Below are positions 1 to 64,000 of a stretch of 64,000 bases of DNA, piece after piece. Where the stretch lies: NCBI GenBank assembly GCA_020161405.1, contig JAIUOD010000003.1, positions 217,392 through 281,391 on the forward strand, written 5' to 3'. The position numbers were made by a program, and so were the translations under genes. Positions within the stretch are counted from its first letter, which is position 1. Each line of letters starts with the position of its first letter. The notes under the pieces were generated by a model. The model saw only the letters and a program-made list of their open reading frames with translations, had not been told where the DNA came from and ran no database searches. This DNA comes from Pseudomonadota bacterium. Lineage in GTDB: Bacteria > Pseudomonadota > Alphaproteobacteria > Caulobacterales > Aquidulcibacteraceae.

Positions 1-1
1 A

Positions 2-190
2 ATGGCGGTTCTTGGCGGTGCAATGGCAAATTTATTGATTTGTCTTGTCGTATTTTTACTTGCAGGCCGCATTACCAAGGCAATGGGGCCGACCATTGCT
101 GCAATGCTAGAGCGTATTTTGGGAATCATTCTTGCGGCACTTGCGGCACAATTTGTTATAGACGGCCTTAAAGGCGCATTTCACTTATAA
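2..190 (+). CDS. MarC family membrane protein, 3' end only (cut by window edge)
   Basis: Hydrophobic C-terminus ERILGIILAALAAQFVIDGLK matches the MarC family C-terminal pattern; the ORF is open to the window start. Confidence 0.7.
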   Translation: MAVLGGAMANLLICLVVFLLAGRITKAMGPTIAAMLERILGIILAALAAQFVIDGLKGAFHL

Positions 191-201
191 GGGTTAGGAA
201 T

Positions 202-1611
202 ATGGCTGAAAATTTTGATTTAGTAGTAATTGGCGGCGGCCCTGGTGGTTATGTTGCCGCAATTCGTGCAGCACAATTAGGTATGAAAACTGCCCTTGTC
301 GAACGTGAACATTTGGGCGGTATTTGCCTAAATTGGGGATGCATTCCAACCAAAGCACTTCTTGCATCGGCTGATATTTATGAAAAAATGAACCATGCGG
401 CGGCTTTTGGCCTTTCGGTTCAAGGTGCTTCATTTGATTTAGGCAAGATTGTTGAACGTTCACGCGGCGTATCAAAACAATTATCAACTGGTGTTGGTTT
501 TCTTCTTAAAAAGAATAAGGTTACAGTTTTTGATGCTACGGCAAAACTTGTAAAAGGAATTGATGCGCCAAAGGTTATTGCGATTGCAAAAGATGGCAAG
601 CAAACTGAAATTATTGCCAAAAATGTAATCCTTGCAACTGGTGCGCGTGCGCGCACAATTCCACAGGCTGGTCTTGAACCTGATGGCAATTTAATCTGGA
701 CCTACAAAGAAGCATTAGTTCCAAATACAATGCCAAAACGCCTATTGGTTATTGGTTCTGGTGCAATCGGTATTGAATTTGCATCTTTCTTTAAAGCATT
801 GGGTGCAGAGGTTACAGTCGTCGAAGCGCTTGATCGCGTTATGCCAGTTGAAGATAAAGAAATTTCTGATTTTGCGGCAAAGCAATTCAAAAAACGTGGC
901 ATGAATATTCTTACTTCTGCCAATGTTAAAGGTTTAAAGAAAACCGCTAATGAGGTTACCGCAACAATTGAAATTGGTGGCAAAGCCCAAGAAATAACTG
1001 CCGATAGGGTGATTTTGGCGGTTGGCATTGTTGGAAATGTTGAAAATCTTGGCCTTGAAGAATTGGGTGTTAAAATTGACCGCACACATATTGTAACCGA
1101 TGGGATGGGGACAACAAATGTAAAAGGCCTTCATGCAATTGGCGATGTCGCCGGTGCACCTTGGCTTGCACATAAAGCCTCACATGAGGGTATTTCATGT
1201 GTAGAGAAAATTGCGGGCAAACACGCGCATCCAATTGATCCACGCAAAGTTCCTGGTTGTACCTATGCTACGCCGCAGGTTGCATCAGTTGGTCTAACCG
1301 AAGCAAAAGCAAAAGAATTAGGTTATGAAATTCGCGTTGGTCGCTTCCCATTTGTTGGAAATGGAAAAGCTATTGCACTTGGTGAACCTGAAGGCCTTGT
1401 AAAGACTGTTTTTGATGCGAAGACTGGCGAACTTTTGGGTGCACATATGGTTGGCGCCGAGGTAACCGAAATGATTCAAGGTTATGTAGTGGCTATGGGC
1501 CTTGAAACCACAGAAGTGCAATTAATGGATACAATATTCCCTCATCCAACATTATCAGAAATGATGCATGAATCAGTTCTTGATGCCTATGGTCGCGCGG
1601 TTCATATATAA
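202..1611 (+). CDS. lpdA: Dihydrolipoyl dehydrogenase (E3)
   Basis: FAD motif GGGPGGYVAA, redox disulfide GGICLNWGCIPTK, NAD motif GSGAIG, C-terminal HPTLSE. Confidence 0.97.
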   Translation: MAENFDLVVIGGGPGGYVAAIRAAQLGMKTALVEREHLGGICLNWGCIPTKALLASADIYEKMNHAAAFGLSVQGASFDLGKIVERSRGVSKQLSTGVGFLLKKNKVTVFDATAKLVKGIDAPKVIAIAKDGKQTEIIAKNVILATGARARTIPQAGLEPDGNLIWTYKEALVPNTMPKRLLVIGSGAIGIEFASFFKALGAEVTVVEALDRVMPVEDKEISDFAAKQFKKRGMNILTSANVKGLKKTANEVTATIEIGGKAQEITADRVILAVGIVGNVENLGLEELGVKIDRTHIVTDGMGTTNVKGLHAIGDVAGAPWLAHKASHEGISCVEKIAGKHAHPIDPRKVPGCTYATPQVASVGLTEAKAKELGYEIRVGRFPFVGNGKAIALGEPEGLVKTVFDAKTGELLGAHMVGAEVTEMIQGYVVAMGLETTEVQLMDTIFPHPTLSEMMHESVLDAYGRAVHI

Positions 1612-1780
1612 TTGTAAATTAAATTCAATTTAATCTTACGCCGCTTGGCTTGTTTGATAAAATCTGCCAATAGAACAATGTGATTTGTGTGCGCAAAATG
1701 TTGTGTTTTGCGCATAGCTGGATTGATGCATGGCTTGGTTTAGTCTAAGCCATTGCAAACAACATTTTGGAGCTTTTGTT

Positions 1781-2815
1781 TTGACTGATTTATTGCGTGA
1801 GGCCGAAGAAGAAATTCGCCGCGAAACTATTGAAGGGACTGCTAAGAAAGCAGCGCCATTCTTTATTGGTGCTATTATTCTTGCGCTTATTACGGGTGGC
1901 GCATTCCAAGTATGGCGCAATAATCAAGATAAAGCACGTGAGCAGGCTTCATTAGATTATTATGCTGCTATGGAAAAACTTAAATCAGGTGATTTGGATG
2001 GCGGCATAAAAGCTTTGGATGAATTATCTAAACACGCGCCAAAAGGTTTTGCCACATTGGCGGCAATCCAAAAAGCAGATGTGATTCAAGAAAAAGGTGA
2101 TGCCGCAAACGCACTCGCTGCTTTTGATGCTGCGGCGAATATGGCGTCTGACGCTGATTTAAAGGCGATGGCGCAAATGCGTGCTGCTTATATTGCTGCT
2201 GATCTTGAAACACGTGAAAAATTAAATGCACGTCTTGACCCTATTATTAAAGCTAATAATTCGCTTACGCCTTTGGCACGTGAATTAAAGGCGGCGGCTG
2301 CATGGTATGCAAAAGATTATAAAGCAGCCAAGGATGAATATAGCCTTTTGCAAATTGATCCAAATGCCCCAGAAGGTGTTCGTCAACGGGCAGGGCAAGC
2401 ATCGGCAATTATCGATGCACAAGCTGAAATCGCACCTGATTTAATGGAGATTCCAAATCAAAATGGTCAAGAAGGCGCACAACCTTCTGTTGAAGGTGCT
2501 GCCAATGCGCAAGCTGGCGCGCCACCAAAGGGTGTGGAAATTGGCCCTGATGGTAAGCGTATTGTTCGCCTTCCACCTGGTGTTAAATTACCCCCTGGAA
2601 CAAAAATTCCGCCTGATGTTCGCGTAATCGAAACGCCATTGCCACCAGAGCAAGCAGCTAAAATGCAAGCGCAACAAAATGCGGCCAAAGCTGGTTTACA
2701 AAAACAAATTGAAGAGCAGCGCAAAAAAGCAATGGAACAAGAAAAAGCTGTTACCAAGGCTCAACAAGATAAAGTTGATGAAATTGCCAATGCGTCAAGC
2801 GGTACAAAACAATAA
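1781..2815 (+). CDS. YfgM-like single-TM TPR protein with a long C-terminal extension
   Basis: Likely TTG start at 1781 after GGAG (1769-1772), giving (M)TDLLREAEEEIRRE, the typical alphaproteobacterial start. One TM helix, then TPR-like helices; sits before bamB-der as usual. The ORF track start at 1730 is probably too early. Confidence 0.75.
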   Translation: MTDLLREAEEEIRRETIEGTAKKAAPFFIGAIILALITGGAFQVWRNNQDKAREQASLDYYAAMEKLKSGDLDGGIKALDELSKHAPKGFATLAAIQKADVIQEKGDAANALAAFDAAANMASDADLKAMAQMRAAYIAADLETREKLNARLDPIIKANNSLTPLARELKAAAAWYAKDYKAAKDEYSLLQIDPNAPEGVRQRAGQASAIIDAQAEIAPDLMEIPNQNGQEGAQPSVEGAANAQAGAPPKGVEIGPDGKRIVRLPPGVKLPPGTKIPPDVRVIETPLPPEQAAKMQAQQNAAKAGLQKQIEEQRKKAMEQEKAVTKAQQDKVDEIANASSGTKQ

Positions 2816-2832
2816 TTGATTGGGTGTTTAAT

Positions 2833-4206
2833 ATGAAAAAAATCAAAATTTCACCTTTTATTTTGGCAATTGCTGCGACATTTGCATTATCTTCATGCGC
2901 AAGTGTTCGTGAAAAAATCCCCTTCATGCGCGATAAAGATGAAGGTGGCTCAAAAGCGCCAAAAGATGGTCGTATTGCAGTTTTGGGCATTGATAATGAA
3001 ATTAAAGTTGACGAAGTAACAAAAGATTTAAAAGTTACAATTCCTGATGCTGTTGATGTTTCTGATTGGCATCTTTCGGGCGGAAATGGCGCGAATGACA
3101 TTCAAAATCTTAAAGGCGATGGTAAAATTGGTCTTTTATGGACACGTAAAATTGGCGCTTCCTCTACAGCAGCAAATGGTATTATTGCGCCGCCAATTAT
3201 TGATAATAACGTAATTTATACAATCGATGGTAATTTCAGTGTTCATGCAAGTGATATAACAAATGGCAAAAGCATATGGTCACGTCATTTTGCAAAATCT
3301 GGTAAAAAAGGTTGGTTCTCTCATTCATTCCAAGCAATGGGTGGCGGTCTTGCGTTTAATAATGGTAAATTATTTTTAGCGTCTGGCTTTGGTGAAATAA
3401 TTGCACTTGATGCAAAGAATGGGCAGACAATTTGGACTTTGGGCACTAATTCACCTGTCCATTCTGCACCAATTGTTTCTGGCGGAAAAGTTTATGCGGT
3501 TTCTGTTGATAGTGTTTTATGGGCAGTAGATGAAAATACAGGCGAAAGCGCTTGGACACAAAGTTCGCTTCCTGAAAGTGCGCGCGTTCTTTCAAGCCCA
3601 TCATCAGCCATTAGTGGTGAAACAATTGTAACACCTTTCGCGTCTGGCGAAATTATTGCAAGCCTTGTTTCAAATGGCCGCAAACTTTGGAGTGAGGGTT
3701 TAACACGTGCAGGTTCTGGCACTTCTTTAAGTTCAATTAATGATATTGCAGGTCGCCCAGTTATTCATTCAGGCGTTGTATATGCAGGTTCGCAATCAGG
3801 TATTGTTGCCGCAATTGATTTGCGTACTGGCGTTAAAATTTGGGATAAAGAAATTCCAACAATTCAAACCCCTTGGATAGCAGGTGATTTTATTTTCGTA
3901 GTTTCTACAGATTCAAAAGTATATTGTATGAAACGTGAAGATGGCGCAGTTGTTTGGATTAAACAACTTGATGCTTATAAAAACGAAAAGAAACGTAAAA
4001 ACCGCATCATGTGGACAGGTCCAGTAATCATTGCTGGCAATTTAGTTCTTGGCTCTACTGAGGGGACAATTTTGGAATTAAATCCGCAAGATGGTAATAT
4101 TATAAACAGCTTTAAAACTAGAGCTAACTTCACAATTACACCTGCTTACAAAGATGGTGTTTTATATTATATGTCAACCGATGGCGTTTTAGTTGCGGTA
4201 AAATAG
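2833..4206 (+). CDS. bamB: Outer-membrane assembly lipoprotein BamB (PQQ-like beta-propeller)
   Basis: Lipobox FALSSC; repeated A-x-D-x-x-x-G-x-x-x-W propeller blades; yfgM-bamB-der synteny. ATG at 2833 preferred to GTG at 2824. Confidence 0.85.
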   Translation: MKKIKISPFILAIAATFALSSCASVREKIPFMRDKDEGGSKAPKDGRIAVLGIDNEIKVDEVTKDLKVTIPDAVDVSDWHLSGGNGANDIQNLKGDGKIGLLWTRKIGASSTAANGIIAPPIIDNNVIYTIDGNFSVHASDITNGKSIWSRHFAKSGKKGWFSHSFQAMGGGLAFNNGKLFLASGFGEIIALDAKNGQTIWTLGTNSPVHSAPIVSGGKVYAVSVDSVLWAVDENTGESAWTQSSLPESARVLSSPSSAISGETIVTPFASGEIIASLVSNGRKLWSEGLTRAGSGTSLSSINDIAGRPVIHSGVVYAGSQSGIVAAIDLRTGVKIWDKEIPTIQTPWIAGDFIFVVSTDSKVYCMKREDGAVVWIKQLDAYKNEKKRKNRIMWTGPVIIAGNLVLGSTEGTILELNPQDGNIINSFKTRANFTITPAYKDGVLYYMSTDGVLVAVK

Positions 4207-4215
4207 GCTTATTAA

Positions 4216-5742
4216 ATGGCAATTAAAACTGCAATCGTTGGAAGACCAAATGTAGGTAAATCTACTTTATTTAATCGCCTTGCGGGCAGGAAGCTTGCGA
4301 TTGTCGATGACATGCCAGGTGTAACGCGCGACAGGCGTGAAGCAAAAGGTCGTCTTGGCGATTTAGATTTATTATTAATAGATACCGCAGGCTTTGAAGA
4401 AATTGATGATGAAAGCCTTGAAGCGCGTATGCGCGAACAAACGATTGCGGCAGTTGAAGAAGCTGAAATATGCTTATTTGTTGTTGATGCAAGGTCTGGT
4501 GTTACGCCATTGGATGAAACCTTTGCAACAATTTTAAGAAAATCAACCAAACCTGTTATCCTTCTTGCAAATAAAGCTGAGGGAAAAGCCACTGAAAATG
4601 GCGTTTTAGAGGCCTATTCACTTGGTTTTGGGGAGCCGATTGGAATTTCTGCCGAACATGGTGAAGGGATGGGGGATGTCTATTCCGAATTCCTAAAAAT
4701 CCTTGGTGAGCGCGCAGCACCTGATTTGGGTTTTGGTGAAGATGAAGATAACCCGCCATTAAGACTTGCGATAATTGGGCGCCCTAATGCGGGCAAATCC
4801 ACTTTAATCAATGCTCTTATTGGCGAAGATAGGCTTATTACAGGCGCAGAAGCGGGGATTACACGCGATTCAATCGGTATTGATTGGGAAGATAATGGAA
4901 CACGTATTCGCCTTGTTGATACTGCGGGTATGCGCAAAAAATCGCGTGTTCAAGAAAAATTAGAGGTTTTATCGGTTGCCGATACAATTCGTGCAATTCG
5001 TTTTGCTGAAATCTGCTTTGTTGTTATGGGTGCGGATGAGGCGTTTGAAAAACAAGATTTACAAATTGCGGATCTTGTTGCCCGTGAAGGCCGTGGCCTT
5101 GTTTATGTAATTACAAAATGGGATGCGGTTGAAAATCCTGAAGCGCGAATGAAGGAATTGGTGGCAAAATCTGAAAAAGCATTGCCAGAACTTCGTGGTG
5201 CGCCAATGATTGTTGTTTCTTCTTTGACTGGTATGGGGCTTGAACGATTAATCCCTGCGGCAAAAGAAGTCCATGAAGATTGGAATGCGCGCATTAAAAC
5301 CCGCGACTTAAATGATTGGCTGCGTGAGGCAATTGCCAAACAACCGCCACCTGCGGTCGAAGGTAAGCGCATTAAGCCAAAATATATTTCGCAAATTAAA
5401 GCGCGCCCGCCAACTTTTGTTTTATTGGCAAATCGTGCAGCAGCTTTACCTGAAACTTATGTTCGTTATTTGACGAATGGTATTCGCGTGGCATTTGATA
5501 TGCCTGCTGTGCCTTTACGTTTCTTTGTGCGTGCGCCGAAAAATCCATTTGTTGATGGTGTAGAAGAAAAGCCAAAATATCAAAGCAACACAAAAGCGCC
5601 AATGATTCCAAAACTGGAGAAACCAAAGCAAGAGCGAACAAGGAAGATTTCAAATCCTAAAAAAGCACTTGCGGCGAAAAAATTGGCGACCGGTAAGAAT
5701 AAAAAATATTCAAATAATCCAGGCAAAAGACCTTTCAAATAA
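4216..5742 (+). CDS. der: Ribosome biogenesis GTPase Der (EngA)
   Basis: Two G domains (GRPNVGKS/DTAG/NKAE and GRPNAGKS/DTAG/TKWD) plus a KH-like C-terminal domain. Confidence 0.98.
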   Translation: MAIKTAIVGRPNVGKSTLFNRLAGRKLAIVDDMPGVTRDRREAKGRLGDLDLLLIDTAGFEEIDDESLEARMREQTIAAVEEAEICLFVVDARSGVTPLDETFATILRKSTKPVILLANKAEGKATENGVLEAYSLGFGEPIGISAEHGEGMGDVYSEFLKILGERAAPDLGFGEDEDNPPLRLAIIGRPNAGKSTLINALIGEDRLITGAEAGITRDSIGIDWEDNGTRIRLVDTAGMRKKSRVQEKLEVLSVADTIRAIRFAEICFVVMGADEAFEKQDLQIADLVAREGRGLVYVITKWDAVENPEARMKELVAKSEKALPELRGAPMIVVSSLTGMGLERLIPAAKEVHEDWNARIKTRDLNDWLREAIAKQPPPAVEGKRIKPKYISQIKARPPTFVLLANRAAALPETYVRYLTNGIRVAFDMPAVPLRFFVRAPKNPFVDGVEEKPKYQSNTKAPMIPKLEKPKQERTRKISNPKKALAAKKLATGKNKKYSNNPGKRPFK

Positions 5743-5764
5743 AATTATTATTCTGCTTTTGGTT

Positions 5765-6502
5765 TTAAAGTCCAAGTGCTTTAAAATGTTCTGTTTCGCG
5801 GAAGCTTATGATTTTGCCATTTAGGGCTTTATCGCGTGTGGGTGACATTAATTCCAAAATCATTGTTCCCAAATCTGCTGGTTTTGGTAGGTTCGAAAAA
5901 TCTTCACCAGGGAATGCTTTTCGGCGCATACCAGTTGCAACACCGCCAGGGTCAAGGATTGTGGCAACTATATTAGTGCTGGCGTTTTCCAATGCCCATG
6001 CCTGAACCATTGCGTTTACACCTGCTTTTGATGCACCATAAATCCCCCAATTTGCGCGTGGATTAGTGCCAACCGATGAGGTCAAAAAAATTGCACGCCC
6101 ATTTGGTGCCATTTGCAATAAAGGCGACATTGAAGCGATAAGGCGATAGGTTGCAACAAGGTTCACATCAATAATCCCTTGCGCTTCACGTGGTGTTACG
6201 TGTGCAATTGGGGTTAAATCGCCCAAAGTTGCGCCACAATGGATAAGACCATCAAGCTTTTTATAACGTTCAAATAAAGCGCCGCCAAGCCTATCAATAC
6301 CTGCGCCATCTTTTAAATCAAGCGGAACAATTGTTGCATTCTCTCCTGTTAATTTGACGATTTCATCGTCTAATTCTTCAAGTTTTTCTTGGCGTCTTGC
6401 GGTTGCAATAACATGATAGCCAGCGCGCGCCATAATCAAACATGCAGCACGTCCGATACCTTGGGTTGCACCAGTTACTAAAACAATTGGTTTATCGCTC
6501 AT
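5765..6502 (-). CDS. Short-chain dehydrogenase/reductase (YciK-like)
   Basis: TGATQGIG, YGASK catalytic motif; customary position downstream of purF. Confidence 0.9.
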   Translation of the reverse strand: MSDKPIVLVTGATQGIGRAACLIMARAGYHVIATARRQEKLEELDDEIVKLTGENATIVPLDLKDGAGIDRLGGALFERYKKLDGLIHCGATLGDLTPIAHVTPREAQGIIDVNLVATYRLIASMSPLLQMAPNGRAIFLTSSVGTNPRANWGIYGASKAGVNAMVQAWALENASTNIVATILDPGGVATGMRRKAFPGEDFSNLPKPADLGTMILELMSPTRDKALNGKIISFRETEHFKALGL

Positions 6503-7993
6503 TTATGCCTCTACAAGGAAGGATAATTGCGTCATTTTATCTGATTGCGAATTATCTTGGTCTACAAGGCGGGTTGGATATTCGCCAGTGAAACAATGAT
6601 CCGTGAATTGTGGGTTTGTATTGTTACGTGCTTCTTCACCCAATGCCCAATAAAGCCCTTCAACTGATAAGAAACCAAGGGAATCAACCCCAAGCTCCTT
6701 AGTCATCTCCTCTAGGCTCATGCGGGCAGCCATTAATGAATCTCTATCTGGCATATCAATGCCATAAAAATCAGGCCATTCAATACGTGGGCTTGCAGAT
6801 CTAAAATGAACTTCGGTTGCGCCTGCTTCACGAACTAATTGAACAATTTTCTTGGATGTAGTGCCGCGAACAATTGAATCATCAACCAAAATAACGCGTT
6901 TCCCAGCAAGCACGGCCTTATTGCCCGCATGCTTACGTTTTACACCTAATGATCTTGTAAGTTGGGTTGGTTCAATGAATGTGCGCCCAACATAATGATT
7001 GCGAATAATTCCTAAATCATAAGGAATGCCAGAGCTTTCGGCATATCCAAGTGCCGCAGGGACGCCAGAATCAGGAACGGGAACAACAATATCAGCCTCA
7101 ACGGCAGTATCTTTTGCAAGGCGCATACCCATGCGTTTACGAACGTCATAAACCGATTTGCCGCCAAGAATTGAATCAGGGCGCGCAAAATATACAAATT
7201 CAAAAGCGCATGGTCTTGCTTTGCGTTTGCCAAACGGGAAATGGCTTTCAATCTTGCCGCCTGAAATTACAACGATTTCACCGGCTTCAACTTCACGAAT
7301 ATATTCGGCACCAATCATATCAAGGGCACAGGTTTCAGATGCAAGTACATAAGAACCTTTTAAATCACCCAAAACTAAAGGACGAATACCATTTGGGTCA
7401 CGTGCACCAATAAGTTTGTTTTTGGTTAGGCATACAAGTGCATAAGCACCCTCAACTTGAGTAAGTGCATCAATTAATCTTGCTACAACTTTTGGCGCTT
7501 TTGAGCGGGCAATTAATTGTAAAAAAACCTCGGAATCCGAGGTTGATTGGAAGATAGCGCCAGATTGTACACAATGTTCACGTAGCGCACGTGCATTGGT
7601 TAAATTGCCATTATGGGCGATTGCAATTCCACCATGAGATAGGTCGGCAAAAAGTGGCTGCACATTTCTTAAAATCGTTCCGCCTTGGGTTGCGTAGCGG
7701 ACATGGCCGATTGCATTGCATCCAGGTAGGCGTTGTGGCAAATCTGCCTGTGTGAAATGATCACCAACAAGGCCAAGGTGGCGCTCATTATAAAATAATT
7801 GCCCGTCAAAAGTTGCGATGCCACAACCCTCTTGACCACGATGTTGTAAGGCATGAAGCCCAAGTGCAGTGATTACAGCGGCTTCTTCATTTCCTGCAAT
7901 GCCAAAAACGCCGCATTCTTCGCGTAATTTATCGGCATCGGGGTCGAACCAATCAATGTCGTCATGGCTTACAATATTGGCATTATTTGTCAT
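6503..7993 (-). CDS. purF: Amidophosphoribosyltransferase
   Basis: Propeptide then EECGVFG, LQHRGQE, GHVRY, PRPP loop VDDSIVRGTT. Likely ATG at 7993; the 8089 start overlaps cvpA. Confidence 0.98.
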   Translation of the reverse strand: MTNNANIVSHDDIDWFDPDADKLREECGVFGIAGNEEAAVITALGLHALQHRGQEGCGIATFDGQLFYNERHLGLVGDHFTQADLPQRLPGCNAIGHVRYATQGGTILRNVQPLFADLSHGGIAIAHNGNLTNARALREHCVQSGAIFQSTSDSEVFLQLIARSKAPKVVARLIDALTQVEGAYALVCLTKNKLIGARDPNGIRPLVLGDLKGSYVLASETCALDMIGAEYIREVEAGEIVVISGGKIESHFPFGKRKARPCAFEFVYFARPDSILGGKSVYDVRKRMGMRLAKDTAVEADIVVPVPDSGVPAALGYAESSGIPYDLGIIRNHYVGRTFIEPTQLTRSLGVKRKHAGNKAVLAGKRVILVDDSIVRGTTSKKIVQLVREAGATEVHFRSASPRIEWPDFYGIDMPDRDSLMAARMSLEEMTKELGVDSLGFLSVEGLYWALGEEARNNTNPQFTDHCFTGEYPTRLVDQDNSQSDKMTQLSFLVEA

Positions 7994-8690
7994 TAGTTTT
8001 CTCAATTTTAAGGGCGTTTTTGGAAACAGGTTTTTTTTCAGTCTTTGAAGTTTCTTTTTGCGTTGAAACTTCATTTTCAGGCGCGTCAAAAGTTGGTGCT
8101 TGACCTGAACTTATGGCATTGGTTGCATCTTGTAACATTTGGGCATTGTCGTGCCATTTTGCAACTTCTTCGCCTGCTGTTGCGGCATTTTTGGCAAGGT
8201 CTGTCGCGCTTTTTGTTGCGCTTGGGGTAAAGGCTTTGATGCCTTCAGCAGTTATTGCAAGGAAAGGGTATAAATGCGCCTCGGTAATAAATTTTGGGCG
8301 CATTTCTTTTTTTGCAACGGAATTTAATAATAAAACAGGAATGGCAGCAATTATAAAACCACGTGCAACACCAAATAAAATGCCTGCACTTCTATCTAAA
8401 ATGCCAAGAGGTTCAGAATCATGAACCCATTCATGGATACGCCCAGTTAGAACACGAACCGCAATATAAACCAAAAGGAAAATACCAACAACAGTAGTAG
8501 TATCAGCAACCCAATTTGGTTGTAACATGCCACGCACTGCCTCACGAAATGCAGGTAATCCCCAAACGGCGGCTAAAACACCAACAACTAAAGCTGCCAT
8601 CGAAAGTAATTCACGCACAAAACCACGCGCAAAAGCAAGTAATGCAGATATGCCAACTATTATTAAGACCAGAATGTCAAAGCCATTCAT
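7983..8690 (-). CDS. cvpA: CvpA (colicin V production) family membrane protein
   Basis: MNGFD...RGFVRELLS, LDRSAGILFGVARG; radA-cvpA-purF synteny. Confidence 0.9.
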   Translation of the reverse strand: MNGFDILVLIIVGISALLAFARGFVRELLSMAALVVGVLAAVWGLPAFREAVRGMLQPNWVADTTTVVGIFLLVYIAVRVLTGRIHEWVHDSEPLGILDRSAGILFGVARGFIIAAIPVLLLNSVAKKEMRPKFITEAHLYPFLAITAEGIKAFTPSATKSATDLAKNAATAGEEVAKWHDNAQMLQDATNAISSGQAPTFDAPENEVSTQKETSKTEKKPVSKNALKIEKTNDK

Positions 8691-8705
8691 TAATTTTGCC
8701 CGTTT

Positions 8706-10097
8706 CTAATCAGTTTGCACGGTTTCACCCGTAATAATTTGAACCAAATCCTGAATTCGCGAAATCTCTTTTGCCTTTAGCTCTAAACTGTTTTGGTTTC
8801 TAGTGGCATTAGCGATAAGTGGTGGAATTATACCACTTATAAACCCAAGTTTTTCAGCTTCTTTTAAACGCGCATCAGCACGCGGAACATTTCTTACATC
8901 CCCAGATAAAGCAATTTCACCAAAAAGCACCGTTTCATCGGGAATTGCACAATCTGAAATTGCCGATATTAATGCCGCTGCAAATGCCAAATCAGCCGCT
9001 GGTTCGGTTATTTTCATACCGCCCGCAACATTAAGATAAATATCATGCCCGCCAAAGGCGATGCCGCAACGCGTTTCAATAACTGCCAATATCATTGCAA
9101 GGCGCGCACTATCCCAACCAACAACGGCGCGCCTTGGGCTGCCAAAGGCGGTTTTGGCGGCAAGCGCCTGTATTTCAACTAAAATCGGGCGTGTGCCTTC
9201 AAGGCCTGCGAAAACGCAAGAACCTGATTGGCCTTTTGTGCGTTCATTAATGAATAATGCCGAAGGGTTTGGAACTTCTTGAAGGCCGGCCCCAACCATT
9301 TCAAAAACGCCAATTTCATCGGTTGCGCCAAAGCGATTCTTTAAACCGCGAAGAATTCTAAAATGATGCCCTCGTTCGCCTTCAAATTGTAAAACAGCAT
9401 CCACCAAATGTTCAACCACTCTTGGGCCCGCGATTTGGCCATCTTTGGTTACGTGGCCAACCAAAATCAATGCAGTATTGTGGGTTTTGCAATAACGCAC
9501 CAATTCATGTGCGCATGTTCGAACTTGGCTTACAGTGCCTGGGGCGGCGGGGATTGTATCAGTCCATAGTGTTTGGATTGAATCAATTATTGCAATATCG
9601 GGCTTTTTTTCTTTTAATGCGGCAAGAATATTTGATAATTCGGTTTCAATTGCCAAATCAACTTTGGCATCAGATATTCCAAGCCTTTGGGCGCGGCCTT
9701 GAATTTGTGCGGCGCTTTCCTCACCGGAAATATATAATGCTTTTACGCCATTTTTGGCGGCGCTTGCAGTGATTTGAAGTAATAGAGTTGATTTGCCAAT
9801 TCCGGGGTCGCCGCCCAAAAGAATCGCACTAGCAGGTACAAGGCCACCACCACATACCCTATCAAATTCATTATTATTGGTTTTAATCCGACTGGGGACG
9901 TCACTTACATGTGATAAATCGGTGAATTCAATTTTGCTTTTATGCCCCTTTTTGTTTCCAATTGCATGAGAAGTTGGGGAAAGGGCGGCTTCTTCGCTTA
10001 AAGTGTTCCAACTTCCGCAATCATCACAGCGCCCTTGCCATTTTTTATAAATGGCGCCGCAAGATTGGCATGTAAATTGAACTTCAGATTTAGCCAT
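8706..10097 (-). CDS. radA: DNA repair protein RadA/Sms
   Basis: C4 zinc finger, GDPGIGKST, KNRFG motif, Lon-like C-terminal domain. Confidence 0.98.
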   Translation of the reverse strand: MAKSEVQFTCQSCGAIYKKWQGRCDDCGSWNTLSEEAALSPTSHAIGNKKGHKSKIEFTDLSHVSDVPSRIKTNNNEFDRVCGGGLVPASAILLGGDPGIGKSTLLLQITASAAKNGVKALYISGEESAAQIQGRAQRLGISDAKVDLAIETELSNILAALKEKKPDIAIIDSIQTLWTDTIPAAPGTVSQVRTCAHELVRYCKTHNTALILVGHVTKDGQIAGPRVVEHLVDAVLQFEGERGHHFRILRGLKNRFGATDEIGVFEMVGAGLQEVPNPSALFINERTKGQSGSCVFAGLEGTRPILVEIQALAAKTAFGSPRRAVVGWDSARLAMILAVIETRCGIAFGGHDIYLNVAGGMKITEPAADLAFAAALISAISDCAIPDETVLFGEIALSGDVRNVPRADARLKEAEKLGFISGIIPPLIANATRNQNSLELKAKEISRIQDLVQIITGETVQTD

Positions 10098-10111
10098 TAA
10101 TCACTCTTAAA

Positions 10112-11170
10112 TCACTCGTAAAAATAATTACGCTTAAAGCGATTTCCAAGGCGCGTCAAAAATTCGTATGATATTGTATTTGCACAATTTGCTTGGTCAT
10201 CAATTAGTGCATTTTTTCCAAGGAATTCAACTGTATCGCCAAATTTTACGCTTTCGACATTTGAAATGTCAATTGCGATTAAATCCATCGAAACGCGACC
10301 CAAGATTTTACATTTTGTATTTTTGATTATCGCAAAACCGCTATTTGATGCGCTTCTTAAAAAGCCATCTGCATATCCCAATGCCACCGTTGCGATATTC
10401 ATATCTTTCTTGGCAATAAAGCTTGCGCCATAGCCAATGCTTTCGCCTTTTTTTACAATTCTGGTTTGTAATATCGGCGATTTTAAAGTTACAACAGCTT
10501 CACTAAAATTATCACCAAAATCATGCGGATTTCCGCCATAAAGGCCAATGCCTGGACGTATTAAATCAAATAAATAATCATCACTAAGTAATGCGCCGCC
10601 AGATGCCGAAAGTGATTTTTCGCATTCAAAATATTCACACGCATCTTTGAATAATGATAATTGAGTGATATTTTTTGACGAATTAGGATCAGAACCACAA
10701 GCAAGATGACTTAGAACAAGTTTAAGATTCGCATTCTTACTTATTTTTTCAAAATTATTATATTCATCAAATCTAAGCCCTAATCTATTCATTCCCGTAT
10801 CAATATGAAGGGCAAATGGAAGATTTTGATTTTCCCAGATTTCATATTGTTCAATTGAATTTATTATTGGGATTAAATCAAATTCAGCCATAATTTCGCT
10901 TTGATTTGAAAAAACGCCATTTAGGACAAAAATTCTTGAAGTTGCCGAAATAAAACTTCTAGCTTTTACGGCTTCATCAAAATGGGCAACGAAAAAATCT
11001 TTGCAACCGACATCTTGGAATGCGCGCGCTGCTTCTTTTGCACCAAGACCATATGCATCAGCTTTTATAACTGCAGCAGTTGTTTTTGCGCCTAATTTAG
11101 AAAATTTAGACCAATTTCGTGCCATCGCACTAAGATTTATATCTAACACGGATTGTGTATGGTCACTCAT
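10112..11170 (-). CDS. alr: Alanine racemase
   Basis: AVIKADAYGLG (PLP lysine), DTGMNRLG, GYGA, GYADG, GRVSMD. Confidence 0.95.
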   Translation of the reverse strand: MSDHTQSVLDINLSAMARNWSKFSKLGAKTTAAVIKADAYGLGAKEAARAFQDVGCKDFFVAHFDEAVKARSFISATSRIFVLNGVFSNQSEIMAEFDLIPIINSIEQYEIWENQNLPFALHIDTGMNRLGLRFDEYNNFEKISKNANLKLVLSHLACGSDPNSSKNITQLSLFKDACEYFECEKSLSASGGALLSDDYLFDLIRPGIGLYGGNPHDFGDNFSEAVVTLKSPILQTRIVKKGESIGYGASFIAKKDMNIATVALGYADGFLRSASNSGFAIIKNTKCKILGRVSMDLIAIDISNVESVKFGDTVEFLGKNALIDDQANCANTISYEFLTRLGNRFKRNYFYE

Positions 11171-11182
11171 TATATTCTTTCA

Positions 11183-12652
11183 TCATTCTTCTAATGATAT
11201 TAGGCCGCCATTATGATCAAGATTGGTGAATTTAGTAAGCTCGGCTTGGAAGCCAAGTTTAATTTTACCAATCGCGCCATGACGTTGTTTGGCTATAATA
11301 ACTTCTGCGGTATTTTCACAGGCCGCAACTTTTTCTTGCCATTCAAAATGCTTATCTGTTCCGGGTTCTGGCTCGGTACGTAAAAGATAATAAGATTCAC
11401 GAAATACGAACATTACAACGTCGGCATCTTGCTCAATTGAGCCTGATTCACGAAGGTCAGCAAGTTGTGGGCGTTTATCATCGCGGTTTTCAACTTGTCT
11501 TGAAAGCTGTGATAATGCAATAATTGGAACGTTTAATTCCTTAGCGAGTGCTTTAAGCCCCTGCGTGATTGCCGAAACCTCTTGCACACGGTTTTCACCA
11601 GCTTTGCCACCAGTTGCGGTTACTAATTGCAAATAGTCAACCACAATCAGATGCAAATCATGGCGTCTTTGAAGCCTTCTTGCACGCGCCGCTAAAGCCG
11701 CAATTGAAAGGCCACCAGTATCATCAATATATAAAGGTAATTGACCAATTTCACGTGTCGCTTCTTCAAGATGTTTGAATTCCGCCTTACTCATCTCACC
11801 TTTGCGAATTTTATCAGAGCCGATACCTGTCCAGTCGGCTAAAATCCTTAGGGTTAATTGTTCGGCGCTCATCTCAAGGGAATAGAAGGCAACAACACCG
11901 CCATCTTTACGAACTCGATTGCCAAAATCATCTGTTTCAAAGCGATATTTTCGTGCCGCATTAAATGCAATATTGGTTGCAAGGGAGGTTTTTCCCATTG
12001 ATGGACGACCAGCCAATATCAATAGATCCGATGGATGAAGACCGCCAAGCCATCTATCCAAATCGGAAAAACCTGTTGTAACGCCAACTAATTGCGTGTC
12101 ACGATTAAGTGCCTTGAATGCATTATCAATTGTTGTTGCAAGGCTTTCAGAAAATGGAATAAAACCTGTTGATGTTGCGCCAGTTTCGGCAAGTTTATAT
12201 AGTTTTTCTTCTGATTCTTCGATGATTTTTTCGGCTGAATAAATATCATCATTAACAATCTTGGCTTCGTAACCAATTTCAGCACCAATTCTTATAAGGT
12301 CACGTCTTAGGGCCAAATCAAAAATCAGTTTTGCATAATCTTGCGCAGCTGCAGGGTCAGCAGCCGCATTAACTAAAAGTGCAAGATAGGTCGCGCCGCC
12401 AATATCAGAAAGCGTTCCATCTTGTGAAAAACGCGCATGAAGCGTCACGCCATCTGCAATATGACCTTTGGCATTAAGATTACGAATGGTTTCAAAGATT
12501 TTACCGTGAACTGGGTCGTAAAAATGCTCTGGCGCGAATTTGTCACCAACTTTTATCAAAACCTGGTTATCAAGCAGAATTGCACCCAATAGGGCTTGTT
12601 CAGCTTCCAAATTATGGGGCAGGGTTTTGATATCTTCTTCTTTTTCAGCCAT
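11183..12652 (-). CDS. dnaB: Replicative DNA helicase
   Basis: PHNLEAEQALLG, GRPSMGKT, DYLQL, LSQLSR, DLRESGSIEQDAD, KQRHG; no intein. Confidence 0.98.
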   Translation of the reverse strand: MAEKEEDIKTLPHNLEAEQALLGAILLDNQVLIKVGDKFAPEHFYDPVHGKIFETIRNLNAKGHIADGVTLHARFSQDGTLSDIGGATYLALLVNAAADPAAAQDYAKLIFDLALRRDLIRIGAEIGYEAKIVNDDIYSAEKIIEESEEKLYKLAETGATSTGFIPFSESLATTIDNAFKALNRDTQLVGVTTGFSDLDRWLGGLHPSDLLILAGRPSMGKTSLATNIAFNAARKYRFETDDFGNRVRKDGGVVAFYSLEMSAEQLTLRILADWTGIGSDKIRKGEMSKAEFKHLEEATREIGQLPLYIDDTGGLSIAALAARARRLQRRHDLHLIVVDYLQLVTATGGKAGENRVQEVSAITQGLKALAKELNVPIIALSQLSRQVENRDDKRPQLADLRESGSIEQDADVVMFVFRESYYLLRTEPEPGTDKHFEWQEKVAACENTAEVIIAKQRHGAIGKIKLGFQAELTKFTNLDHNGGLISLEE

Positions 12653-12699
12653 AGCCTAACTTACACAAGTTTGGGGAAAGAAAGATACCTGTATTGAAT

Positions 12700-12728
12700 T
12701 TACCCACAATATGAAAGTTCTATCCACA
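12700..12728 (+). promoter_or_regulatory. Two DnaA-box-like 9-mers upstream of dnaB
   Basis: TTACCCACA (12700-12708) and CTATCCACA (12720-12728), each one mismatch from TTATCCACA, same orientation, 20 bp apart. Confidence 0.5.
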
Positions 12729-12732
12729 GTTA

Positions 12733-13185
12733 TTAAGGCGTAAATCCAAGGCCAACGCCCAATCTATTCCATGCATTGATATTTGCAATTGCACTTATCA
12801 AAACAATCAATTCATTTTTGGTAAAATGCTTGCGGGTTTCATGCATGATTTCCATATTTGGAAAGTTTGCATTTATACGCGTTAATTCTTCACATAAAGC
12901 AAGCGCGGCTTTTTCTTTGACGGTGAATTGGGGTGAATCACGCCATACCGCAATTAAATCAATTTTGCTTTGTTCAAGGCCAACTTGTTTGCCAACATTA
13001 ATATGAACTTTAACGCAATAGGCACAGCCATTTAATTGTGAAGCGCGAATTTTCACAAGCTCAGTCAATTGTTTGTCATTATCCAAGGCCTTGGTCGCGC
13101 CATTCATGTCCGCTAAACCTTTGAAAATTTCGGGATATTCTTTTGCAAAATCTGGATTTGAGATCAAAGCTGCATGGTCAAACAT
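12733..13185 (-). CDS. Carboxymuconolactone decarboxylase / AhpD-like protein
   Basis: ELVKIRASQLNGCAYC..H, WRDS..F, INAWNR. Confidence 0.88.
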   Translation of the reverse strand: MFDHAALISNPDFAKEYPEIFKGLADMNGATKALDNDKQLTELVKIRASQLNGCAYCVKVHINVGKQVGLEQSKIDLIAVWRDSPQFTVKEKAALALCEELTRINANFPNMEIMHETRKHFTKNELIVLISAIANINAWNRLGVGLGFTP

Positions 13186-13204
13186 ATTAAACTCCTATAT
13201 TTAA

Positions 13205-13224
13205 ACATTAGCATAAGCTAATGT
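13205..13224. promoter_or_regulatory. Perfect inverted repeat, candidate operator of the AhpD-like gene
   Basis: ACATTAGC-ataa-GCTAATGT, 20-39 bp upstream of the ATG at 13185; no U-tract. Confidence 0.45.
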
Positions 13225-13240
13225 ATAGTGTAAAGAATAA

Positions 13241-13272
13241 AAAAGCCCCGCAAAATAAATTGCGGGGCTTTT
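13241..13272 (-). terminator. Intrinsic terminator of rpsF-rpsR-rplI
   Basis: aaaagccccgcaa-N6-ttgcggggctttt with A/T tracts on both sides. Confidence 0.9.
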
Positions 13273-13292
13273 AAATTTTAATTGTCGAAAAA

Positions 13293-13868
13293 CTATTCGC
13301 GGCCGTCTAATTCAACCGCATTTTCAGCGATTTCAGCAGCTTGTTCAGCAGCAGCAGCGCGCTCTTCTGCCAATTTAGCTTGAACAACGTCTTCACCTTT
13401 AGCTTGACGTTCAGCTTCTTCAGTTGTGCGTGCAACATTCGCTTGAATTTGCACTTCAACTTCAGGGTGAAGTTTAACATTCACACTGTGGAAGCCGATT
13501 GTTTTGATTGGTGCGTTCAAAAGAACTTGGTGACGTTCAACTTTAAAGCCAGCAGCAATAGCAGCTTCAGCAATATCGCGTGAGCTTACTGAACCATATA
13601 ATTGGCCAGATTCACCCGCAGAACGGATAAGAACGAATGCTTGACCTGCAAGATTCTCACCATTTGCGATAGCAGCTTCTTTAGCTTTTTGGTTATTAGC
13701 TTCGATTTGTGCGCGCTGCGCTTCAAACAAAGATTTGTTTGCAGCAGTTGCACGAAGAGCTTTTTTCTGTGGCAAAAGGAAGTTACGTGCAAAACCAGGT
13801 TTTACTTTAACAACATCGCCGATTGAACCAAGTTTGCCAACGCGTTCAAGAAGGATTACTTCAACCAT
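13293..13868 (-). CDS. rplI: 50S ribosomal protein L9
   Basis: [11 protein letters not shown]...[18 protein letters not shown]. Confidence 0.98.
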
Positions 13869-13878
13869 AATTACCCCC

Positions 13879-14136
13879 TTAAGCTACAGCATATGGCAAC
13901 AAAGCAAGGAAGCGTGCGCGTTTGATTGCGCGTGCCAACTCACGTTGTTTCTTTTGTGAAACCACAGTGATGCGTGAAGGAACGATTTTGCCTTTTTCAG
14001 ACAAGAAGCGTTGCAACAATTTAACATCTTTGTGATCAATTTTTGGCGCAGCATCACCCGAAAAAGGGCATACTTTACGACGGCGTTGGAAAGGACGACG
14101 TGTCGGAAGATTTGAAATGGTAAATTTAGTAGCCAT
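13879..14136 (-). CDS. rpsR: 30S ribosomal protein S18
   Basis: [33 protein letters not shown]. Confidence 0.98.
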
Positions 14137-14139
14137 TGA

Positions 14140-14544
14140 TTATGCCTCCTCTGCTTCGTCTTCAACTTCAAATTCAGAAGCTGCAAATTCAGCGCGTGCT
14201 TTAGCTTTCTTTTCTTCTTTCTCACGACGAGCAAGAATAACAGAAGGCTCATTGTCCAATTCTTCAACTTTAATAGTCAAATAACGCAAAACATCTTCAT
14301 TGATTTTCAATTGACGTTCAACTTCTGTCATTGCAGCAGCCGAAACTTCAATGTTCAACAAAGAATAATGTGCTTTGCGGTGTTTTTTGATGCGGTAAGC
14401 AAGATTACGAAGACCCCAATATTCAGTCTTTGCAACTTTACCACCAGCAGCATTGATTTGATTTGTTACTTCTTCAACAAGTGTATCAACTTGTTGCGGC
14501 GAAATATCAGGCCGCGTGATTAAAACATGCTCATAAAAAGGCAT
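14140..14544 (-). CDS. rpsF: 30S ribosomal protein S6
   Basis: MPFYEHV, EYWGLRNLAYRIKK, INEDVLRY. Confidence 0.98.
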   Translation of the reverse strand: MPFYEHVLITRPDISPQQVDTLVEEVTNQINAAGGKVAKTEYWGLRNLAYRIKKHRKAHYSLLNIEVSAAAMTEVERQLKINEDVLRYLTIKVEELDNEPSVILARREKEEKKAKARAEFAASEFEVEDEAEEA

Positions 14545-14563
14545 TGTTCATTTCCCATATTGC

Positions 14564-14657
14564 GATTGCGGCAGGAGAATTGTTGGGCAATTTCCCGATG
14601 GATCAGACACTTTCGCAAGATTTCACCATGAAACCAATACCAAGGCTGACCGCAATC
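14564..14657 (-). ncRNA. Putative structured 5' leader of the rpsF operon
   Basis: On the transcript GAUUGCGG(U)CAG pairs with CUGCCGCAAUC (11 bp, 1 bulge), enclosing smaller hairpins; it ends 19 nt before the ATG. Confidence 0.5.
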
Positions 14658-14742
14658 ATTCGATTAGAGGGGGCGTATGGCATAAAAGGTTCGAAAAATA
14701 AAGGGGCAAACTGTAATCGCCCCTTATTTCATTGCGTTTTTA

Positions 14743-16224
14743 CTATTTAAGCGCAGCAATTTCATTCGAAAGTCGATACTGTCTTAATGTAATTGAGCGC
14801 CAGTCGCCAGTGTTAAGCGCAAGTTCTTCCTTAAATTTGGTGGCAATTTCATTAAGTGAAGTTTTCAATTCCAATTCATTTGGATTATTTGAAATTTGCG
14901 ATATTGCCCACAAAGTGGCCGGTAATGCTTCAACACCGATGCTTGATAAATAATTAGTATCCAATTTATAATTACTTTTCGAAATTTCTTGGCAATGTTT
15001 CACATTATGCCATGAAATTATGCTTCCGAAATTTATAAAATTACAAATCAAAATTGTTGCGACCAATGAGCAGAAATTTGTATTTATCAGCCATAAATTA
15101 TCTTTATTAAATTGTATTTTGACGATGATTAAAAATAGCCCAAATGCAACAAGTCCCATCCAAATCAAAGCCGCAACCCTTAAATATGTTAGAGAGTAAG
15201 CATCAATATAATTTAAAGTGCGCAAAATGGATGATGTAACAAGAAATATGTTTTGTACGATCCAAAAATAAACCAGATATTTTGATTTATTATTCCCTTG
15301 TGAATTTTTCAAACCGAATAAGACAAACCACGCGGCAAGAAAAGTTGTGAAGATTAAAGGATATGCACCCCTATGTGCATATTGTGCATGCGTAAGGCCA
15401 TCAGGAAGCGGGTTGCCGCTCCATAGAAAAGTTAAATCTAATAAATTTTGTATTGCAAAAATTGCATTGAACAAAAGAAGTGAAATGAACACCGATTGTG
15501 GGTTAAAAATATAATTATAGAATGAGTTATTCTGTTCATTTTTTTCTTCAACTTTGATGGTTGAAAGAATTTTTAATTTGATTTGTGGACGAATAAAATA
15601 CCATATTGCCGATAATGTGAATGCGGTGAAAATAATTCTTTCAATTGATATAGCTTTAAAAATTACGCTTAAGTCAATCTTATCTAATGCATTTTCTAGA
15701 ATTGGGTTTGCATTATAAAACATTGCAATAAAAACAATTCCAAAAAATACTGGTGCTATTGATAATTGGATAATTTTTCCAAAACCAAATTTCTTATTTG
15801 TATTGTTATTAGAAATTTTTAAAATTCGTTTTGTGTCGATTATTATTCGTGTCCAAAACGACAAAGCCTGACCAAGGAAAATTACTATAATTTTCGGTAG
15901 AGCAATGTTTTTACGTATTTTCGGCATTAAAACTAAGGAAAAGCTTAGAAACATAAAAAAAGCAAATTGAAATAAGTTTGGTGCTTCAACCATAGATGCA
16001 GCGCTAATCAAGCATGAAAGTGCCAATAATCGGGCATTTGATAAACTGTGCAATTTAGGTTGAAAATACCAAATTGAACCAAGTAATAAGATACTAAAAA
16101 GCCCAATTGTGGAACCAATTGGGCTATTAAAAAATAGAAAATTTGCAATCGTTACTAGTAATAATGAAACTAAGATTTTTATATCTGTTCTATTATTAAA
16201 TTTAATAATTCTAGTATTTGACAT
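14743..16224 (-). CDS. DUF4173/DUF4153-family multi-pass membrane protein
   Basis: FYNANP, LDLTFLW...GLTHAQYAHRGAYPL, YIDAYSLTYLR; many TM segments. Start at 16224 follows AAAGG. Confidence 0.8.
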   Translation of the reverse strand: MSNTRIIKFNNRTDIKILVSLLLVTIANFLFFNSPIGSTIGLFSILLLGSIWYFQPKLHSLSNARLLALSCLISAASMVEAPNLFQFAFFMFLSFSLVLMPKIRKNIALPKIIVIFLGQALSFWTRIIIDTKRILKISNNNTNKKFGFGKIIQLSIAPVFFGIVFIAMFYNANPILENALDKIDLSVIFKAISIERIIFTAFTLSAIWYFIRPQIKLKILSTIKVEEKNEQNNSFYNYIFNPQSVFISLLLFNAIFAIQNLLDLTFLWSGNPLPDGLTHAQYAHRGAYPLIFTTFLAAWFVLFGLKNSQGNNKSKYLVYFWIVQNIFLVTSSILRTLNYIDAYSLTYLRVAALIWMGLVAFGLFLIIVKIQFNKDNLWLINTNFCSLVATILICNFINFGSIISWHNVKHCQEISKSNYKLDTNYLSSIGVEALPATLWAISQISNNPNELELKTSLNEIATKFKEELALNTGDWRSITLRQYRLSNEIAALK

Positions 16225-16402
16225 GATTTTACCTTTCATACTTTGTGTGAAATGTAAACATGTTCAAAAATGGGCGCAAAATTGGCTATACTTTGGTAAT
16301 ATTATGATTAACTCGTACTGGTCATTTTTCTTTTAGTTGACATGTTTTGTTGTTATTTATGCTCAAACAAGCGAATGGTGATTCGTAAATAAGGAATATA
16401 TT

Positions 16403-16759
16403 ATGACTGATGCCCCAAATTTTTACTCCCAAGAAGATATTGAATTGATTAATGAAATCGCTTCTGATGGTTCGGATATGTCGCAGCCAATGATTATTGA
16501 AATCGATATTGCGGTAAAAGATGAAGAAACAGCCCAAAAGATTTGTGATAAATTAGAAGCCGCAGAATATGATTTTGACATGTTCCAAGATGAAGAAACT
16601 GATGAGCTTGGAATTTGTGTTAATGTATCAATGCTTTTGACAGCGCAAAATGTTGGCGATGCACAAACTAAACTTCAAGAAATCGCATCTGAATTTGGCG
16701 GTGAAGTTGCAGGTTGGGGAACATTCGGCAATAATTATGACGAATTACCAGAAGACTAA
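16403..16759 (+). CDS. RraB-like (RNase E inhibitor family) acidic protein
   Basis: DGSDMSQPMIIE...FGGEVAGWGTF fits the RraB/DUF695 pattern; AAGGA RBS. Confidence 0.65.
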   Translation: MTDAPNFYSQEDIELINEIASDGSDMSQPMIIEIDIAVKDEETAQKICDKLEAAEYDFDMFQDEETDELGICVNVSMLLTAQNVGDAQTKLQEIASEFGGEVAGWGTFGNNYDELPED

Positions 16760-16780
16760 ATCTTTTAAAATCCAATTTAT

Positions 16781-16811
16781 AAGGCGGTTATTTTGAATAA
16801 CCGCCTTTTTT
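16781..16811. terminator. Bidirectional intrinsic terminator
   Basis: aaggcggttatt-ttg-aataaccgcctt plus T tract, between convergent genes. Confidence 0.88.
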
Positions 16812-17217
16812 ATTCCATAAAATTTTGATCTTTTAATTTTTTGTTGAAAGAAAAATCAGACTTTATAACAATAATCAAACCGGTTATTGCGAATAAAACC
16901 CCCAATGTGACCAATGCTTTTATAAAAACATCAATAGCAAAGATTGAAGTCCAAATTTGATCTAGAACAAGCAATCCTGCCAATTCTACGTATGGGACTA
17001 ACAAATATGCTTTATATCTTGAACCATTTTCTAAAAATGTAATCATAAGAAAACAAATCGCCAGAAAAATCACACCAATTGTTGCAAGTAATTTAATAAA
17101 AATCACTTCGCTGGCAATTTTCAACCATAATTGTCCAATTAGTAGTGCGGCCGCGAACAAAACGCATAATATCAATAGCGTTAGAAGTATTTTTTGTAAT
17201 TGACTACTGTTTTTCAC
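16810..17217 (-). CDS. Hypothetical 4-TM membrane protein with internal duplication
   Basis: GTG start directly after the DUF4177 stop; two similar halves (QLW...FIKLLATIGVIF / QIW...FIKALVTLGVLF). Confidence 0.7.
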   Translation of the reverse strand: MKNSSQLQKILLTLLILCVLFAAALLIGQLWLKIASEVIFIKLLATIGVIFLAICFLMITFLENGSRYKAYLLVPYVELAGLLVLDQIWTSIFAIDVFIKALVTLGVLFAITGLIIVIKSDFSFNKKLKDQNFME

Positions 17218-17442
17218 TTATACCAATTCTCTTTGCATAATAACCAAAAAAGCCTCGCGTGAGAAAAATAATAACATACGGCGAGATTCTTTTTCCATTG
17301 ATTTAACTTCCCAGCCTTCTGCTCCATTTCTATTTAAAAAATCAGTAAATTTAACAGGGTCAACTTTTGATCCCCCTAAAAATAATGAGCCAATCATGCT
17401 TTCACGGTAAATTACTACTTTATATTCATATTTTTTTGCCAT
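17218..17442 (-). CDS. DUF4177 domain protein
   Basis: YEYKV...LNRNGAEGWE...QRE; GAGG RBS. Confidence 0.8.
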   Translation of the reverse strand: MAKKYEYKVVIYRESMIGSLFLGGSKVDPVKFTDFLNRNGAEGWEVKSMEKESRRMLLFFSREAFLVIMQRELV

Positions 17443-17592
17443 TCGTGCCTCAACTAATTAAGCCTTAAATAAATAACATTTTTGTTTATATTTTAAATTT
17501 CAAGTTTTGTTCTTAAAGTCAACAATTCATTCTTGATTATTTATGATATTTCTTTCGTTTTATTCTGTTTGAGAAAGCCTTGCAACAAATCC

Positions 17593-17621
17593 TTGTCCAG
17601 AGGTAGGAAATATAATATAGC
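17593..17621 (+). promoter_or_regulatory. Sigma70-like promoter placing +1 at or near the trhP ATG (leaderless)
   Basis: TTGTCC (17593)-N17-TATAGC (17616), then 6 nt to the ATG at 17628; no SD. Confidence 0.45.
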
Positions 17622-17627
17622 CCGCGC

Positions 17628-18977
17628 ATGACAAAATTAAAACGCCCTGAATTATTATCGCCTGCGGGTACTGTGAAATCTATGCGCCATGCTTTTGCTT
17701 ATGGTGCTGATGCTGTTTATGCGGGGGTTCCGCGCTATTCTTTGCGTGTGCGCAATAATACAATGTCGAAAGACGATAATCTTGCAAACTCAATTCATGA
17801 GGCGCATTCGATTGGTAAAAAACTTTACGTTGCCGCCAATCTTTTCCCGCACAATAATAAGGTTGGAACCTTTATTGAGGATATGGAACCAGTAATAGAG
17901 GCAAAGCCTGATGCTTTAATCATGGCAGACCCTGGTTTAATAATGCTTGTGCGTGAAAAATGGCCCGATATGCCAATTCATTTATCGGTTCAGATGAATA
18001 CAATGAATTATCAGGCAGTTAGGTTTTGGAAATCAATTGGCGTTGAACGTGTGATTTTATCGCGCGAATTATCACTTGATGATGTTGAACGCATTCGCCA
18101 AGAATGCCCTGATACTGAACTTGAAGTTTTTGTTCATGGCGCGCTTTGTATTGCATATTCTGGGCGTTGTTTATTATCTGGCTATTTTAGTCACCGCGAT
18201 GCAAACCAAGGTACATGCACGAACACATGCCGCTGGAAATATAACACACATGAGGCGGAGGAAACCGAAACTGGTGATATTCTCCCTATCAAGGCATTCG
18301 AACGCCCACAATTATTTTCAAACGCAGGGCATGAACGCCATCCAGAAGCCGATAAAGTTTACTTCCTTGAAGAAGAAAACCGCAAAGGCGAATTAATGCC
18401 CGTCTATGAAGATGAAAATGGCACATATATAATGAATTCCAAAGACCTTCGCGCCATTGAGCATGTCGAAAGATTGGTAAAAATGGGTATTGATTGTCTT
18501 AAAATCGAAGGCCGTACAAAATCCCATTATTATGTGGCGCGCACCGCGCAGGCCTATTCAAAAGCTATTGATTTGGCGGTCGAAGGAAAGCCATTTGATC
18601 CAAAACTTATCGGCGTTCTCGAAAATCTTGCAAATCGTGGATACACTGATGGCTTTTATAAACGCCATGATACTTCTGAATATCAAAAATATATTGAAAA
18701 TGCATCGCGCAGCCAACTTCAAATGTTTGTTGGTGAAGCAATTGGGCGTGATGGCGATGATTTGATTGTTCAGGTTAAAAATCGCTTTGAAAAAGGTGAT
18801 AAGGTTGAAATGGTTCTGCCAAATGGTCAAAACCGCGATATAGTGATTGATGATATGCGTAATGCAGAAACCAATGAACCAATGGATGTTGCATTAGGCA
18901 GCCACTATCAAATCCGCATTCCCGCAAAAGGAATTGATAGTGATTTGGTGTTGATTTCTAAATATCTAAGCGTTTGA
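17628..18977 (+). CDS. trhP: U32 family, prephenate-dependent tRNA uridine(34) hydroxylase TrhP (YegQ)
   Basis: PELLSPAG, AYGADAVYAG.PRYSLRVRNN, Fe-S motif HGALCIAYSGRC...QGTCTNTCRW, LKIEGRTKS. Confidence 0.92.
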   Translation: MTKLKRPELLSPAGTVKSMRHAFAYGADAVYAGVPRYSLRVRNNTMSKDDNLANSIHEAHSIGKKLYVAANLFPHNNKVGTFIEDMEPVIEAKPDALIMADPGLIMLVREKWPDMPIHLSVQMNTMNYQAVRFWKSIGVERVILSRELSLDDVERIRQECPDTELEVFVHGALCIAYSGRCLLSGYFSHRDANQGTCTNTCRWKYNTHEAEETETGDILPIKAFERPQLFSNAGHERHPEADKVYFLEEENRKGELMPVYEDENGTYIMNSKDLRAIEHVERLVKMGIDCLKIEGRTKSHYYVARTAQAYSKAIDLAVEGKPFDPKLIGVLENLANRGYTDGFYKRHDTSEYQKYIENASRSQLQMFVGEAIGRDGDDLIVQVKNRFEKGDKVEMVLPNGQNRDIVIDDMRNAETNEPMDVALGSHYQIRIPAKGIDSDLVLISKYLSV

Positions 18978-19023
18978 TTTATAAACAATATGCATTTAAA
19001 GCTCTTAATATATGGAGTTTAAA

Positions 19024-20178
19024 ATGCATATTACTAACAGGCGCAGCTTTAATGTTAATTCAATTGCCTTGCTATCAAGCCTTTTAGCAAGCCCTGTTTT
19101 TGCAAAAGATGTTCAATTAAGCGATGCATTACTTAAAGATATCGACAATGGAATTATGGATGCCATTACAAATGGCGCAAGCCCAAGTGTTCAAATAAGC
19201 ATTTTTAAACAGGGCCTACCAATTTACAAAAAAGCAATTGGATTTTCAAATTTAGAAAATAAAATTTCGCTTAAGCAAAATGATGTATTTCGTACAGGCT
19301 CATTAACCAAGCAATTTACCGCAGCAGCGATATTATTATTGGCGCAAAAAAAGAAATTAGATTTATCAGATAATGCGTCAAAACATCTTCCTGAATTTTC
19401 GAAACATGCGCCCTTTAGCATTTCAGAACTTTTATGGCACACAGCAGGAATTCATAGTGATGAAACTGATACTTCTATCCTTGGCAAACCAAGAAGCCAT
19501 ATTGTACTTGCAAAAGAAATAGCCACACAAAAGCAAGTCTTTGATTTTTCATCTGGTACGTCATGGCTGTATAGCAATGCAAATTATATAATTTTAGGTG
19601 CTATTATCGAAAAAATCATGGGCGTATCTTATGATAAAGCGATTAATATGCTTATAATTAAGCCGCTTAAGTTAAATAATACTTATGTTGAAAACGGGCA
19701 TAGTAAAAACAAAAATCTTGTAAATGGCTATACGCCATTAGAGGCAGAAACCCCAAGATTTGAAAAAGCGCAAGCAATTGAATATGCAGAAGCGGGCGCG
19801 GCGGGCGCATTAATTTCGAACACTGATGATTTGTGTAAGTGGCATCATGCATTATTTTTTGGCAATTTTTTAAACAATGAAAGCCGCAATAAAATGGTAA
19901 AAGCTGGTCTTTTGCGTGATAGTCGAATAAGTGGTGCAAATAGGTTTTCAGAACAAGATGCAAATTATGGCGATGTTCAATATGGAATGGGTTTGCTTAT
20001 TGATAAAAATTCCAATCCAGAAGAATTGATTTTCCATTATGGTTTTATAAGTGGGTTTTCTTCTTATTTAGCAAGTTTTGTAAAATCAAAGATAACAATT
20101 GCAATATTATGCAATGCAGATAATAATCCCGCTATGCCATTTAGGGCGGTTAGAAAAGCCATTTCAAAATCGCTTTAA
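19024..20178 (+). CDS. Serine hydrolase, beta-lactamase/PBP class C-like superfamily
   Basis: SLTK (SxxK), YSN, HYG motifs; N-terminal signal peptide. Start at 19024 follows GGAG. Confidence 0.88.
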   Translation: MHITNRRSFNVNSIALLSSLLASPVFAKDVQLSDALLKDIDNGIMDAITNGASPSVQISIFKQGLPIYKKAIGFSNLENKISLKQNDVFRTGSLTKQFTAAAILLLAQKKKLDLSDNASKHLPEFSKHAPFSISELLWHTAGIHSDETDTSILGKPRSHIVLAKEIATQKQVFDFSSGTSWLYSNANYIILGAIIEKIMGVSYDKAINMLIIKPLKLNNTYVENGHSKNKNLVNGYTPLEAETPRFEKAQAIEYAEAGAAGALISNTDDLCKWHHALFFGNFLNNESRNKMVKAGLLRDSRISGANRFSEQDANYGDVQYGMGLLIDKNSNPEELIFHYGFISGFSSYLASFVKSKITIAILCNADNNPAMPFRAVRKAISKSL

Positions 20179-20210
20179 TTTGGTTTAAAAAATAAAATTT
20201 GGGGGTTTTT

Positions 20211-20564
20211 ATGGCGTCAAATATCTTGGTTTTATTGGTTGCGCTTCTTCATTTATATTTCCTTATTCTCGAAATGTTTCTTTGGGATAAGCCAAAGGGC
20301 ATGAAAACCTTCGGCACAACACAAGAATATGCAAACGCAAGTAAAGCATTGGCAGCAAATCAAGGTCTTTATAATGGATTTTTAAGTGCGGGTTTGATTT
20401 GGGGATTGCTGGCAAAAAATAATAGCCATGATATAAAGATTTTCTTTTTATCATGTGTGATTGTTGCTGGCCTTTATGGCGCGAAAACCGTGAATAAAAG
20501 AATATTTTTTGTTCAAGCGCTTCCTGCAATAATTGCAATATTACTTTTGCTTTTAAAACTATAG
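20211..20564 (+). CDS. DUF1304 membrane protein
   Basis: LHLYFLILEMFLW, ANQGLYNGFL, QALPA. Confidence 0.9.
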   Translation: MASNILVLLVALLHLYFLILEMFLWDKPKGMKTFGTTQEYANASKALAANQGLYNGFLSAGLIWGLLAKNNSHDIKIFFLSCVIVAGLYGAKTVNKRIFFVQALPAIIAILLLLLKL

Positions 20565-20571
20565 GTGGCAA

Positions 20572-21411
20572 ATGGCGCAAGATTTTGATAAATTAAAAGT
20601 TAAAAGTGGCAAAGAAATTAAACTCTCAAATATTGATACCGAGGCAAAAGAATTCAAATTATCAAAAGAAGAAGCCGCGCCTATTTTAGAAAAAAATATT
20701 GAAAAATTAAAAGAGCTACAAGAAAAATTATATGCCGAGCATAAACAATCTATTTTAGTGGTTCTTCAAGCGATTGATGGCGGTGGTAAAGATGGAACAA
20801 TTGAACATGTCTTTGGCCCGTTAAATTCTGCGGGTTGCCGTGTTGCATCATTTAAAGTTCCAACACCAATAGAAGCTGACCATGATTTCCTTTGGCGCGT
20901 GCATGCGCAAACACCTGCAAAGGGCGAGATTGTTGTTTTTAACCGCAGCCATTATGAACAAGTTTTGGTGGTTCGCGTCCATGATTTAGAGACGAAAGAA
21001 ATTAATAAAACCCGATATGATCAAATCAATGATTTCGAAAAATTATTGGCGTCAAATAATACCCACATCCTTAAATTCTTTTTGCACATTTCAAAAGATA
21101 CGCAATTACAGCGCTTTAAAGACCGTATCGATGACCCTCTAAAACATTGGAAAGTTGCCGCTGGTGACTTTAAAGAGCGCGCGCTATGGGATGATTATAT
21201 GGCAGCATTCGAAGATATGGTGAATAAATGTTCGAAAGAAAATGCGCCCTGGTTTGTTATACCCGCTGATAAAAAATGGTTCCGCGATTTGGCGATTTCG
21301 CAGATTCTTGTTGACTATATGGAGGGGATGAATATTCAATTGCCACAGACAGATGAAGATATAGAAGCCATAAAAAAACTATATGAAGCCGAGTGTAAAG
21401 TTTTATCTTGA
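20572..21411 (+). CDS. ppk2: Polyphosphate kinase 2 family, class III-like
   Basis: LQAIDGGGKDGTI, SFKVP..E..HDFLWR, FNRSHYE, ADKKWFR. Confidence 0.92.
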   Translation: MAQDFDKLKVKSGKEIKLSNIDTEAKEFKLSKEEAAPILEKNIEKLKELQEKLYAEHKQSILVVLQAIDGGGKDGTIEHVFGPLNSAGCRVASFKVPTPIEADHDFLWRVHAQTPAKGEIVVFNRSHYEQVLVVRVHDLETKEINKTRYDQINDFEKLLASNNTHILKFFLHISKDTQLQRFKDRIDDPLKHWKVAAGDFKERALWDDYMAAFEDMVNKCSKENAPWFVIPADKKWFRDLAISQILVDYMEGMNIQLPQTDEDIEAIKKLYEAECKVLS

Positions 21412-21529
21412 ATACAGTAATTAACTTAGTTTAATTTCTTGTATTTTTCAAAATTTTAGTTTGTAGAAATATCAAAATTATGTATATTTGATATTCGCAA
21501 CTATAATTTAATTAATATGTTTGAAAAAA

Positions 21530-23320
21530 ATGAGAAATATCCTTACTTCGCATTGGGATGATAATGCAAAATTAAGTCTTTTAAAATTTTTTGTAGAAAT
21601 AATGAGTGAGTTAACTTTTGACTATACTTTAATTTATTTCAAACCAAGCACATCAACAATATTTACTTTAGCTAATGAATGTAAAGCGGCTATTTTATTA
21701 TCAAGAAACCGGGAAGATAAAAAAAAATCTGCGTTACATCTTCTGAAGGAGCTTAGATTAAAAATATCAAAAAGCTCAGTTTTTAGCTACGTAAGTAAAA
21801 TTGAAAAATCAAATTACTTAGACGGGTTAAATTCTGTAGATAGTGATGACACTCTTAGCATGCTTAACATTCTGCTGGTGGAATTTTCACCTTTTAAAAC
21901 AATTGAAATCTGTATTCTGGTTTTAAAAAATCTTTTGTTAGATGTTACATGTAAAGAAAAGAAATTAATCTATAATTTGACATGTGAGTTAGTTTCTATG
22001 TTGTTAAGTTATGGGATGGGAAAGGCACACATTTATAAACAAATTGACAGAATTTTCAAATCACCAAAATTTGCCGTAACAATACCTAATTCATTAGATG
22101 AATTCTTTAAAGAGATTTTGCCGCTACAACATAATTTCACAATATGCTTTAGGCTAAAAACTCCCATAACTGAGAACATAGAAGAATCAAGAGAAAAACT
22201 TAGCGTTAAATTATATGATACTTTTCCCTCAGATGAATTTATAGGAGTAAATAATTATGCATTAGAAAAAAAGTCAGACGATTTACCAATGTATGCTTTG
22301 GTAGAAGATGTAAAAGCATTTGACCCCATTTCAGCGCTAAAAGAGGCGAGGAAAAAAGTAAAATTATTGCATGATGTATTTAAATTATTTCATCATAAAT
22401 CAGATTATGTGATTTCTGAAGATGCTCTAATAAAACAGTGCTGTAAAAAAGGCTCGGTTTTGATTAGACTTGATACCAAGTCTTCAAAAAACATTGCTGA
22501 TACTAGGCCAAAATTTGCTGCTAACAATTGCAGTTCGGTGCTTTCAGGTTCTCATTTGGCAGTTGGTAAAGATAAGCTTAAGTTTTTTTCAGCATTGGAA
22601 TTTCATGGGATAAGCACAAGATCTGAAGTAATTGAGAGTCAAATAACCGGTCTATGGACCGCGCTGGAATCATTTAGTCCAAAAAATATAACAGCTACTA
22701 ATATTAGCAATGTTTCAAAATGTGTGGTTCCAGTTATTGTTCTTAGTCACGTTGAAGCGATAATAAGAAATTTATATAAGGATCTAAAGTTATGGAATTC
22801 AAAAATTCTAAACTCAGCGCTTAAAAAGTTTGAAGGTCTTGATAGAGTTACTAAAAATCAAGCATTAATTAGGCTTTTAGTCGATAGTGAAGCTGGAGGT
22901 TCTCTTCAAAATTTATTAGCTGCATTAGATGGAAATGATTTATTAAGGTTTCGACTTTTTGAAATTAGTAAAATGTTTTTATCGCCAAAGAAACTAGTAT
23001 CGTTCTTAAGGGAAATAGAAGAAGCTACTAACAATGAGTTGAGACGTATTTACAGGGCGCGTAATGATTTAATTCATTCTGGATTTCATCCAATTAATAT
23101 TGAAAGTATTTATGAGATAAGCCATTACTATTTCGATGAAGTTTTCAATTTTTGTATAGAAATGTCATTTGACGGTTTTAGTCGTTTCGATGATATTTTT
23201 AAATTTGCAGAAATTCATTGTGTCGAAATGTTAAAGCAATTGTCAAATGCTGAAAGTTTTGAAAGCTATGGATATTCTAGACTTTTGTGGAAAGAGGATA
23301 TGGATTTGGATGTGTTGTGA
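21530..23320 (+). CDS. Hypothetical ~597 aa protein with a C-terminal HEPN-type R-x4-H motif
   Basis: Intact long ORF; LWTALES and ELRRIYRARNDLIHSG (RNDLIH at 23060-23077); about 27% GC in two 60-nt lines counted. Confidence 0.7.
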   Translation: MRNILTSHWDDNAKLSLLKFFVEIMSELTFDYTLIYFKPSTSTIFTLANECKAAILLSRNREDKKKSALHLLKELRLKISKSSVFSYVSKIEKSNYLDGLNSVDSDDTLSMLNILLVEFSPFKTIEICILVLKNLLLDVTCKEKKLIYNLTCELVSMLLSYGMGKAHIYKQIDRIFKSPKFAVTIPNSLDEFFKEILPLQHNFTICFRLKTPITENIEESREKLSVKLYDTFPSDEFIGVNNYALEKKSDDLPMYALVEDVKAFDPISALKEARKKVKLLHDVFKLFHHKSDYVISEDALIKQCCKKGSVLIRLDTKSSKNIADTRPKFAANNCSSVLSGSHLAVGKDKLKFFSALEFHGISTRSEVIESQITGLWTALESFSPKNITATNISNVSKCVVPVIVLSHVEAIIRNLYKDLKLWNSKILNSALKKFEGLDRVTKNQALIRLLVDSEAGGSLQNLLAALDGNDLLRFRLFEISKMFLSPKKLVSFLREIEEATNNELRRIYRARNDLIHSGFHPINIESIYEISHYYFDEVFNFCIEMSFDGFSRFDDIFKFAEIHCVEMLKQLSNAESFESYGYSRLLWKEDMDLDVL

Positions 23321-23362
23321 ATTCCTCTTGCCCAAATCGTTGCAAAAAGCTAACGCAAAGGA

Positions 23363-24301
23363 ATGTTTATTATTCAGTTTCCGGGTCAAGGCTCCCAGTC
23401 GGTGGGAATGGGCGCTTCCCTTGCGCAAGAATTTGAAGTTGCAAAACGTGTTTTTCAAGAAGTTGATGATGCTTTGGGTCAAAATCTTTCAGGCTTGATG
23501 TTTGAAGGGCCAATCGAAACCCTAACGCTTACTGAAAATGCACAACCCGCAATTATGGCGGCTTCTATTGCATTATTGAGAGTTTTTGAAGCCGAATTTG
23601 GCTTTGATTTATCAAAAGCAGAATTTGTGGCTGGTCATTCACTTGGTGAATATAGCGCATTAACGGCAGCAGGTGCTTTCAAACTTGCTGATGCCGCAAA
23701 ATTGCTTAAATTACGTGGTCAGGCAATGCAGCGCGCGACACCTGCGGGCATTGGTGCTATGGCTTCATTAATTGGACCAAAAACCGATTTGGCACTTGCG
23801 CAGGCCGCGGCCGATGAAGGTTCGAAAATTGGCGTTTGTACTGTTGCCAATGACAATAATGCCGGAAACATTGTTATTTCAGGTGAGGCGGCGGCGGTCG
23901 CAAAAGCCATAGAAAAAGCGAAAGAATTGGGCGCACGCGCAATTCCGTTAAATGTTTCTGCACCATTCCATTGCCCACTTATGGCACCTGCGGCTGAAGA
24001 AATGAAGGCTGCGTTGGAAAATGTTGAAATTCAAAATCCAATTGTAAAACTTGTACCAAATGTTTCACTTGAACCAACCCAAGATGCACAATTAATAAAA
24101 AAACTTCTTGTAGAGCAGGTGACTGGCCGTGTTCGTTGGCGCGAAACCATTGAATTCTTCGGTGCGCAAAAAATTGATACTTTCCTTGAAATTGGTGCAG
24201 GATCAGTTTTAACAGGAATGTCAAAACGTACTGCGCCAGAAGCAAAACATTTTGCGCTTTCAAGTGTTGAAGAATTCAAAAAATATCAAGAAACAATTTA
24301 A
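23363..24301 (+). CDS. fabD: Malonyl-CoA:ACP transacylase
   Basis: FPGQGSQ, GHSLGEY, LNVSAPFH. Confidence 0.98.
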   Translation: MFIIQFPGQGSQSVGMGASLAQEFEVAKRVFQEVDDALGQNLSGLMFEGPIETLTLTENAQPAIMAASIALLRVFEAEFGFDLSKAEFVAGHSLGEYSALTAAGAFKLADAAKLLKLRGQAMQRATPAGIGAMASLIGPKTDLALAQAAADEGSKIGVCTVANDNNAGNIVISGEAAAVAKAIEKAKELGARAIPLNVSAPFHCPLMAPAAEEMKAALENVEIQNPIVKLVPNVSLEPTQDAQLIKKLLVEQVTGRVRWRETIEFFGAQKIDTFLEIGAGSVLTGMSKRTAPEAKHFALSSVEEFKKYQETI

Positions 24302-24327
24302 TATTATAATTTAACGGAGTGTCCGTA

Positions 24328-25062
24328 ATGTTTGATTTAACTGGTAAAAAAGCACTTATAACTGGCGCAACTGGCGGCCTTGGAAGTCAGATTGCAAAAT
24401 CGCTTGCTGCGCAAGGCGCAATAGTTGCAATTTCAGGCACACGTGAAAATATTTTAAGCGAATTATCTAAAGAAATTCCAAATTCAATTGTTTTGACGGC
24501 AAACCTTTCAGAGGATGGCGCAGCTGAAAACCTTATTGCACGTGCCGAAGAGGCTTTGGGCGGTTTAGATATTCTTGTTGCAAATGCAGGTGTTACACGC
24601 GATGGCCTTTTGATGCGTATGAAAGAAGAAGATTTCGATACTGTTCTAAAAGTCAATCTTTATTCGTATTTTGCAATGGCAAAAGCGGCAATGCGCGGCA
24701 TGATGAAGCGTAAACATGGTCGAATCATTGGTATTTCATCCGTTGTCGGTGTTACTGGTAATGCAGGGCAGGCAAATTATGCGGCATCAAAAGCAGGTAT
24801 GATTGGTTTTACCAAATCACTAGCCCAAGAAGTTGCAACACGTGGGATTACCGCAAATTGTATTGCCCCTGGCTTTATTGTTTCGCCTATGACTGATGTT
24901 TTAAATGATGCCCAAAAACAAGGTATTTTGTCTTCAATTCCAGCTGGAAGAATGGGGCAGGCAGAAGAAATTGCGGCAGGTGTTGTTTATCTTTCTTCAG
25001 ATGAGGCGGCATATGTTACGGGTCAAACCTTGCATATTAATGGCGGCATGGCTATGATTTAA
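24328..25062 (+). CDS. fabG: 3-oxoacyl-ACP reductase
   Basis: TGATGGLG, NAGVTRD, YAASK, NGGMAMI. Confidence 0.98.
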   Translation: MFDLTGKKALITGATGGLGSQIAKSLAAQGAIVAISGTRENILSELSKEIPNSIVLTANLSEDGAAENLIARAEEALGGLDILVANAGVTRDGLLMRMKEEDFDTVLKVNLYSYFAMAKAAMRGMMKRKHGRIIGISSVVGVTGNAGQANYAASKAGMIGFTKSLAQEVATRGITANCIAPGFIVSPMTDVLNDAQKQGILSSIPAGRMGQAEEIAAGVVYLSSDEAAYVTGQTLHINGGMAMI

Positions 25063-25247
25063 AAGATTTCACCAATAAAAATGCATAATTTAGGCTTTGT
25101 AACTGATAAATATTTCGTCAAGGGCTTTAAATTTAGTTATAAAGATGACATTGGGGAAACGAGTATGATTTTCTGATTTGAAAATCACGGTTTAACAAGG
25201 ACGGGTGTTGAGTTACAAACACACCACAACAAAAGGTCGAGGGCAAT

Positions 25248-25487
25248 ATGTCTGAAGTTTTGGAAAAAGTAAAAGCAATCGTTATTGAGCATTTGGGCGT
25301 TGAAGCAGATAAAGTTGTAGAAAACGCAAACTTTATCGACGATCTTGGTGCGGACAGCCTTGATACAGTTGAACTTGTAATGGCGTTTGAAGAAGCGTTT
25401 GAAGTAGAAATTCCAGATGATGCAGCGGAAAAAATCCAAACTGTTGGTGACGCTGTGAAATTCATCTCTGAGAAAACTGGCGCGTAA
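25248..25487 (+). CDS. acpP: Acyl carrier protein
   Basis: [18 protein letters not shown]. Confidence 0.99.
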
Positions 25488-25504
25488 GCGAGGAAAATTC
25501 CAGA

Positions 25505-26785
25505 GTGCGTCGTGTTGTAATAACAGGTATCGGCCTCGTTACTCCTTTGGGGGTCGGGGCCGATTTCGTTTGGGGTCAGCTAATTAATGGTGTTTCGGGT
25601 TGTGGCCCTGTAACACGTTTTGATGCTTCTGACCTTGCGGTTCGCTATGCTTGCGAAGTGCCACAAGTAAACGGCCTTGGCGGCGGCGGTGCAGATATTG
25701 AGGGATCTTTTGACCCTGATCAATATATGGCACCACGCGATAGAAAACGCGTTGACGATTTCATTCTATATGGTCTTGCTGCTGCTACACAGGCGGTTGA
25801 AGATTCTGGTTGGGTTGCTCAAACTGACGAAGATAAAGAACGCACTGGCGTTATGATTGGTGCCGGTATTGGTGGCCTATCTGCGATTGCAGATACTGCG
25901 TTACAACTTGAAAAAGAAGGCCCACGCAGAATTTCACCATTCTTTGTGCCTTCTGCTTTGATAAATTTAATATCGGGCCATGTTTCTATAAAATACCAAT
26001 TTAAAGGGCCGAACCACGCGGTTGTAACCGCTTGCGCAACTGGCGCCCATGCAATTGGCGATGCATCACGAATGATTAAATATGGCGATGCAGATGTTAT
26101 GATTGCAGGCGGTGCAGAAGCTGCGGTTTGTCGCCTTGGTATGGTTGGCTTTGCTGCTGCACGTGCTTTATCTACTGGCTTTAATGATGACCCAACGCAA
26201 GCGTCACGCCCATATGACAAAGACCGCGATGGCTTTGTTTTGGGTGAGGGTGCTGGCGTTGTTGTTCTTGAAGAATATGAACATGCCAAAGCGCGTGGTG
26301 CTAAAATTTATGCCGAAGTTGTCGGTTATGGTATGTCAGGTGACGCATACCACATAACTGCACCTGCTTCTGATGGTGATGGCGGTTTCCGCGCTATGCG
26401 TAATGCATTAAAAGATGCAAATCTTACAACCAAAGACATTCAATATGTAAACTCACACGGCACGTCGACCCCATTGGGTGATGAAATTGAATTGCGTGCA
26501 ATTGAGCGTTTGTTCGGCGATGAATGTGATGGTTTGACAGTTTCATCAACAAAATCTGCAATTGGGCATTTGCTTGGCGCTGCGGGTTCTGTTGAGGCCA
26601 TTTTTAGTGTTCTAGCAATTAAAAATTCAATTGCACCGCCAACTTTAAATCTTCACAACCCAAGCATTGAAACCAAAATTGACCTTGTTCCTTTGAAAGC
26701 GAAACCAATGGAAATTAATGCCGTATTATCAAATTCATTTGGATTTGGTGGTACAAATGCTGCTTTAGTTTTCAAAAAAGTTTAG
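25505..26785 (+). CDS. fabF: Beta-ketoacyl-ACP synthase II
   Basis: GTG start; TACATG, HGTST, GHLLGAAG, NSFGFGG. Confidence 0.98.
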   Translation: MRRVVITGIGLVTPLGVGADFVWGQLINGVSGCGPVTRFDASDLAVRYACEVPQVNGLGGGGADIEGSFDPDQYMAPRDRKRVDDFILYGLAAATQAVEDSGWVAQTDEDKERTGVMIGAGIGGLSAIADTALQLEKEGPRRISPFFVPSALINLISGHVSIKYQFKGPNHAVVTACATGAHAIGDASRMIKYGDADVMIAGGAEAAVCRLGMVGFAAARALSTGFNDDPTQASRPYDKDRDGFVLGEGAGVVVLEEYEHAKARGAKIYAEVVGYGMSGDAYHITAPASDGDGGFRAMRNALKDANLTTKDIQYVNSHGTSTPLGDEIELRAIERLFGDECDGLTVSSTKSAIGHLLGAAGSVEAIFSVLAIKNSIAPPTLNLHNPSIETKIDLVPLKAKPMEINAVLSNSFGFGGTNAALVFKKV

Positions 26786-26792
26786 GTTGAAA

Positions 26793-27863
26793 ATGGCTGA
26801 CGCTGCCAAGGAATTTAGGGAAAAGAAAAACGCAAAAAAGCGCGAAAAATATCAATTGCTTGAAAGATTCGGCATTGGTGTTGGCGCTTTTCTTGCGCTT
26901 TTATGTGTGATTTTGGTTGGCTGGCTTTTCTTTGGTGCAGGCCCAAAGGCACAGCATGGAAAGCAAACAATATTCTATGTTGAAAATGGAAAAGGCGCGG
27001 GAAGTATTGCGTCTAAATTGGGTAAGGAACATCTTATCCGTTCCCCTTTTGCATTTCGTGTTTTAACTATTCTTACTGGTGCGGGCAAAAATATTAAACC
27101 CGGCGAATATGAAATTCCATCACGCGCAACACCGCTTAAAATTTTAAATATTATCGCACATGGTGACATAATCAATCGTAAAGTAACAATGCCTGAAGGC
27201 TTCACTGTTGCTATGACTTATGAACGCCTTAAGCAAAATGAAAATTTAAGCGGCGAATTACCGCCAATGCCGCCTGAAGGTTATATGGCGCCTGATACAT
27301 ATCAAATCAAACGTGGTGATACACGCGAAATGATTGTCAAGCAAATGGTAAATGAGCAATCAAAAATCATTGATGAATTATGGCTTTCGCGGGCCGCCAA
27401 TTCGCCTTTAAAAAGCAAAGAAGAAGCGGTTATTTTGGCATCAATAGTTGAAAAAGAAACCGCCCTTGCCGAGGAGCGTCCGATTGTTGCCGCTGTATTC
27501 CTTAATCGCCTTCGTGAAGGCATGAGATTACAATCTGACCCAACAATTATATATGGAATTACCAAAGGTCTTCCACTTGGTCGTAAAATTCTTAAAAGTG
27601 AAATTGAGGCCAAAACACCATGGAATACTTATGCTATTGAAGGCCTACCAAAAACGGCAATTTGTAATCCTGGCAAAGAGGCAATCAAAGCGGTTCTAAA
27701 CCCTGCAAATAGCAAGGCAATATTCTTTGTTGCAGATGGTAGCGGCGGGCACGTGTTTGCTAATACTTATGAAGAGCATGAAAAAAATGTTGCTAAATGG
27801 CGTCAATTTAGGGCACAGCAAGAAGAAAAAGAACAAGAATTGCAATTAAGGGGCGCACAATAA
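26793..27863 (+). CDS. mltG: Endolytic transglycosylase MltG
   Basis: One TM; ASIVEKET, LQSDPT, SPWN-like TPWNTY..GLP..AICNPG. Confidence 0.96.
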   Translation: MADAAKEFREKKNAKKREKYQLLERFGIGVGAFLALLCVILVGWLFFGAGPKAQHGKQTIFYVENGKGAGSIASKLGKEHLIRSPFAFRVLTILTGAGKNIKPGEYEIPSRATPLKILNIIAHGDIINRKVTMPEGFTVAMTYERLKQNENLSGELPPMPPEGYMAPDTYQIKRGDTREMIVKQMVNEQSKIIDELWLSRAANSPLKSKEEAVILASIVEKETALAEERPIVAAVFLNRLREGMRLQSDPTIIYGITKGLPLGRKILKSEIEAKTPWNTYAIEGLPKTAICNPGKEAIKAVLNPANSKAIFFVADGSGGHVFANTYEEHEKNVAKWRQFRAQQEEKEQELQLRGAQ

Positions 27864-28513
27864 TGCTTAGCAATGATGATATTATAAAACGCCGCCGTGG
27901 TTTGATGTTGGTACTTTCAAGCCCATCTGGCGCAGGAAAAACCACTTTATCGCGCCGTCTTGTTGAAGAAGATGGTGGAATATCACTATCAATTTCGTGG
28001 ACAACACGCCAAAAACGTGAAGGCGAAGAAGATAGCGAACATTATGTATTCGTTTCTAAAGATGATTTTAGAAAAATGCGCGCCCAAGATGGCTTCCTTG
28101 AATGGGCAGAGGTTCATGACAATTATTATGGATCACCGCGTGAGCCAATTATGTCATCGCTTGCGAATGGTCGCGATGTAATGTTTGATATTGATTGGCA
28201 AGGTGCGCAACAATTAAGCCTTGCGGCGCCTTCGGATGTTGTCAAAGTATTTATTTTGCCGCCTTCAATGGCTGAATTAAAAAATCGCCTTATCGGGCGC
28301 GGTCAAGATAGTGATGCAATAATTAAAAAGCGTATGACAAATGCTTATGGTGAAATTGCGCGCGCCGATACTTATGATTATGTTTTGGTGAATGAAGATC
28401 TTGAATGGACTTATGAAAAATTAAAATCCATTATAATTGCAGAACGTATGCGCCGTTATCGTCAACCTTGGATTGGTGGATTTATTCAAAATCTTTTACG
28501 TGAAGACGTTTAA
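27863..28513 (+). CDS. gmk: Guanylate kinase
   Basis: SSPSGAGKT, EWAEVHDNYYG, DIDWQG. Confidence 0.98.
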   Translation: MLSNDDIIKRRRGLMLVLSSPSGAGKTTLSRRLVEEDGGISLSISWTTRQKREGEEDSEHYVFVSKDDFRKMRAQDGFLEWAEVHDNYYGSPREPIMSSLANGRDVMFDIDWQGAQQLSLAAPSDVVKVFILPPSMAELKNRLIGRGQDSDAIIKKRMTNAYGEIARADTYDYVLVNEDLEWTYEKLKSIIIAERMRRYRQPWIGGFIQNLLREDV

Positions 28514-29337
28514 TTACCAGATATTATATCCGCAATTTTAAAGAAGCCTTCGGGATCAAGATTTTCAGGTCTGATGGTCGGATCTATATTTGCTTTTTCT
28601 AAGATCTGCGCTGCATTTCCGATTGAATTTAGACTAGAGCGTAGCATCTTGCGCCTTTGATTAAAGGCCGCCGCAGTTGCTTTTGATAAAGCGTCTAAAT
28701 TTGTATAAATTTGAGTTTTAGGGCGTAAATTTACAATTGCGCTTTCAACCTTTGGCGGCGGTGTGAAGGCAAGGCGTGGGACATGCATTGCGATTTGTGC
28801 GTCCATACAGGCATATGTCAAAATTGCAAGGCGTCCATAATGCTGCATGTTGGTTTTAGCGCTAATGCGCATCGCAACTTCGGTTTGGAACATTAATGTC
28901 ATTGGCCATGCTTTTTCAGGCCCTAAAAGCCAATTAATAAGCATTTGTGTACCGACATTGTATGGAAGGTTTGCGATAATTGTTGGTTTTGCATCAGGAA
29001 TATTTAATTCATTTAAGATTTCATGTGGTTTTATTTTTAAGGCATCGCCTTCTATAATTTGAAATCTATCACCAAATCCATTGAAATATTCACGCAAATG
29101 GGCGGCAAATCTTTCATCTTTTTCAATAACAATTACTTTTTTTGCAGGTGAATTAAGTAATGCCTGTGTAAGGCCGCCAGGCCCTGGGCCAATTTCAAAA
29201 ATGATTGAATTTTCATCAATATCGGCAAGTTTAGCAATCTTAGTAGTAAGATTTATATCAAGCAAGAAATGTTGACCAAGGCTTTTTTTTGCAAAAAGCC
29301 CATTTTCATGTAATATTTGTGAGAGTGAATTATCCAT
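28510..29337 (-). CDS. rsmA: 16S rRNA m6,2A1518/1519 dimethyltransferase
   Basis: KKSLGQHFL, EIGPGPG, ANLPYN, FTPPPKVES. Confidence 0.97.
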   Translation of the reverse strand: MDNSLSQILHENGLFAKKSLGQHFLLDINLTTKIAKLADIDENSIIFEIGPGPGGLTQALLNSPAKKVIVIEKDERFAAHLREYFNGFGDRFQIIEGDALKIKPHEILNELNIPDAKPTIIANLPYNVGTQMLINWLLGPEKAWPMTLMFQTEVAMRISAKTNMQHYGRLAILTYACMDAQIAMHVPRLAFTPPPKVESAIVNLRPKTQIYTNLDALSKATAAAFNQRRKMLRSSLNSIGNAAQILEKANIDPTIRPENLDPEGFFKIADIISGN

Positions 29338-30343
29338 ACATATGCCGATTTTGTGCCATTAAGTGCGCAGTTTTCAATGCATTAATAAAACTTTGTGGAT
29401 TGGCAATGTTTTTACCTGCAATTTCATAGCCAGTTCCATGATCAGGTGAAGTTCTAATGATTGGCAAACCTAATGTAACATTTACACCGCCCCAAAAATC
29501 CAGTGCTTTAATTGGAATAAGGCCTTGATCGTGATACATTGCAATATATGCATCATATTTTGTGCGATTAAATGATGAAAACGCGCTATCTGCTGGCAGG
29601 GCATCAGTACAATCAATCCCATTTTGCCGTAATTTATTACATATTGGGTTTATGATTTCTTGTTCTTCTTTACCAATCATTCCACTTTCACCAGCGTGTG
29701 GATTTAAACCTAATATGGCAATTTTTGGATTATTTATTGCAAAATCACGTTTTAAAGATTCATAAGTCGCAATTATAATTTTTTCAATTAAATCATGGGT
29801 TAATATTTTTGAAACATTGGATAATGGCGTGTGAATAGTGGCTAATGCAACTTTTAACCCATCAATCATAAGCATCATAACAGGGCCACGTACTCCATTA
29901 TAATTTACATTTTCGCATATTGACGCAACAAATTCAGTATGCCCTGGATGCTTAAAACCGGCTTCATAAAGTGGTGCTTTTGATATTGGTAAAGTGCAAA
30001 TTGCGCTACATTCACCATTAGTCACGCTATTTGTAGCGCTTTCGATAAAATTTATTATTGCGCTTGCATTAGCTGAATTTGGAATGCCAAATATTGGCGA
30101 CGATTTAAGTTTTATAGGCTCGTAAATTCCGATAGATTTTGAATAATCAAAGCGTTGAAGCGGGCTTTCTAGGCGTAATAATGGCGTTTCAATATTAATT
30201 GCTTTTGCGCAATCAATCATTGCATCATAATCACCAAAAATTATAAAATCGGCATAATCTTCATTCTTGATTTCATGCCATGCCTTAATTGCGATTTCGC
30301 AGCCAATACCCGAAGGGTCACCCATTGAAACCGCAATTGGCAT
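29330..30343 (-). CDS. pdxA: 4-hydroxythreonine-4-phosphate dehydrogenase
   Basis: SMGDPSGIG, GHTE, LNPHAGE, MYHDQG, RTSPDHGT. Confidence 0.97.
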   Translation of the reverse strand: MPIAVSMGDPSGIGCEIAIKAWHEIKNEDYADFIIFGDYDAMIDCAKAINIETPLLRLESPLQRFDYSKSIGIYEPIKLKSSPIFGIPNSANASAIINFIESATNSVTNGECSAICTLPISKAPLYEAGFKHPGHTEFVASICENVNYNGVRGPVMMLMIDGLKVALATIHTPLSNVSKILTHDLIEKIIIATYESLKRDFAINNPKIAILGLNPHAGESGMIGKEEQEIINPICNKLRQNGIDCTDALPADSAFSSFNRTKYDAYIAMYHDQGLIPIKALDFWGGVNVTLGLPIIRTSPDHGTGYEIAGKNIANPQSFINALKTAHLMAQNRHMYG

Positions 30344-30344
30344 A

Positions 30345-31640
30345 TTATCTTTTCACAATCGCGGCATCGCGGCGAATATCACGCAAGTAACGGCGCGCAA
30401 TAAGATTTAATTCTTGATCATGCAAATTATCTTCAATCTGTTCGGCAGTTGGGATGTCTTCACCTGAAATTACTTTTTCGCACATGAAAGTTATGTTTAA
30501 GCCATTTTTAGTGCGCATTATTTCAGTGCTTCCACCTTGCGGAAGGTTTGATATTGCCGCCAAAAGTTCTGGATTAAGGTCTTTATCTTCAATTGAACCA
30601 AGATTATTTGCGCTTAGACCATTCGCTTTGGCAACACGTTCAATATTCGCACAATTGCCTTTTACTTGGCTTTTTGATGCAAGTAATTGTGACTGAACTT
30701 TGCGTGTATTTGCATCGTCACTATTAGCCGCTAGATTTTTAGAAATCTGTTTCAATGTGTAAGTGGTTGTAAGATCTTTTGCTTCATGTTTACCGGCAAC
30801 GCCAATAATCATATATCCACCTTGCACTTTAATTGGGTCAGAAACTTGACCAGTTTCAACTTTATCAACAACGGCGGCAACTTCAGGGCGTAATTCACCA
30901 GCAAGAACCCAACCAATATTTCCACCCGTCGCAGCTGATGGCGCATAAGAATAAATTTCCGCAGTAGTTTTGAAACTATCACCAGCGCGAAGTTTTTGAA
31001 CAAGTGTTTGTGCGCCTTTTAAAGTTTGCGCATCTTCTTCTGGTGTTGGGCTTTCAATGAAAATTTCTGAGACGGAATATTGTGTTTTATTCGCAGATGC
31101 CTGAATGCGTGATACGGCTTCTTTAACCCTATCTGGTGAAACTTTTACACGGCTTCCAAAGCGACCAACAACAATTCTTTGCCATGCAACTTCAGCACGT
31201 ACAGTATCACGATATGACGCAACAGAAAGACCAGATGAATTAAGGTCAGAATATAATTGCTGAAGGGTACCACCATTTGCTTTAACGCGCCCATCGATTA
31301 TACGATCAACTTCGGCATCGCTTATATTTAATTTAAATCTTTTAGCTTCTTGCAATTGTAAGCGCTCATTTATTAGTGCGTCCAATGCTTGCGTTGCGGC
31401 CTGTGCGATAATTTCATCAGTTGGTTGCGTAATGTTTTGACGTGCAAATAAATATCTAACGCGCTGGCGAACATCAAATGAAGTAATTGGCACGTCATTC
31501 ACAATTGCTGATACGCCTTCATTGAATTGGAATGATTGAGCAATCGCCACATTGGATGTGCCATTGCACAATGTTGCAAGACCTACGCCGCAAGTGACAA
31601 TTTTCGCTAAAAAGCCAGTTTTGCTTTTTGAAATTTTCAT
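30345..31640 (-). CDS. surA: SurA-like periplasmic chaperone/PPIase
   Basis: Signal peptide, AIVNDVPIT, parvulin-like GGNIGW; lptD-surA-pdxA-rsmA synteny. Confidence 0.9.
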   Translation of the reverse strand: MKISKSKTGFLAKIVTCGVGLATLCNGTSNVAIAQSFQFNEGVSAIVNDVPITSFDVRQRVRYLFARQNITQPTDEIIAQAATQALDALINERLQLQEAKRFKLNISDAEVDRIIDGRVKANGGTLQQLYSDLNSSGLSVASYRDTVRAEVAWQRIVVGRFGSRVKVSPDRVKEAVSRIQASANKTQYSVSEIFIESPTPEEDAQTLKGAQTLVQKLRAGDSFKTTAEIYSYAPSAATGGNIGWVLAGELRPEVAAVVDKVETGQVSDPIKVQGGYMIIGVAGKHEAKDLTTTYTLKQISKNLAANSDDANTRKVQSQLLASKSQVKGNCANIERVAKANGLSANNLGSIEDKDLNPELLAAISNLPQGGSTEIMRTKNGLNITFMCEKVISGEDIPTAEQIEDNLHDQELNLIARRYLRDIRRDAAIVKR

Positions 31641-31759
31641 GCCTAAACTATCGCCATTTCTTATCTAAATAACTTTATAAGCCTCAATAAGGCTAAAATA
31701 TAAATTTCTCAATCTAAACTCTATGCTATTAATGATTTTTAATCATAAATTATACAGAA

Positions 31760-34012
31760 TTAATATGGTTTAAACGGACTATCATCAAGCACACCGAGCG
31801 ATTTGAAAGCGATTTGAACCTTAAAGCTCTTTGACGGCTCAACAAAGCGATTGGTTGTATTGGTCTCCTGATAGAAAAGACGCAAAGTTGTGCAATCGTC
31901 GGTCAAGTCAATACCTGCACGTGTGTACCAGTGGCGCTTAGCGTTTAAATCATACCAATCATCGGCAAATAATTTTATGTTTTTGGTCAATTGATATGAA
32001 CCGCCATATGTAATCTCATCATTTGGTAAATGAGAAGTTCCAAGGCCGCTAGCCAATTTTTGATAGCGTGCATTAAATTGCGCAGGGCCATAGGTTGCAC
32101 TTGCCGTAACAGAAGTGCGCACCAATTTTCCCTTATCATTTAATCTTACATCACCGGCAATATTAAGGTTGGATTTGATTTTTAAATTAGTTTGTATTGC
32201 CCAATCACTTTTTTTAGAATCAAAATTGCTTATGCGGTCAAGATATGGGTTTGCATCGCTTCTATATTGTTTGGCTATAAATAGGTTAGCAGAAATATCT
32301 TTTTTGGTCGCTATGCCAAAATTTGCACCAATGGTAATTTTTGAGCCACCATCCCAATAATCATAAATGCTTGAATGATTGGAATGGAAATAGCTTTGAG
32401 TATCATTTTCTAGGCCAATAGCATCTTCGAGTGTGATTTTGCCTTGTTTCTTGTCGATTGTAGCGGTCGCTATATTAACTCTTGGCTCTATTGTAAAAGT
32501 TGTCTTGTCATTAAATTTTGCCAGAGGCCAACGAAAATCTATATCAGCAGAAGCATTTGCGCGACTTAAGCTATTATTTCCAATATTAACACCCAAATTA
32601 TTGCGTTGATTTTTATAATTATAATAATCACTGCGTGCATATATATTTGGCGTTATTATGATGCCGTTATTTAATATTTTTTGGCCAGTCCAATTCAATG
32701 CGACACTGCCACGCGCAGTCTTTTGACCGTCATCCTTGCGGTCAAGATATAGCATTGATGATTTAGCATTAAGATTGCCAGCCATAGGGCCAAAATGCCA
32801 TGATTTTTCAATATCAATCGCAGGCATTACAATAGGTGTATTTAAGCGTCTTTGTGCTGAAACTAAATCTTGAAAATGAACGCCCAAAATACGTGAATAA
32901 AAGTTTTTTCTTTTTCCTTCAACGTAAATTTGGTTTAACAATCTTGAGCCAGTAGAAAATATTGGCCCGCGATGATCATCGTGCCCTGAAATTCCATATC
33001 TAAAAAGATATAGGTCATCAGACGCATTTTCAGCGCCAAAACCCCAAGTCCAAGTATCATTTATTTTGAAAGCGCCCGTTCCAAACAAGTGACCACGCCA
33101 AGTACTATCACCAAATTTTTCACCATCTTTTTTAAAGAATTTTTCCTTGGTTAGTGAGCCTTCAAGTAAAACCTTACCAGAGTAAAAATTGCGTTTATAA
33201 TCGGCAAATAAAATTGAATTTACATATTGATTATATTGTGGCGCCAAAATCAATTCTGATGATGGGTCAATAACCCATAAATATGGCTGCTTATAAGTTG
33301 TGCCCAATCGGCCAGAATGTCCAGGTGTTCCCATTAATAGACCAGAATGACGCCCAGCGGTTGGGTCGCCATGTCTAAAATATGGAATATATAGAATTGG
33401 CACGCCCTTAACTTCAAATACAACATCATTGTAACTTAAAGTACGTTCTTTTGGATTTTGTACCGCAGTTCGCGCCCGTATTTGCCATGTTGGCCGCGGG
33501 TGTTTTGCGCAGACAGGGCAGGCAGAATATACGGTTTTTGATAGAATATTGCGTCCATTCTGATTGCGCAATGCAACCTTAGCGGCGACTGTACTGCCAT
33601 CGCCAAGGCGCGCCGCAAAATTTGTTACAATGCCAGATGCCAAAGTGTCATCAACGGTTATTTCGTCAGCATAGGTTGTGGTTCCATCCTTCTCAATGAT
33701 GGTAACATTGCCGTATGCTTTAACTATACCGGTATTCTGGTCATAGGTAAGTTTATCAGAAATAAGTCTTTTACCCTGATGACGTGCTTCTACATGACCG
33801 GTTGCAACAATTGTGAAATCATCTTCTGAACGTGAAACATTATCTGCATTTAATAATACATTATCGTTTTCGTTCGGACCATTTGTTGAAAGTGTATCGC
33901 TTTTTGAGCTTAAGTTGCTATTTTGTGCATGTGCAACGCCATGGCAACTTGCGGCAATAAAAATACCGGCAAAGAAAATTGCATTTTTATGTTGGTTGCG
34001 TTTTGAGCTCAT
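31760..34012 (-). CDS. lptD: LPS assembly outer-membrane protein LptD
   Basis: Signal peptide, YSACPVC...PTWQIRA, PILYIPY, beta-barrel, C-terminal DDC. Confidence 0.92.
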   Translation of the reverse strand: MSSKRNQHKNAIFFAGIFIAASCHGVAHAQNSNLSSKSDTLSTNGPNENDNVLLNADNVSRSEDDFTIVATGHVEARHQGKRLISDKLTYDQNTGIVKAYGNVTIIEKDGTTTYADEITVDDTLASGIVTNFAARLGDGSTVAAKVALRNQNGRNILSKTVYSACPVCAKHPRPTWQIRARTAVQNPKERTLSYNDVVFEVKGVPILYIPYFRHGDPTAGRHSGLLMGTPGHSGRLGTTYKQPYLWVIDPSSELILAPQYNQYVNSILFADYKRNFYSGKVLLEGSLTKEKFFKKDGEKFGDSTWRGHLFGTGAFKINDTWTWGFGAENASDDLYLFRYGISGHDDHRGPIFSTGSRLLNQIYVEGKRKNFYSRILGVHFQDLVSAQRRLNTPIVMPAIDIEKSWHFGPMAGNLNAKSSMLYLDRKDDGQKTARGSVALNWTGQKILNNGIIITPNIYARSDYYNYKNQRNNLGVNIGNNSLSRANASADIDFRWPLAKFNDKTTFTIEPRVNIATATIDKKQGKITLEDAIGLENDTQSYFHSNHSSIYDYWDGGSKITIGANFGIATKKDISANLFIAKQYRSDANPYLDRISNFDSKKSDWAIQTNLKIKSNLNIAGDVRLNDKGKLVRTSVTASATYGPAQFNARYQKLASGLGTSHLPNDEITYGGSYQLTKNIKLFADDWYDLNAKRHWYTRAGIDLTDDCTTLRLFYQETNTTNRFVEPSKSFKVQIAFKSLGVLDDSPFKPY

Positions 34013-34053
34013 TTTATTTGTCTAAACTTGTTCGCTTTGATTTGGCAATAATA

Positions 34054-35166
34054 CTAATCATTAAAATTTACTTCGCCATCTTCACGCATGGAGAAGAAGG
34101 CAAGGGTTGCAGCTAAAATAAAAATTGGCGGACAAAATGCAGCAATAAATGGCGGTAATATTCCGCTTGTCGCCAAAAGCCCTGTCATGTCGCCAAGAAA
34201 GAACATTAAAAAGCCAACGAAAATTGCAATCGCAACTGATTGTATTTTGCCACCACTTCTATCAAGGCTAATTGACATAAGACCTGCAAACAATGCCATT
34301 GATAGCATGGTAATGGGAAGTGCCAACAATTTATAAAATTGAAGCCAGAATTTATTTGGTGACCCACCCGACGCTTTTGCTTTTTTCGCTGCATCAGGAA
34401 TTTCCCAAATCGGCAATGATTTAACGTCCATATTTGTCGAATCGCGGCTATCTTTATTTAATTCAATTTTGATATTTGCATTTTCAACATTAGCAATTCC
34501 AGTTGCCGAGACCATTGCATTATTAGCGGTAATATTAGTTGCGCTAATTAAAATATCATTGGCATCAATGCGCCTTATAAAATTGATACCATCTTTTTGA
34601 TATTCAAAAATTGCACCATTTTTATATATTTTTGTTCCATTATTTTGATTTTCCAAAGTGCCATATATAATAACCTGCCCATTTTTTGTTGGCATAGTTG
34701 TCCAATTGCGACTTGTAGAATTTGGAAGAGTCGTGACAATGTTTGAATTAAGGTTGCTTTTTATATTTTCGTATTTTTGATTTAATTGTGCCGCAACGGG
34801 ACCTATAATCAATACAATCACCAATCCCAAGCCAACCGCAAGCGCCCCTAATGGTGCAAGAAAGCGCCATGCAGAAATACCCGCTGCGCGCATCGCAATG
34901 ATTTCAGAGCGTCTTGATAAACCTGTAAAGGTCAAGATAGAGGCAATTAAGACAGTTAATGGGGTGGTTTGCTGCACAAGACCTGGCAATCTTAAGCCTG
35001 TAAAATAAAGTGCGGTTCCAAATCCTGCGCCTTTTATACCGGAAATTGCGCGTAATTGTTCAACAAGATCAACCAATATAATGGCAACACAAATTGCACT
35101 TAGTGCAATCAAAAGACCATATAAAGCCTGTGTGAATATATATTTATCAAGGCGATTAAATAGCAT
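34054..35166 (-). CDS. lptG: LPS export permease LptG
   Basis: RRSEIIAMRAAGISAW; YjgP/YjgQ topology. Confidence 0.9.
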   Translation of the reverse strand: MLFNRLDKYIFTQALYGLLIALSAICVAIILVDLVEQLRAISGIKGAGFGTALYFTGLRLPGLVQQTTPLTVLIASILTFTGLSRRSEIIAMRAAGISAWRFLAPLGALAVGLGLVIVLIIGPVAAQLNQKYENIKSNLNSNIVTTLPNSTSRNWTTMPTKNGQVIIYGTLENQNNGTKIYKNGAIFEYQKDGINFIRRIDANDILISATNITANNAMVSATGIANVENANIKIELNKDSRDSTNMDVKSLPIWEIPDAAKKAKASGGSPNKFWLQFYKLLALPITMLSMALFAGLMSISLDRSGGKIQSVAIAIFVGFLMFFLGDMTGLLATSGILPPFIAAFCPPIFILAATLAFFSMREDGEVNFND

Positions 35167-36298
35167 TTAAACCAACCTTTCCCGCTTTAAAATCTGCATT
35201 AAGGCCAAATGCACTAGCTGATTTTAACATACCCATTTTGCGAGCAAGAAAAATTATTGTTCCAATTGGAATTAAATATTGAAGAAAATTAAGGCCTGAA
35301 TTATCGGTATAGACACCTTGCAAACCCGATTGCGCAAGTAATAACATTAGCATACCAATAGAAGCATTTAAGATTTGCCGACCAAAACCACGACGCGAAA
35401 ACTCCCCGCCTAAAATTGCCCATAAAGCAAGCATTGCACAAGCAATTGAATTTAGTGGCGAAGAAAACCTTCTATGCGCCTCTGCAAGTAATTCACCCTT
35501 ATGCGACCTGTCCCAATAATTTGTTTTGTCAGGAAAGAATAAATCTTGGGTATATCTATCGGGCGGTTTGAAGAAAAGTTCGCGCTCTTCCATTTGAAAG
35601 CCGGATAATTCCATTACATATTGGGTAAAACCAATAATTTCTGGTTGGCCTTTCGAATTTAAACGATGAACCGCACCATCTTTCATTGATATAGCGGGAA
35701 TACCTTGAATTTTCACAACTGATCCAGATTGGGCAACATAAGAAACAGGTGAATTTGGGTTCCTATTATCAGAGATTACAAGGCCACCCATATCACCACC
35801 TGGATCAATTTTACGTGTGTAAATTGTAAGACCTTTTATTGGTTCACGAAATTGCGCCTCCCGAACCAAGGTTGTGGCAACATCAGAACGTATTGCAAAT
35901 AATTTTGCACGCATTGCTTGATAAGAAAGCGGCTGGATGAATAAATTGATAAATAAAGTAATCAAAGCAACAATTGTTGCAAGGCGAATCATTGGTTGGC
36001 AAACTTGCCAAATACTTAGGCCGCCCGAATAGCCAACAACAATTTCATTCTCCGAATAAAGTCGCCCATAAACCATAACAATAGTTGCAAAAATTGCGAT
36101 GGGCGCAACAACTGCCATGAATTGAGGTGTCGCAAGTGCCGATATTGAAAGGATTGTTAATGGGTTTTGACCGCGTTCAATCAACAAATCCAATTGGGTT
36201 AAGGATTGGGTGAATAGTGCAAGTAATGCAAGACCTGTGGTAATTGCAAGAAACGGCCCCAAGGAAACCATTAATATATATTTTTGTATTTTTAGCAT
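35156..36298 (-). CDS. lptF: LPS export permease LptF
   Basis: ENEIVV, ELLAEAHRRF; first of the YjgP/YjgQ pair. Confidence 0.9.
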   Translation of the reverse strand: MLKIQKYILMVSLGPFLAITTGLALLALFTQSLTQLDLLIERGQNPLTILSISALATPQFMAVVAPIAIFATIVMVYGRLYSENEIVVGYSGGLSIWQVCQPMIRLATIVALITLFINLFIQPLSYQAMRAKLFAIRSDVATTLVREAQFREPIKGLTIYTRKIDPGGDMGGLVISDNRNPNSPVSYVAQSGSVVKIQGIPAISMKDGAVHRLNSKGQPEIIGFTQYVMELSGFQMEERELFFKPPDRYTQDLFFPDKTNYWDRSHKGELLAEAHRRFSSPLNSIACAMLALWAILGGEFSRRGFGRQILNASIGMLMLLLAQSGLQGVYTDNSGLNFLQYLIPIGTIIFLARKMGMLKSASAFGLNADFKAGKVGLNAI

Positions 36299-36440
36299 TC
36301 TGAATACTTATATAGTCCGTATAAATTGCAATTCAATTAACTTACATTAATGATGTCAAACCCTAGCTAATTGAAAAAACATACCTTATTATCCCTATAT
36401 ATAGTTTCGCTAAGAATTTAAGCGAATTTGGAGTTAAAAT

Positions 36441-37928
36441 ATGAAAATAAGTTTCAAGAGCGACGAAAATGCATCAATTCAAATAATTTTTGGCGGTTCT
36501 AAGAATGATGAATTTGCTTTTAGCGCGCCTGCGGCAAAATTTGATGACAATTGTGGCAACAAAATTAGCCAAGCTGCGAAAGCTGCAAATTATAAAGGTG
36601 GGGCGAATTCTGTTCTTACAATTCATGCACCAATAGATGGCTTTGCAACATGTGTTTTAGTTGGCCTTGGCGATTTGGATAAAGTCAATGCAGAGGCAAT
36701 TGAAAAAGCAAGTGCTGCAGCAGTAAAATCTGTTTTAACGCATGGCGCAAAAAGCGCGGCAATCTTGGTTCAAGGTTTTGGTGAAAATGACGTTCAATTT
36801 GCCGCAAGTGCGGGATTGGGCGCAAAACTTGCAAGCTATCGCTTTGATAAATATCGCACTAAATTGAAAGATAGCCAAAAAGTTGCATTAGAAGAGGTTT
36901 CAATTGATGTTGCAGAGGCGGCAAGCCTTTATTCGCAATATGATGCGATTGCAGATGGTGTTTATCTTGCACGCGATTTGATGAATGAGCCGCCAAATGT
37001 GCTTACAACAAATGAATTTGCAAACCGTCTTAAAGAATTATCATCTTTGGGTGTTGAAGTTGAAATTATTGATGCCGCAAAAATGGCCGAACTTAAAATG
37101 TTTTCATTTTTAGGTGTTGGTCAAGGTTCGGTTAACCCGCCACAAATCGCAGTAATGAAATATAATGGCGGTGGTGATGAAGCGCCTGTTGCATTGGTTG
37201 GTAAAGGGCTTTGCTTTGATTCTGGCGGCATATCTTTGAAACCATCTGGCGGTATGGAAGATATGAAAGGTGATATGGGCGGCGCTGCAGCAGTTGCGGG
37301 CGCAATGAAAGCAATAGCAGGGCGCAAAGCCAAAGCAAATGTGGTTGCCCTTGTTGGCCTTGCCGAAAATATGCCTGATGCGGGTGCACAGCGTCCGGGC
37401 GATATTGTGACCTCTATGTCTGGTCAAACCATTGAAGTATTGAATACAGATGCCGAAGGGCGTTTGGTTTTGTGTGATGTTCTTACTTATGCACAAGAAA
37501 AGTTTTCTCCAAAATATATTATTGATGCGGCAACATTAACGGGTGCAATTGTAATATCATTGGGTTCAGAATTTGCGGGTCTTTTCACAAATTCAGATGA
37601 AATGGCAAATGGCCTTTCAAAAGCGGGTTATGATAGTGGTGAAAAAGTATGGCGTTTCCCACTTTCGCCTGCTTATGACAAATTACTTGATTCAAATATT
37701 GCCGATATGAAAAATGTTCAACGCTCTGGCCCTGGCGCAGGTGCGGGTTCAATTACAGCGGCGCAATTCTTACAACGCTTTATCAAAGATGGCACAAATT
37801 GGGCGCATTTGGATATTGCTGGAACTGCATGGCAATCAGGAAGTGACGATGCGCGTTGCCCATCATGGGGAACAGGTTTTGGCGTTCGCTTGATTGACAC
37901 TTATATCGCAGATAATTTTGAAAAATAA
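36441..37928 (+). CDS. pepA: Leucyl aminopeptidase (M17)
   Basis: VGKGLCFDSGG, MKGDMGG, NTDAEGRL, HLDIAG. Confidence 0.97.
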   Translation: MKISFKSDENASIQIIFGGSKNDEFAFSAPAAKFDDNCGNKISQAAKAANYKGGANSVLTIHAPIDGFATCVLVGLGDLDKVNAEAIEKASAAAVKSVLTHGAKSAAILVQGFGENDVQFAASAGLGAKLASYRFDKYRTKLKDSQKVALEEVSIDVAEAASLYSQYDAIADGVYLARDLMNEPPNVLTTNEFANRLKELSSLGVEVEIIDAAKMAELKMFSFLGVGQGSVNPPQIAVMKYNGGGDEAPVALVGKGLCFDSGGISLKPSGGMEDMKGDMGGAAAVAGAMKAIAGRKAKANVVALVGLAENMPDAGAQRPGDIVTSMSGQTIEVLNTDAEGRLVLCDVLTYAQEKFSPKYIIDAATLTGAIVISLGSEFAGLFTNSDEMANGLSKAGYDSGEKVWRFPLSPAYDKLLDSNIADMKNVQRSGPGAGAGSITAAQFLQRFIKDGTNWAHLDIAGTAWQSGSDDARCPSWGTGFGVRLIDTYIADNFEK

Positions 37929-38377
37929 TGCAATATTGGTTTTATCATCTTGAAAGATCATCAATAGAAGCGGCAATTGTGCCGCTTCTTGAAAAATGTT
38001 TGCAAAATGATTGGGCGTGTTTAATTCGCGCCCAAAATGCAAATACATTAAATGAATTGGATAAAAAAATCTGGTCCTTCAAACCCGATTCATGGCTTCC
38101 ACACGCCATTGAAGGTGAGGGGGTGGAGGCTTCGGAACAACCCATTTTACTTACTACTTCGGAGGAAAATAGCAATTTTTCACAAGCCTTTTTTATTTTG
38201 GAAAATGCGCCATTAGGTGATATAGATGGCGTTGAACGCATTTTCTATCTAATTGATGGCAATAATGAAGATTTGGTCAAAGCGGCACGAATTGAATATA
38301 AACGCGCCAAAGATGAAGGCTTCGAACTTGCCTATTGGCAACAAAATGAAAATGGCAAGTGGGAGAAGAAGGCGTGA
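37928..38377 (+). CDS. holC: DNA polymerase III chi subunit
   Basis: FYHL, LLEKCL, W...SWLPH, W.K; follows pepA. Confidence 0.93.
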   Translation: MQYWFYHLERSSIEAAIVPLLEKCLQNDWACLIRAQNANTLNELDKKIWSFKPDSWLPHAIEGEGVEASEQPILLTTSEENSNFSQAFFILENAPLGDIDGVERIFYLIDGNNEDLVKAARIEYKRAKDEGFELAYWQQNENGKWEKKA

Positions 38378-38667
38378 AATTATTTTTCTTACTTGGTTTA
38401 TTTATCGGTCAGGGCGAAACGCTGCCGCAAATTACCAATCAAGTGAGTAATCAGGTTGCGCCAATTGTTGAACCATACAAATGCAATGCCAAGCCTTATA
38501 AATACCTAAAAGGGCACATGCTTTCAGAGGTTTTGTCGCTTAAATTACCGCCAAACACACGTATCTATCGTTATGATGACGAGGCGGCTCAATATGATAA
38601 AACTAAAAACCGCCTAAATATCGAACTTGATGACAAGACATTTGTCAGAAGGGTTTATTGTTCTTGA
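38374..38667 (+). CDS. Exported I78 peptidase-inhibitor-like protein
   Basis: GTG start overlapping the holC stop; C...G...RIY...D...RLNI.LD...V..VYC pattern. Confidence 0.6.
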   Translation: MKLFFLLGLFIGQGETLPQITNQVSNQVAPIVEPYKCNAKPYKYLKGHMLSEVLSLKLPPNTRIYRYDDEAAQYDKTKNRLNIELDDKTFVRRVYCS

Positions 38668-38724
38668 GATTTAAACCCGCTATAGAGCCGCGCAACTAAA
38701 ATATTTCCCCGAGGAGTTTATATA

Positions 38725-39147
38725 ATGGCTTTAGAGCGTACTTTTTCTATTTTAAAACCTGATTGCACACGCCGTAATTTAACTGGTGCAGTTAATGCAA
38801 TGATTGAAGCGGCTGGCCTTCGCATTGTTGCGCAAAAACGCGTTCACATGACACAAGCACAAGCAGAAACATTCTATGCAGTTCATAGCGAGCGCCCATT
38901 CTTTGGTGAATTGGTTGAATTTATGACTTCTGCACCTGTTGTTGTTCAAGTTCTTGAAGGTGACAATGCAGTTTTGGCTTATCGTACAGTAATGGGCGCA
39001 ACAAATCCTGCAAATGCTGATGAAGGCACAATCCGTAAAGTTCATGCCGTTTCAATGGGTGAAAATACTGTTCATGGTTCTGACAGTGTTGAAAATGCAG
39101 CAATCGAAATTGCACAATTCTTTAGCGGTAATGAAATTGTTGGCTAA
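38725..39147 (+). CDS. ndk: Nucleoside diphosphate kinase
   Basis: [24 protein letters not shown]. Confidence 0.99.
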
Positions 39148-39173
39148 TTAAATTTTTGACATATTATAATATT

Positions 39174-39207
39174 ATAAGCGCAACTATTTAGTTGCGCTTA
39201 TTTTTTT
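39174..39207 (+). terminator. Intrinsic terminator of ndk
   Basis: ataagcgcaact-attt-agttgcgcttat plus T tract. Confidence 0.88.
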
Positions 39208-39240
39208 CTCTATATATCTAATCATCAGAGGGTTATATTT

Positions 39241-39447
39241 ATGTCTGAAATTATTATTTTTGTTGGGGTATTATTGCTTGCTGCTATTTTTGCAATTATT
39301 AATCCAATAAAAGAAAAAAAGCGAAATGAAGGCTATAGTGATGGAGAGCCTAATTTCATTTCTTCTGACGGTAACAATGATATTAGTTCAAATTGTAGTG
39401 GCGATTTTGGGGGCGATTGTGGCGGTGATGGCGGCGGCGGTGATTAA
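39241..39447 (+). CDS. Small single-TM protein with Gly/Asp/Cys-rich tail
   Basis: N-terminal hydrophobic helix; tail SSNCSGDFGGDCGGDGGGGD; fills the gap with no competing ORF. Confidence 0.65.
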   Translation: MSEIIIFVGVLLLAAIFAIINPIKEKKRNEGYSDGEPNFISSDGNNDISSNCSGDFGGDCGGDGGGGD

Positions 39448-39451
39448 AAAT

Positions 39452-39967
39452 TTAATCGTTCATAATTTTATTAAGCTTTAATACATTTTCACGAACTTGA
39501 TTGCGTAATTTTATAATTCGATATTTCACGCGCCAATTAAGGAATTTTGAATAATTGGCATCATCAACACATGATTTTATTACATCTTCAAGCAATGCCC
39601 AATCTTTATCGGTTCCGCATCCGAATTTCATAAGGCTATTGGGAAGGTCGTGTTTTATATGGTAAAATGCCATTTCACGTTGTGCTAAGAAAAGCTTTAA
39701 AGCGTAAAAGATTTTACGATTATTGCATTTATCAATTAAATTTTGCCAATCATCATTTTTATCAAGATATGCATTTACAAAATCAACCATCACGTGACGG
39801 AACCAATCGGGATTTTCAAATTCATCAATTCGCGCCATACCTTTGATTGCAATGTTGGTTTGATTGCGATGAAATGCGAAAATTGGTGAATTTTCAGGTG
39901 GCATTTCGCTTTGTAATCTAGAAATCGCAATTTCACATTGTTGATTTAATGTTATTTCTTGCGACAT
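39452..39967 (-). CDS. Hypothetical protein, DUF5995-like
   Basis: FENPDWF...FVNAY...W...HIKHDLP resembles the DUF5995 pattern; 9 nt after the purN stop. Confidence 0.5.
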   Translation of the reverse strand: MSQEITLNQQCEIAISRLQSEMPPENSPIFAFHRNQTNIAIKGMARIDEFENPDWFRHVMVDFVNAYLDKNDDWQNLIDKCNNRKIFYALKLFLAQREMAFYHIKHDLPNSLMKFGCGTDKDWALLEDVIKSCVDDANYSKFLNWRVKYRIIKLRNQVRENVLKLNKIMND

Positions 39968-39976
39968 TTTGTATGC

Positions 39977-40609
39977 CTATAGCGAAATTATTTTTTCAGA
40001 GCCGTCAATTAAGCACTTGCCATTTTCCAATTTTGCCTGATTGCTTGCCACCATTTCAAGGCAAAATGGGAATAATTTATGTTCTTTTTCCAAAACTCGT
40101 TTTGCAAGGTCTTGTTCATTATCATTTTCGAAAATTGGAACTTGTGCCTGACCAATAATTGCGCCTTCATCAACGCCAGAATTGACGAAATGAACCGTGC
40201 AGCCACCTTCTTTATCACCCGCTTCAATTGCGCGCTTATGTGTATGAAGGCCTTTGTATTTTGGCAATAATGATGGATGGATATTAATCATTTTACCATC
40301 CCAATTATCAACAAAATCAGCGCCCAAAATTCGCATGAAGCCCGCACAAACGACAATTTGTGCGCCCATTTCAATCAAAGCATCATGTAAAGCTATTTCA
40401 AAATCAGCGCGGCTTTCATAGCTTTTATGACTAATTATTTTAAAAGGGATATTGGCAAGTTTTGCACGTTCAATTGCATAGATATCGGGAATATTTACAA
40501 TCAGGCCACAAATCTCATAAGAAATATCATTATTCTTTGCATAATCAATCAAGGCCTGAAAATTGGAGCCAGAGCCAGAGGCAAGAACAATAACGCGCTT
40601 TTTCTGCAT
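39977..40609 (-). CDS. purN: Phosphoribosylglycinamide formyltransferase
   Basis: SGSGSNF, LAG-like CAGFMRIL, NIHPSLLP, GCTVH, VDEG. Confidence 0.98.
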   Translation of the reverse strand: MQKKRVIVLASGSGSNFQALIDYAKNNDISYEICGLIVNIPDIYAIERAKLANIPFKIISHKSYESRADFEIALHDALIEMGAQIVVCAGFMRILGADFVDNWDGKMINIHPSLLPKYKGLHTHKRAIEAGDKEGGCTVHFVNSGVDEGAIIGQAQVPIFENDNEQDLAKRVLEKEHKLFPFCLEMVASNQAKLENGKCLIDGSEKIISL

Positions 40610-41646
40610 TATTTTGCAACCAATTGCCCGATTACGAACGCATCTTCACCCGCATCAATTAAGCGTTCGAGAACAATTTCAATATCATTCGGTGCAACGC
40701 ATAAAACAATACCAATCCCACAATTAAATGTGCGATGCATTTCTTCGGTAGCAACATTGCCAGTTTCCTGAAGCCATTTGAAAACTGGTGGAAATTCGAT
40801 TGCTGAATAATCAATTTGCGCATCAAGATTATCTGGCAACATGCGCGGCGTATTTTCTGTAAGGCCACCACCAGTAATGTGCGCCAAACCTTTGATAAGG
40901 CCATCTTTAATCAATGGCATGATTTGTTTCACATAAATTTTTGTTGGGGTCAAAAGTGCCTGCGAAAGTGTTTGTCCTTTTGCAAATGGCGCTTCATCAT
41001 TCCATGAAAGGCCAGATACAGAAACAATTTTACGAACAAGCGAATAACCATTTGAATGCGGCCCAGATGATGAAAGGCCAATTAGAATGTCGCCAACCTG
41101 CATTTTATCATGTATTGGCAATAAAGCGTCACGCTCTGCGGCGGCAACACAAAAACCTGCCAAATCATATTTATTATTATCATACATACCCGGCATTTCG
41201 GCGGTTTCCCCGCCAATAAGCGCGCAATCAGATAATTTGCATCCTTCGGCAATTCCAGCAACAACTTTGGTTGCAGTTTCAATATCAAGTTTTGAACATG
41301 CAAAATAATCAAGGAAGAATAAAGGCTGTGCACCTTGTGCCAAAACATCATTAACGCACATTGCAACCAAATCTTGACCAATTGTGTCATGATTATTGGT
41401 TTCGATTGCAATTTCCAGTTTTGTGCCAACGCCATCAGTACCAGAAACAAGAATTGGATCTTTAAAACCTGCGGCTTTTAGATCAAATAATCCACCAAAA
41501 CCGCCAAGGCTTCCCATTGAACCTGCGCGATTTGTTGCTTTTGCTAATGGGGCAATGCGTTTAACTAATTCATTGCCTGCATCAATATCGACACCTGCAT
41601 CTTTATAGGAAAGGCCGTTTGTTTGTTTTGTGCTGTCATTTTTCAT
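40609..41646 (-). CDS. purM: AIR synthetase
   Basis: [40 protein letters not shown]. The start could be 41646 or 41655. Confidence 0.98.
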
Positions 41647-41721
41647 GCGCCGCAACTAATATGTTTATTGCTTTTTTACAAGTATAAGTGCCATATTAAG
41701 GCGTAAAAAAACGAAAAAATA

Positions 41722-42357
41722 ATGACAAATCACCCAACCCAACTGAACCTTGATATTATACCGCCTATAAAACCGCAAATTGGGGAAATTTGCGCGCAAT
41801 TAGACGTTAAGTGCAATCAATTACTTGATAATCCAAATGATTGGCCAAATCCAATTTTATGCCTTCGCCAATTTTGGGGGAATGGCGATGAAAAAATCTT
41901 TGAAAAATGGAATGAAAAACAAAATCACTTATTCATTATAAATGATAAAAATTTCGATGAAGATGGGCTTTTTGCAAAATTCACAATGGCGGAACGTGGT
42001 GAAATAAGTCTTTTGATTCTATCATTCATTGATAAAAATGAATTAGAAATAAAATCACCTGATTTAAAATCACGGTTTGATAATGTTACTTATATTGAAA
42101 CAATGCGCCCAACAAAAGCTAAACTTGGTGAAGTTTTGGCCATTGCACTTAAAAAGTCTGGCATAAATATAAGCTCAAAGAACCAAGAAAAAATAATTAC
42201 TGATTTAAATCTTGATTTCGTCATAATTTCTCAACTCATTTCATATATAATGCAAAAATATCCGATGGGGCTTCAATCTAAATCAGATAAAATTGAAGAT
42301 TTGATTGTAGGTTTTGAAAGCAAGATAATGGGAAATGGATTGTTTGAACGTGATTGA
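41722..42357 (+). CDS. hdaA: HdaA (DnaA regulatory inactivator)-like protein, divergent
   Basis: N-terminal QLNLD clamp-binding-like motif, PDLKSRF arginine-finger box, purM-hdaA-ppk1-ppx synteny; no intact Walker A. Confidence 0.7.
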   Translation: MTNHPTQLNLDIIPPIKPQIGEICAQLDVKCNQLLDNPNDWPNPILCLRQFWGNGDEKIFEKWNEKQNHLFIINDKNFDEDGLFAKFTMAERGEISLLILSFIDKNELEIKSPDLKSRFDNVTYIETMRPTKAKLGEVLAIALKKSGINISSKNQEKIITDLNLDFVIISQLISYIMQKYPMGLQSKSDKIEDLIVGFESKIMGNGLFERD

Positions 42358-44515
42358 TGCAAAGCTAATAACAAAATCAGAAGAAACAAAACTTACGCAT
42401 TCGCTATCTAACAAAGAGCGTTATATTAACCGCGAATTATCGTGGCTATATTTTAATTCAAGGGTTTTAGAAGAAGCAGAGCACATGTCGCATCCATTAA
42501 TGGAAAGATTACGCTTTCTTTCTATTTGCGGTAATAATCTTGACGAATTTTATATGGTTCGCGTTTCGGGTCTTCGTGAGCTTGTAAAAAACCGCACAAA
42601 AGTTGTCTCACAAGATGGGCTTTCACCGACTGAACAATTGGCAAAAATAAATGAATATGCTGGTAGCCTAATGGCTAATCAGCAAAAAATTTGGCGTAAT
42701 ATTCAAAAAGATCTGGAAAAGGCGGGTTTTAAAGTTTTATCTTTCCATGAAGCATTGGAAATGGATACTTCAAATCTTCGTGCCAGATTTATGGAAGAAG
42801 TCTATCCATTATTAACCCCACTTGCGGTTGATCCTGCGCACCCATTTCCTTTTATTCCTAACCTTGGTTTTGCGGTTGCATTTCAATTATCAAGGGTTGA
42901 AGATGGCAAGCAATTAAACGCACTTGTTCCAATTCCGCCAATGATACCGCGCTTTATGGAATTAAAACGCGATAAAAATACACGTTATTTTGTTCCACTT
43001 GAAACGATTATTGAATTGTTTCCCGAAACACTTTTTCCAGGTTTTGAAGTAACAGCTGCCGGTGCATTCCGAATAATCCGTGACAGTGACATTGAGCTAG
43101 AAGAAGAAGCCGAAGATTTAATCCTTCAGGCTGAGGCTGCATTACGTGAGCGTCGCCGTGGTGAAGTTGTTCGCTTGAAAGTTGATGTGAATATGCCGCA
43201 ATTTTTGCGCGAATTTATCCGTGAAGAAATGGATGTTGCGCCAAATGATGTTGTAGTTGTTAATGGAATTTTGGGTGTCGCCCAATTATCGCAATTAATA
43301 CCCGATGATAGGCCTGAGTTAAAATTTAAACCATTCACCCCACGTTTCCCAGAACGTATCAAAGATTTTGGCGGTGATTGTTTTGCGGCAATACGGGCAA
43401 AAGATATTTTGGTTCACCACCCATTTGAAAGCTTTGATGTGGTTGTCGGTTTTATTCGACAAGCTGCAAAAGATCCAAATGTTCTTGCCATTAAACAAAC
43501 GCTTTATAGAACATCAGACAATTCCCCAATCGTTGCCGCCCTTATTGAAGCGGCAGAAAAAGGTAAGCAAGTTACTGCGCTTGTTGAAATCAAGGCAAGG
43601 TTTGATGAAGAGGCCAATCTTAAATGGGCGCGCGATTTAGAACGCGCGGGTGTGCATGTTGTTTTTGGATTTGTATCATTAAAAACCCATGCCAAAGTTT
43701 CGCTTGTGATACGTCGTGAAGGTAAATCACTTCGAACTTATGCGCATTTTGGGACGGGCAATTATCACCCAATTACCGCGAAAATTTATACTGACTTATC
43801 ATTATTTACCGCTGATAAGGCTTTAGGCTCTGACGCGGGTAAATTATTTAATTATGTAACGGGATATGCTGTTCCAAACGATATGGAAAAATTATTCATG
43901 AGCCCGATTTCATTGAAATCATCGCTTTTGGGTATGATTACAAATGAAATTGAAAACGCTAAAAAAGGCCTACCAGCTGGGATTTGGGCGAAATTAAATG
44001 CTTTAATTGATCGTGACGTAATTGATAAATTATACGAAGCCTCTAGTGCGGGTGTAAAAATTGATTTGATAGTTCGCGGTGTTTGCGGTTTGCGCGCTGG
44101 TGTTCCTGGCTTGTCTGAAAATATAAGCGTAAAATCAATTATAGGACGCTTTTTGGAACATTCGCGTATTGTTTGTTTTGCAAATGGAAAACCATTACCA
44201 AGTAAAGAGGCAAAAGTATTTATTTCATCCGCCGATTGGATGACAAGAAATCTTGAACGCCGTGTTGAGGCAATGGTGCCGATTGAAAACCCAACTGTAC
44301 ACCGCCAAATTCTTGAAGAAATCATGGTAACTAATTTTGCAGATGAAGCACAATCTTGGTATATGCAACAAGATGGCACTTATTTGAAAAAGGCACCGAA
44401 AGAAGAAAAAAATCCTTTCTGTGCACATGATTATTTCATTGCTAATCCTAGCTTGTCAGGACGTGGTCGCGCTACTAAAGATAGCCAAACACGTTCAAGA
44501 CAGATAATTCGGTGA
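42335..44515 (+). CDS. ppk1: Polyphosphate kinase 1
   Basis: NRELSWL, NLDEFYMVRV, HHPFESF, KQTLYRT, HFGTGNY, GRFLEHSR. The start may be GTG at 42350. Confidence 0.98.
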   Translation: MDCLNVIDAKLITKSEETKLTHSLSNKERYINRELSWLYFNSRVLEEAEHMSHPLMERLRFLSICGNNLDEFYMVRVSGLRELVKNRTKVVSQDGLSPTEQLAKINEYAGSLMANQQKIWRNIQKDLEKAGFKVLSFHEALEMDTSNLRARFMEEVYPLLTPLAVDPAHPFPFIPNLGFAVAFQLSRVEDGKQLNALVPIPPMIPRFMELKRDKNTRYFVPLETIIELFPETLFPGFEVTAAGAFRIIRDSDIELEEEAEDLILQAEAALRERRRGEVVRLKVDVNMPQFLREFIREEMDVAPNDVVVVNGILGVAQLSQLIPDDRPELKFKPFTPRFPERIKDFGGDCFAAIRAKDILVHHPFESFDVVVGFIRQAAKDPNVLAIKQTLYRTSDNSPIVAALIEAAEKGKQVTALVEIKARFDEEANLKWARDLERAGVHVVFGFVSLKTHAKVSLVIRREGKSLRTYAHFGTGNYHPITAKIYTDLSLFTADKALGSDAGKLFNYVTGYAVPNDMEKLFMSPISLKSSLLGMITNEIENAKKGLPAGIWAKLNALIDRDVIDKLYEASSAGVKIDLIVRGVCGLRAGVPGLSENISVKSIIGRFLEHSRIVCFANGKPLPSKEAKVFISSADWMTRNLERRVEAMVPIENPTVHRQILEEIMVTNFADEAQSWYMQQDGTYLKKAPKEEKNPFCAHDYFIANPSLSGRGRATKDSQTRSRQIIR

Positions 44516-46008
44516 TTGATTCTAACGAAACCATAAATTTCAAACATGCAGTTATTGACGTTGGGTCAAATTCTGTTCGCCTTGTGATTTACCAAATCAC
44601 GGGTCAATCATTCGTTCCAATTCATAATGAAAAGGTATTGGCGGGGCTTGGGCGCGGGATTGATGAAACTGGCAATCTTTCACCTATTGGTGTTGAGCTT
44701 GCACTAAATGCAATAAGACGATTTAAATTACTTATTGATGCGCTTGATATTAAATCTTATGATGCAATTGCTACTGCTGCTGCACGTGATGCAAAAAATG
44801 GCGGCGAGTTTGTCAGAATTATTAATGAAGATATCGGCCTTAAACTTCGCCTAATAAGTGGTGAAGAAGAGGGGCGCTTATCGGCAATTGGTGTTAAATA
44901 CGGTGCCCCAAATGCGAAAGGTATTATGGGTGATTTAGGTGGTTCAAGCCTTGAACTTGTTTCCCTTGATAATATTGAAAAGCGTGAATCATGGCACCTT
45001 GGACCTTTGGCAATTGGTGAACGTGCGCAATCAAGAAATTTTACACGCAACATAAATAATATTGAAAAATCTATTGATAGTGAATTGGATATTTCCCAAG
45101 TCCTAAGACTTCCAAATATCGAAGAGTTTCACGCAGTTGGTGGTGGTTGGCGTAATCTTGCACAGATTGCCATGTGGCGAAATAATTACAATTTGCATGT
45201 GCTTCAAAATTTTTCATTAAATCAAATACAGGCAATTGAATTATGTGAATGGGTGATGTTGCAACCCAAAAGATTAATTGAAAAGATACAAGGTATTTCA
45301 CAAAGGCGTGCTGATACATTGCAATATGCCGCATTATTGCTTTTGAAGATTATAAAATCAACAAATTGCAAAGAAATTCTGATTTCATCATATGGTCTTC
45401 GTGAAGGCATATTAAGTGAAAGATTTTTGCAAAATAATAATCGTGATCCATTGATTGAAAGCGCATGGGGAATTTGCAAATCGCGCCCAGAGGATGTTGA
45501 TTTTGCATATGCATTAAATGATTGGATTAGGCCATTATTGCAATCGAAAGACTTCAAAATTAGTAATGAGCGGATTGAGGTTTTATGCCTTGCGGCCTGT
45601 TTGCTTGCAAATATTGGTATTGGATTGCACCCTGACCATCGTGCTTTTTTGACGTATCAATTAGTTTTACGTGCGCCATATCCTGCGGTTACGCATAATG
45701 AGCGCGTATTTTTGGCGCGAACAATTGCAAGGCGATATGGCGCGAAAAATGATGAAATTAATGGCTTTGAATGCGCAAATCTAATCTCTAATGAATATGC
45801 GGCTTTGGCGGATGTTATTGGCGCTTCTATGCGGCTTGGTGCAAACTTAACTTCAAATAGTTCGAAAATTATCAAGCAAACAAAATTGAATATTGCCAAT
45901 GTTGATATTGAATTAATCTTGCCGCAAGAAATGAAAAACCTAGTTTCCGAATCGGTTCGCAAACGCCTTGATCAATTGGTAAATACTTATAGAAAAGCAG
46001 TGGTGTGA
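44512..46008 (+). CDS. ppx: Exopolyphosphatase / pppGpp phosphohydrolase
   Basis: IDVGSNSVRL, ATAAARDA, DLGGSSLE, GLREG. Confidence 0.95.
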   Translation: MIDSNETINFKHAVIDVGSNSVRLVIYQITGQSFVPIHNEKVLAGLGRGIDETGNLSPIGVELALNAIRRFKLLIDALDIKSYDAIATAAARDAKNGGEFVRIINEDIGLKLRLISGEEEGRLSAIGVKYGAPNAKGIMGDLGGSSLELVSLDNIEKRESWHLGPLAIGERAQSRNFTRNINNIEKSIDSELDISQVLRLPNIEEFHAVGGGWRNLAQIAMWRNNYNLHVLQNFSLNQIQAIELCEWVMLQPKRLIEKIQGISQRRADTLQYAALLLLKIIKSTNCKEILISSYGLREGILSERFLQNNNRDPLIESAWGICKSRPEDVDFAYALNDWIRPLLQSKDFKISNERIEVLCLAACLLANIGIGLHPDHRAFLTYQLVLRAPYPAVTHNERVFLARTIARRYGAKNDEINGFECANLISNEYAALADVIGASMRLGANLTSNSSKIIKQTKLNIANVDIELILPQEMKNLVSESVRKRLDQLVNTYRKAVV

Positions 46009-46075
46009 CAAAACGCATTATTCCCCAAATTTAAGAATGCAATACAATAGCATCACCAAATATAGGGAGTATAAA

Positions 46076-46336
46076 ATGGTAAATGAAGCAACCCACCTTG
46101 ACCACGCTTTAGAACAAGAATTTCAAGGTCATGCACAAACCATTCATTCATTAAAAGTTTCGAATGCGCATTTCCATAAATTAATGGAAAAAAACCATGA
46201 ATTATGGTTACAAATTAAGAATATTCAAGCTGATGTAACGCCAACAGACGATAAAACTCTTCATGATTTAGAAAAACAACGCCTTGCAATTTTGGATGAA
46301 ATTGCCGTTATGATTAAAGCAGAAGAAGCAAAATAA
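46076..46336 (+). CDS. YdcH/DUF465 family protein
   Basis: GGAG RBS; L..EF...I..LK....HF..L...KQRL...DEI. Confidence 0.85.
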   Translation: MVNEATHLDHALEQEFQGHAQTIHSLKVSNAHFHKLMEKNHELWLQIKNIQADVTPTDDKTLHDLEKQRLAILDEIAVMIKAEEAK

Positions 46337-46337
46337 T

Positions 46338-47513
46338 TTATTGATTATCTTCAGAAGTGGCCATGATTTCAATCATGGTCACTTTTCTTTTTTGAATTGA
46401 AAGCCCCATTTCGCCATGTTTAAGTTTTATGGCTTTTTCGCCAAAAACCTCACGGCGCCATCCTTTCAAAGCTTCACAATCAGCTTCATCATTAATTGCA
46501 ATTGCTTCAAGGTCTGAAACCGTTGCAATAAGGCGCGGTGCAACTTCTAATTCCTCGGAAACTGCGCGCAATAATACTTTTAAAAGTTCAACAATCGCGC
46601 CAATACCATTAGGGTTTGGTTTTGGTTTGTGAACTTTTGGTGCGAATTCTTCAGGGCTTTCAAGTGCCTCATTTAAAGCTTCTAACAAAGCCTCCCCACC
46701 TTTGGAGCGTGCAAAACCTTTTGGGACAGCGCGTAATTTTTCCATTGCATCCAAAGTTTTTGGTCTTTGTTCGGCAATTTCAAATATTGCATCATCTTTT
46801 AGGGCGCGGCTTCTTGGAATGTCTTTTTCTTGTGCAAACCATTCACGCCATGTTGTAACCGCAAAAAACGCCGCCAAATAATCGGTTGAAAATTTACGTG
46901 GCTTCATACGTTTCCATGCGTTTGTTGGGGTTTGGTCGTATGATTCAAGCAAACTTAATGCTTCCATTTCTTGCAAAACCCAAGATTTGCGGCCTAATTC
47001 ATCAAGCTTTTTTATCATTAATGGAAATAAATCACGCAAATAGGTTACATCATGTATTGCATATCTAATTTGTGCTTCGGTAAGTGGACGGCGTGCCCAA
47101 TCTGTGAAACGTGACGATTTGTCAACATGATGGCCAAGCATTGCCATAACTAAATTATCATATGCGGCTTGCTCACCTAAGCCTAATGCCATTGCCGCTA
47201 TTTGTGTATCAAAAATCGGGCTTGGTAATTTATTATTCATTAGACGATAAAGAATTTCCAAATCTTGGCGCGGCGCATGAAAAACTTTCAAAATCTTTTC
47301 ATCACGCATCAAATCTAGCATAGGTTTCAAGTCTAACCCATCTGCAAGTGGGTCAAGTGCAAACTCGATTCCTTGGCCTGCGATTTGAATAAGGCATAAT
47401 TTGGGCCAATATGTAGTTTCACGCATGAATTCAGTGTCAACAGCGATGAATTCATTATTCTTTAGCGCTTCACACGCTTCAATTAGTGCGTCATTGGTTG
47501 TAATAAGGTTCAT
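46338..47513 (-). CDS. rnd: Ribonuclease D
   Basis: VDTEFMRE, FHAPRQD, FDTQIAA, TDW.RRPL, YAIHDV; HRDC domain. Confidence 0.97.
   Translation of the reverse strand: MNLITTNDALIEACEALKNNEFIAVDTEFMRETTYWPKLCLIQIAGQGIEFALDPLADGLDLKPMLDLMRDEKILKVFHAPRQDLEILYRLMNNKLPSPIFDTQIAAMALGLGEQAAYDNLVMAMLGHHVDKSSRFTDWARRPLTEAQIRYAIHDVTYLRDLFPLMIKKLDELGRKSWVLQEMEALSLLESYDQTPTNAWKRMKPRKFSTDYLAAFFAVTTWREWFAQEKDIPRSRALKDDAIFEIAEQRPKTLDAMEKLRAVPKGFARSKGGEALLEALNEALESPEEFAPKVHKPKPNPNGIGAIVELLKVLLRAVSEELEVAPRLIATVSDLEAIAINDEADCEALKGWRREVFGEKAIKLKHGEMGLSIQKRKVTMIEIMATSEDNQ
46355..46390 (+). terminator. Terminator-like hairpin for the DUF465 gene, inside the antisense end of rnd
   Basis: aagtggccatgat/atcatggtcactt stem (one G-U) followed by ttctttttt. 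Confidence 0.6.
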
Positions 47514-47671
47514 AAAAAAGATTCTATGGCGTATTTATTCAAAATGTGCGAGGTTTTATTTGTCACACTTGACGAAACTTTGCAGTCGAAACCTTGACGA
47601 AACCCTTTTGTTTTAGTCTATCGCCATAAAATTAGTTCATAAAATGTGTATTCACACACTAAAGGTTTGAA

Positions 47672-49453
47672 ATGAGTTTATATCGTACCCACACTTGTGC
47701 CCAATTAAGAAAAGAAAACATTGGTGAAACTGTAAAAATCGCAGGTTGGATTCATCGTCGCCGTGACCATGGCGGTGTTGCATTCATCGATTTGCGTGAC
47801 CATTATGGCATTACACAGGTTGTATGTGGCCCAACAAATCCACATTTCGAAAAACTAACCCATTTACGTGCTGAATCAGTAATTTCAATCGAGGGTGAGG
47901 TTATTGCCCGTGAAGCTGGTACTGAAAATTCAGAATTGGGAACTGGTGAAATTGAATTACGCGTTGTGAATTTTGAAGTGCTTTCAGAAGTTACCCAAGA
48001 TTTGCCAGTGCCTATTTTTGGTGAATTGGAATATCCAGAAGATGTTCGTTTGCGTTATCGCTTCTTGGACTTACGCCGTGAGACTTTGCATAAAAATATT
48101 ATGCTTCGTTCGAATATTATTTCATCATTGCGCCGCCGCATGAATGAAGCGGGCTTTTTTGAGTTTCAAACACCAATTTTGACAGCATCTTCACCAGAAG
48201 GCGCGCGTGACTTTTTGGTTCCGTCGCGTTTGCACCCTGGTAAATTCTATGCACTGCCGCAAGCGCCACAACAATTTAAGCAATTGATTATGGTTGCAGG
48301 TTTTGACCGCTATTTCCAAATAGCCCCATGTTTCCGCGATGAAGATGCGCGCGCTGACCGTTCACCTGGTGAATTCTATCAACTTGATATTGAAATGTCC
48401 TTTGTATCTCAAGATGATGTTTTCGCAGCTATTGAACCTGTATTATCGGGCGTATTTAGCGAATTCTCAACTTGGGAAGCAGATGCAGCGCCATTTGTTC
48501 GTATTCCATATAAAGAAGCAATGCTTAAATATGGTTCGGACAAACCTGATTTGCGTAATCCATTGATTATTTCTGATGTTACAGAAGTGTTTAAACGCGA
48601 TGACGTTACTTTCAATGCATTTAAAGGCACAATTGCAAATGGCGGTGTTGTTCGCGCCATTCCTGCGCCAAATACTGCTGATAAGCCACGTTCATTCTTT
48701 GACAAATTGAATGAATGGGCGCGCAAAGATATGCAAGCCGCTGGCCTTGGTTATATCACATTTGCAGCGGGTGAAGCAAAAGGGCCAATTGCAAAATTCT
48801 TTACGCCAGAAGCTCTAGAATTGCTTAAATCACTTTCTGGTGTTGGCGAGAATGATACTGTATTCTTTGCCTGTGACACTGAAGATAAAGCTGCAAAACT
48901 TGCAGGCCAAGCACGTAATCGTATTGGTGATGAATTAGGTATATGTGAGAAGAATGTTTATCGCTTCTGCTGGATTGTGGATTTCCCAATGTTTGAATGG
49001 AATGAAGATGAGAAGAAGGTTGATTTCTCTCATAACCCATTCTCTATGCCGCAAGGTGGTATGGATGCGTTGCTTAACCAAGATCCACTTACTATCAATG
49101 CATATCAATATGACATCGTATGTAATGGTGTTGAATTATCATCTGGTGCAATTCGTAACCATCGCCCTGAAATCATGCTTAAGGCATTTGAAATCGCGGG
49201 CTATGGTGCCGAAGTGGTCGAAGAAAAATTCGGCGGCATGTTAAATGCATTCCGTTATGGCGCACCGCCGCATGGTGGCTTGGCACCTGGTGTTGATCGT
49301 ATGGTTATGCTTTTGGCAGATACGCCAAACATCCGCGAAGTAACAATGTTCCCAATGAACCAAAACGCACAAGATTTGATGATGCAAGCGCCATCAAATG
49401 TAAGTAATAAACAATTACGTGAATTAAGTTTACGGGTTGCGGTACAGGATTAG
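47672..49453 (+). CDS. aspS: Aspartate--tRNA(Asp/Asn) ligase
   Basis: YRTHTC, RRDHGG (non-discriminating-type His), [16 protein letters not shown]. Confidence 0.98.
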
Positions 49454-49483
49454 AAAAAAGGCCACCGATTGGTGGCCTTTTTT
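49454..49483. terminator. Bidirectional intrinsic terminator
   Basis: aaaaaaggccacc-gatt-ggtggcctttttt. Confidence 0.92.
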
Positions 49484-49515
49484 ATATTTATCTCGTAGTA
49501 TCTATTTTTCTTGCA

Positions 49516-50277
49516 TTATCTTTTCTTGCAGGGCGGAACGCTTAAACCATCGGGAAGGCGGGTTTTATCATCGCCACATGCGCCATCTAATTGGCTTCTA
49601 TTTAGGCCAATAGAGCCAGATAAATCGGCGCCAGATAGATTAGCGCCAGTGAAATCTACTTGGCTAAAGCGCGTACGATTAGCTTTTACACCGCGCATAT
49701 TGGCATTAGAAAAATCAGCACCATTTATCTCAGCAGAATCAAAACGTGCGCCCATTAGATTAGAGCCATTAAACTCAGTAGAGCGCGCGCGTGATGCGGT
49801 AAAATTAGAATAGGCAAGATTGGCACCAATAAATTCGGCATTATCCAAAATAGCACCAGTGAAATTGCCATGTGACAATGTTGCCCCGGATGCTTCAGTA
49901 TTATTCAAAGTTGCGCCAACAAAATTACCGTTGAAAATATGTGCAGATTCTAATGAAGCAAATCCAAGATCGGCGCGGCTAAAATCAGAATTTGAAAAAT
50001 TGCCGCCATCTAATTCAGCACGTCGCATTTGTGCGCCCGCAAATTGTGCGCCAACAAAATTACCATTATTAAGCCTTGCACCACCAAGATTACGCCCCGC
50101 AAGATCACAATTTATGCAAGAGCCAGAGAAACCGCGTGAAAAAGTAACCGAATTTGGGCGACCAACTTTACCCCAAGCGCTAACACCATCACCCCAATTA
50201 AAGGCCATAACATCAGTTGATATCATTGCCCCAAGGATAGTAATCGCCTGCAATAAATAATGGTTCAATTTGGACAT
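49516..50277 (-). CDS. Exported pentapeptide-repeat protein (long paralog)
   Basis: Signal peptide, CINC, about 30 A(D/N)(L/F)xx repeats, cap GACGDDKTRLPDGLSVPPC. Confidence 0.93.
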   Translation of the reverse strand: MSKLNHYLLQAITILGAMISTDVMAFNWGDGVSAWGKVGRPNSVTFSRGFSGSCINCDLAGRNLGGARLNNGNFVGAQFAGAQMRRAELDGGNFSNSDFSRADLGFASLESAHIFNGNFVGATLNNTEASGATLSHGNFTGAILDNAEFIGANLAYSNFTASRARSTEFNGSNLMGARFDSAEINGADFSNANMRGVKANRTRFSQVDFTGANLSGADLSGSIGLNRSQLDGACGDDKTRLPDGLSVPPCKKR

Positions 50278-50346
50278 TCTAAATTATAGCCATAATTTAA
50301 ATATTTTACCAATTAAATGACTGTTAGAATTGGTAATTTAACTGAA

Positions 50347-50841
50347 TTATTGCACACAAGAACGGACATGAAGACCGCGTGGTAACTCTGTTGCCTCATC
50401 ACCGCATGCGCCATTTAATTGTGCTTGTGTAAGGCCACGTGCGCGCCCTAATTCAGCACCAGAAATATTGGCGCCATTTAGGTTTGCGCGTGCAAAATTT
50501 GCACCGCTGAAATATGCACCAACAAGTGAAGCGCGTTCTAAATTAGCGCGTGAAAAATTAGCGCCAGTAGCGCGAACGCCATATAGATTAGCGATTGATA
50601 AATCTACACCAGCAAGATTAGAATAATCAAGTGTTGCAAGTGATAAATCAGATTGGCGAAGACGAGCACCTGAAAAGTTTTTACGCGATAAATCTTGGTT
50701 CATCAAAGCCGCTTGAAATAGATTGCAGCCTGCACAAGATTTTTTACCCGCCATAACGCCATCAATTTGTGATTGATTTTGTGCAAAAGCAGGAAAAGCG
50801 ATTGTGCTTAGAGCTAAAGTGATTGCAACCAATTGTTTCAT
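50347..50841 (-). CDS. Exported pentapeptide-repeat protein (short paralog)
   Basis: Signal peptide AFA, CAGC, repeats, cap GACGDEATELPRGLHVRSC. Confidence 0.93.
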   Translation of the reverse strand: MKQLVAITLALSTIAFPAFAQNQSQIDGVMAGKKSCAGCNLFQAALMNQDLSRKNFSGARLRQSDLSLATLDYSNLAGVDLSIANLYGVRATGANFSRANLERASLVGAYFSGANFARANLNGANISGAELGRARGLTQAQLNGACGDEATELPRGLHVRSCVQ

Positions 50842-50953
50842 TTTCGGACACTCCGGTAATAAATGCTTTAAATGCCATTATCTATGCATTAAATATGCCG
50901 TTCAATTTGAGTAGCTAACTAGCGTTAATACAAAGTGAATTTATCAATTTCAC

Positions 50954-53479
50954 CTAATTATTACTTTGGCCTTTGATGTTGGTAATATCATTTATTGTTT
51001 TTATTTGACCACAAGCATCACATATAGTGCCATCAAGTGTTTTCTTAACCGTAAAGTGTCCGCAAGTATCACATGGATCACCTTGATAATTAACTTCTTC
51101 TTTTACCAAGCGACCAGGTTCGACCAGTTTATCAATTGAAACTTCACGTTTTCTTCCAAATTGTGGCTGAATTAAATTGTTTGGAATATTCCCACGTGAA
51201 AAACCCTTTGAGATAAATTTTGAGGCATCAAAATCTTCTTCATTGTCTTTTTCATTATATGTAAAATCAGTTGGCGAAGGATCAGATGTTAAATCATATC
51301 TATCAAGGTATGAAACTGCAAGTTCACGGAAAAGGTAGTCCAGTATAGAACTTGCATTTTTAATTTTGTCATTTCCGTCAACACGCCCTGATGGTTCAAA
51401 TTTTGTGCCTATAAAGGCATCAACATATTCATCAAGTGGTACGCCATATTGCAAACCAATTGATATTGCGATTGCAAAATTATTCATAAGGCTTCTAAAG
51501 GCGGCACCTTCTTTATGCATGTCGATAAAGATTTCACCTAATTCGCCATTTTCAAATTCGCCAGTATGTAAATATACTTTGTGACCGGCGACTTTTGCTT
51601 TTTGGATATAGCCTTTTCGCCTTTGCGGAAGTTTCTTTCTATTTACTGGTGTTTCAATTGTTCTTTCGACAATTTTCTCAACTTCTATTTTTTCGATGCG
51701 TGGCTCTGGTTCGTAATTGCGATATTGATAGTGTTCTTCGCTTATATCGCTAATACCTTTGCCAGAGTTTTTAATATCAATACCAGGCCATTTTTTTTCT
51801 TTGGCAATTTCAATATATTTTGCCAAATTTTTTGCGCCATTTAAGTCGTTTGATGTTATGATGTTATATGCAGAAATATTATTAATATATGGCGCTATAG
51901 CATTGTAAATTATACCTAAATCGTTATTATAAGTTTGGGTTAAAATTGGTGATAAATTATTTTTTTTGCTATCGCCGAAAACCCATTTATTTGCCTCTTG
52001 AATTTGGAAATCATCAAATCCAATTTCTTTTAAAAGGCAAAATTCAGGGGCAATAATTCGATTTATATCATTTCCAGTTAGGGTTTGGCAAAAATCTATT
52101 CCCAAAACCCAAGGATTGATTACGTCATATAAATCACGTTTTTTTGGTATCTCATCGGCAATCGCAGCGATTGCATCATTATCAAAGCCAAGCACACTTA
52201 AGTTATTATAGTTTATAGTAGGGCAATTTGACAGGCTTTGACGACCTAAAAGATTATCATATAATTCCTCAAGATCTTGACCAATGAGTTCGCAAGAGTT
52301 GATAACGCAATTTCTGATGCCAATTCTGGTTTCTGTTGCATTAATTGAGGTTTCAATTCGTAAATTTTCAACAGGCTTTATTCCTAAAGAATCTGTCCCT
52401 AAAATTGCGCAAATTATTTCATCTTCTTCCGTTTGCAGATATGTTTTTTTATCTAATTGAAGGCCATGAATTGTATTTTTTAGGTCAGATAGAATTAGTT
52501 CGATACTATTGGCATCATATGTTTTACCAATTGACATGATAGCCGCGCCAATACCAGTAATCCCAATTGAGATTTCATCGCCTTCAGTTTTTATAGCCTC
52601 ATTGCATGCAAAAACATCAAGTGCAATTTGGCTATAGTCCAAGTTGCCATTGGTAACATATTCTTGAAGATTTAAACAAAAGCTATTTTCAATAATTTTT
52701 GAGTTAAAAAATATTTGTGTTTGGGCGTCTATCAAATCGCATAGGAATTTATCTTCAAGTGAATTTTTTATAGCTTCAAATTGAACCTTCGGTCTTTTTG
52801 TATCATTTTCAACGAAACTAATTGGGAAATTAGTTTGTTGTTGCTGCATAGAATTTTCAATTGCGCGCTTAATAATCGCAGCTGGAACGCCGCGGCCAAA
52901 TGATTTAGCGATTACTTTTGCAAGTGCAGGGTTAGATTTTGGGTCAAATTTACCTTCACCCATTGCCCGACCAATTGCATCATCAATGTCTTCAATTGCT
53001 TCATTGATAATATTGTTTCCTGTGTATGAACAAGCAATTCGATATTGGCGTGCAATTTCATCATGAATTGCAAATTTTGCTTTTTCTGCATCCTTGATTG
53101 GCAAATCATTATTAAATGATGATGGGCCAAGAATTTTATTAATGAAAACCCGACGGCGTAATGTTGCAACAAGTATAATATTATTTATTTTATTATTATA
53201 ATTTGCATCAAAATCGGGCGATAAATAATTGTTGAAAATATTATGAAGATGTATCGATAAATCTTCATTGTCATTCATTTTAAGCGCGAAAAAGGCCTGT
53301 TTTACGCAATCAAGTGGCCAATTTATTGGGGCAAAACATGTGATTAGATTGCCAAAATCGTCAACAGTAATTTCACGCTTTGCCTGTGCCGGTAAATCTG
53401 AAGTGACATCAAATGCTTTGTGCGAAATCATTTGTTTTAAATCATCAGCGCGCAGTGGATTTATACTATTTTGCGTCAT
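50954..53479 (-). CDS. Degenerate class II ribonucleotide reductase (NrdJ)-like protein with conserved C-terminal domain
   Basis: C-terminal block [10 protein letters not shown]...[34 protein letters not shown]...[14 protein letters not shown] and CxxC..CxxC are NrdJ-like; divergent from NDUFA12 as nrdJ usually is; no NPCxE or APTG motif. Confidence 0.8.
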
Positions 53480-53708
53480 GTTTTTACCAAATTCGAATCA
53501 ATTATTAATTTGCTCATAATTCGGGTAAAACTACAATCTTTTTCAGCTTTTTGTTTTTCCTATTTTGCGCAAATAATACTAATTTATTAAGGCTTTTGGG
53601 GTGATTTGTTATTTTAAATTGCACAAAATTAAATTTTGTGTGGCTTTTAAGATTGAGTTTATTTTGATATGCTCTAATAACTTCTAAAATTAAGATTTAA
53701 GGTGTTTA

Positions 53709-54095
53709 ATGCTTAAGAAAATTTTCACATGGTGGAATGGTGCTACAATTGGTGCATTGTTTGATATTGGTCGTCGTGCAAAAAAAGTTGGCGAAGACGA
53801 ATATGGCAATTCATATTTTGAAGAACCACATGCAACTGTGGAAGGGCGTAAACGCCGTTATGTGATTTATAAAGGTTATGCAGAACCATCAAAAATCCCT
53901 GTGGATTGGCATGGTTGGATGCATTACACTTTCGATGAGCCGCCAACCAAAACGCCTTTCAAACTTAAAAGCTGGGAATTGCCACATAGACCAAATCTAA
54001 CTGGCACTTTGTTTGCTTATAAACCTGATAATAGTTTGGCGAATGCTGGCAAAAAACTCGAAGAAAAGAATTCTTACGAATCTTGGAGGCCATAA
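53709..54095 (+). CDS. NADH:ubiquinone oxidoreductase NDUFA12 (17.2 kDa) subunit family
   Basis: FTWWNG, VGEDEYGNSY, RRYVIY, WHGWMH, PNLTGT. Confidence 0.95.
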   Translation: MLKKIFTWWNGATIGALFDIGRRAKKVGEDEYGNSYFEEPHATVEGRKRRYVIYKGYAEPSKIPVDWHGWMHYTFDEPPTKTPFKLKSWELPHRPNLTGTLFAYKPDNSLANAGKKLEEKNSYESWRP

Positions 54096-54965
54096 ATGGC
54101 AGCCAAAAAAGTGCTTAAATGGATTATTCCAAGTGCGCTAATTATTTCTATTGTTGGCTTTGTATCAATCCGATATTCTTATGCACAAAAAGCAGGAAAT
54201 GACGCGCAGCCCAATATTCCGCTTGCACCTGAAAATAATAAAAAAAGCGAGCCGCCAAATACAGGTGTTGACCCTGAATTAGTTCAGGTTAACGAACCAG
54301 ATAGCGTTGATCTTGACCCGTCATTGGCAAATGCGAATGATGATAATAAAACAAAAACAAAAATTGACCCTGATAATGTTAATGAATTAAAGCAAGCATT
54401 TGGTGGTGATGATAAGAAATCTGAAAATTCAGGTCTCGTAATGCCGCATTTAGTTGGCGCAAATATTCCAACAATTCCGGTTAATTTACTTTTCCCACAA
54501 GGCCAAACGCAGCAGGTTGCTAATACTAAAATTGAAGAATTATCAGGAACAAGTGTTCTTATGCTTGGAATTGATCGTTCAACTGGTCAGTCACTAAAAT
54601 TTAGGATTCCTGTTGGTTCTGCGGTAAAATATCAAAATATAAATATCGCTGTTAGCGCGTGTTATAAATCGCGCCCTGATGCTTTACCTGAGTCATGGGC
54701 TTATGTTGATGTTGTTGATATGGGCGAACCACCTTTGCCACAAGTGGCGGTTCTTGCACAAAGAAACCGCGCTAAAATGCGCGAGGCTGAAGGACCGCAT
54801 CGTTTGCGCAAGGGTTGGATTATTGCCTCTAGTCCTTATGTAACTGCAATTGATCACCCAATATATAATATTTCCCTTCTTGCTTGCGAAGGCGGGCAGA
54901 CTGTGGCGCCTGTTACAACTACTGATTCAGTAAAGCCAGACAATAAGGACCAGAACAAAGGTTAG
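54096..54965 (+). CDS. DUF2155 domain protein
   Basis: C-terminal GIDR.TG, AC, P E.WAY, GW..ASSP....DHP.Y..SL..C; low-complexity N-terminal linker after a TM/signal segment. Confidence 0.8.
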   Translation: MAAKKVLKWIIPSALIISIVGFVSIRYSYAQKAGNDAQPNIPLAPENNKKSEPPNTGVDPELVQVNEPDSVDLDPSLANANDDNKTKTKIDPDNVNELKQAFGGDDKKSENSGLVMPHLVGANIPTIPVNLLFPQGQTQQVANTKIEELSGTSVLMLGIDRSTGQSLKFRIPVGSAVKYQNINIAVSACYKSRPDALPESWAYVDVVDMGEPPLPQVAVLAQRNRAKMREAEGPHRLRKGWIIASSPYVTAIDHPIYNISLLACEGGQTVAPVTTTDSVKPDNKDQNKG

Positions 54966-55593
54966 CGCCTTGATTTTCTTCGGCTAAAAAATTTACTTCA
55001 GGAAATTTGCATTCACTTAAAAGCGCAGAATTTAATAATTTTCTAAATTCTATTCGTGGTATTTCCAATATTCCAAATTGTTCAAGATGATCATTATGAA
55101 ATTGTGCGTCTAATAATTTGTAATTTGCAAATTTTAAAGCGGCTGCAAGGTGAACCAATGCAATCTTACTTGCGTTTGTCATTGTACTAAACATGCTTTC
55201 GCCGAAAAATACGCTTCCTATAGAAACGCCGTAAAGGCCGCCAACTAATTCATCATTATGCCAAACTTCTATCGAATGTGCTTTGCCAATACGATTTAAT
55301 GCGTCATAGAGTTGGATTATTTTATCATTTATCCAAGTTTGTTGGCGTGTTACACGTGTTAGTGCACATGCTTCTATAACGGCCCGAAAATTCTTATTCG
55401 CGCTTATTTTAAATGGTGTTTTTCTAATTTCACGCTTTAATCGTTTTGGAATATGGAAATTATCTAAATCAAATATTCCACGAAATTCAGGATCAATAAG
55501 CATGATGCGCGGATCATCTCGCCCATCAGCCATTGGAAAAATACCTTGTTTATATAATTCGATTACTTCATTAGGGCCAAAATATTCAAACAA
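54919..55593 (-). CDS. aat: Leucyl/phenylalanyl-tRNA--protein transferase
   Basis: YKQGIFPMA, TWIN, HSIEVW, LVGGLYG, FFGESMF, ASKIAL. Confidence 0.97.
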   Translation of the reverse strand: MFEYFGPNEVIELYKQGIFPMADGRDDPRIMLIDPEFRGIFDLDNFHIPKRLKREIRKTPFKISANKNFRAVIEACALTRVTRQQTWINDKIIQLYDALNRIGKAHSIEVWHNDELVGGLYGVSIGSVFFGESMFSTMTNASKIALVHLAAALKFANYKLLDAQFHNDHLEQFGILEIPRIEFRKLLNSALLSECKFPEVNFLAEENQGANLCSGPYCLALLNQ

Positions 55594-55613
55594 ATTTCAC
55601 CCCTTATAATTTT

Positions 55614-56963
55614 TTATTCTGGCTTATTGCTATCCATCCATTTTTCTAACCAATGGATATTATAATTTCCATCAATAATATCACGCTCTTGTAATAGGCG
55701 TTGGAATAATGGTGTTGTGGTTTTAGTTCCACCAATTACCATTTCACCTAATGAGCGCTTAAGGCGCATTAAGCATTCTGCGCGATTTTTACCATGAACA
55801 ATAAGCTTACCAAGCAAACTGTCATAATATGGCGGAATTTTATATCCTGCATAAATTGCCGAATCCATACGCACGCCAAGACCGCCCGGCGGGTGATAAT
55901 CAGTGATAGTGCCAGGTGATGGTGCAAATGTTACAGGGTCTTCTGCATTTATACGACATTCAATTGCAACGCCATTAAATACAATATCATCCTGTGTGAA
56001 TGATAATGGTAAACCAGCCGCAATACGAATTTGTTCACGTACTAAATCAATACCAGTGATTGCTTCTGTAACAGGGTGTTCAACTTGAAGGCGGGTATTC
56101 ATTTCAATGAAATAGAATTTGCCATTTTCGTATAGGAATTCAATTGTGCCGACACCTAAATAACCAAGTGATTTAATCGCTTTAACTACAATCTCACCAA
56201 TCTCATCACGCTCATGTGAATTTAGTGCAGGTGAGGGTGCTTCTTCCCATACTTTTTGGTGGCGACGTTGTAATGAACAATCACGTTCGCCTAAATGAAC
56301 CACATTACCATGAGAATCAGCAATAATCTGAATTTCAATATGGCGCGGTAGTGTAAGATATTTTTCAAGATAAACAGTATCATCGCCAAATGCGCCTTTG
56401 GCTTCTTGGCGCGCTTGCGCAAGTGAATTTGCCAAATCAGCCTCAGTTTGGGCGATTTTCATACCGCGACCACCGCCACCTGCTGATGCTTTTACTAAAA
56501 CAGGGAAGCCAATTTCTTTGGCGATTTTCATTGCCATTTCATCAGAGCCAACCGCACCATCTGACCCCGGAACGACAGGAATCCCTGCCGCCATTACCGC
56601 AGCCTTAGCAGCAATTTTATCGCCCATCATTTTAATATGATCTGATTTTGGGCCAATAAAAGTAATACCATGCGCTTCAACAATTTCAGCAAAGCGCGCA
56701 TTTTCAGATAGAAAACCATAACCAGGGTGAATTGCCTGTGCGCCAGTGATTTCACATGCGCTTATAATCGCAGGTATATTCAAATAAGATTGTGATGTTG
56801 GCGGCGGGCCGATACATACGCTTTCATCGGCAAGGCGAACATGCATTGCATCGGCATCAGCGGTTGAATGGACTGCAACTGTAGCAATACCCATTTCCTT
56901 ACATGCACGATGTACACGTAAAGCAATTTCGCCGCGATTAGCTATTAGAACTTTTTCAAACAC
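55614..56963 (-). CDS. accC: Biotin carboxylase
   Basis: [33 protein letters not shown]. Confidence 0.99.
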
Positions 56964-56976
56964 GCAAATATTCCAA

Positions 56977-57453
56977 TTAATCTATTGTGCACAATGGTTC
57001 ACCAAATTCAACTGGCTGACCATCTTTTACGAAAATAGCGGAAACAACACCTGAACGCGTTGCAGTAACGGCGTTTAATGTTTTCATGGCTTCAACAATA
57101 AATAATTGTTGGCCTTCTTTGACGGTGTCACCAACATTTATAAAAGGTTTTGCGCCAGGTTCAGATGCAAGATAAGCAGTCCCGACCATTGGTGATGTAA
57201 CATTGTTTGCACTGTTGCTAGAAGTTGCTTTTGGTGCTTCTACATTAGCGACAGGTGAACTATTTGAAACTTCTGGCGCATAATTTTGTACAGGTGCAAC
57301 CTGCGGGGCAGCAACGTAAGATGTAACATTTAATTGACGTGTTACCCTTATTTTTGTGCCCTGATTATCGATTTCAATTTCACTTAATTCGCTATCACGT
57401 AGGATTTTCGCGAGGTCTTTTACAAGTTTTGTATCAAAACCATTAGTGGACAT
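56977..57453 (-). CDS. accB: Biotin carboxyl carrier protein
   Basis: SPMVGT, EAMKT biotinyl-lysine. Confidence 0.98.
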
Positions 57454-57547
57454 TTCTTACTCCAAACACAAAAATTATAGAACCAATTTATAATTGGCAA
57501 ATTGATATTAAAGCGCTTTAAACGCAATTTTCAACAATAACAACCTG

Positions 57548-57991
57548 TTAAACTGCCTGTAATATACGCACTATTCCAAGAATCGCCAAATCATATGAAT
57601 TTATTCCAAATCCTGCTACTACAGAAGTTGACGCTGGGGCAACAAAAGAAGTGTGTCGAAAGGATTCGCGTGTTGCCGGGTTTGAAATATGTACTTCAAT
57701 CTTAGGTACGCTTACAGATTTTAATGCATCATGGATTGCAACAGATGTGTGTGTAAATGCCGCAGCATTAATTATTATACCTGATGCTTTTTCACGCGCT
57801 TCTTGAATCCAATCAACTAATTCACCTTCATGATTTGATTGCCTGAAATCAATTTCATAATTAAATTCAGAAGCACGCTTTCTACACATATTTTCAACAT
57901 CAGATAATGTTGCGCTTCCGTAGATTTCAGGTTCACGTGTTCCAAGTAGGTTTAAGTTCGGCCCATTAAGCACATAAAGTGGTTTGTTCAT
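57548..57991 (-). CDS. aroQ: Type II 3-dehydroquinate dehydratase
   Basis: NGPNLNLLGTREP.IYG, QSNHEG, EVHISN, RESFRH. Confidence 0.98.
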   Translation of the reverse strand: MNKPLYVLNGPNLNLLGTREPEIYGSATLSDVENMCRKRASEFNYEIDFRQSNHEGELVDWIQEAREKASGIIINAAAFTHTSVAIHDALKSVSVPKIEVHISNPATRESFRHTSFVAPASTSVVAGFGINSYDLAILGIVRILQAV

Positions 57992-58052
57992 TTTAAAAAA
58001 TCTGATAAATCTTTATTGTTGAGTTTATAGAAAATAAGATTAAAGCAAAATC

Positions 58053-58274
58053 ATGCCGATGCAAGAAAATATATCTATAGTTTTAAATGGTGAAGCCATT
58101 CAATGCCCAATCAATTTAAATTTTTTGGAATTGTTAAATCATTTAGAACTTGAACCAAGAAGCCTTGCAATCGAACTTAATCGTGAAATTTTACCCAAAT
58201 CTGAATGGGAAAATCGCCAAGTTGAAAATGGCGATAAAATTGAAATTGTGCAATTTGTTGGTGGTGGATTATAG
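58053..58274 (+). CDS. thiS: Sulfur carrier protein ThiS
   Basis: [22 protein letters not shown] followed by one extra Leu. Confidence 0.93.
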
Positions 58275-58282
58275 GAATAATA

Positions 58283-59056
58283 ATGACAAAAGATAATTGG
58301 GTTGTTGCAGGTCGCGAATTTTCATCACGTTTGATAATTGGCACTGGCAAATATGCGTCATATGAACAAAATGCACAGGCAGCGATTGCTGCGAATGCGC
58401 AAATTGTTACGGTTGCGGTTCGCCGCGTTAATCTTACGGATAAATCAAAACCACTTTTGACTGATTATCTTAATCCAAAAGAATATACATATTTACCAAA
58501 TACTGCGGGCTGTTTTACCGCCGATGATGCTTTAAGGACTTTAAGGCTTGCGCGCGAAGCAGGTGGTTGGAATTTGGTGAAATTAGAAGTTCTATCGGAT
58601 CAAAAAACCCTTTTTCCTGATATGCTTGAAACATTAGAAGCCACAAAAATTCTTGTAAAAGAAGGTTTTGATGTAATGGCATATTGCACAGATGACCCTG
58701 TTTTTGCACGCAAAATAGAAGATGCAGGTGCATGTGCAATTATGCCTTTAGGGGCGCCAATTGGATCAGGTCTTGGAATTCAAAATCGCGTTAATATCCG
58801 CCTTATTGTCGAACAATCACGTGTTCCTGTATTGGTGGATGCAGGTGTTGGCACTGCATCAGATGCCGCAATTGCAATGGAACTTGGGTGCGATGGTGTT
58901 TTAATGAATACTGCAATAGCAGAAGCCAAAGATCCAGTTTTAATGGCAAGTGCAATGAAGCATGCCGTTATTGCGGGCCGTGAAGCATATCTTGCGGGTC
59001 GCATGGGGAAAAAATCCTATGCGGACCCGTCAAGCCCTTTGGCAGGTCTAATATAA
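58283..59056 (+). CDS. thiG: Thiazole synthase
   Basis: [36 protein letters not shown]. Confidence 0.98.
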
Positions 59057-59839
59057 TTATTGACGCGCTGCACCAATCGCAGCTTCAATTTCTTGCTGAT
59101 TAAAGCCTGAAACCAACTTACCATTTATGATAAAGCCAGGTGTGCCATTTATACCGACTGCTTGCGCCTGTTCTTTAACTTTTTCAATATGTTGAAGAAC
59201 TTTTGGGCTTTCCATTTCGGTTTTAAGTTTAGCCGTATCAATTCCAACTGATTGGGCAATGCCCATTATTTGGTCAAGGTTTAAATCGCCCTTTGCCGCC
59301 ATTAAAGCCTGATGGAATGCAAGATATTTACCTTGCGACTTTGATGCAATTGCAGCTTTTGCAGCAAGTAATGAATTTGGCGAAAGTATTGGCAATTCTT
59401 TGAAAATATAACGAATATCTTTATTTTCTGAAATTGTTTTCATAACAAATGGACTTGCAGCATGGCAATAACCGCAGCGATAATCAAAAAATTCAACAAA
59501 TGTGATTTTTGCATTATTAGGGCCAAAACTTAATTCATTTGCCTCAGAAACTATTTTATCGAATTGTTTTGAAACAGATTCGTTTTGCTCCCGTGCCATT
59601 TTAGCTTCATAGGCTTCTTGGGCTTCTAAAAGAATTTCAGGATTACTAACCAAAGTATCGCGAATTAATAATTTTACGGCCTCTTGTTGTTCTTTTGTTA
59701 GGCTTGATAAAATTGCAGTTTTTTCACCGCTATTTTGTGTTTTTTGGGCAGTATCATTTTTTGTTTGTGAAACTGCTTTATTGCACGAAGCAAACGCCAT
59801 ACTTACGCATATTGCGCTTACTATTAATGACTTTTTCAT
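59057..59839 (-). CDS. DsbA/Com1-like thioredoxin-fold lipoprotein
   Basis: Lipobox AFASC, NPEIL, EFFDYRCGYC, GTPGF. Start at 59839 follows GGGAG. Confidence 0.9.
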   Translation of the reverse strand: MKKSLIVSAICVSMAFASCNKAVSQTKNDTAQKTQNSGEKTAILSSLTKEQQEAVKLLIRDTLVSNPEILLEAQEAYEAKMAREQNESVSKQFDKIVSEANELSFGPNNAKITFVEFFDYRCGYCHAASPFVMKTISENKDIRYIFKELPILSPNSLLAAKAAIASKSQGKYLAFHQALMAAKGDLNLDQIMGIAQSVGIDTAKLKTEMESPKVLQHIEKVKEQAQAVGINGTPGFIINGKLVSGFNQQEIEAAIGAARQ

Positions 59840-59902
59840 TAAAAACTCCCGAATCAAATTCTTTGATTGTTCATAGTAGCAATTGAATTGTTAATTTTAT
59901 GA

Positions 59903-61255
59903 TTAATTATAATTACCTTTACGCACCATTTTGGCAACGATTGGGTCAGTTATAACCCGAATATCACTTGCGCGTTGCCATTCGGGGGTTTTGCGTTCTA
60001 AATTCTTCATTGCAACTTGAGAAAAGCGATTTGCGCGCGCAAAATCACCCAAAGTGAAGGCTTCTTCAGCAGTTGCAAGACGCGCAAGACCTGCTTTTCC
60101 TTGGCGATCCGCAACAATTGCCAATTGATTCCATGCAAATGAATTTTCAGGTTCGAATCTTATCGCGCTTTTTAATGCAATATCGGCTTTTTCATAGTAA
60201 ATTTTATCATTTTGCGCGATATAGGCACGCGCAAGGCCGACATATAATAATGATTCTTTTGGCGCCAATTGTGTTGCTTTTTCATAATAAGAAATTGCAT
60301 CTTTTGATTTACTATTTTCAAATAGAATTTGCCCCATTAATTCATTAAAATAAGGATTATTCGGCTCTTGAACTAGTAATTTATTCAAAGTTGAAACCGC
60401 CATTTGTAAATCTGGCGCACGATAAAAAGCGATAGAGCGTGCATATAATGATGGCTTTGAATTATCGCGATAATTATATTTTAAATATGTTTGTTCTGAG
60501 GTAGAAACGAAACCAAAAATTTTGGCTTGTATCATTTTAAATTGGTCAATTTCATCTTGTGTGTCTTTTGTATTTGCATAATCAGATTTTGATAATTTGG
60601 ATTGTAGCGCTAAAATCCTATCCCCAGATAATGGGTGGGAGCGAAAATAAGGCTCTTTACGGGCATCGCTCATTACTTCATTATAACGAAATTTTTCAAA
60701 AAAATCGACCAAACCTTGACCAGATTGGTGGGTCTTTTCAAGATATTGAAGTGCTGCTTGGTCTGCGCTTGCTTCTTGAATTCTTGTATAGGTAAAGAAA
60801 GATAATAAGGCAAATTGTTGCGAACTTGCTAATAATGCTGCCCCCGCATCTGGTGCGCCAGCTGCAATTGCGGCAATCCCAAGCGCAATACTAATATAAG
60901 CAGGCACCATTGCCGCGCGCTCGGCCTGAGTTGAGCGGGCAAGGTGACCGCCAGCAATATGACCAGTTTCGTGTGCGATAACACCTTTTAATTGGTTCGG
61001 GGCTTTTGCTTCTAGTATAATGCCTGTGTTCAAAAACATTTTTTGACCATCGGTCACAAAGGCGTTTAAACTTTTGTCATTCACAATATAAATTTGAACA
61101 TCTTTGGGGTTTAGGCCTGCTGCTGTAAAAATAGGATCGCTATATCCCCGAATAGTGTTTTCAATTTCAGCATCACGAATTAGTGACTGCGCCATTGCGG
61201 GCGCATTTAATATATTTGACAGGATAATAATAAAAAATGCCAAAAAAAGGCGCAT
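59903..61255 (-). CDS. M48 metalloprotease with TPR repeats (BepA/YfgC-like)
   Basis: LIRDAEIE, NAF, HETGH, EASADQ, SHP. Confidence 0.92.
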   Translation of the reverse strand: MRLFLAFFIIILSNILNAPAMAQSLIRDAEIENTIRGYSDPIFTAAGLNPKDVQIYIVNDKSLNAFVTDGQKMFLNTGIILEAKAPNQLKGVIAHETGHIAGGHLARSTQAERAAMVPAYISIALGIAAIAAGAPDAGAALLASSQQFALLSFFTYTRIQEASADQAALQYLEKTHQSGQGLVDFFEKFRYNEVMSDARKEPYFRSHPLSGDRILALQSKLSKSDYANTKDTQDEIDQFKMIQAKIFGFVSTSEQTYLKYNYRDNSKPSLYARSIAFYRAPDLQMAVSTLNKLLVQEPNNPYFNELMGQILFENSKSKDAISYYEKATQLAPKESLLYVGLARAYIAQNDKIYYEKADIALKSAIRFEPENSFAWNQLAIVADRQGKAGLARLATAEEAFTLGDFARANRFSQVAMKNLERKTPEWQRASDIRVITDPIVAKMVRKGNYN

Positions 61256-61338
61256 AGAAAACTCTATATAGAAAAATGTTATCTCAACTTAGCTAAGTTA
61301 TTTTTAAATTGACACTAAAAATTTGGCAATATTAAGTC

Positions 61339-61875
61339 TTATTGTGCAACTTTTTCTAAAAAATCTGTATTATAAGAATTTTCACGGGCAACTTTTAACA
61401 TCTTATCATAAGTTGCTTCATCAATTGTTGGTGTGCGCGATAAAAACCACAAATATTTGCCACTTGGTTCACCAACTACTGCATAAGTATGATTATCATC
61501 AACACTTAAAATATAATAATTTCCTTTACCTGCAGGAAGTGGAATTGGCGCAAAATTTACAGATAAAATATTATTAGCACTAACAAATTTAGCAACGCCT
61601 TTTGCAACATTTAGCTTGTTATTAGTTGAATTAATACAAGAGTTTAAAACCTCAATATTACCATCTTTTCTGATGCTATATTGCGCCGTAACTTTGATAC
61701 AATTTTTTTCAAAACTATTTGGGTAGCGGGCAATTTCATACCATTTACCCAAATATTTTTCGCTAATAACATTAGTTGCGGGTGAAAGTGGTGGGGCATC
61801 TTTGGGACGCCCACTCACGGAAGAACATGAAACTAAAAGTAAAAGCGAAAAAACTAATGTTTTATTCTTCATCAT
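61339..61875 (-). CDS. blc: Lipocalin (Blc-like) lipoprotein
   Basis: Lipobox LLVSC, YLGKWYEIAR, GNYYIL, YLWFLSRTP. The start at 61875 or 61872 overlaps the rne stop. Confidence 0.88.
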   Translation of the reverse strand: MMKNKTLVFSLLLLVSCSSVSGRPKDAPPLSPATNVISEKYLGKWYEIARYPNSFEKNCIKVTAQYSIRKDGNIEVLNSCINSTNNKLNVAKGVAKFVSANNILSVNFAPIPLPAGKGNYYILSVDDNHTYAVVGEPSGKYLWFLSRTPTIDEATYDKMLKVARENSYNTDFLEKVAQ

Positions 61876-64000
61876 TTGCACCAAAAAGTTTAGAGGCATT
61901 ACGTGCCCACCAACCAGTTTTACGTTTAGTTGGTGCTTTTGGTTCACTATTATCTTCTTCTTTTGGTGTTTCTATAGTTTTTGACTCAGCCTGAGCTTTT
62001 GGCTTTTGTCTTGGCTGTTTTACAACAACTTCTTCTGAAACAGTCTCACTAAAAGATGGTGATTCTTCAGAAGTTTTTGGTTTTGCAGCTTTGCGTGGCT
62101 TACGCACAGGTTTTTTCTTTGGCTCAACTGAAACTTCATCAGAAATTACATTTTCACTTGCAACTTCAACAACTTCAACAGGAACAACTTCTTGTTCAAC
62201 AGTTTCGCTTACTTGGTTTTGGTTTTCAGATTTTTGCCCATCAACACGATTTTGTTTATCGCGGCGGTTGCGGCCAAATAATCTTGAACGTTTACGACCA
62301 CGTCTTTGATTGTTTTGTTCAGAATTTTCGGAAGAAGCATTTTCGTCATCGGTTTCAGAACTATCATCAGAAGTATTTTCTTTAACTTCATTCTGATTTT
62401 CAGTTGAAACCATTTCGATTTCTTTTGTTTCACCGCGACGGCCACGACGTCTTTGACGGCGGCGTTTGTTACGGCTTGGTACGCTTGTTTCTTGAACTTC
62501 TTTTTCTTCTTGAGAATCTGCTTCATCATCAAATTCATTGATGATTTCATCTTCTTCATCTTCATGAGAAGACGCTTCGATTTCTTTTAGATATGCAAAA
62601 CTTGCATCTGATTCTTCAATTTCATCACCATGATTAATGATTTCCATTTCATAATGTGAATGTGCAATTTCAGAAGATGTTATTATGCGAACATATATAT
62701 GGCGCGCAATTTCCATAGACGCCAAATGTTTGCGTTTTTCATTCAAAAGATAAAGCGCGGTATCACTATCTGTGCGAACTTCAATTTCACAATTTTTGCG
62801 ACCACCACAAGTTGCCTCTATTTCACGAATGATTGATGTTGCAACTGATGAAGGAGAGCGCACACGTCCAAAACCCTCGCAATGTGGGCATACATGGCTT
62901 GAACCTTCAAGAACGCCAGTTCTACGGCGTTGACGCGAAATTTCCATAAGGCCAAAGCTTGAAATCTTACCCATTTGAACACGCGCACGATCAAGACGCA
63001 ATGCATCTTTCATTTTACGTTCAACGGCACGATCATTTCTTGGCTCATCCATATCAATAAAGTCGATAACAATAAGACCCGCAAGGTCACGAAGGCGCAT
63101 TTGACGTGCAACTTCTTCAGCAGCTTCAAGATTAGTTTTTAACGCTGTTTGTTCAATTGAACGTTCACGCGTTGATTTGCCAGAGTTAACATCGATTGCT
63201 ACCAATGCTTCGGTTTGATTGATAACGATATAGCCACCAGATTTTAGCTGAACCACACCTGAGTGTATGTTAGACAACATGCTTTCCACGCCCATGCGTG
63301 AAAATAAAGGGTGTGAATTTTTATATTGGTGAACTTTGCGTGCATGGCTTGGAATAAGCATTTTTACAAAGTCTTTAGCCTCGCGGTAAGCAGATTCGCC
63401 CTCAATAACGATTGAACCAACATCTTTATTATAAAGATCGCGAATTGCACGCTTTACCAAGCTCTCTTCTTCATGAATAAGGGCAGGGGCAACTGATTCC
63501 AAAGTGCGTGTACGAATATCGTCCCAAAGGCGCAATAAATATTCATAATCGCGTTTAATTTCTGTTTTATTGCGCTTTGCGCCAGCGGTACGGATGATTA
63601 AACCCATGCCTTTTGGTACTTCAAGGCTGGAAACAATTGATTTCAAGCGCTTTCTATCACCAACCGCAGAAATTTTACGTGATATGCCACCGCCACGTGG
63701 CGTGTTCGGCATTAATACACAATAGCGCCCAGCAAGTGACAAATATGTTGTCAAAGCTGCGCCTTTATTGCCGCGAACCTCTTTAACAGGTTGCACAAGC
63801 ATGATTTGGCGGCGCTTTAGAACGTCTTGGATTTTATATTTACGATTTTGGGCGCGGCGTGCACGGCCTGCCTCGTCATCATCTTCGCCGATTTCCTCAA
63901 CCGAATGTTGTGCCTCTTCGGCAATCAAAGCCTCGCGGTCAGCGATTGGAATTTGGTAATAATCAGGATGAACCTCAGAAAAGGCCAAGAAGCCGTGACG
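61862..64000 (-). CDS. rne: Ribonuclease E, 5' part outside the window
   Basis: Open to the window end (RHGFLAFSEVHPDYY); KGAALTT, LAGRY, IDVNSG, DFIDM, CPHC..G; charged C-terminal region ending GWW. Confidence 0.98.
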   Translation of the reverse strand, partial: RHGFLAFSEVHPDYYQIPIADREALIAEEAQHSVEEIGEDDDEAGRARRAQNRKYKIQDVLKRRQIMLVQPVKEVRGNKGAALTTYLSLAGRYCVLMPNTPRGGGISRKISAVGDRKRLKSIVSSLEVPKGMGLIIRTAGAKRNKTEIKRDYEYLLRLWDDIRTRTLESVAPALIHEEESLVKRAIRDLYNKDVGSIVIEGESAYREAKDFVKMLIPSHARKVHQYKNSHPLFSRMGVESMLSNIHSGVVQLKSGGYIVINQTEALVAIDVNSGKSTRERSIEQTALKTNLEAAEEVARQMRLRDLAGLIVIDFIDMDEPRNDRAVERKMKDALRLDRARVQMGKISSFGLMEISRQRRRTGVLEGSSHVCPHCEGFGRVRSPSSVATSIIREIEATCGGRKNCEIEVRTDSDTALYLLNEKRKHLASMEIARHIYVRIITSSEIAHSHYEMEIINHGDEIEESDASFAYLKEIEASSHEDEEDEIINEFDDEADSQEEKEVQETSVPSRNKRRRQRRRGRRGETKEIEMVSTENQNEVKENTSDDSSETDDENASSENSEQNNQRRGRKRSRLFGRNRRDKQNRVDGQKSENQNQVSETVEQEVVPVEVVEVASENVISDEVSVEPKKKPVRKPRKAAKPKTSEESPSFSETVSEEVVVKQPRQKPKAQAESKTIETPKEEDNSEPKAPTKRKTGWWARNASKLFGANDEE

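What the first reader, a model, noticed from the sequence alone, without database searches (positions are those of the whole stretch)
21530..23320. Stand-alone AT-rich ~600 aa HEPN-motif gene: candidate anti-phage ribonuclease
Seen: an intact ORF at about 27% GC in sampled lines (fabD line sampled: 53%), rich in TTA/ATA/AGA codons, placed between the ppk2 stop and the fabD promoter. The C-terminal helical region has QITGLWTALES and ELRRIYRARNDLIHSG, an R-N-x3-H motif. The N-terminal ~350 aa match nothing I recognise. Known: R-x4-6-H is the HEPN RNase signature, and large single-gene HEPN proteins such as ApeA and AbiF/AbiD types act in abortive infection. Inference: a one-gene defence system with an uncharacterised sensor domain. 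No antitoxin, nucleotidyltransferase or reverse transcriptase is adjacent, so it would need to be auto-inhibited.
Basis: partly seen in the sequence, partly recalled or inferred. Interest (0 to 1): 0.72.

Follow-up and report, generated by a model that had tools for sequence, protein, structure and literature searches.

The report
Divergent ApeA anti-phage RNase gene
The AT-rich gene between ppk2 and fabD is a horizontally acquired, divergent member of ApeA, a known single-protein anti-phage RNase; its cutting site is intact but its signal-sensing pocket is rebuilt, so it is a known kind of system that probably has a different trigger.

Summary
An intact 596-aa ORF (21530-23320, +) has 30.7% GC in a 39.4% GC genome, which puts it in the lowest 0.5% of same-size windows. 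It carries QITGLWTALES and ELRRIYRARNDLIHSG.

It is not a new system. The whole protein, not only the C-terminus, matches the cryo-EM ApeA proteins: Ec3ApeA at E=3e-37 and Ec2ApeA at E=3e-33. A profile of its HEPN part also reaches Ec4ApeA and the original Ec1ApeA. Pfam and PADLOC miss it because their models are narrow.

R511-N512-x3-H516 aligns with catalytic R502/H507 of Ec2ApeA and is invariant in 94 homologs.

The gene is a 1.9-kb single-gene insertion. A same-genus genome has ppk2 and fabD about 47 bp apart, another has a ParDE module at that site, and 0 of 40 relatives carry the gene.

The sensor pocket is unusual. Only 3 of 15 Ec2ApeA ligand-contact positions match the family consensus. 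All three basic residues are lost, and net charge is -3 against +2. The deep-pocket residues E27, T33, E74, R475 and Y534 remain.

Most likely it is a functional ApeA-type RNase, by homology a tRNA anticodon nuclease, that responds to a ligand other than 5'-phosphorylated deoxydinucleotides. It is a new member of a known kind and of moderate interest.

The parts
20572..21411 (+). ppk2 (polyphosphate kinase 2), the left flank of the insertion. It is a native gene.
   Evidence: Pfam PPK2 at E=3e-72. In same-genus genome G008 it lies directly upstream of fabD.
21412..21529 (+). AT-rich (about 23% GC) 5' leader that arrived with the insert. No consensus sigma-70 promoter or terminator was found in it.
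   Evidence: Sequence, composition, promoter and terminator scan. It has no counterpart in the empty site of L005.
21530..23320 (+). apeA-like gene, 596 aa. An alternative TTG start lies at 21521.
   Evidence: phmmer against PDB chains gives Ec3ApeA 3.2e-37 (query 9-545) and Ec2ApeA 3e-33 (query 8-547). 1004 homolog clusters were found. The identical protein sits at the same locus on 16 public contigs.
21530..22123 (+). N-terminal all-helical domain (about residues 1-198). It forms one wall of the sensor pocket and contains E27, T33, Y36, F37, S40-S42, E74, Y148 and C152.
   Evidence: AF2 model with pLDDT 93 and helices 12-196. Aligned to the Ec2ApeA N-domain 1-198.
22124..22468 (+). Mid alpha/beta domain (about residues 199-313).
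   Evidence: AF2 strands 201-210, 226-229, 254-263, 294-303 and 309-313. This corresponds to the Ec2ApeA Mid domain 199-309.
22508..23284 (+). HEPN_ApeA domain (about residues 327-585), a split helical HEPN with insertions.
   Evidence: A profile of this part (A4) hits Ec3ApeA 6e-84, Ec2ApeA 4e-82, Ec4ApeA 1.5e-25 and Ec1ApeA 1.1e-16. The AF2 model is all-helical with pLDDT 93.
22640..22672 (+). QITGLWTALES (residues 371-381), a conserved HEPN helix. Q371 and W376 are nearly invariant and E380 is invariant.
23045..23083 (+). HEPN catalytic motif R506-I-Y-R-A-R511-N512-D-L-I-H516-S-G518. R511 corresponds to Ec2ApeA R502 and Ec1ApeA R521, both of which are catalytic.
   Evidence: R506, Y508, R509, R511, N512 and H516 are invariant in 94/94 sequences. 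The R502A and R521A mutants abolish defence.
23321..23362 (+). Retained native ppk2-fabD spacer, which carries fabD's translation start region. It marks the right edge of the insertion.
   Evidence: The window reads 'cctcttgccc..gctaacgcaaagga-ATG' and L005 reads 'ccccttgccc..gctaacgaaaaatc-ATG'.
23363..24301 (+). fabD, the right flank. It is the first gene of the native fabD-fabG-acpP-fabF-mltG-gmk cluster.
   Evidence: Pfam Acyl_transf_1 is recorded for it.

Best explanation
The gene encodes a divergent but complete member of the ApeA family, a single-protein, ligand-gated HEPN ribonuclease used for anti-phage defence.

By homology, the expected mechanism is as follows. Two HEPN domains dimerise to build a composite R511/H516 active site, and the dimers probably stack into a ring. 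[quoted passage not shown] It then cuts RNA. In the studied homologs the targets are host tRNA anticodon loops or, for RNA phages, the phage genome. Cutting stops translation and phage multiplication.

What is shown here:
- family membership
- an intact catalytic motif
- the three-domain layout
- arrival as a 1.9-kb low-GC single-gene insertion into a variable ppk2-fabD site of a Caulobacterales bacterium from activated sludge.

What is inferred:
- the protein is active in defence
- because its pocket lining has lost every basic residue and is net negative, its trigger is not the 5'-phosphorylated deoxydinucleotide that activates Ec2ApeA but another, still unknown molecule.

My odds: ApeA family about 0.97; functional anti-phage RNase about 0.7; different activator, given that it is functional, about 0.7.
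For: Homology. There is a full-length match to the solved ApeA proteins. The HEPN-part profile links it to Ec1-Ec4ApeA. Sister proteins hit PADLOC's ApeA model.

Catalytic site. RNxxxH is aligned to Ec2 R502/N503/H507 and is invariant in 94/94 sequences. The query keeps 35 of 42 columns that are at least 85% conserved.

Structure. The AF2 model (pLDDT 93.2, pTM 0.93) has the helical N domain, alpha/beta Mid domain and helical HEPN domain at the boundaries reported for Ec2ApeA.

Family mechanism from the literature. bioRxiv 10.64898/2026.01.26.701840 reports tRNA anticodon cleavage, decameric rings and pdNG activation. bioRxiv 10.64898/2026.03.20.713152 reports that the pocket senses RNA phage and that the phage genome is cleaved.

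Acquisition:
- GC is in the lowest 0.47% of genome windows.
- 0 of 40 relatives carry a homolog.
- G008 has the empty site.
- G002 has ParD/ParE at the same site.

Maintenance. The ORF is intact (chance 6e-24), and the identical gene is at the same locus on 16 contigs from several samples. The sister protein P0009 is only about 34-36% identical yet intact, and it shares I496/E503. The rebuilt pocket has therefore persisted through long divergence.

Pocket:
- 3 of 15 contact positions match the consensus, the second lowest of 94.
- 0 K/R at these positions, seen in only 2 of 94 sequences.
- Net charge is -3, against +2 in Ec2ApeA.
- Deep-pocket E27, T33, E74, R475 and Y534 are retained.
- Ec1ApeA, a strong defender, also departs from consensus at the positions of Ec2 H487 and R490 and does not respond to dinucleotides.

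Expression. There is weak evidence only: fragmentary contigs in an activated-sludge metatranscriptome cover the gene at a depth like that of ppk2.
Against: There is no experimental datum for this protein.

Five pocket positions where single Ec2ApeA mutations abolish defence are all substituted here, two with the very same residue:
- Y37F in Ec2ApeA corresponds to F37 here (same residue)
- R490A corresponds to A499 here (same residue)
- Y401F corresponds to H407 here
- H487A corresponds to I496 here
- Q494Y corresponds to E503 here
This could mean a dead sensor.

Foldseek could not confirm a HEPN or ApeA fold. Its PDB copy lacks the 9HX* entries and gave no hit below E=0.07.

No sequence variation exists among the public copies, so selection could not be measured.

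The gene sits in a housekeeping region, not a defence island.

The pocket mapping rests on sequence alignment, not on superposed structures.

The metatranscriptome signal may be contaminating DNA.
Confidence: 0.8

Rival explanations
1. Sensor-dead relic. This is an ApeA homolog whose ligand pocket has decayed. It can no longer be activated and is a recently acquired, effectively neutral passenger that has not yet accumulated stop codons.
For: All five pocket positions shown by mutagenesis to be essential in Ec2ApeA are changed, two to the same residue as the inactivating mutant. The three phosphate-binding arginines are lost. The branch is long. Selection could not be measured.
Against: 596 codons remain open at 31% GC. 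All catalytic residues and the deep-pocket residues E27, T33, E74, R475 and Y534 are kept. The sister P0009, at about 34-36% identity, shares I496/E503 and is also intact, so this pocket type outlived long divergence. A similar pocket (H401, I/F487, D/E494) arose independently in a second clade; the AU test rejects one origin at p=6e-5. Functional Ec1ApeA also departs from consensus at the positions of Ec2 H487 and R490.
Confidence: 0.12
2. Non-abortive RNA-phage defence. Like Ec1ApeA against Qubevirus phages, the pocket would recognise a structure in a phage RNA, and the HEPN site would cut the phage genome directly without killing the cell.
For: This mode has been shown for Ec1ApeA and Ps2ApeA. 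The residues implicated there are E28 and R485 in Ec1ApeA, and their counterparts E27 and R475 are conserved here. Activated sludge is rich in ssRNA phages (my own knowledge, not tested here).
Against: That pocket is described as positively charged, which suits RNA binding. Here the lining is net -3 with no K/R among the 15 mapped positions. Nothing in the sequence distinguishes between possible targets.
Confidence: 0.1
3. Not defence. The protein is a selfish or stress-linked toxin RNase that stabilises the locus or regulates growth, with no role against phages.
For: The same intergenic site holds a ParDE addiction module in a sister species. There is no defence island around the gene. Overexpressed ApeA is toxic in E. 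coli.
Against: There is no antitoxin partner. Every tested active member of the family acts against phages. Some homolog loci sit beside retrons, type I-F Cas/TniQ, AriA and integrases.
Confidence: 0.05

Closest known systems
Ec2ApeA and Ec3ApeA (E. coli; PDB 9HXB/9HXD/9HXI and 9HXJ; bioRxiv 10.64898/2026.01.26.701840)
   Same: Both are single proteins of about 590 aa that align over the full length (E=3e-33 and 3e-37, about 25% identity). [quoted passage not shown] The RRIYR(T/A)RNxxxH(S/T)G motif is identical, with R511 corresponding to R502. Pocket residues E74 and Y525 (here E74 and Y534) are conserved.
   Different: 12 of 15 dinucleotide-contact residues differ from Ec2ApeA. R148, R152 and R490 become Y, C and A. 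H487 becomes I, Q494 becomes E, Y401 becomes H and H521 becomes I. Pocket charge is -3 against +2. Residues of the regulatory loop and ring interface are not conserved, but these vary across the family. The host is a Caulobacterales bacterium and the gene is very AT-rich.
Ec1ApeA (E. coli NCTC8008, the original ApeA of Gao et al. 2020 as cited in the two preprints; PDB 9HXN)
   Same: It belongs to the same family; the profile of the HEPN part matches it at E=1.1e-16. Its pocket also departs from the Ec2 type and it is not activated by deoxydinucleotides. The conserved pocket residues E28 and R485 correspond to E27 and R475 here.
   Different: It is much more distant in sequence. PADLOC's ApeA model appears to be Ec1-centred and does not detect the window protein. 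Ec1ApeA's pocket is described as positively charged.
Alphaproteobacterial ApeA clade (P0010-P0030; for example the loci in Hwanghaeella grinnelliae, Leisingera, Maritimibacter and Thalassobaculum)
   Same: These are the nearest relatives, at 27-31% identity. The query falls in a well-supported clade with them: 27 rows in the full tree and 14 rows in the subset tree, each with support 100.
   Different: Nearly all keep the canonical pocket core YEYH(R/K)QNY. The query has FEHIAEIY and its only close sister, P0009, has YEYIREAY.
HepT (minimal HEPN toxin of HepT/MntA) and other HEPN RNases (Csm6, PrrC, AbiD/AbiF)
   Same: They share the Rx4-6H catalytic motif on a helix and activity as a dimer. 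HepT is reported as the closest structural match of the ApeA HEPN domain.
   Different: The window gene has no antitoxin or nucleotidyltransferase partner. The protein is much larger, with N-terminal and Mid domains and HEPN insertions. There is no Pfam hit of any kind, so none to a HEPN or Abi family. Foldseek found no HEPN structure.

Membership tests
ApeA (single-protein HEPN anti-phage system) | Full-length sequence homology to experimentally characterised ApeA proteins, covering the N-terminal, Mid and HEPN regions | tested here: met
   phmmer gives Ec3ApeA 3.2e-37 (query 9-545), Ec2ApeA 3e-33 (query 8-547) and Ec4ApeA 1.5e-6. The profile of the HEPN part gives Ec3 6e-84, Ec2 4e-82, Ec4 1.5e-25 and Ec1 1.1e-16.
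ApeA (single-protein HEPN anti-phage system) | Stand-alone gene of about 600 aa with no partner gene | tested here: met
   The protein is 596 aa and its neighbours are ppk2 and fabD. The same arrangement is seen on 16 public contigs.
ApeA (single-protein HEPN anti-phage system) | Catalytic HEPN motif R-N-x3-H at the position of Ec2ApeA R502/H507 | tested here: met
   R511, N512 and H516 are aligned to it and are invariant in 94/94 homologs.
ApeA (single-protein HEPN anti-phage system) | Three-domain layout: helical N domain, alpha/beta Mid domain, split helical HEPN domain | tested here: met
   The AF2 model (pLDDT 93.2) has helices 12-196, strands 201-313 and helices 327-585, against Ec2ApeA 1-198 / 199-309 / 335-583. 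This compares predicted secondary structure only, not superposed structures.
ApeA (single-protein HEPN anti-phage system) | Conserved ligand pocket between the N-terminal and HEPN domains | tested here: inconclusive
   Deep-pocket residues E27, T33, E74, R475 and Y534 are kept. Only 3 of 15 Ec2 contact positions match the family consensus. Pocket geometry could not be checked without coordinates.
Ec2ApeA-type (pdNG deoxydinucleotide-activated) ApeA | Phosphate- and base-contacting residues R148, R152, R490, Q494, H487, Y401 and Y37 | tested here: not met
   They are replaced by Y148, C152, A499, E503, I496, H407 and F37. Single mutants at five of these positions abolish Ec2ApeA function.
ApeA (single-protein HEPN anti-phage system) | Decameric or dodecameric doughnut assembly | not testable with these tools
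   No multimer prediction is available. Interface residues are poorly conserved across the family.
ApeA (single-protein HEPN anti-phage system) | tRNA anticodon or phage RNA cleavage, and phage protection that depends on the HEPN arginine | not testable with these tools
   Requires experiment.
ApeA (single-protein HEPN anti-phage system) | Hit to the curated PADLOC ApeA model PDLC02157 | tested here: not met
   There is no hit at E<=10. Homologs P0010, P0044, P0089 and P0120 (which is Ec2ApeA) score only 1e-8 to 1e-12, so the model is narrow. This failure reflects the model, not the protein.
HEPN superfamily | Rx4-6H motif on a helix of a four-helix core | tested here: met
   The motif lies within predicted helix 486-517. 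The HEPN fold follows from homology to the solved ApeA structures.
HEPN superfamily | Structural match of the predicted model to a solved HEPN domain | tested here: inconclusive
   Foldseek against PDB gave no hit with E<0.001, best 0.07 for the full-length model and 0.31 for the HEPN-only model. That library ends on 2026-04-08 and returned no 9HX* ApeA entry.
AbiD/AbiF (Abi_2) and other Pfam HEPN/Abi families | Match to the Pfam family model | tested here: not met
   Pfam-A returned 0 families at E<=10.

The most novel reading that the evidence does not exclude
The window protein and its sister P0009 may represent a second sensor type within ApeA. Their pocket has lost every basic, phosphate-binding residue, has become net negative, and carries H407, I496 and E503 in place of the near-invariant Y, H and Q. 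A similar combination (H401, I/F487, D/E494) arose independently in another ApeA clade. That would point to a recurrent alternative infection signal that is not a phosphorylated nucleotide, for example a nucleoside, a base or a cationic metabolite, and one still unknown for any ApeA.
Probability: 0.35. Interest if true: 0.55.

Novelty: new member of a known kind. Interest (0 to 1): 0.33.

Why it matters
The case shows that current defence-annotation models (PADLOC 2.0, Pfam, NCBIfam) miss a whole alphaproteobacterial branch of ApeA. A direct comparison with the 2026 ApeA structures places it at once. For annotation, the practical lesson is that 'no PADLOC hit' is not evidence of novelty.

Biologically, the protein is a natural experiment on ApeA's sensor. 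The catalytic core and pocket floor are kept while the ligand-contact walls are replaced and the charge is inverted. If the protein is active, finding its ligand would widen the set of small molecules known to signal phage infection, and would help explain why ApeA homologs protect against different phages.

The ppk2-fabD site, which is empty in one species, holds ParDE in another and holds ApeA here, is a small example of a single-gene conflict-module hotspot inside a core operon region.

Tried and rejected
1. Pfam, NCBIfam and PADLOC scans of the protein gave no usable hit. The only result was a chance PspA match at E=0.07.

2. Foldseek of the full-length AF2 model against PDB gave only generic helical proteins, best E=0.07. 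The library copy predates or lacks the 9HX* entries.

3. A second AF2 model of the HEPN part alone (pLDDT 93.2) also found no HEPN structure by Foldseek. I treat both fold searches as uninformative, not as evidence against a HEPN fold.

4. dN/dS from population variants was not possible. All public copies are nucleotide-identical apart from one extra Lys codon in a Lys run.

5. I searched for mobile-element marks around the insert. There are no convincing flanking direct or inverted repeats, no tRNA gene and no integrase or transposase in the window. The 5-bp 'TGAAT' at both edges is too short to mean anything.

6. The search for related loci with the single protein found nothing, and with the 94-row alignment it failed. 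A 13-row alignment worked.

7. I tallied 130 neighbours of 13 homolog loci. Some are defence genes (retron RT with ATPase-Toprim, type I-F Cas/TniQ, AriA, mad3) and four are integrases, but most are housekeeping genes. I ran no control set, so I claim no enrichment.

8. Three runs labelled as metatranscriptomes (X1-X3) gave 16-21 kb uniform contigs, which probably means DNA is present, so I did not use them as evidence of expression.
Full report
**1. The observation**

The window has one long ORF at 21521 (TTG) or 21530 (ATG) to 23320 on the + strand, 599 or 596 aa. Public gene calls use the ATG.

The gene is 30.7% GC, against 37-46% for its neighbours and 39.4% for the 2.98-Mb genome. Only 0.47% of same-size genome windows are as AT-rich. 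TTA, ATA and AGA codons are 2.3 to 5 times as frequent as in seven neighbouring genes. At this composition an open frame of 596 codons has a chance of about 6e-24, so this is a real gene.

The 27% GC holds only for the 5' end, and fabD is 43% GC, not 53%. These do not change the point.

**2. What it is**

Pfam, NCBIfam and PADLOC give nothing. A plain phmmer search against PDB chain sequences gives full-length matches to the recently solved ApeA anti-phage proteins:

| Protein | PDB entry | E-value | Query residues |
|---|---|---|---|
| Ec3ApeA | 9HXJ | 3.2e-37 | 9-545 |
| Ec2ApeA | 9HXD/9HXI | 3e-33 | 8-547 |
| Ec4ApeA | 9HXM | 1.5e-6 | 147-534 |

The alignment runs from residue 8, so the 'unrecognisable' N-terminal 350 aa are the ApeA N-terminal and Mid domains.

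A profile built from the HEPN part of the window protein and 59 genomic homologs hits Ec3ApeA (6e-84), Ec2ApeA (4e-82), Ec4ApeA (1.5e-25) and the original Ec1ApeA (1.1e-16).

An exhaustive search of 1.8 billion cluster representatives finds 1004 homolog clusters, the best at 36% identity. One of them, P0120, matches the Ec2ApeA residues shown (tested on residues 8-100, 100% identical) and was used as the Ec2ApeA numbering reference.

Sister proteins score only 1e-8 to 1e-12 on PADLOC's ApeA model, and the window protein not at all. The missing PADLOC hit therefore reflects a narrow model, not novelty.

**3. Anatomy**

In a 94-sequence alignment, the invariant columns are R506, Y508, R509, R511, N512 and H516, together with E74, H289, H359 and E380. 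R511 aligns with Ec2ApeA R502 and Ec1ApeA R521, whose alanine mutants abolish defence.

AlphaFold2 with this alignment gives a confident model (pLDDT 93.2, pTM 0.93). It has a helical N domain (12-196), an alpha/beta Mid domain (201-313) and a helical HEPN domain (327-585). These are the boundaries reported for Ec2ApeA: 1-198, 199-309 and 335-583.

Foldseek could not add to this. Its PDB copy returned no 9HX* entry, and it found only generic helical proteins for both the full model and a HEPN-only model.

**4. How the family works (literature)**

ApeA is a single-gene system.

- Juozapaitis et al. (bioRxiv 10.64898/2026.01.26.701840) show abortive infection through cleavage of host tRNA anticodon loops. 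They describe doughnut-shaped decamers or dodecamers with the HEPN sites facing a tRNA-sized channel. [quoted passage not shown] In Ec2ApeA this pocket binds 5'-phosphorylated deoxydinucleotides (pdNG), thought to arise when phages degrade host DNA. Ec1ApeA has a different pocket and an unknown ligand.
- Drobysheva et al. (bioRxiv 10.64898/2026.03.20.713152) show that Ec1ApeA and Ps2ApeA also stop ssRNA phages. They cut the phage genome without killing the cell, and the same pocket (E28, R485) senses infection.

**5. What is unusual here: the pocket**

I mapped the 15 Ec2ApeA ligand-contact positions through the alignment.

| Ec2ApeA residue | Residue here | Family conservation (of 94) |
|---|---|---|
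| S40 | S40 (kept) | |
| E74 | E74 (kept) | E in 94 |
| Y525 | Y534 (kept) | |
| T36 | Y36 | |
| Y37 | F37 | |
| R148 | Y148 | |
| R152 | C152 | |
| Y401 | H407 | Y in 89 |
| Y469 | E478 | |
| H487 | I496 | H in 85 |
| R490 | A499 | R/K in 80 |
| Q494 | E503 | Q in 76 |
| H521 (family N) | I530 | N in 74 |

The two remaining contact positions are made through the main chain in Ec2ApeA; I41 and M42 are T41 and S42 here.

Only 3 of the 15 positions match the family consensus, the second lowest of 94 sequences; most members match 8-13. The window protein is one of only two sequences with no Lys or Arg at these positions. Its net charge there is -3, against +2 in Ec2ApeA.

In Ec2ApeA the single mutants Y37F, Y401F, H487A, R490A and Q494Y each abolish ligand binding and defence. 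All five positions are changed here, two to the very residue used in the mutant.

The pocket floor is kept, however. E27 (Ec1 E28), T33 (Ec1 T34), E74, R475 (Ec1 R485) and Y534 are all present. Overall the protein keeps 35 of the 42 columns that are at least 85% conserved.

**6. Is the rebuilt pocket decay or a new specificity?**

On a family tree the window protein pairs with P0009 (about 34-36% identity). The pair has support 100 and sits inside a clade with support 100 (27 rows in the full tree, 14 in the subset tree). The other members of that clade nearly all have the canonical pocket core YEYH(R/K)QNY.

P0009 is intact and shares I496 and E503. Those changes therefore predate a long divergence during which both proteins kept the catalytic site.

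A second group (P0083, P0111, P0139, P0146), in the other half of the tree, shows a similar pattern: H at 401 in P0139, I or F at 487 in three of the four, and D at 494 in all four. With the pocket columns masked, the AU test rejects a single origin of the two groups (delta lnL 138, p=6e-5; the group was chosen after seeing the tree).

Ec1ApeA, a strong defender, also departs from consensus at the positions of Ec2 H487 and R490.

Together this favours a changed specificity over a dead sensor, but it does not prove it. The public copies of the gene are nucleotide-identical apart from one extra Lys codon, so selection cannot be measured.

**7. Genomic setting**

The window is core chromosome. 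It carries rpsF-rpsR-rplI, dnaB, radA, the fab cluster, lptD/F/G, purMN, ppk1/ppx, aspS and accBC. It has no integrase, no tRNA gene and no other obvious defence gene by inspection of the gene list (no PADLOC or Pfam scan of the whole window was run).

The organism is a member of the Caulobacterales. Its fabG is 81% identical to that of an uncultured Caulobacteraceae MAG and 73% to those of Aquidulcibacter and Hyphomonadaceae UKL13-1. It is found in wastewater and activated-sludge samples.

None of 40 related genomes, including 8 of the same genus, has a homolog. Same-genus genome G008 has pepU32-DUF1304-ppk2-fabD, with about 47 bp between the ppk2 stop and the fabD start. That native spacer ('ccyctTGCCC...gctaacg') is still present right after the apeA stop codon. 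The insert is therefore window ~21412-23320: the gene plus a 118-bp, 23% GC leader, with no flanking repeats.

Same-genus genome G002 carries a small secreted protein and a ParD/ParE toxin-antitoxin pair at the same site. The site is thus a small hotspot for single-gene conflict modules.

Among the 13 closest homolog loci in other genomes (mostly marine or freshwater Alpha-, Beta- and Gammaproteobacteria), some sit beside retrons, type I-F Cas/TniQ, AriA or integrases. Many sit among housekeeping genes, as this one does.

The identical gene lies at the same locus on 16 contigs from several samples.

No terminator is predicted between ppk2, apeA and fabD. In one activated-sludge metatranscriptome, short contigs cover the gene and both junctions at a depth like that of ppk2. 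This is weak evidence of transcription, because DNA carry-over cannot be excluded.

**8. Verdict**

It is a member of ApeA itself, a system known since 2020 and mechanistically dissected in 2026, so it is not a new defence system.

What remains of interest is that this lineage is missed by current annotation models and that it has a charge-inverted, rebuilt sensor pocket. That makes it a reasonable candidate for an ApeA with a new activator.

Earlier notes of this scan record many similar AT-rich ApeA-like genes in other genomes, some also with altered pockets. They agree with this reading but are not independent evidence.

Noticed in passing
window 19012-20178: A serine-hydrolase gene of the beta-lactamase family (388 aa, 34% GC, with a signal peptide) lies between pepU32 and DUF1304. 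Same-genus genome G008 has only about 117 bp there (L005 132-249). This looks like a second single-gene insertion 1.3 kb upstream of the apeA insert.
   Followed up: partly
L006 2603-3769 (same-genus genome G002): The ppk2-fabD site that holds apeA in the window holds three genes here: a 165-aa secreted protein, a ParD-like antitoxin (121 aa) and a ParE toxin (94 aa, Pfam 1.3e-14). The site is a small hotspot for conflict genes.
   Followed up: yes
window ~21716-21730 (codons 63-67, DKKKS): One JGI metagenome contig (L170, protein P0157) carries one extra Lys codon in this Lys/A-rich run. It is otherwise 100% identical over 8.5 kb. This is an in-frame homopolymer-type length polymorphism.
   Followed up: partly
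proteins P0083, P0111, P0139, P0146 (ApeA homologs from the representative library): A second, phylogenetically separate ApeA clade has a similarly rebuilt pocket: I/F at Ec2 position 487 in three of the four and D at 494 in all four. The AU test rejects a common origin with the window's lineage (p=6e-5).
   Followed up: partly
L002, L003, L004 (same-genus genomes G007, G001, G005), upstream of fabD: The gene order upstream of fabD differs between species of the genus. It is a pdhC-like E2 gene in G007 and two lipoprotein genes in G001 and G005. The fab cluster's 5' boundary is therefore a recurrent synteny break.
   Followed up: no
window 14743-16239 (- strand): A 498-aa DUF4153 membrane protein gene has only 30% GC, as AT-rich as apeA. 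It lies next to the rpsF-rpsR-rplI operon and may be another foreign gene.
   Followed up: no
runs X1-X3 laid on window 20400-24500: Three runs labelled as metatranscriptomic give 16-21 kb contigs of uniform depth across this locus. This suggests substantial DNA in these libraries or mislabelling. They should not be used as evidence of expression.
   Followed up: no
window 16403-16759 and 17218-17442: An RraB-like (regulator of ribonuclease activity B) gene and a DUF4177 gene lie in the low-GC stretch upstream of pepU32. They have no evident link to apeA.
   Followed up: no

Follow-up and report, generated by a model that had tools for sequence, protein, structure and literature searches.

An apparently catalytically dead descendant of class II ribonucleotide reductase is conserved across most Caulobacterales

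The 841-aa reading frame at positions 50954-53479 (minus strand) of the 64,000-nucleotide stretch of alphaproteobacterial DNA analysed here (the window) encodes a relative of ribonucleotide reductase (RNR) that, judged by alignment to intact enzymes, retains none of what ribonucleotide reduction requires. By vertical inheritance at the same locus, this protein, pseudo-NrdJ, descends from NrdJd, the long class II (AdoCbl) enzyme of Alphaproteobacteria. Purifying selection acts on every part of it, and the dead form is an old, order-wide state across most Caulobacterales, not peculiar to the source genome. Because all catalytic residues are lost and yet the gene is transcribed and strongly selected, pseudo-NrdJ presumably does a non-enzymatic job. 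Taken as a whole, the observations are, on balance, probably best explained by a dead NrdJd descendant kept as a non-enzymatic scaffold or adaptor. The locus is laid out as follows.

50954-53479, minus strand: predicted catalytically dead NrdJ descendant (pseudo-NrdJ), 841-aa ORF (from ORF, Pfam, PRK07562, alignment and dN/dS)
53090-53479, minus strand: residual class II N-terminal region, aa 1-130; APxxWS motif kept, PF08471 undetectable, omega 0.12-0.23, pLDDT ~90
52700-53089, minus strand: helical insert, aa 131-260, with a TACO1/YebC_N-like motif (FDPKSNPAL..., aa 169-209); omega 0.04-0.09
52280-52699, minus strand: strand remnants of the second half barrel, aa 261-400 (CLNL, ISIGITG, former APTGT strand), without finger loop or active-site residues; omega 0.21-0.22
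51965-52279, minus strand: helical insert, aa 401-505, homologous to residues 727-827 of R. sphaeroides NrdJ (7b9p) by phmmer; omega 0.06-0.075
51710-51964, minus strand: what remains of the two final barrel strands (AYNII, GIDIKN), then the start of a disordered linker, aa 506-590 (alignment and model)
51290-51640, minus strand: Cys-free IscU-like (TSCPD) domain, aa 614-730, the most conserved part; PF12637 39.4 bits, omega 0.012-0.022
50990-51079, minus strand: Zn ribbon, aa 801-830, with C803/C806/C820/C823; G817 and I829 replace the redox-pair Cys, no terminal GCS
53485-53529, minus strand: promoter-like TTTACC-17-AATAAT (53529-53501) and RNA 5' ends (53485-53492), giving a very short leader of 6-13 nt
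50347-50841, minus strand: downstream co-transcribed pentapeptide-repeat protein of 164 aa, probably with a signal peptide (RNA contig, synteny, Pfam)
49516-50277, minus strand: downstream co-transcribed 253-aa pentapeptide-repeat-like protein (RNA, synteny)
49454-49483, no strand assigned: bidirectional terminator-like hairpin at the 3' end of the operon, common to it and convergent aspS; RNA contigs stop at 49447 and 49491

The frame runs without interruption, as the initial annotation had read it. Its sole Pfam match above cutoff is TSCPD (PF12637) at aa 630-721 (39.4 bits versus 22.8), the TACO1/YebC_N-like stretch at aa 169-209 being sub-threshold. PF02867 and PF08471 do not match pseudo-NrdJ, and PF08471, the class II N-terminal domain, has no match in its own genome or in any sampled genome of family f1. 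The alphaproteobacterial NrdJ equivalog model PRK07562 aligns to pseudo-NrdJ in four stretches with 309.6 bits against a cutoff of 1737, which makes it very improbable that pseudo-NrdJ is an RNR; two other NrdJ equivalog models score 142.5 (PRK06556, cutoff 859) and 19 (PRK08665, cutoff 961). We aligned pseudo-NrdJ with seven intact NrdJ and 24 other degenerate homologs. The eroded landmarks noted at the outset can be aligned, in the same order, with genuine stretches of NrdJ: a 19-letter segment to DPKRNSALK..IPDTSIKRVI, an 11-letter segment to LGLGFANLGGLLM, LGIKP to TGVEP, and a 21-letter segment to the 727-827 insert of 7b9p. The Cys of SFCLNL, however, is no conserved relic, as the motif reads NNVTIN in a 78%-identical ortholog. 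What had been called a near-textbook NrdJ C-terminal domain at 51290-51640 corresponds to aa 614-730, the IscU-like/TSCPD domain, and the CDTC...CDAC motif that follows it is present as C803, C806, C820 and C823.

The losses are concentrated where the chemistry of an RNR takes place. By alignment, the first half of the catalytic barrel is missing, and the first redox Cys (in PHACFIQS) lies inside a deletion of ~230 aa. The region between this Cys and the helical insert, which is deleted in pseudo-NrdJ, carries the specificity loops in RNRs. The finger loop NPCxE, with the thiyl-radical Cys, Asn and Glu, is deleted in pseudo-NrdJ and in 24/24 other dead forms, while all seven intact enzymes read SNPCSE; a search for NPCxE across the whole pseudo-NrdJ ORF found none. 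At the second redox Cys (TACNL) all other dead forms have a residue other than Cys, and the nearby Cys of pseudo-NrdJ, in SFCLNL, is unconserved. The APTGT position reads EDEII and the terminal GCS is gone, so that the absence of NPCxE, APTGT and GCS claimed from first reading withstood alignment with the intact and degenerate homologs. In the tail, the redox pair has become G817 and I829; every intact form has the pair and no dead form does, and the dead forms have no conserved Cys in the alignment beyond the four Zn ligands. Among 100 ORFs at this locus, the long enzymes combine NPCxE with the terminal GCS, a combination that none of the 745-1089-aa Caulobacterales forms shows; the pair is accompanied by APTG, except for a stray APTG in two Brevundimonas forms. 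Pseudo-NrdJ may retain some AdoCbl or nucleotide binding.

What is left of the body is predicted to be well folded. The AlphaFold2 model is an RNR-like half barrel with pLDDT ~90 over aa 10-575, and its best structural match in the PDB is R. sphaeroides NrdJ 7b9p (E 1.7e-13, TM 0.47). The insert at aa 401-505 matches 7b9p by phmmer at E 6.3e-12 for the chain and 2.9e-11 for the stretch, and has 7 positions conserved in both dead and intact groups; this insert may be the dimer-stabilising 'HUG' domain. The helical insert with the YebC-like motif also occurs in intact NrdJ. In the barrel remnant at aa 261-400, the two groups have no conserved position in common, and 62 are conserved in the intact group only. 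The earlier picture of a barrel shrunk and decayed can be refined: the barrel has shrunk and its catalytic residues are lost, but it is not simply decaying, with omega ~0.2 and pLDDT ~90.

The gene order accC-aat-DUF2155-NDUFA12, divergent from nrdJ and its following pentapeptide genes (then aspS at many loci), is common to dead forms and to the intact 1224-1240-aa NrdJ of sister families. This agrees with the suggestion that pseudo-NrdJ is the positional ortholog of the ~1200-aa NrdJ divergent to NDUFA12. A homolog was found in 237 of 251 genomes of the order, and the listed frames are stop-free at 745-1100 aa in families f1, f2 and f3 and in most of f5. In the tree a single split divides dead from intact forms (SH-aLRT 99), and the dead subtree follows the families. 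Named relatives in this tree suggest that the source genome belongs to Caulobacterales. Profiling of similar Caulobacterales proteins, as had been advised, turned up the dead form at the same locus across most of the order, always in company with class I NrdAB and annotated "ribonucleotide reductase". The gene is missing from 14/251 sampled genomes, namely nearly all of one f5 genus and three from the genus including Brevundimonas, and is therefore dispensable in some lineages. Two fragmented MAGs of the source genus (G003 and G004) have frameshifts, which may be assembly errors or real decay. A 394-aa truncated homolog in G007 was set aside, as a contig end cuts the gene.

Across pseudo-NrdJ omega is 0.10 at dS 0.8-1.4, falling to 0.012-0.022 in the IscU-like domain and nowhere else exceeding 0.25; the strong selection that had been proposed for the C-terminal domain is borne out, and no part approaches the neutral value of 1. 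RNA contigs from four wastewater metatranscriptomes cover 49491-53492 and leave the intergenic stretch 53493-53693 uncovered, and the pseudo-NrdJ transcript has ends like those of a gene and is about as deep as those of neighbouring housekeeping genes. One of the contigs, from X1, spans 49491-53485, so pseudo-NrdJ is co-transcribed with the two pentapeptide-repeat genes. An Rfam scan of 49000-54500 gave no match, and there is therefore no B12 riboswitch at pseudo-NrdJ. A genus-wide upstream alignment showed no conserved element past the closest relatives, and the only candidate NrdR box upstream is an off-spacing palindrome in an AT-rich region; nrdA has an NrdR box.

The tail has been described in related enzymes. 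In S. nassauensis NrdJd, Cys920/923/936/939 were proposed as Zn ligands and Cys933/945 as a shuttle pair (Loderer 2017, PMC5704485), and the roles reported for the Cys-rich domain include oligomerisation (Loderer 2017, PMC5704485; Burnim 2022, PMC9669993). Most IscU-like domains of class II enzymes have no TSCPD or cluster-ligand Cys, and for the domain itself oligomerisation has been suggested with no role reported (Burnim 2022, PMC9669993); these papers leave open what the IscU-like domain and Zn finger of class II RNRs do and which physiological reductant serves these enzymes (Loderer 2017, PMC5704485; Burnim 2022, PMC9669993). In pseudo-NrdJ the TSCPD motif reads TSILD and aa 591-740 contain no Cys, as in intact long NrdJ. 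All 67 sequences compared keep C803, C806, C820 and C823, and the equivalents of the Cys933/Cys945 shuttle pair are replaced, so an electron-transfer role is gone. A function as redox sensor, which the initial annotation had entertained, is disfavoured because exactly these two shuttle Cys are lost while the four Zn Cys stay. The C-terminal part is 50-61% identical to NrdJd and has 70 invariant columns across 62 sequences. Dead and live proteins have 75 conserved positions in common within the IscU-like domain, where H633, D653, H655 and E657 are invariant, and no position is conserved in the live enzymes alone. On this alignment, a new finding is that the domain is as conserved in dead as in live proteins, and its role is therefore most likely independent of catalysis. 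A search of the PDB with the 241-aa tail sequence gave only chance matches (S100-A4, E 0.01), and Foldseek with a tail-only model gave nothing significant, with weak recurring matches to IscU/SufU at E ~0.4.

Other explanations have to account for this pattern of loss and retention. It is unlikely, though worth weighing, that dead NrdJ is a regulator or accessory subunit of dNTP synthesis, which would bind NrdA/NrdB or the reductant system, or sense nucleotides, and so tune dNTP supply. Class I RNR co-occurs in 248/251 genomes, the ancestral RNR tail has been proposed to contact an electron donor (Loderer 2017, PMC5704485), ribosome footprints place the C. crescentus homolog within a few-fold of NrdB in translation, and pseudoenzymes often regulate their active relatives. 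However, the region around the first redox Cys, including the specificity loops, is deleted, no interaction is known between class I and class II enzymes, pseudo-NrdJ is unlinked to nrdAB, and it has no convincing upstream NrdR box where nrdA has one (a weak test in an AT-rich genome). We think it more improbable still that pseudo-NrdJ is a ligand sensor or re-purposed enzyme, in which the half barrel would bind AdoCbl or a small molecule, or the His/Asp/Glu-rich IscU-like domain a metal or cluster, for new signalling or catalysis. Such a role would suit a genome that uses B12, a barrel remnant that is selected and predicted to be well folded, and the four invariant His, Asp and Glu residues of the IscU-like domain. 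Yet aa 261-400 shares 0 conserved positions with live enzymes, which makes an inherited cofactor pocket unlikely, the cluster-ligand Cys of IscU are missing (TSILD, not TSCPD) and were already missing in live long NrdJ, and there is no riboswitch or other RNA element at the gene.

Two further explanations fare much worse. That the gene is a slowly decaying pseudogene or selfish relic, its frame open by chance or through polar effects on downstream genes, is very hard to reconcile with omega of 0.10 at dS 0.8-1.4, with listed frames of 745-1100 aa that are stop-free in long-diverged families, with 70 invariant C-terminal columns across 62 sequences and with expression in four metatranscriptomes, even though the sequence is very divergent and shrunken, two genus MAGs carry frameshifts and 14/251 genomes have lost the gene. 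The initial annotation had likewise argued against a plain pseudogene, and low omega, transcription and intact frames in the sampled Caulobacterales uphold it. Least credible of all is that the protein is still an RNR with an unconventional active site. The database names of its relatives say so, and C. crescentus papers list CCNA_01966 as NrdJ, but such an enzyme would have to work without finger loop, thiyl Cys, redox pair, first half barrel or shuttle Cys, the four Zn ligands being its only conserved Cys.

On the scaffold or adaptor reading, what has been retained is the accessory set of modules, made up of the helical insert carrying the YebC-like motif, the insert of the 7b9p 727-827 type, the Cys-free IscU-like domain and the four-Cys Zn ribbon, which would be structural. 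Since constraint on the IscU-like domain did not relax after catalysis was lost, dead and live proteins most likely use the domain for one and the same job, independent of catalysis. That job could be oligomerisation, or the docking of a partner, possibly the physiological reductant system of NrdJd, and selection on pseudo-NrdJ would preserve it. Put more specifically, we infer, tentatively, that pseudo-NrdJ is a Zn-containing, self-associating, non-enzymatic scaffold or adaptor. The conserved neighbourhood offers no evident interaction partner, and its pentapeptide-repeat genes also follow intact nrdJ. It is quite possible, though short of probable, that in long class II RNRs the Cys-free IscU-like domain carries out an important cellular function in its own right, one that has nothing to do with reducing ribonucleotides, and that the gutted NrdJ is kept only as carrier of this domain in most Caulobacterales including C. 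crescentus. Candidates for such a function are the nucleation of an oligomeric assembly and the binding of a conserved partner.

Pseudo-NrdJ can be set beside several known systems. It shares with the long alphaproteobacterial NrdJd (PRK07562; R. sphaeroides 7b9p/7b9q) the locus, ancestry, an N-terminal motif remnant, both helical inserts, the Cys-free IscU-like domain and the Zn ribbon, but is ~350-400 aa shorter and is without the first half barrel, NPCxE, both active-site redox Cys, APTGT, the tail redox pair and the terminal GCS. Like the Cys-rich domain of S. nassauensis NrdJd (PMC5704485), or IscU-like domain and Zn finger (PMC9669993), its tail is built of two modules, first an IscU-like domain of the alpha+beta type and then a Zn finger, with the four proposed Zn Cys kept; unlike it, the tail sits on a dead body and has no equivalents of Cys933/Cys945. 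As in stand-alone or split TSCPD proteins (PF12637; NrdJb of NrdJa+b), a TSCPD-family domain above the Pfam cutoff is separable from catalysis, whereas the domain of pseudo-NrdJ is not stand-alone and is without the eponymous Cys motif (TSILD); NrdJb acts with an active NrdJa, and the source genome has no active NrdJ. Pseudo-NrdJ resembles pseudoenzymes in general in being an enzyme homolog that has lost its catalytic residues, is under purifying selection and is expressed. We found no published case, in the searchable literature, of a pseudoenzyme of this type derived from an RNR catalytic subunit.

The source genome encodes class I nrdA/nrdB and uses B12, with one cobalamin riboswitch and three proteins with B12-binding domains, confirming the suggestion that another RNR and B12 genes would be found. 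With catalysis lost in pseudo-NrdJ, deoxyribonucleotides would have to come from this class I NrdAB, whose genes lie in another part of the genome (pseudo-NrdJ is on C5, nrdAB on C4). Class I NrdB was found in 248/251 genomes, and Caulobacterales with dead NrdJ would depend on class I NrdAB alone. Relatives carry the database names 'ribonucleotide reductase' or 'ribonucleoside-diphosphate reductase alpha chain', and pathway schemes of C. crescentus draw CCNA_01966 as a B12-dependent NrdJ (PMC6538847); our search of the literature on TSCPD, Caulobacter NrdJ and class II RNR of Caulobacterales found no description of dead NrdJ. If the present reading is correct, the protein annotated as 'NrdJ' in Caulobacter would not be a B12 enzyme, its annotation would need correcting, and for Caulobacterales both metabolic models and inferences of B12 dependency would be in error on this point. 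It would also bear on an open question about RNRs, since evolution would have removed catalysis and the shuttle Cys and left constraint on the IscU-like domain unchanged: the dead protein would be a natural separation-of-function mutant, with which the part played by the class II RNR tail could be tested directly, and in a genetically tractable model organism. The "NrdJ" of C. crescentus, CCNA_01966 (CC1889), is very probably also a dead form, and its ribosome footprints amount to ~1000-1200 units, compared with 3700-6700 for NrdB.

The window's frame at 50954–53479 (−), 841 aa without interruption, encodes a descendant of the class II, B12-dependent ribonucleotide reductase (RNR) NrdJ that is catalytically dead, folded by prediction, expressed and under selection. 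Its sole Pfam match is TSCPD (aa 630–721), besides a sub-threshold TACO1/YebC_N-like stretch at aa 169–209, and PRK07562, the model for alphaproteobacterial NrdJ, aligns in four segments and scores 309.6 bits (cutoff, 1737 bits). Among solved structures, sequence comparison found a single relative, R. sphaeroides NrdJ (7b9p), with a match limited to aa 403–503 (7b9p residues 727–827); aa 401–505 may be the "HUG" domain published with that structure. We aligned the protein and 24 other short homologs with seven intact NrdJs of 1209–1240 aa. Both redox Cys are missing from the short forms, the first (PHACFIQS) together with a block of ~230 aa and the second from TACNL, as are the SNPCSE finger loop, APTGT and the terminal GCS. 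Mapping the catalytic residues onto class II sequences thus bears out the initial annotation, which had seen an open frame lacking NPCxE, APTGT and terminal GCS; the upstream landmarks it called eroded fall on real NrdJ segments in their original order. The Cys in SFCLNL is idiosyncratic, with NNVTIN at the same place in a 78%-identical ortholog.

The TACO1/YebC-like motif, DPxxNPAL..A...G.P...I.RAI (window 52853–52975; E 1.8e-5, below the Pfam cutoff), lies in a helical insert and also occurs in intact NrdJs (L113, aa 336–367; L116, aa 338–370). Its presence in long alphaproteobacterial NrdJ, dead or alive, could reflect convergence or an ancient domain insertion.

Selection (omega, the Nei-Gojobori dN/dS ratio, computed with two orthologs that are 85% and 78% identical in amino acids; dS 0.8–1.4) and position-by-position conservation (37 dead vs 30 live sequences) differ by region.

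Regions of the 841-aa protein: omega; positions conserved in both dead and live forms; positions conserved in live forms only
Whole protein: omega 0.10–0.12
YebC-like helical insert: omega 0.04–0.09
Barrel remnant: omega ~0.21–0.22; 0 in both, 62 live-only (aa 261–400)
Insert matching 7b9p 727–827: omega 0.06–0.075
IscU-like (TSCPD) domain: omega 0.012–0.022; 75 in both, 0 live-only (aa 591–740)
Zn ribbon: 5 in both (four Cys and a Gly), 12 live-only, both redox Cys among them (aa 801–841)

The constraint on the IscU-like domain stayed the same through the loss of catalysis. AlphaFold2, given a 67-sequence alignment, predicts a fold with pLDDT ~90 at aa 10–575, ~80 in the IscU-like domain, and disordered linkers. 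The top Foldseek match is R. sphaeroides NrdJ (E 1.7e-13, TM 0.47), followed by T. maritima NrdJ and class I R1 proteins; the surviving strands correspond to the second half of the barrel.

Transcription was assessed in four metatranscriptomes from wastewater and activated sludge.

Features of the transcription unit (window coordinates)
49454–49483: hairpin fitting the RNA 3' end
49491–53485/53492: covered by RNA contigs
49516–50841 (−): genes for pentapeptide-repeat proteins of 164 and 253 aa, both with a probable signal peptide, sharing the dead nrdJ transcript
53480–53492: mRNA leader of 6–13 nt (RNA contig ends 53485 and 53492), no Shine-Dalgarno
53493–53693: intergenic, without RNA
53529–53501: promoter-like TTTACC-17-AATAAT fitting the RNA 5' end
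53622–53640: perfect 8+8 palindrome CACAAAAT-TTA-ATTTTGTG, ~70 nt upstream of the divergent NDUFA12 start
53694–53708: RNA coverage returns at the start of NDUFA12

Since the RNA contigs cover the gene, skip the intergenic region and resume at NDUFA12, they represent transcripts rather than contaminating DNA, and their depth is about that of neighbouring housekeeping genes. With so short a leader, the transcript is nearly leaderless. Of the palindrome, part is conserved, and this only in the ortholog of 78% identity; an NrdR box would have a different spacing. With whole-protein omega of 0.10–0.12, ~0.21–0.22 in the barrel remnant rather than values near 1 throughout, RNA in all four data sets and a well-folded prediction, a decaying pseudogene is very improbable, in line with the initial annotation. 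The gene is missing from 14 of 251 genomes sampled from the order and frameshifted in two fragmented MAGs of the window's genus, and is therefore not universally indispensable. These splits (G004:C24:2324-4847, L128, with ~45 aa duplicated at the junction; G003:C23:5340-7767, L127) could be assembly errors or genuine pseudogenisation in some species.

The tail bears on the possibility that the protein is still an RNR. Six Cys are conserved in the tail of S. nassauensis NrdJd: Cys920/923/936/939 are proposed to hold Zn, the content of which fell in three of four single mutants, and Cys933/945 to be the pair re-reducing the active site (Loderer et al. 2017, PMC5704485). The four putative Zn ligands persist in every dead form (C803, C806, C820 and C823 in this protein), whereas the shuttle pair is gone from all of them (here G817 and I829). 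Because exactly these four are kept and exactly the other two lost, loss of the catalytic core and of the electron shuttle go together, which is strong internal evidence against ribonucleotide reduction; a working RNR, as database names such as "ribonucleotide reductase" and "ribonucleoside-diphosphate reductase alpha chain" (others read "TSCPD domain-containing protein") have it, is scarcely conceivable.

That dead NrdJ is a functional non-enzyme is very likely. We tentatively favour a Zn-containing, self-associating scaffold or adaptor, whose working end would be the IscU-like domain and structural Zn ribbon, doing a catalysis-independent job shared with live NrdJd: self-association or docking of a partner. 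NrdJd tetramers and hexamers depend on the tail, and a thioredoxin or glutaredoxin partner was not found (PMC5704485); the IscU-like domain and Zn finger were seen in predicted structures with no reported role, and oligomerisation was suggested (Burnim et al. 2022, PMC9669993). A PDB structure search with the tail-only model gave nothing significant, with weak recurrent IscU/SufU matches. A ligand sensor or new chemistry is improbable, and a role in regulating class I RNR or the supply of dNTPs somewhat less so. Class I NrdA and NrdB are encoded in the same genome on a different contig, and no further TSCPD or PF08471 protein was found there. The window is preceded, 23 kb upstream, by an NrdR homolog (C4:194311-194736; 43% identity to E. 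coli NrdR), and nrdA, 125 nt upstream, by an NrdR-box-like CCACTATATCTTGTGG (C5:906725-906740); dead nrdJ has no comparable upstream box. The genome uses B12 (one cobalamin riboswitch, three B12-binding-domain proteins), so the loss of NrdJ catalysis is not simply a loss of B12 metabolism; another RNR and B12 use were thus both present where the initial annotation had proposed looking.

Around dead forms the genes run accC-aat-DUF2155-NDUFA12 <> nrdJ > pentapeptide genes (many loci continue with > aspS), just as around intact NrdJ of sister families, which makes the dead gene the positional ortholog proposed from its divergence to NDUFA12. Pentapeptide-repeat genes follow dead and intact nrdJ alike across Caulobacterales. 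NrdJ homologs occur in 237 of the 251 genomes and NrdB in 248. Frames are 745–1100 aa in the window's own family, the Hyphomonadaceae-like family, Caulobacteraceae and most of a further family, f5; family f6 and a few genera of f5 have longer ones, of 1190–1360 aa. PF08471 occurs in 71 genomes, only in long forms and never in the window's family. Dead examples include Brevundimonas, Caulobacter, Phenylobacterium, Hyphomonas, Henriciella, Maricaulis and Marinicauda. One branch divides dead from intact in a 95-sequence tree (SH-aLRT 99), and the dead subtree tracks family boundaries; with dead branches so long, catalysis may have been lost once or a few times independently. The Hyphomonadaceae-like genome G177 holds dead (807 aa) and intact (1275 aa) NrdJ together (G177:C18:25615-27501, G177:C4:95910-96260), and in the 1.7-Mb genome G250 a dead form of 1258 aa lacks NPCxE, APTG and redox tail Cys (G250:C1:873840-876890). 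Both suggest a decay series in which residues go first and length shrinks later. Genus g38, whose ~1000-aa forms resemble that of Maricaulis, retains a vestigial PF08471 signal.

We found no description of dead NrdJ in Caulobacterales in the openly accessible literature searched. CCNA_01966 (CC1889) of Caulobacter crescentus carries the annotation "vitamin B12-dependent ribonucleotide reductase" (PMC5869019); one scheme of B12 pathways shows it as NrdJ (PMC6538847), and a preprint lists it with the RNR genes. The control genome of Caulobacter vibrioides has a TSCPD match, no PF08471 and no match reaching the PRK07562 cutoff; all sampled Caulobacteraceae genomes have dead forms only; and complete ~4.1-Mb genomes of a genus taken as Caulobacter carry 922–937-aa frames near 2.12 Mb, with CCNA_01966 at 2.11 Mb. 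Very probably, then, CCNA_01966 belongs to the dead type, and it is translated, at ~1000–1200 units vs 3700–6700 for NrdB.
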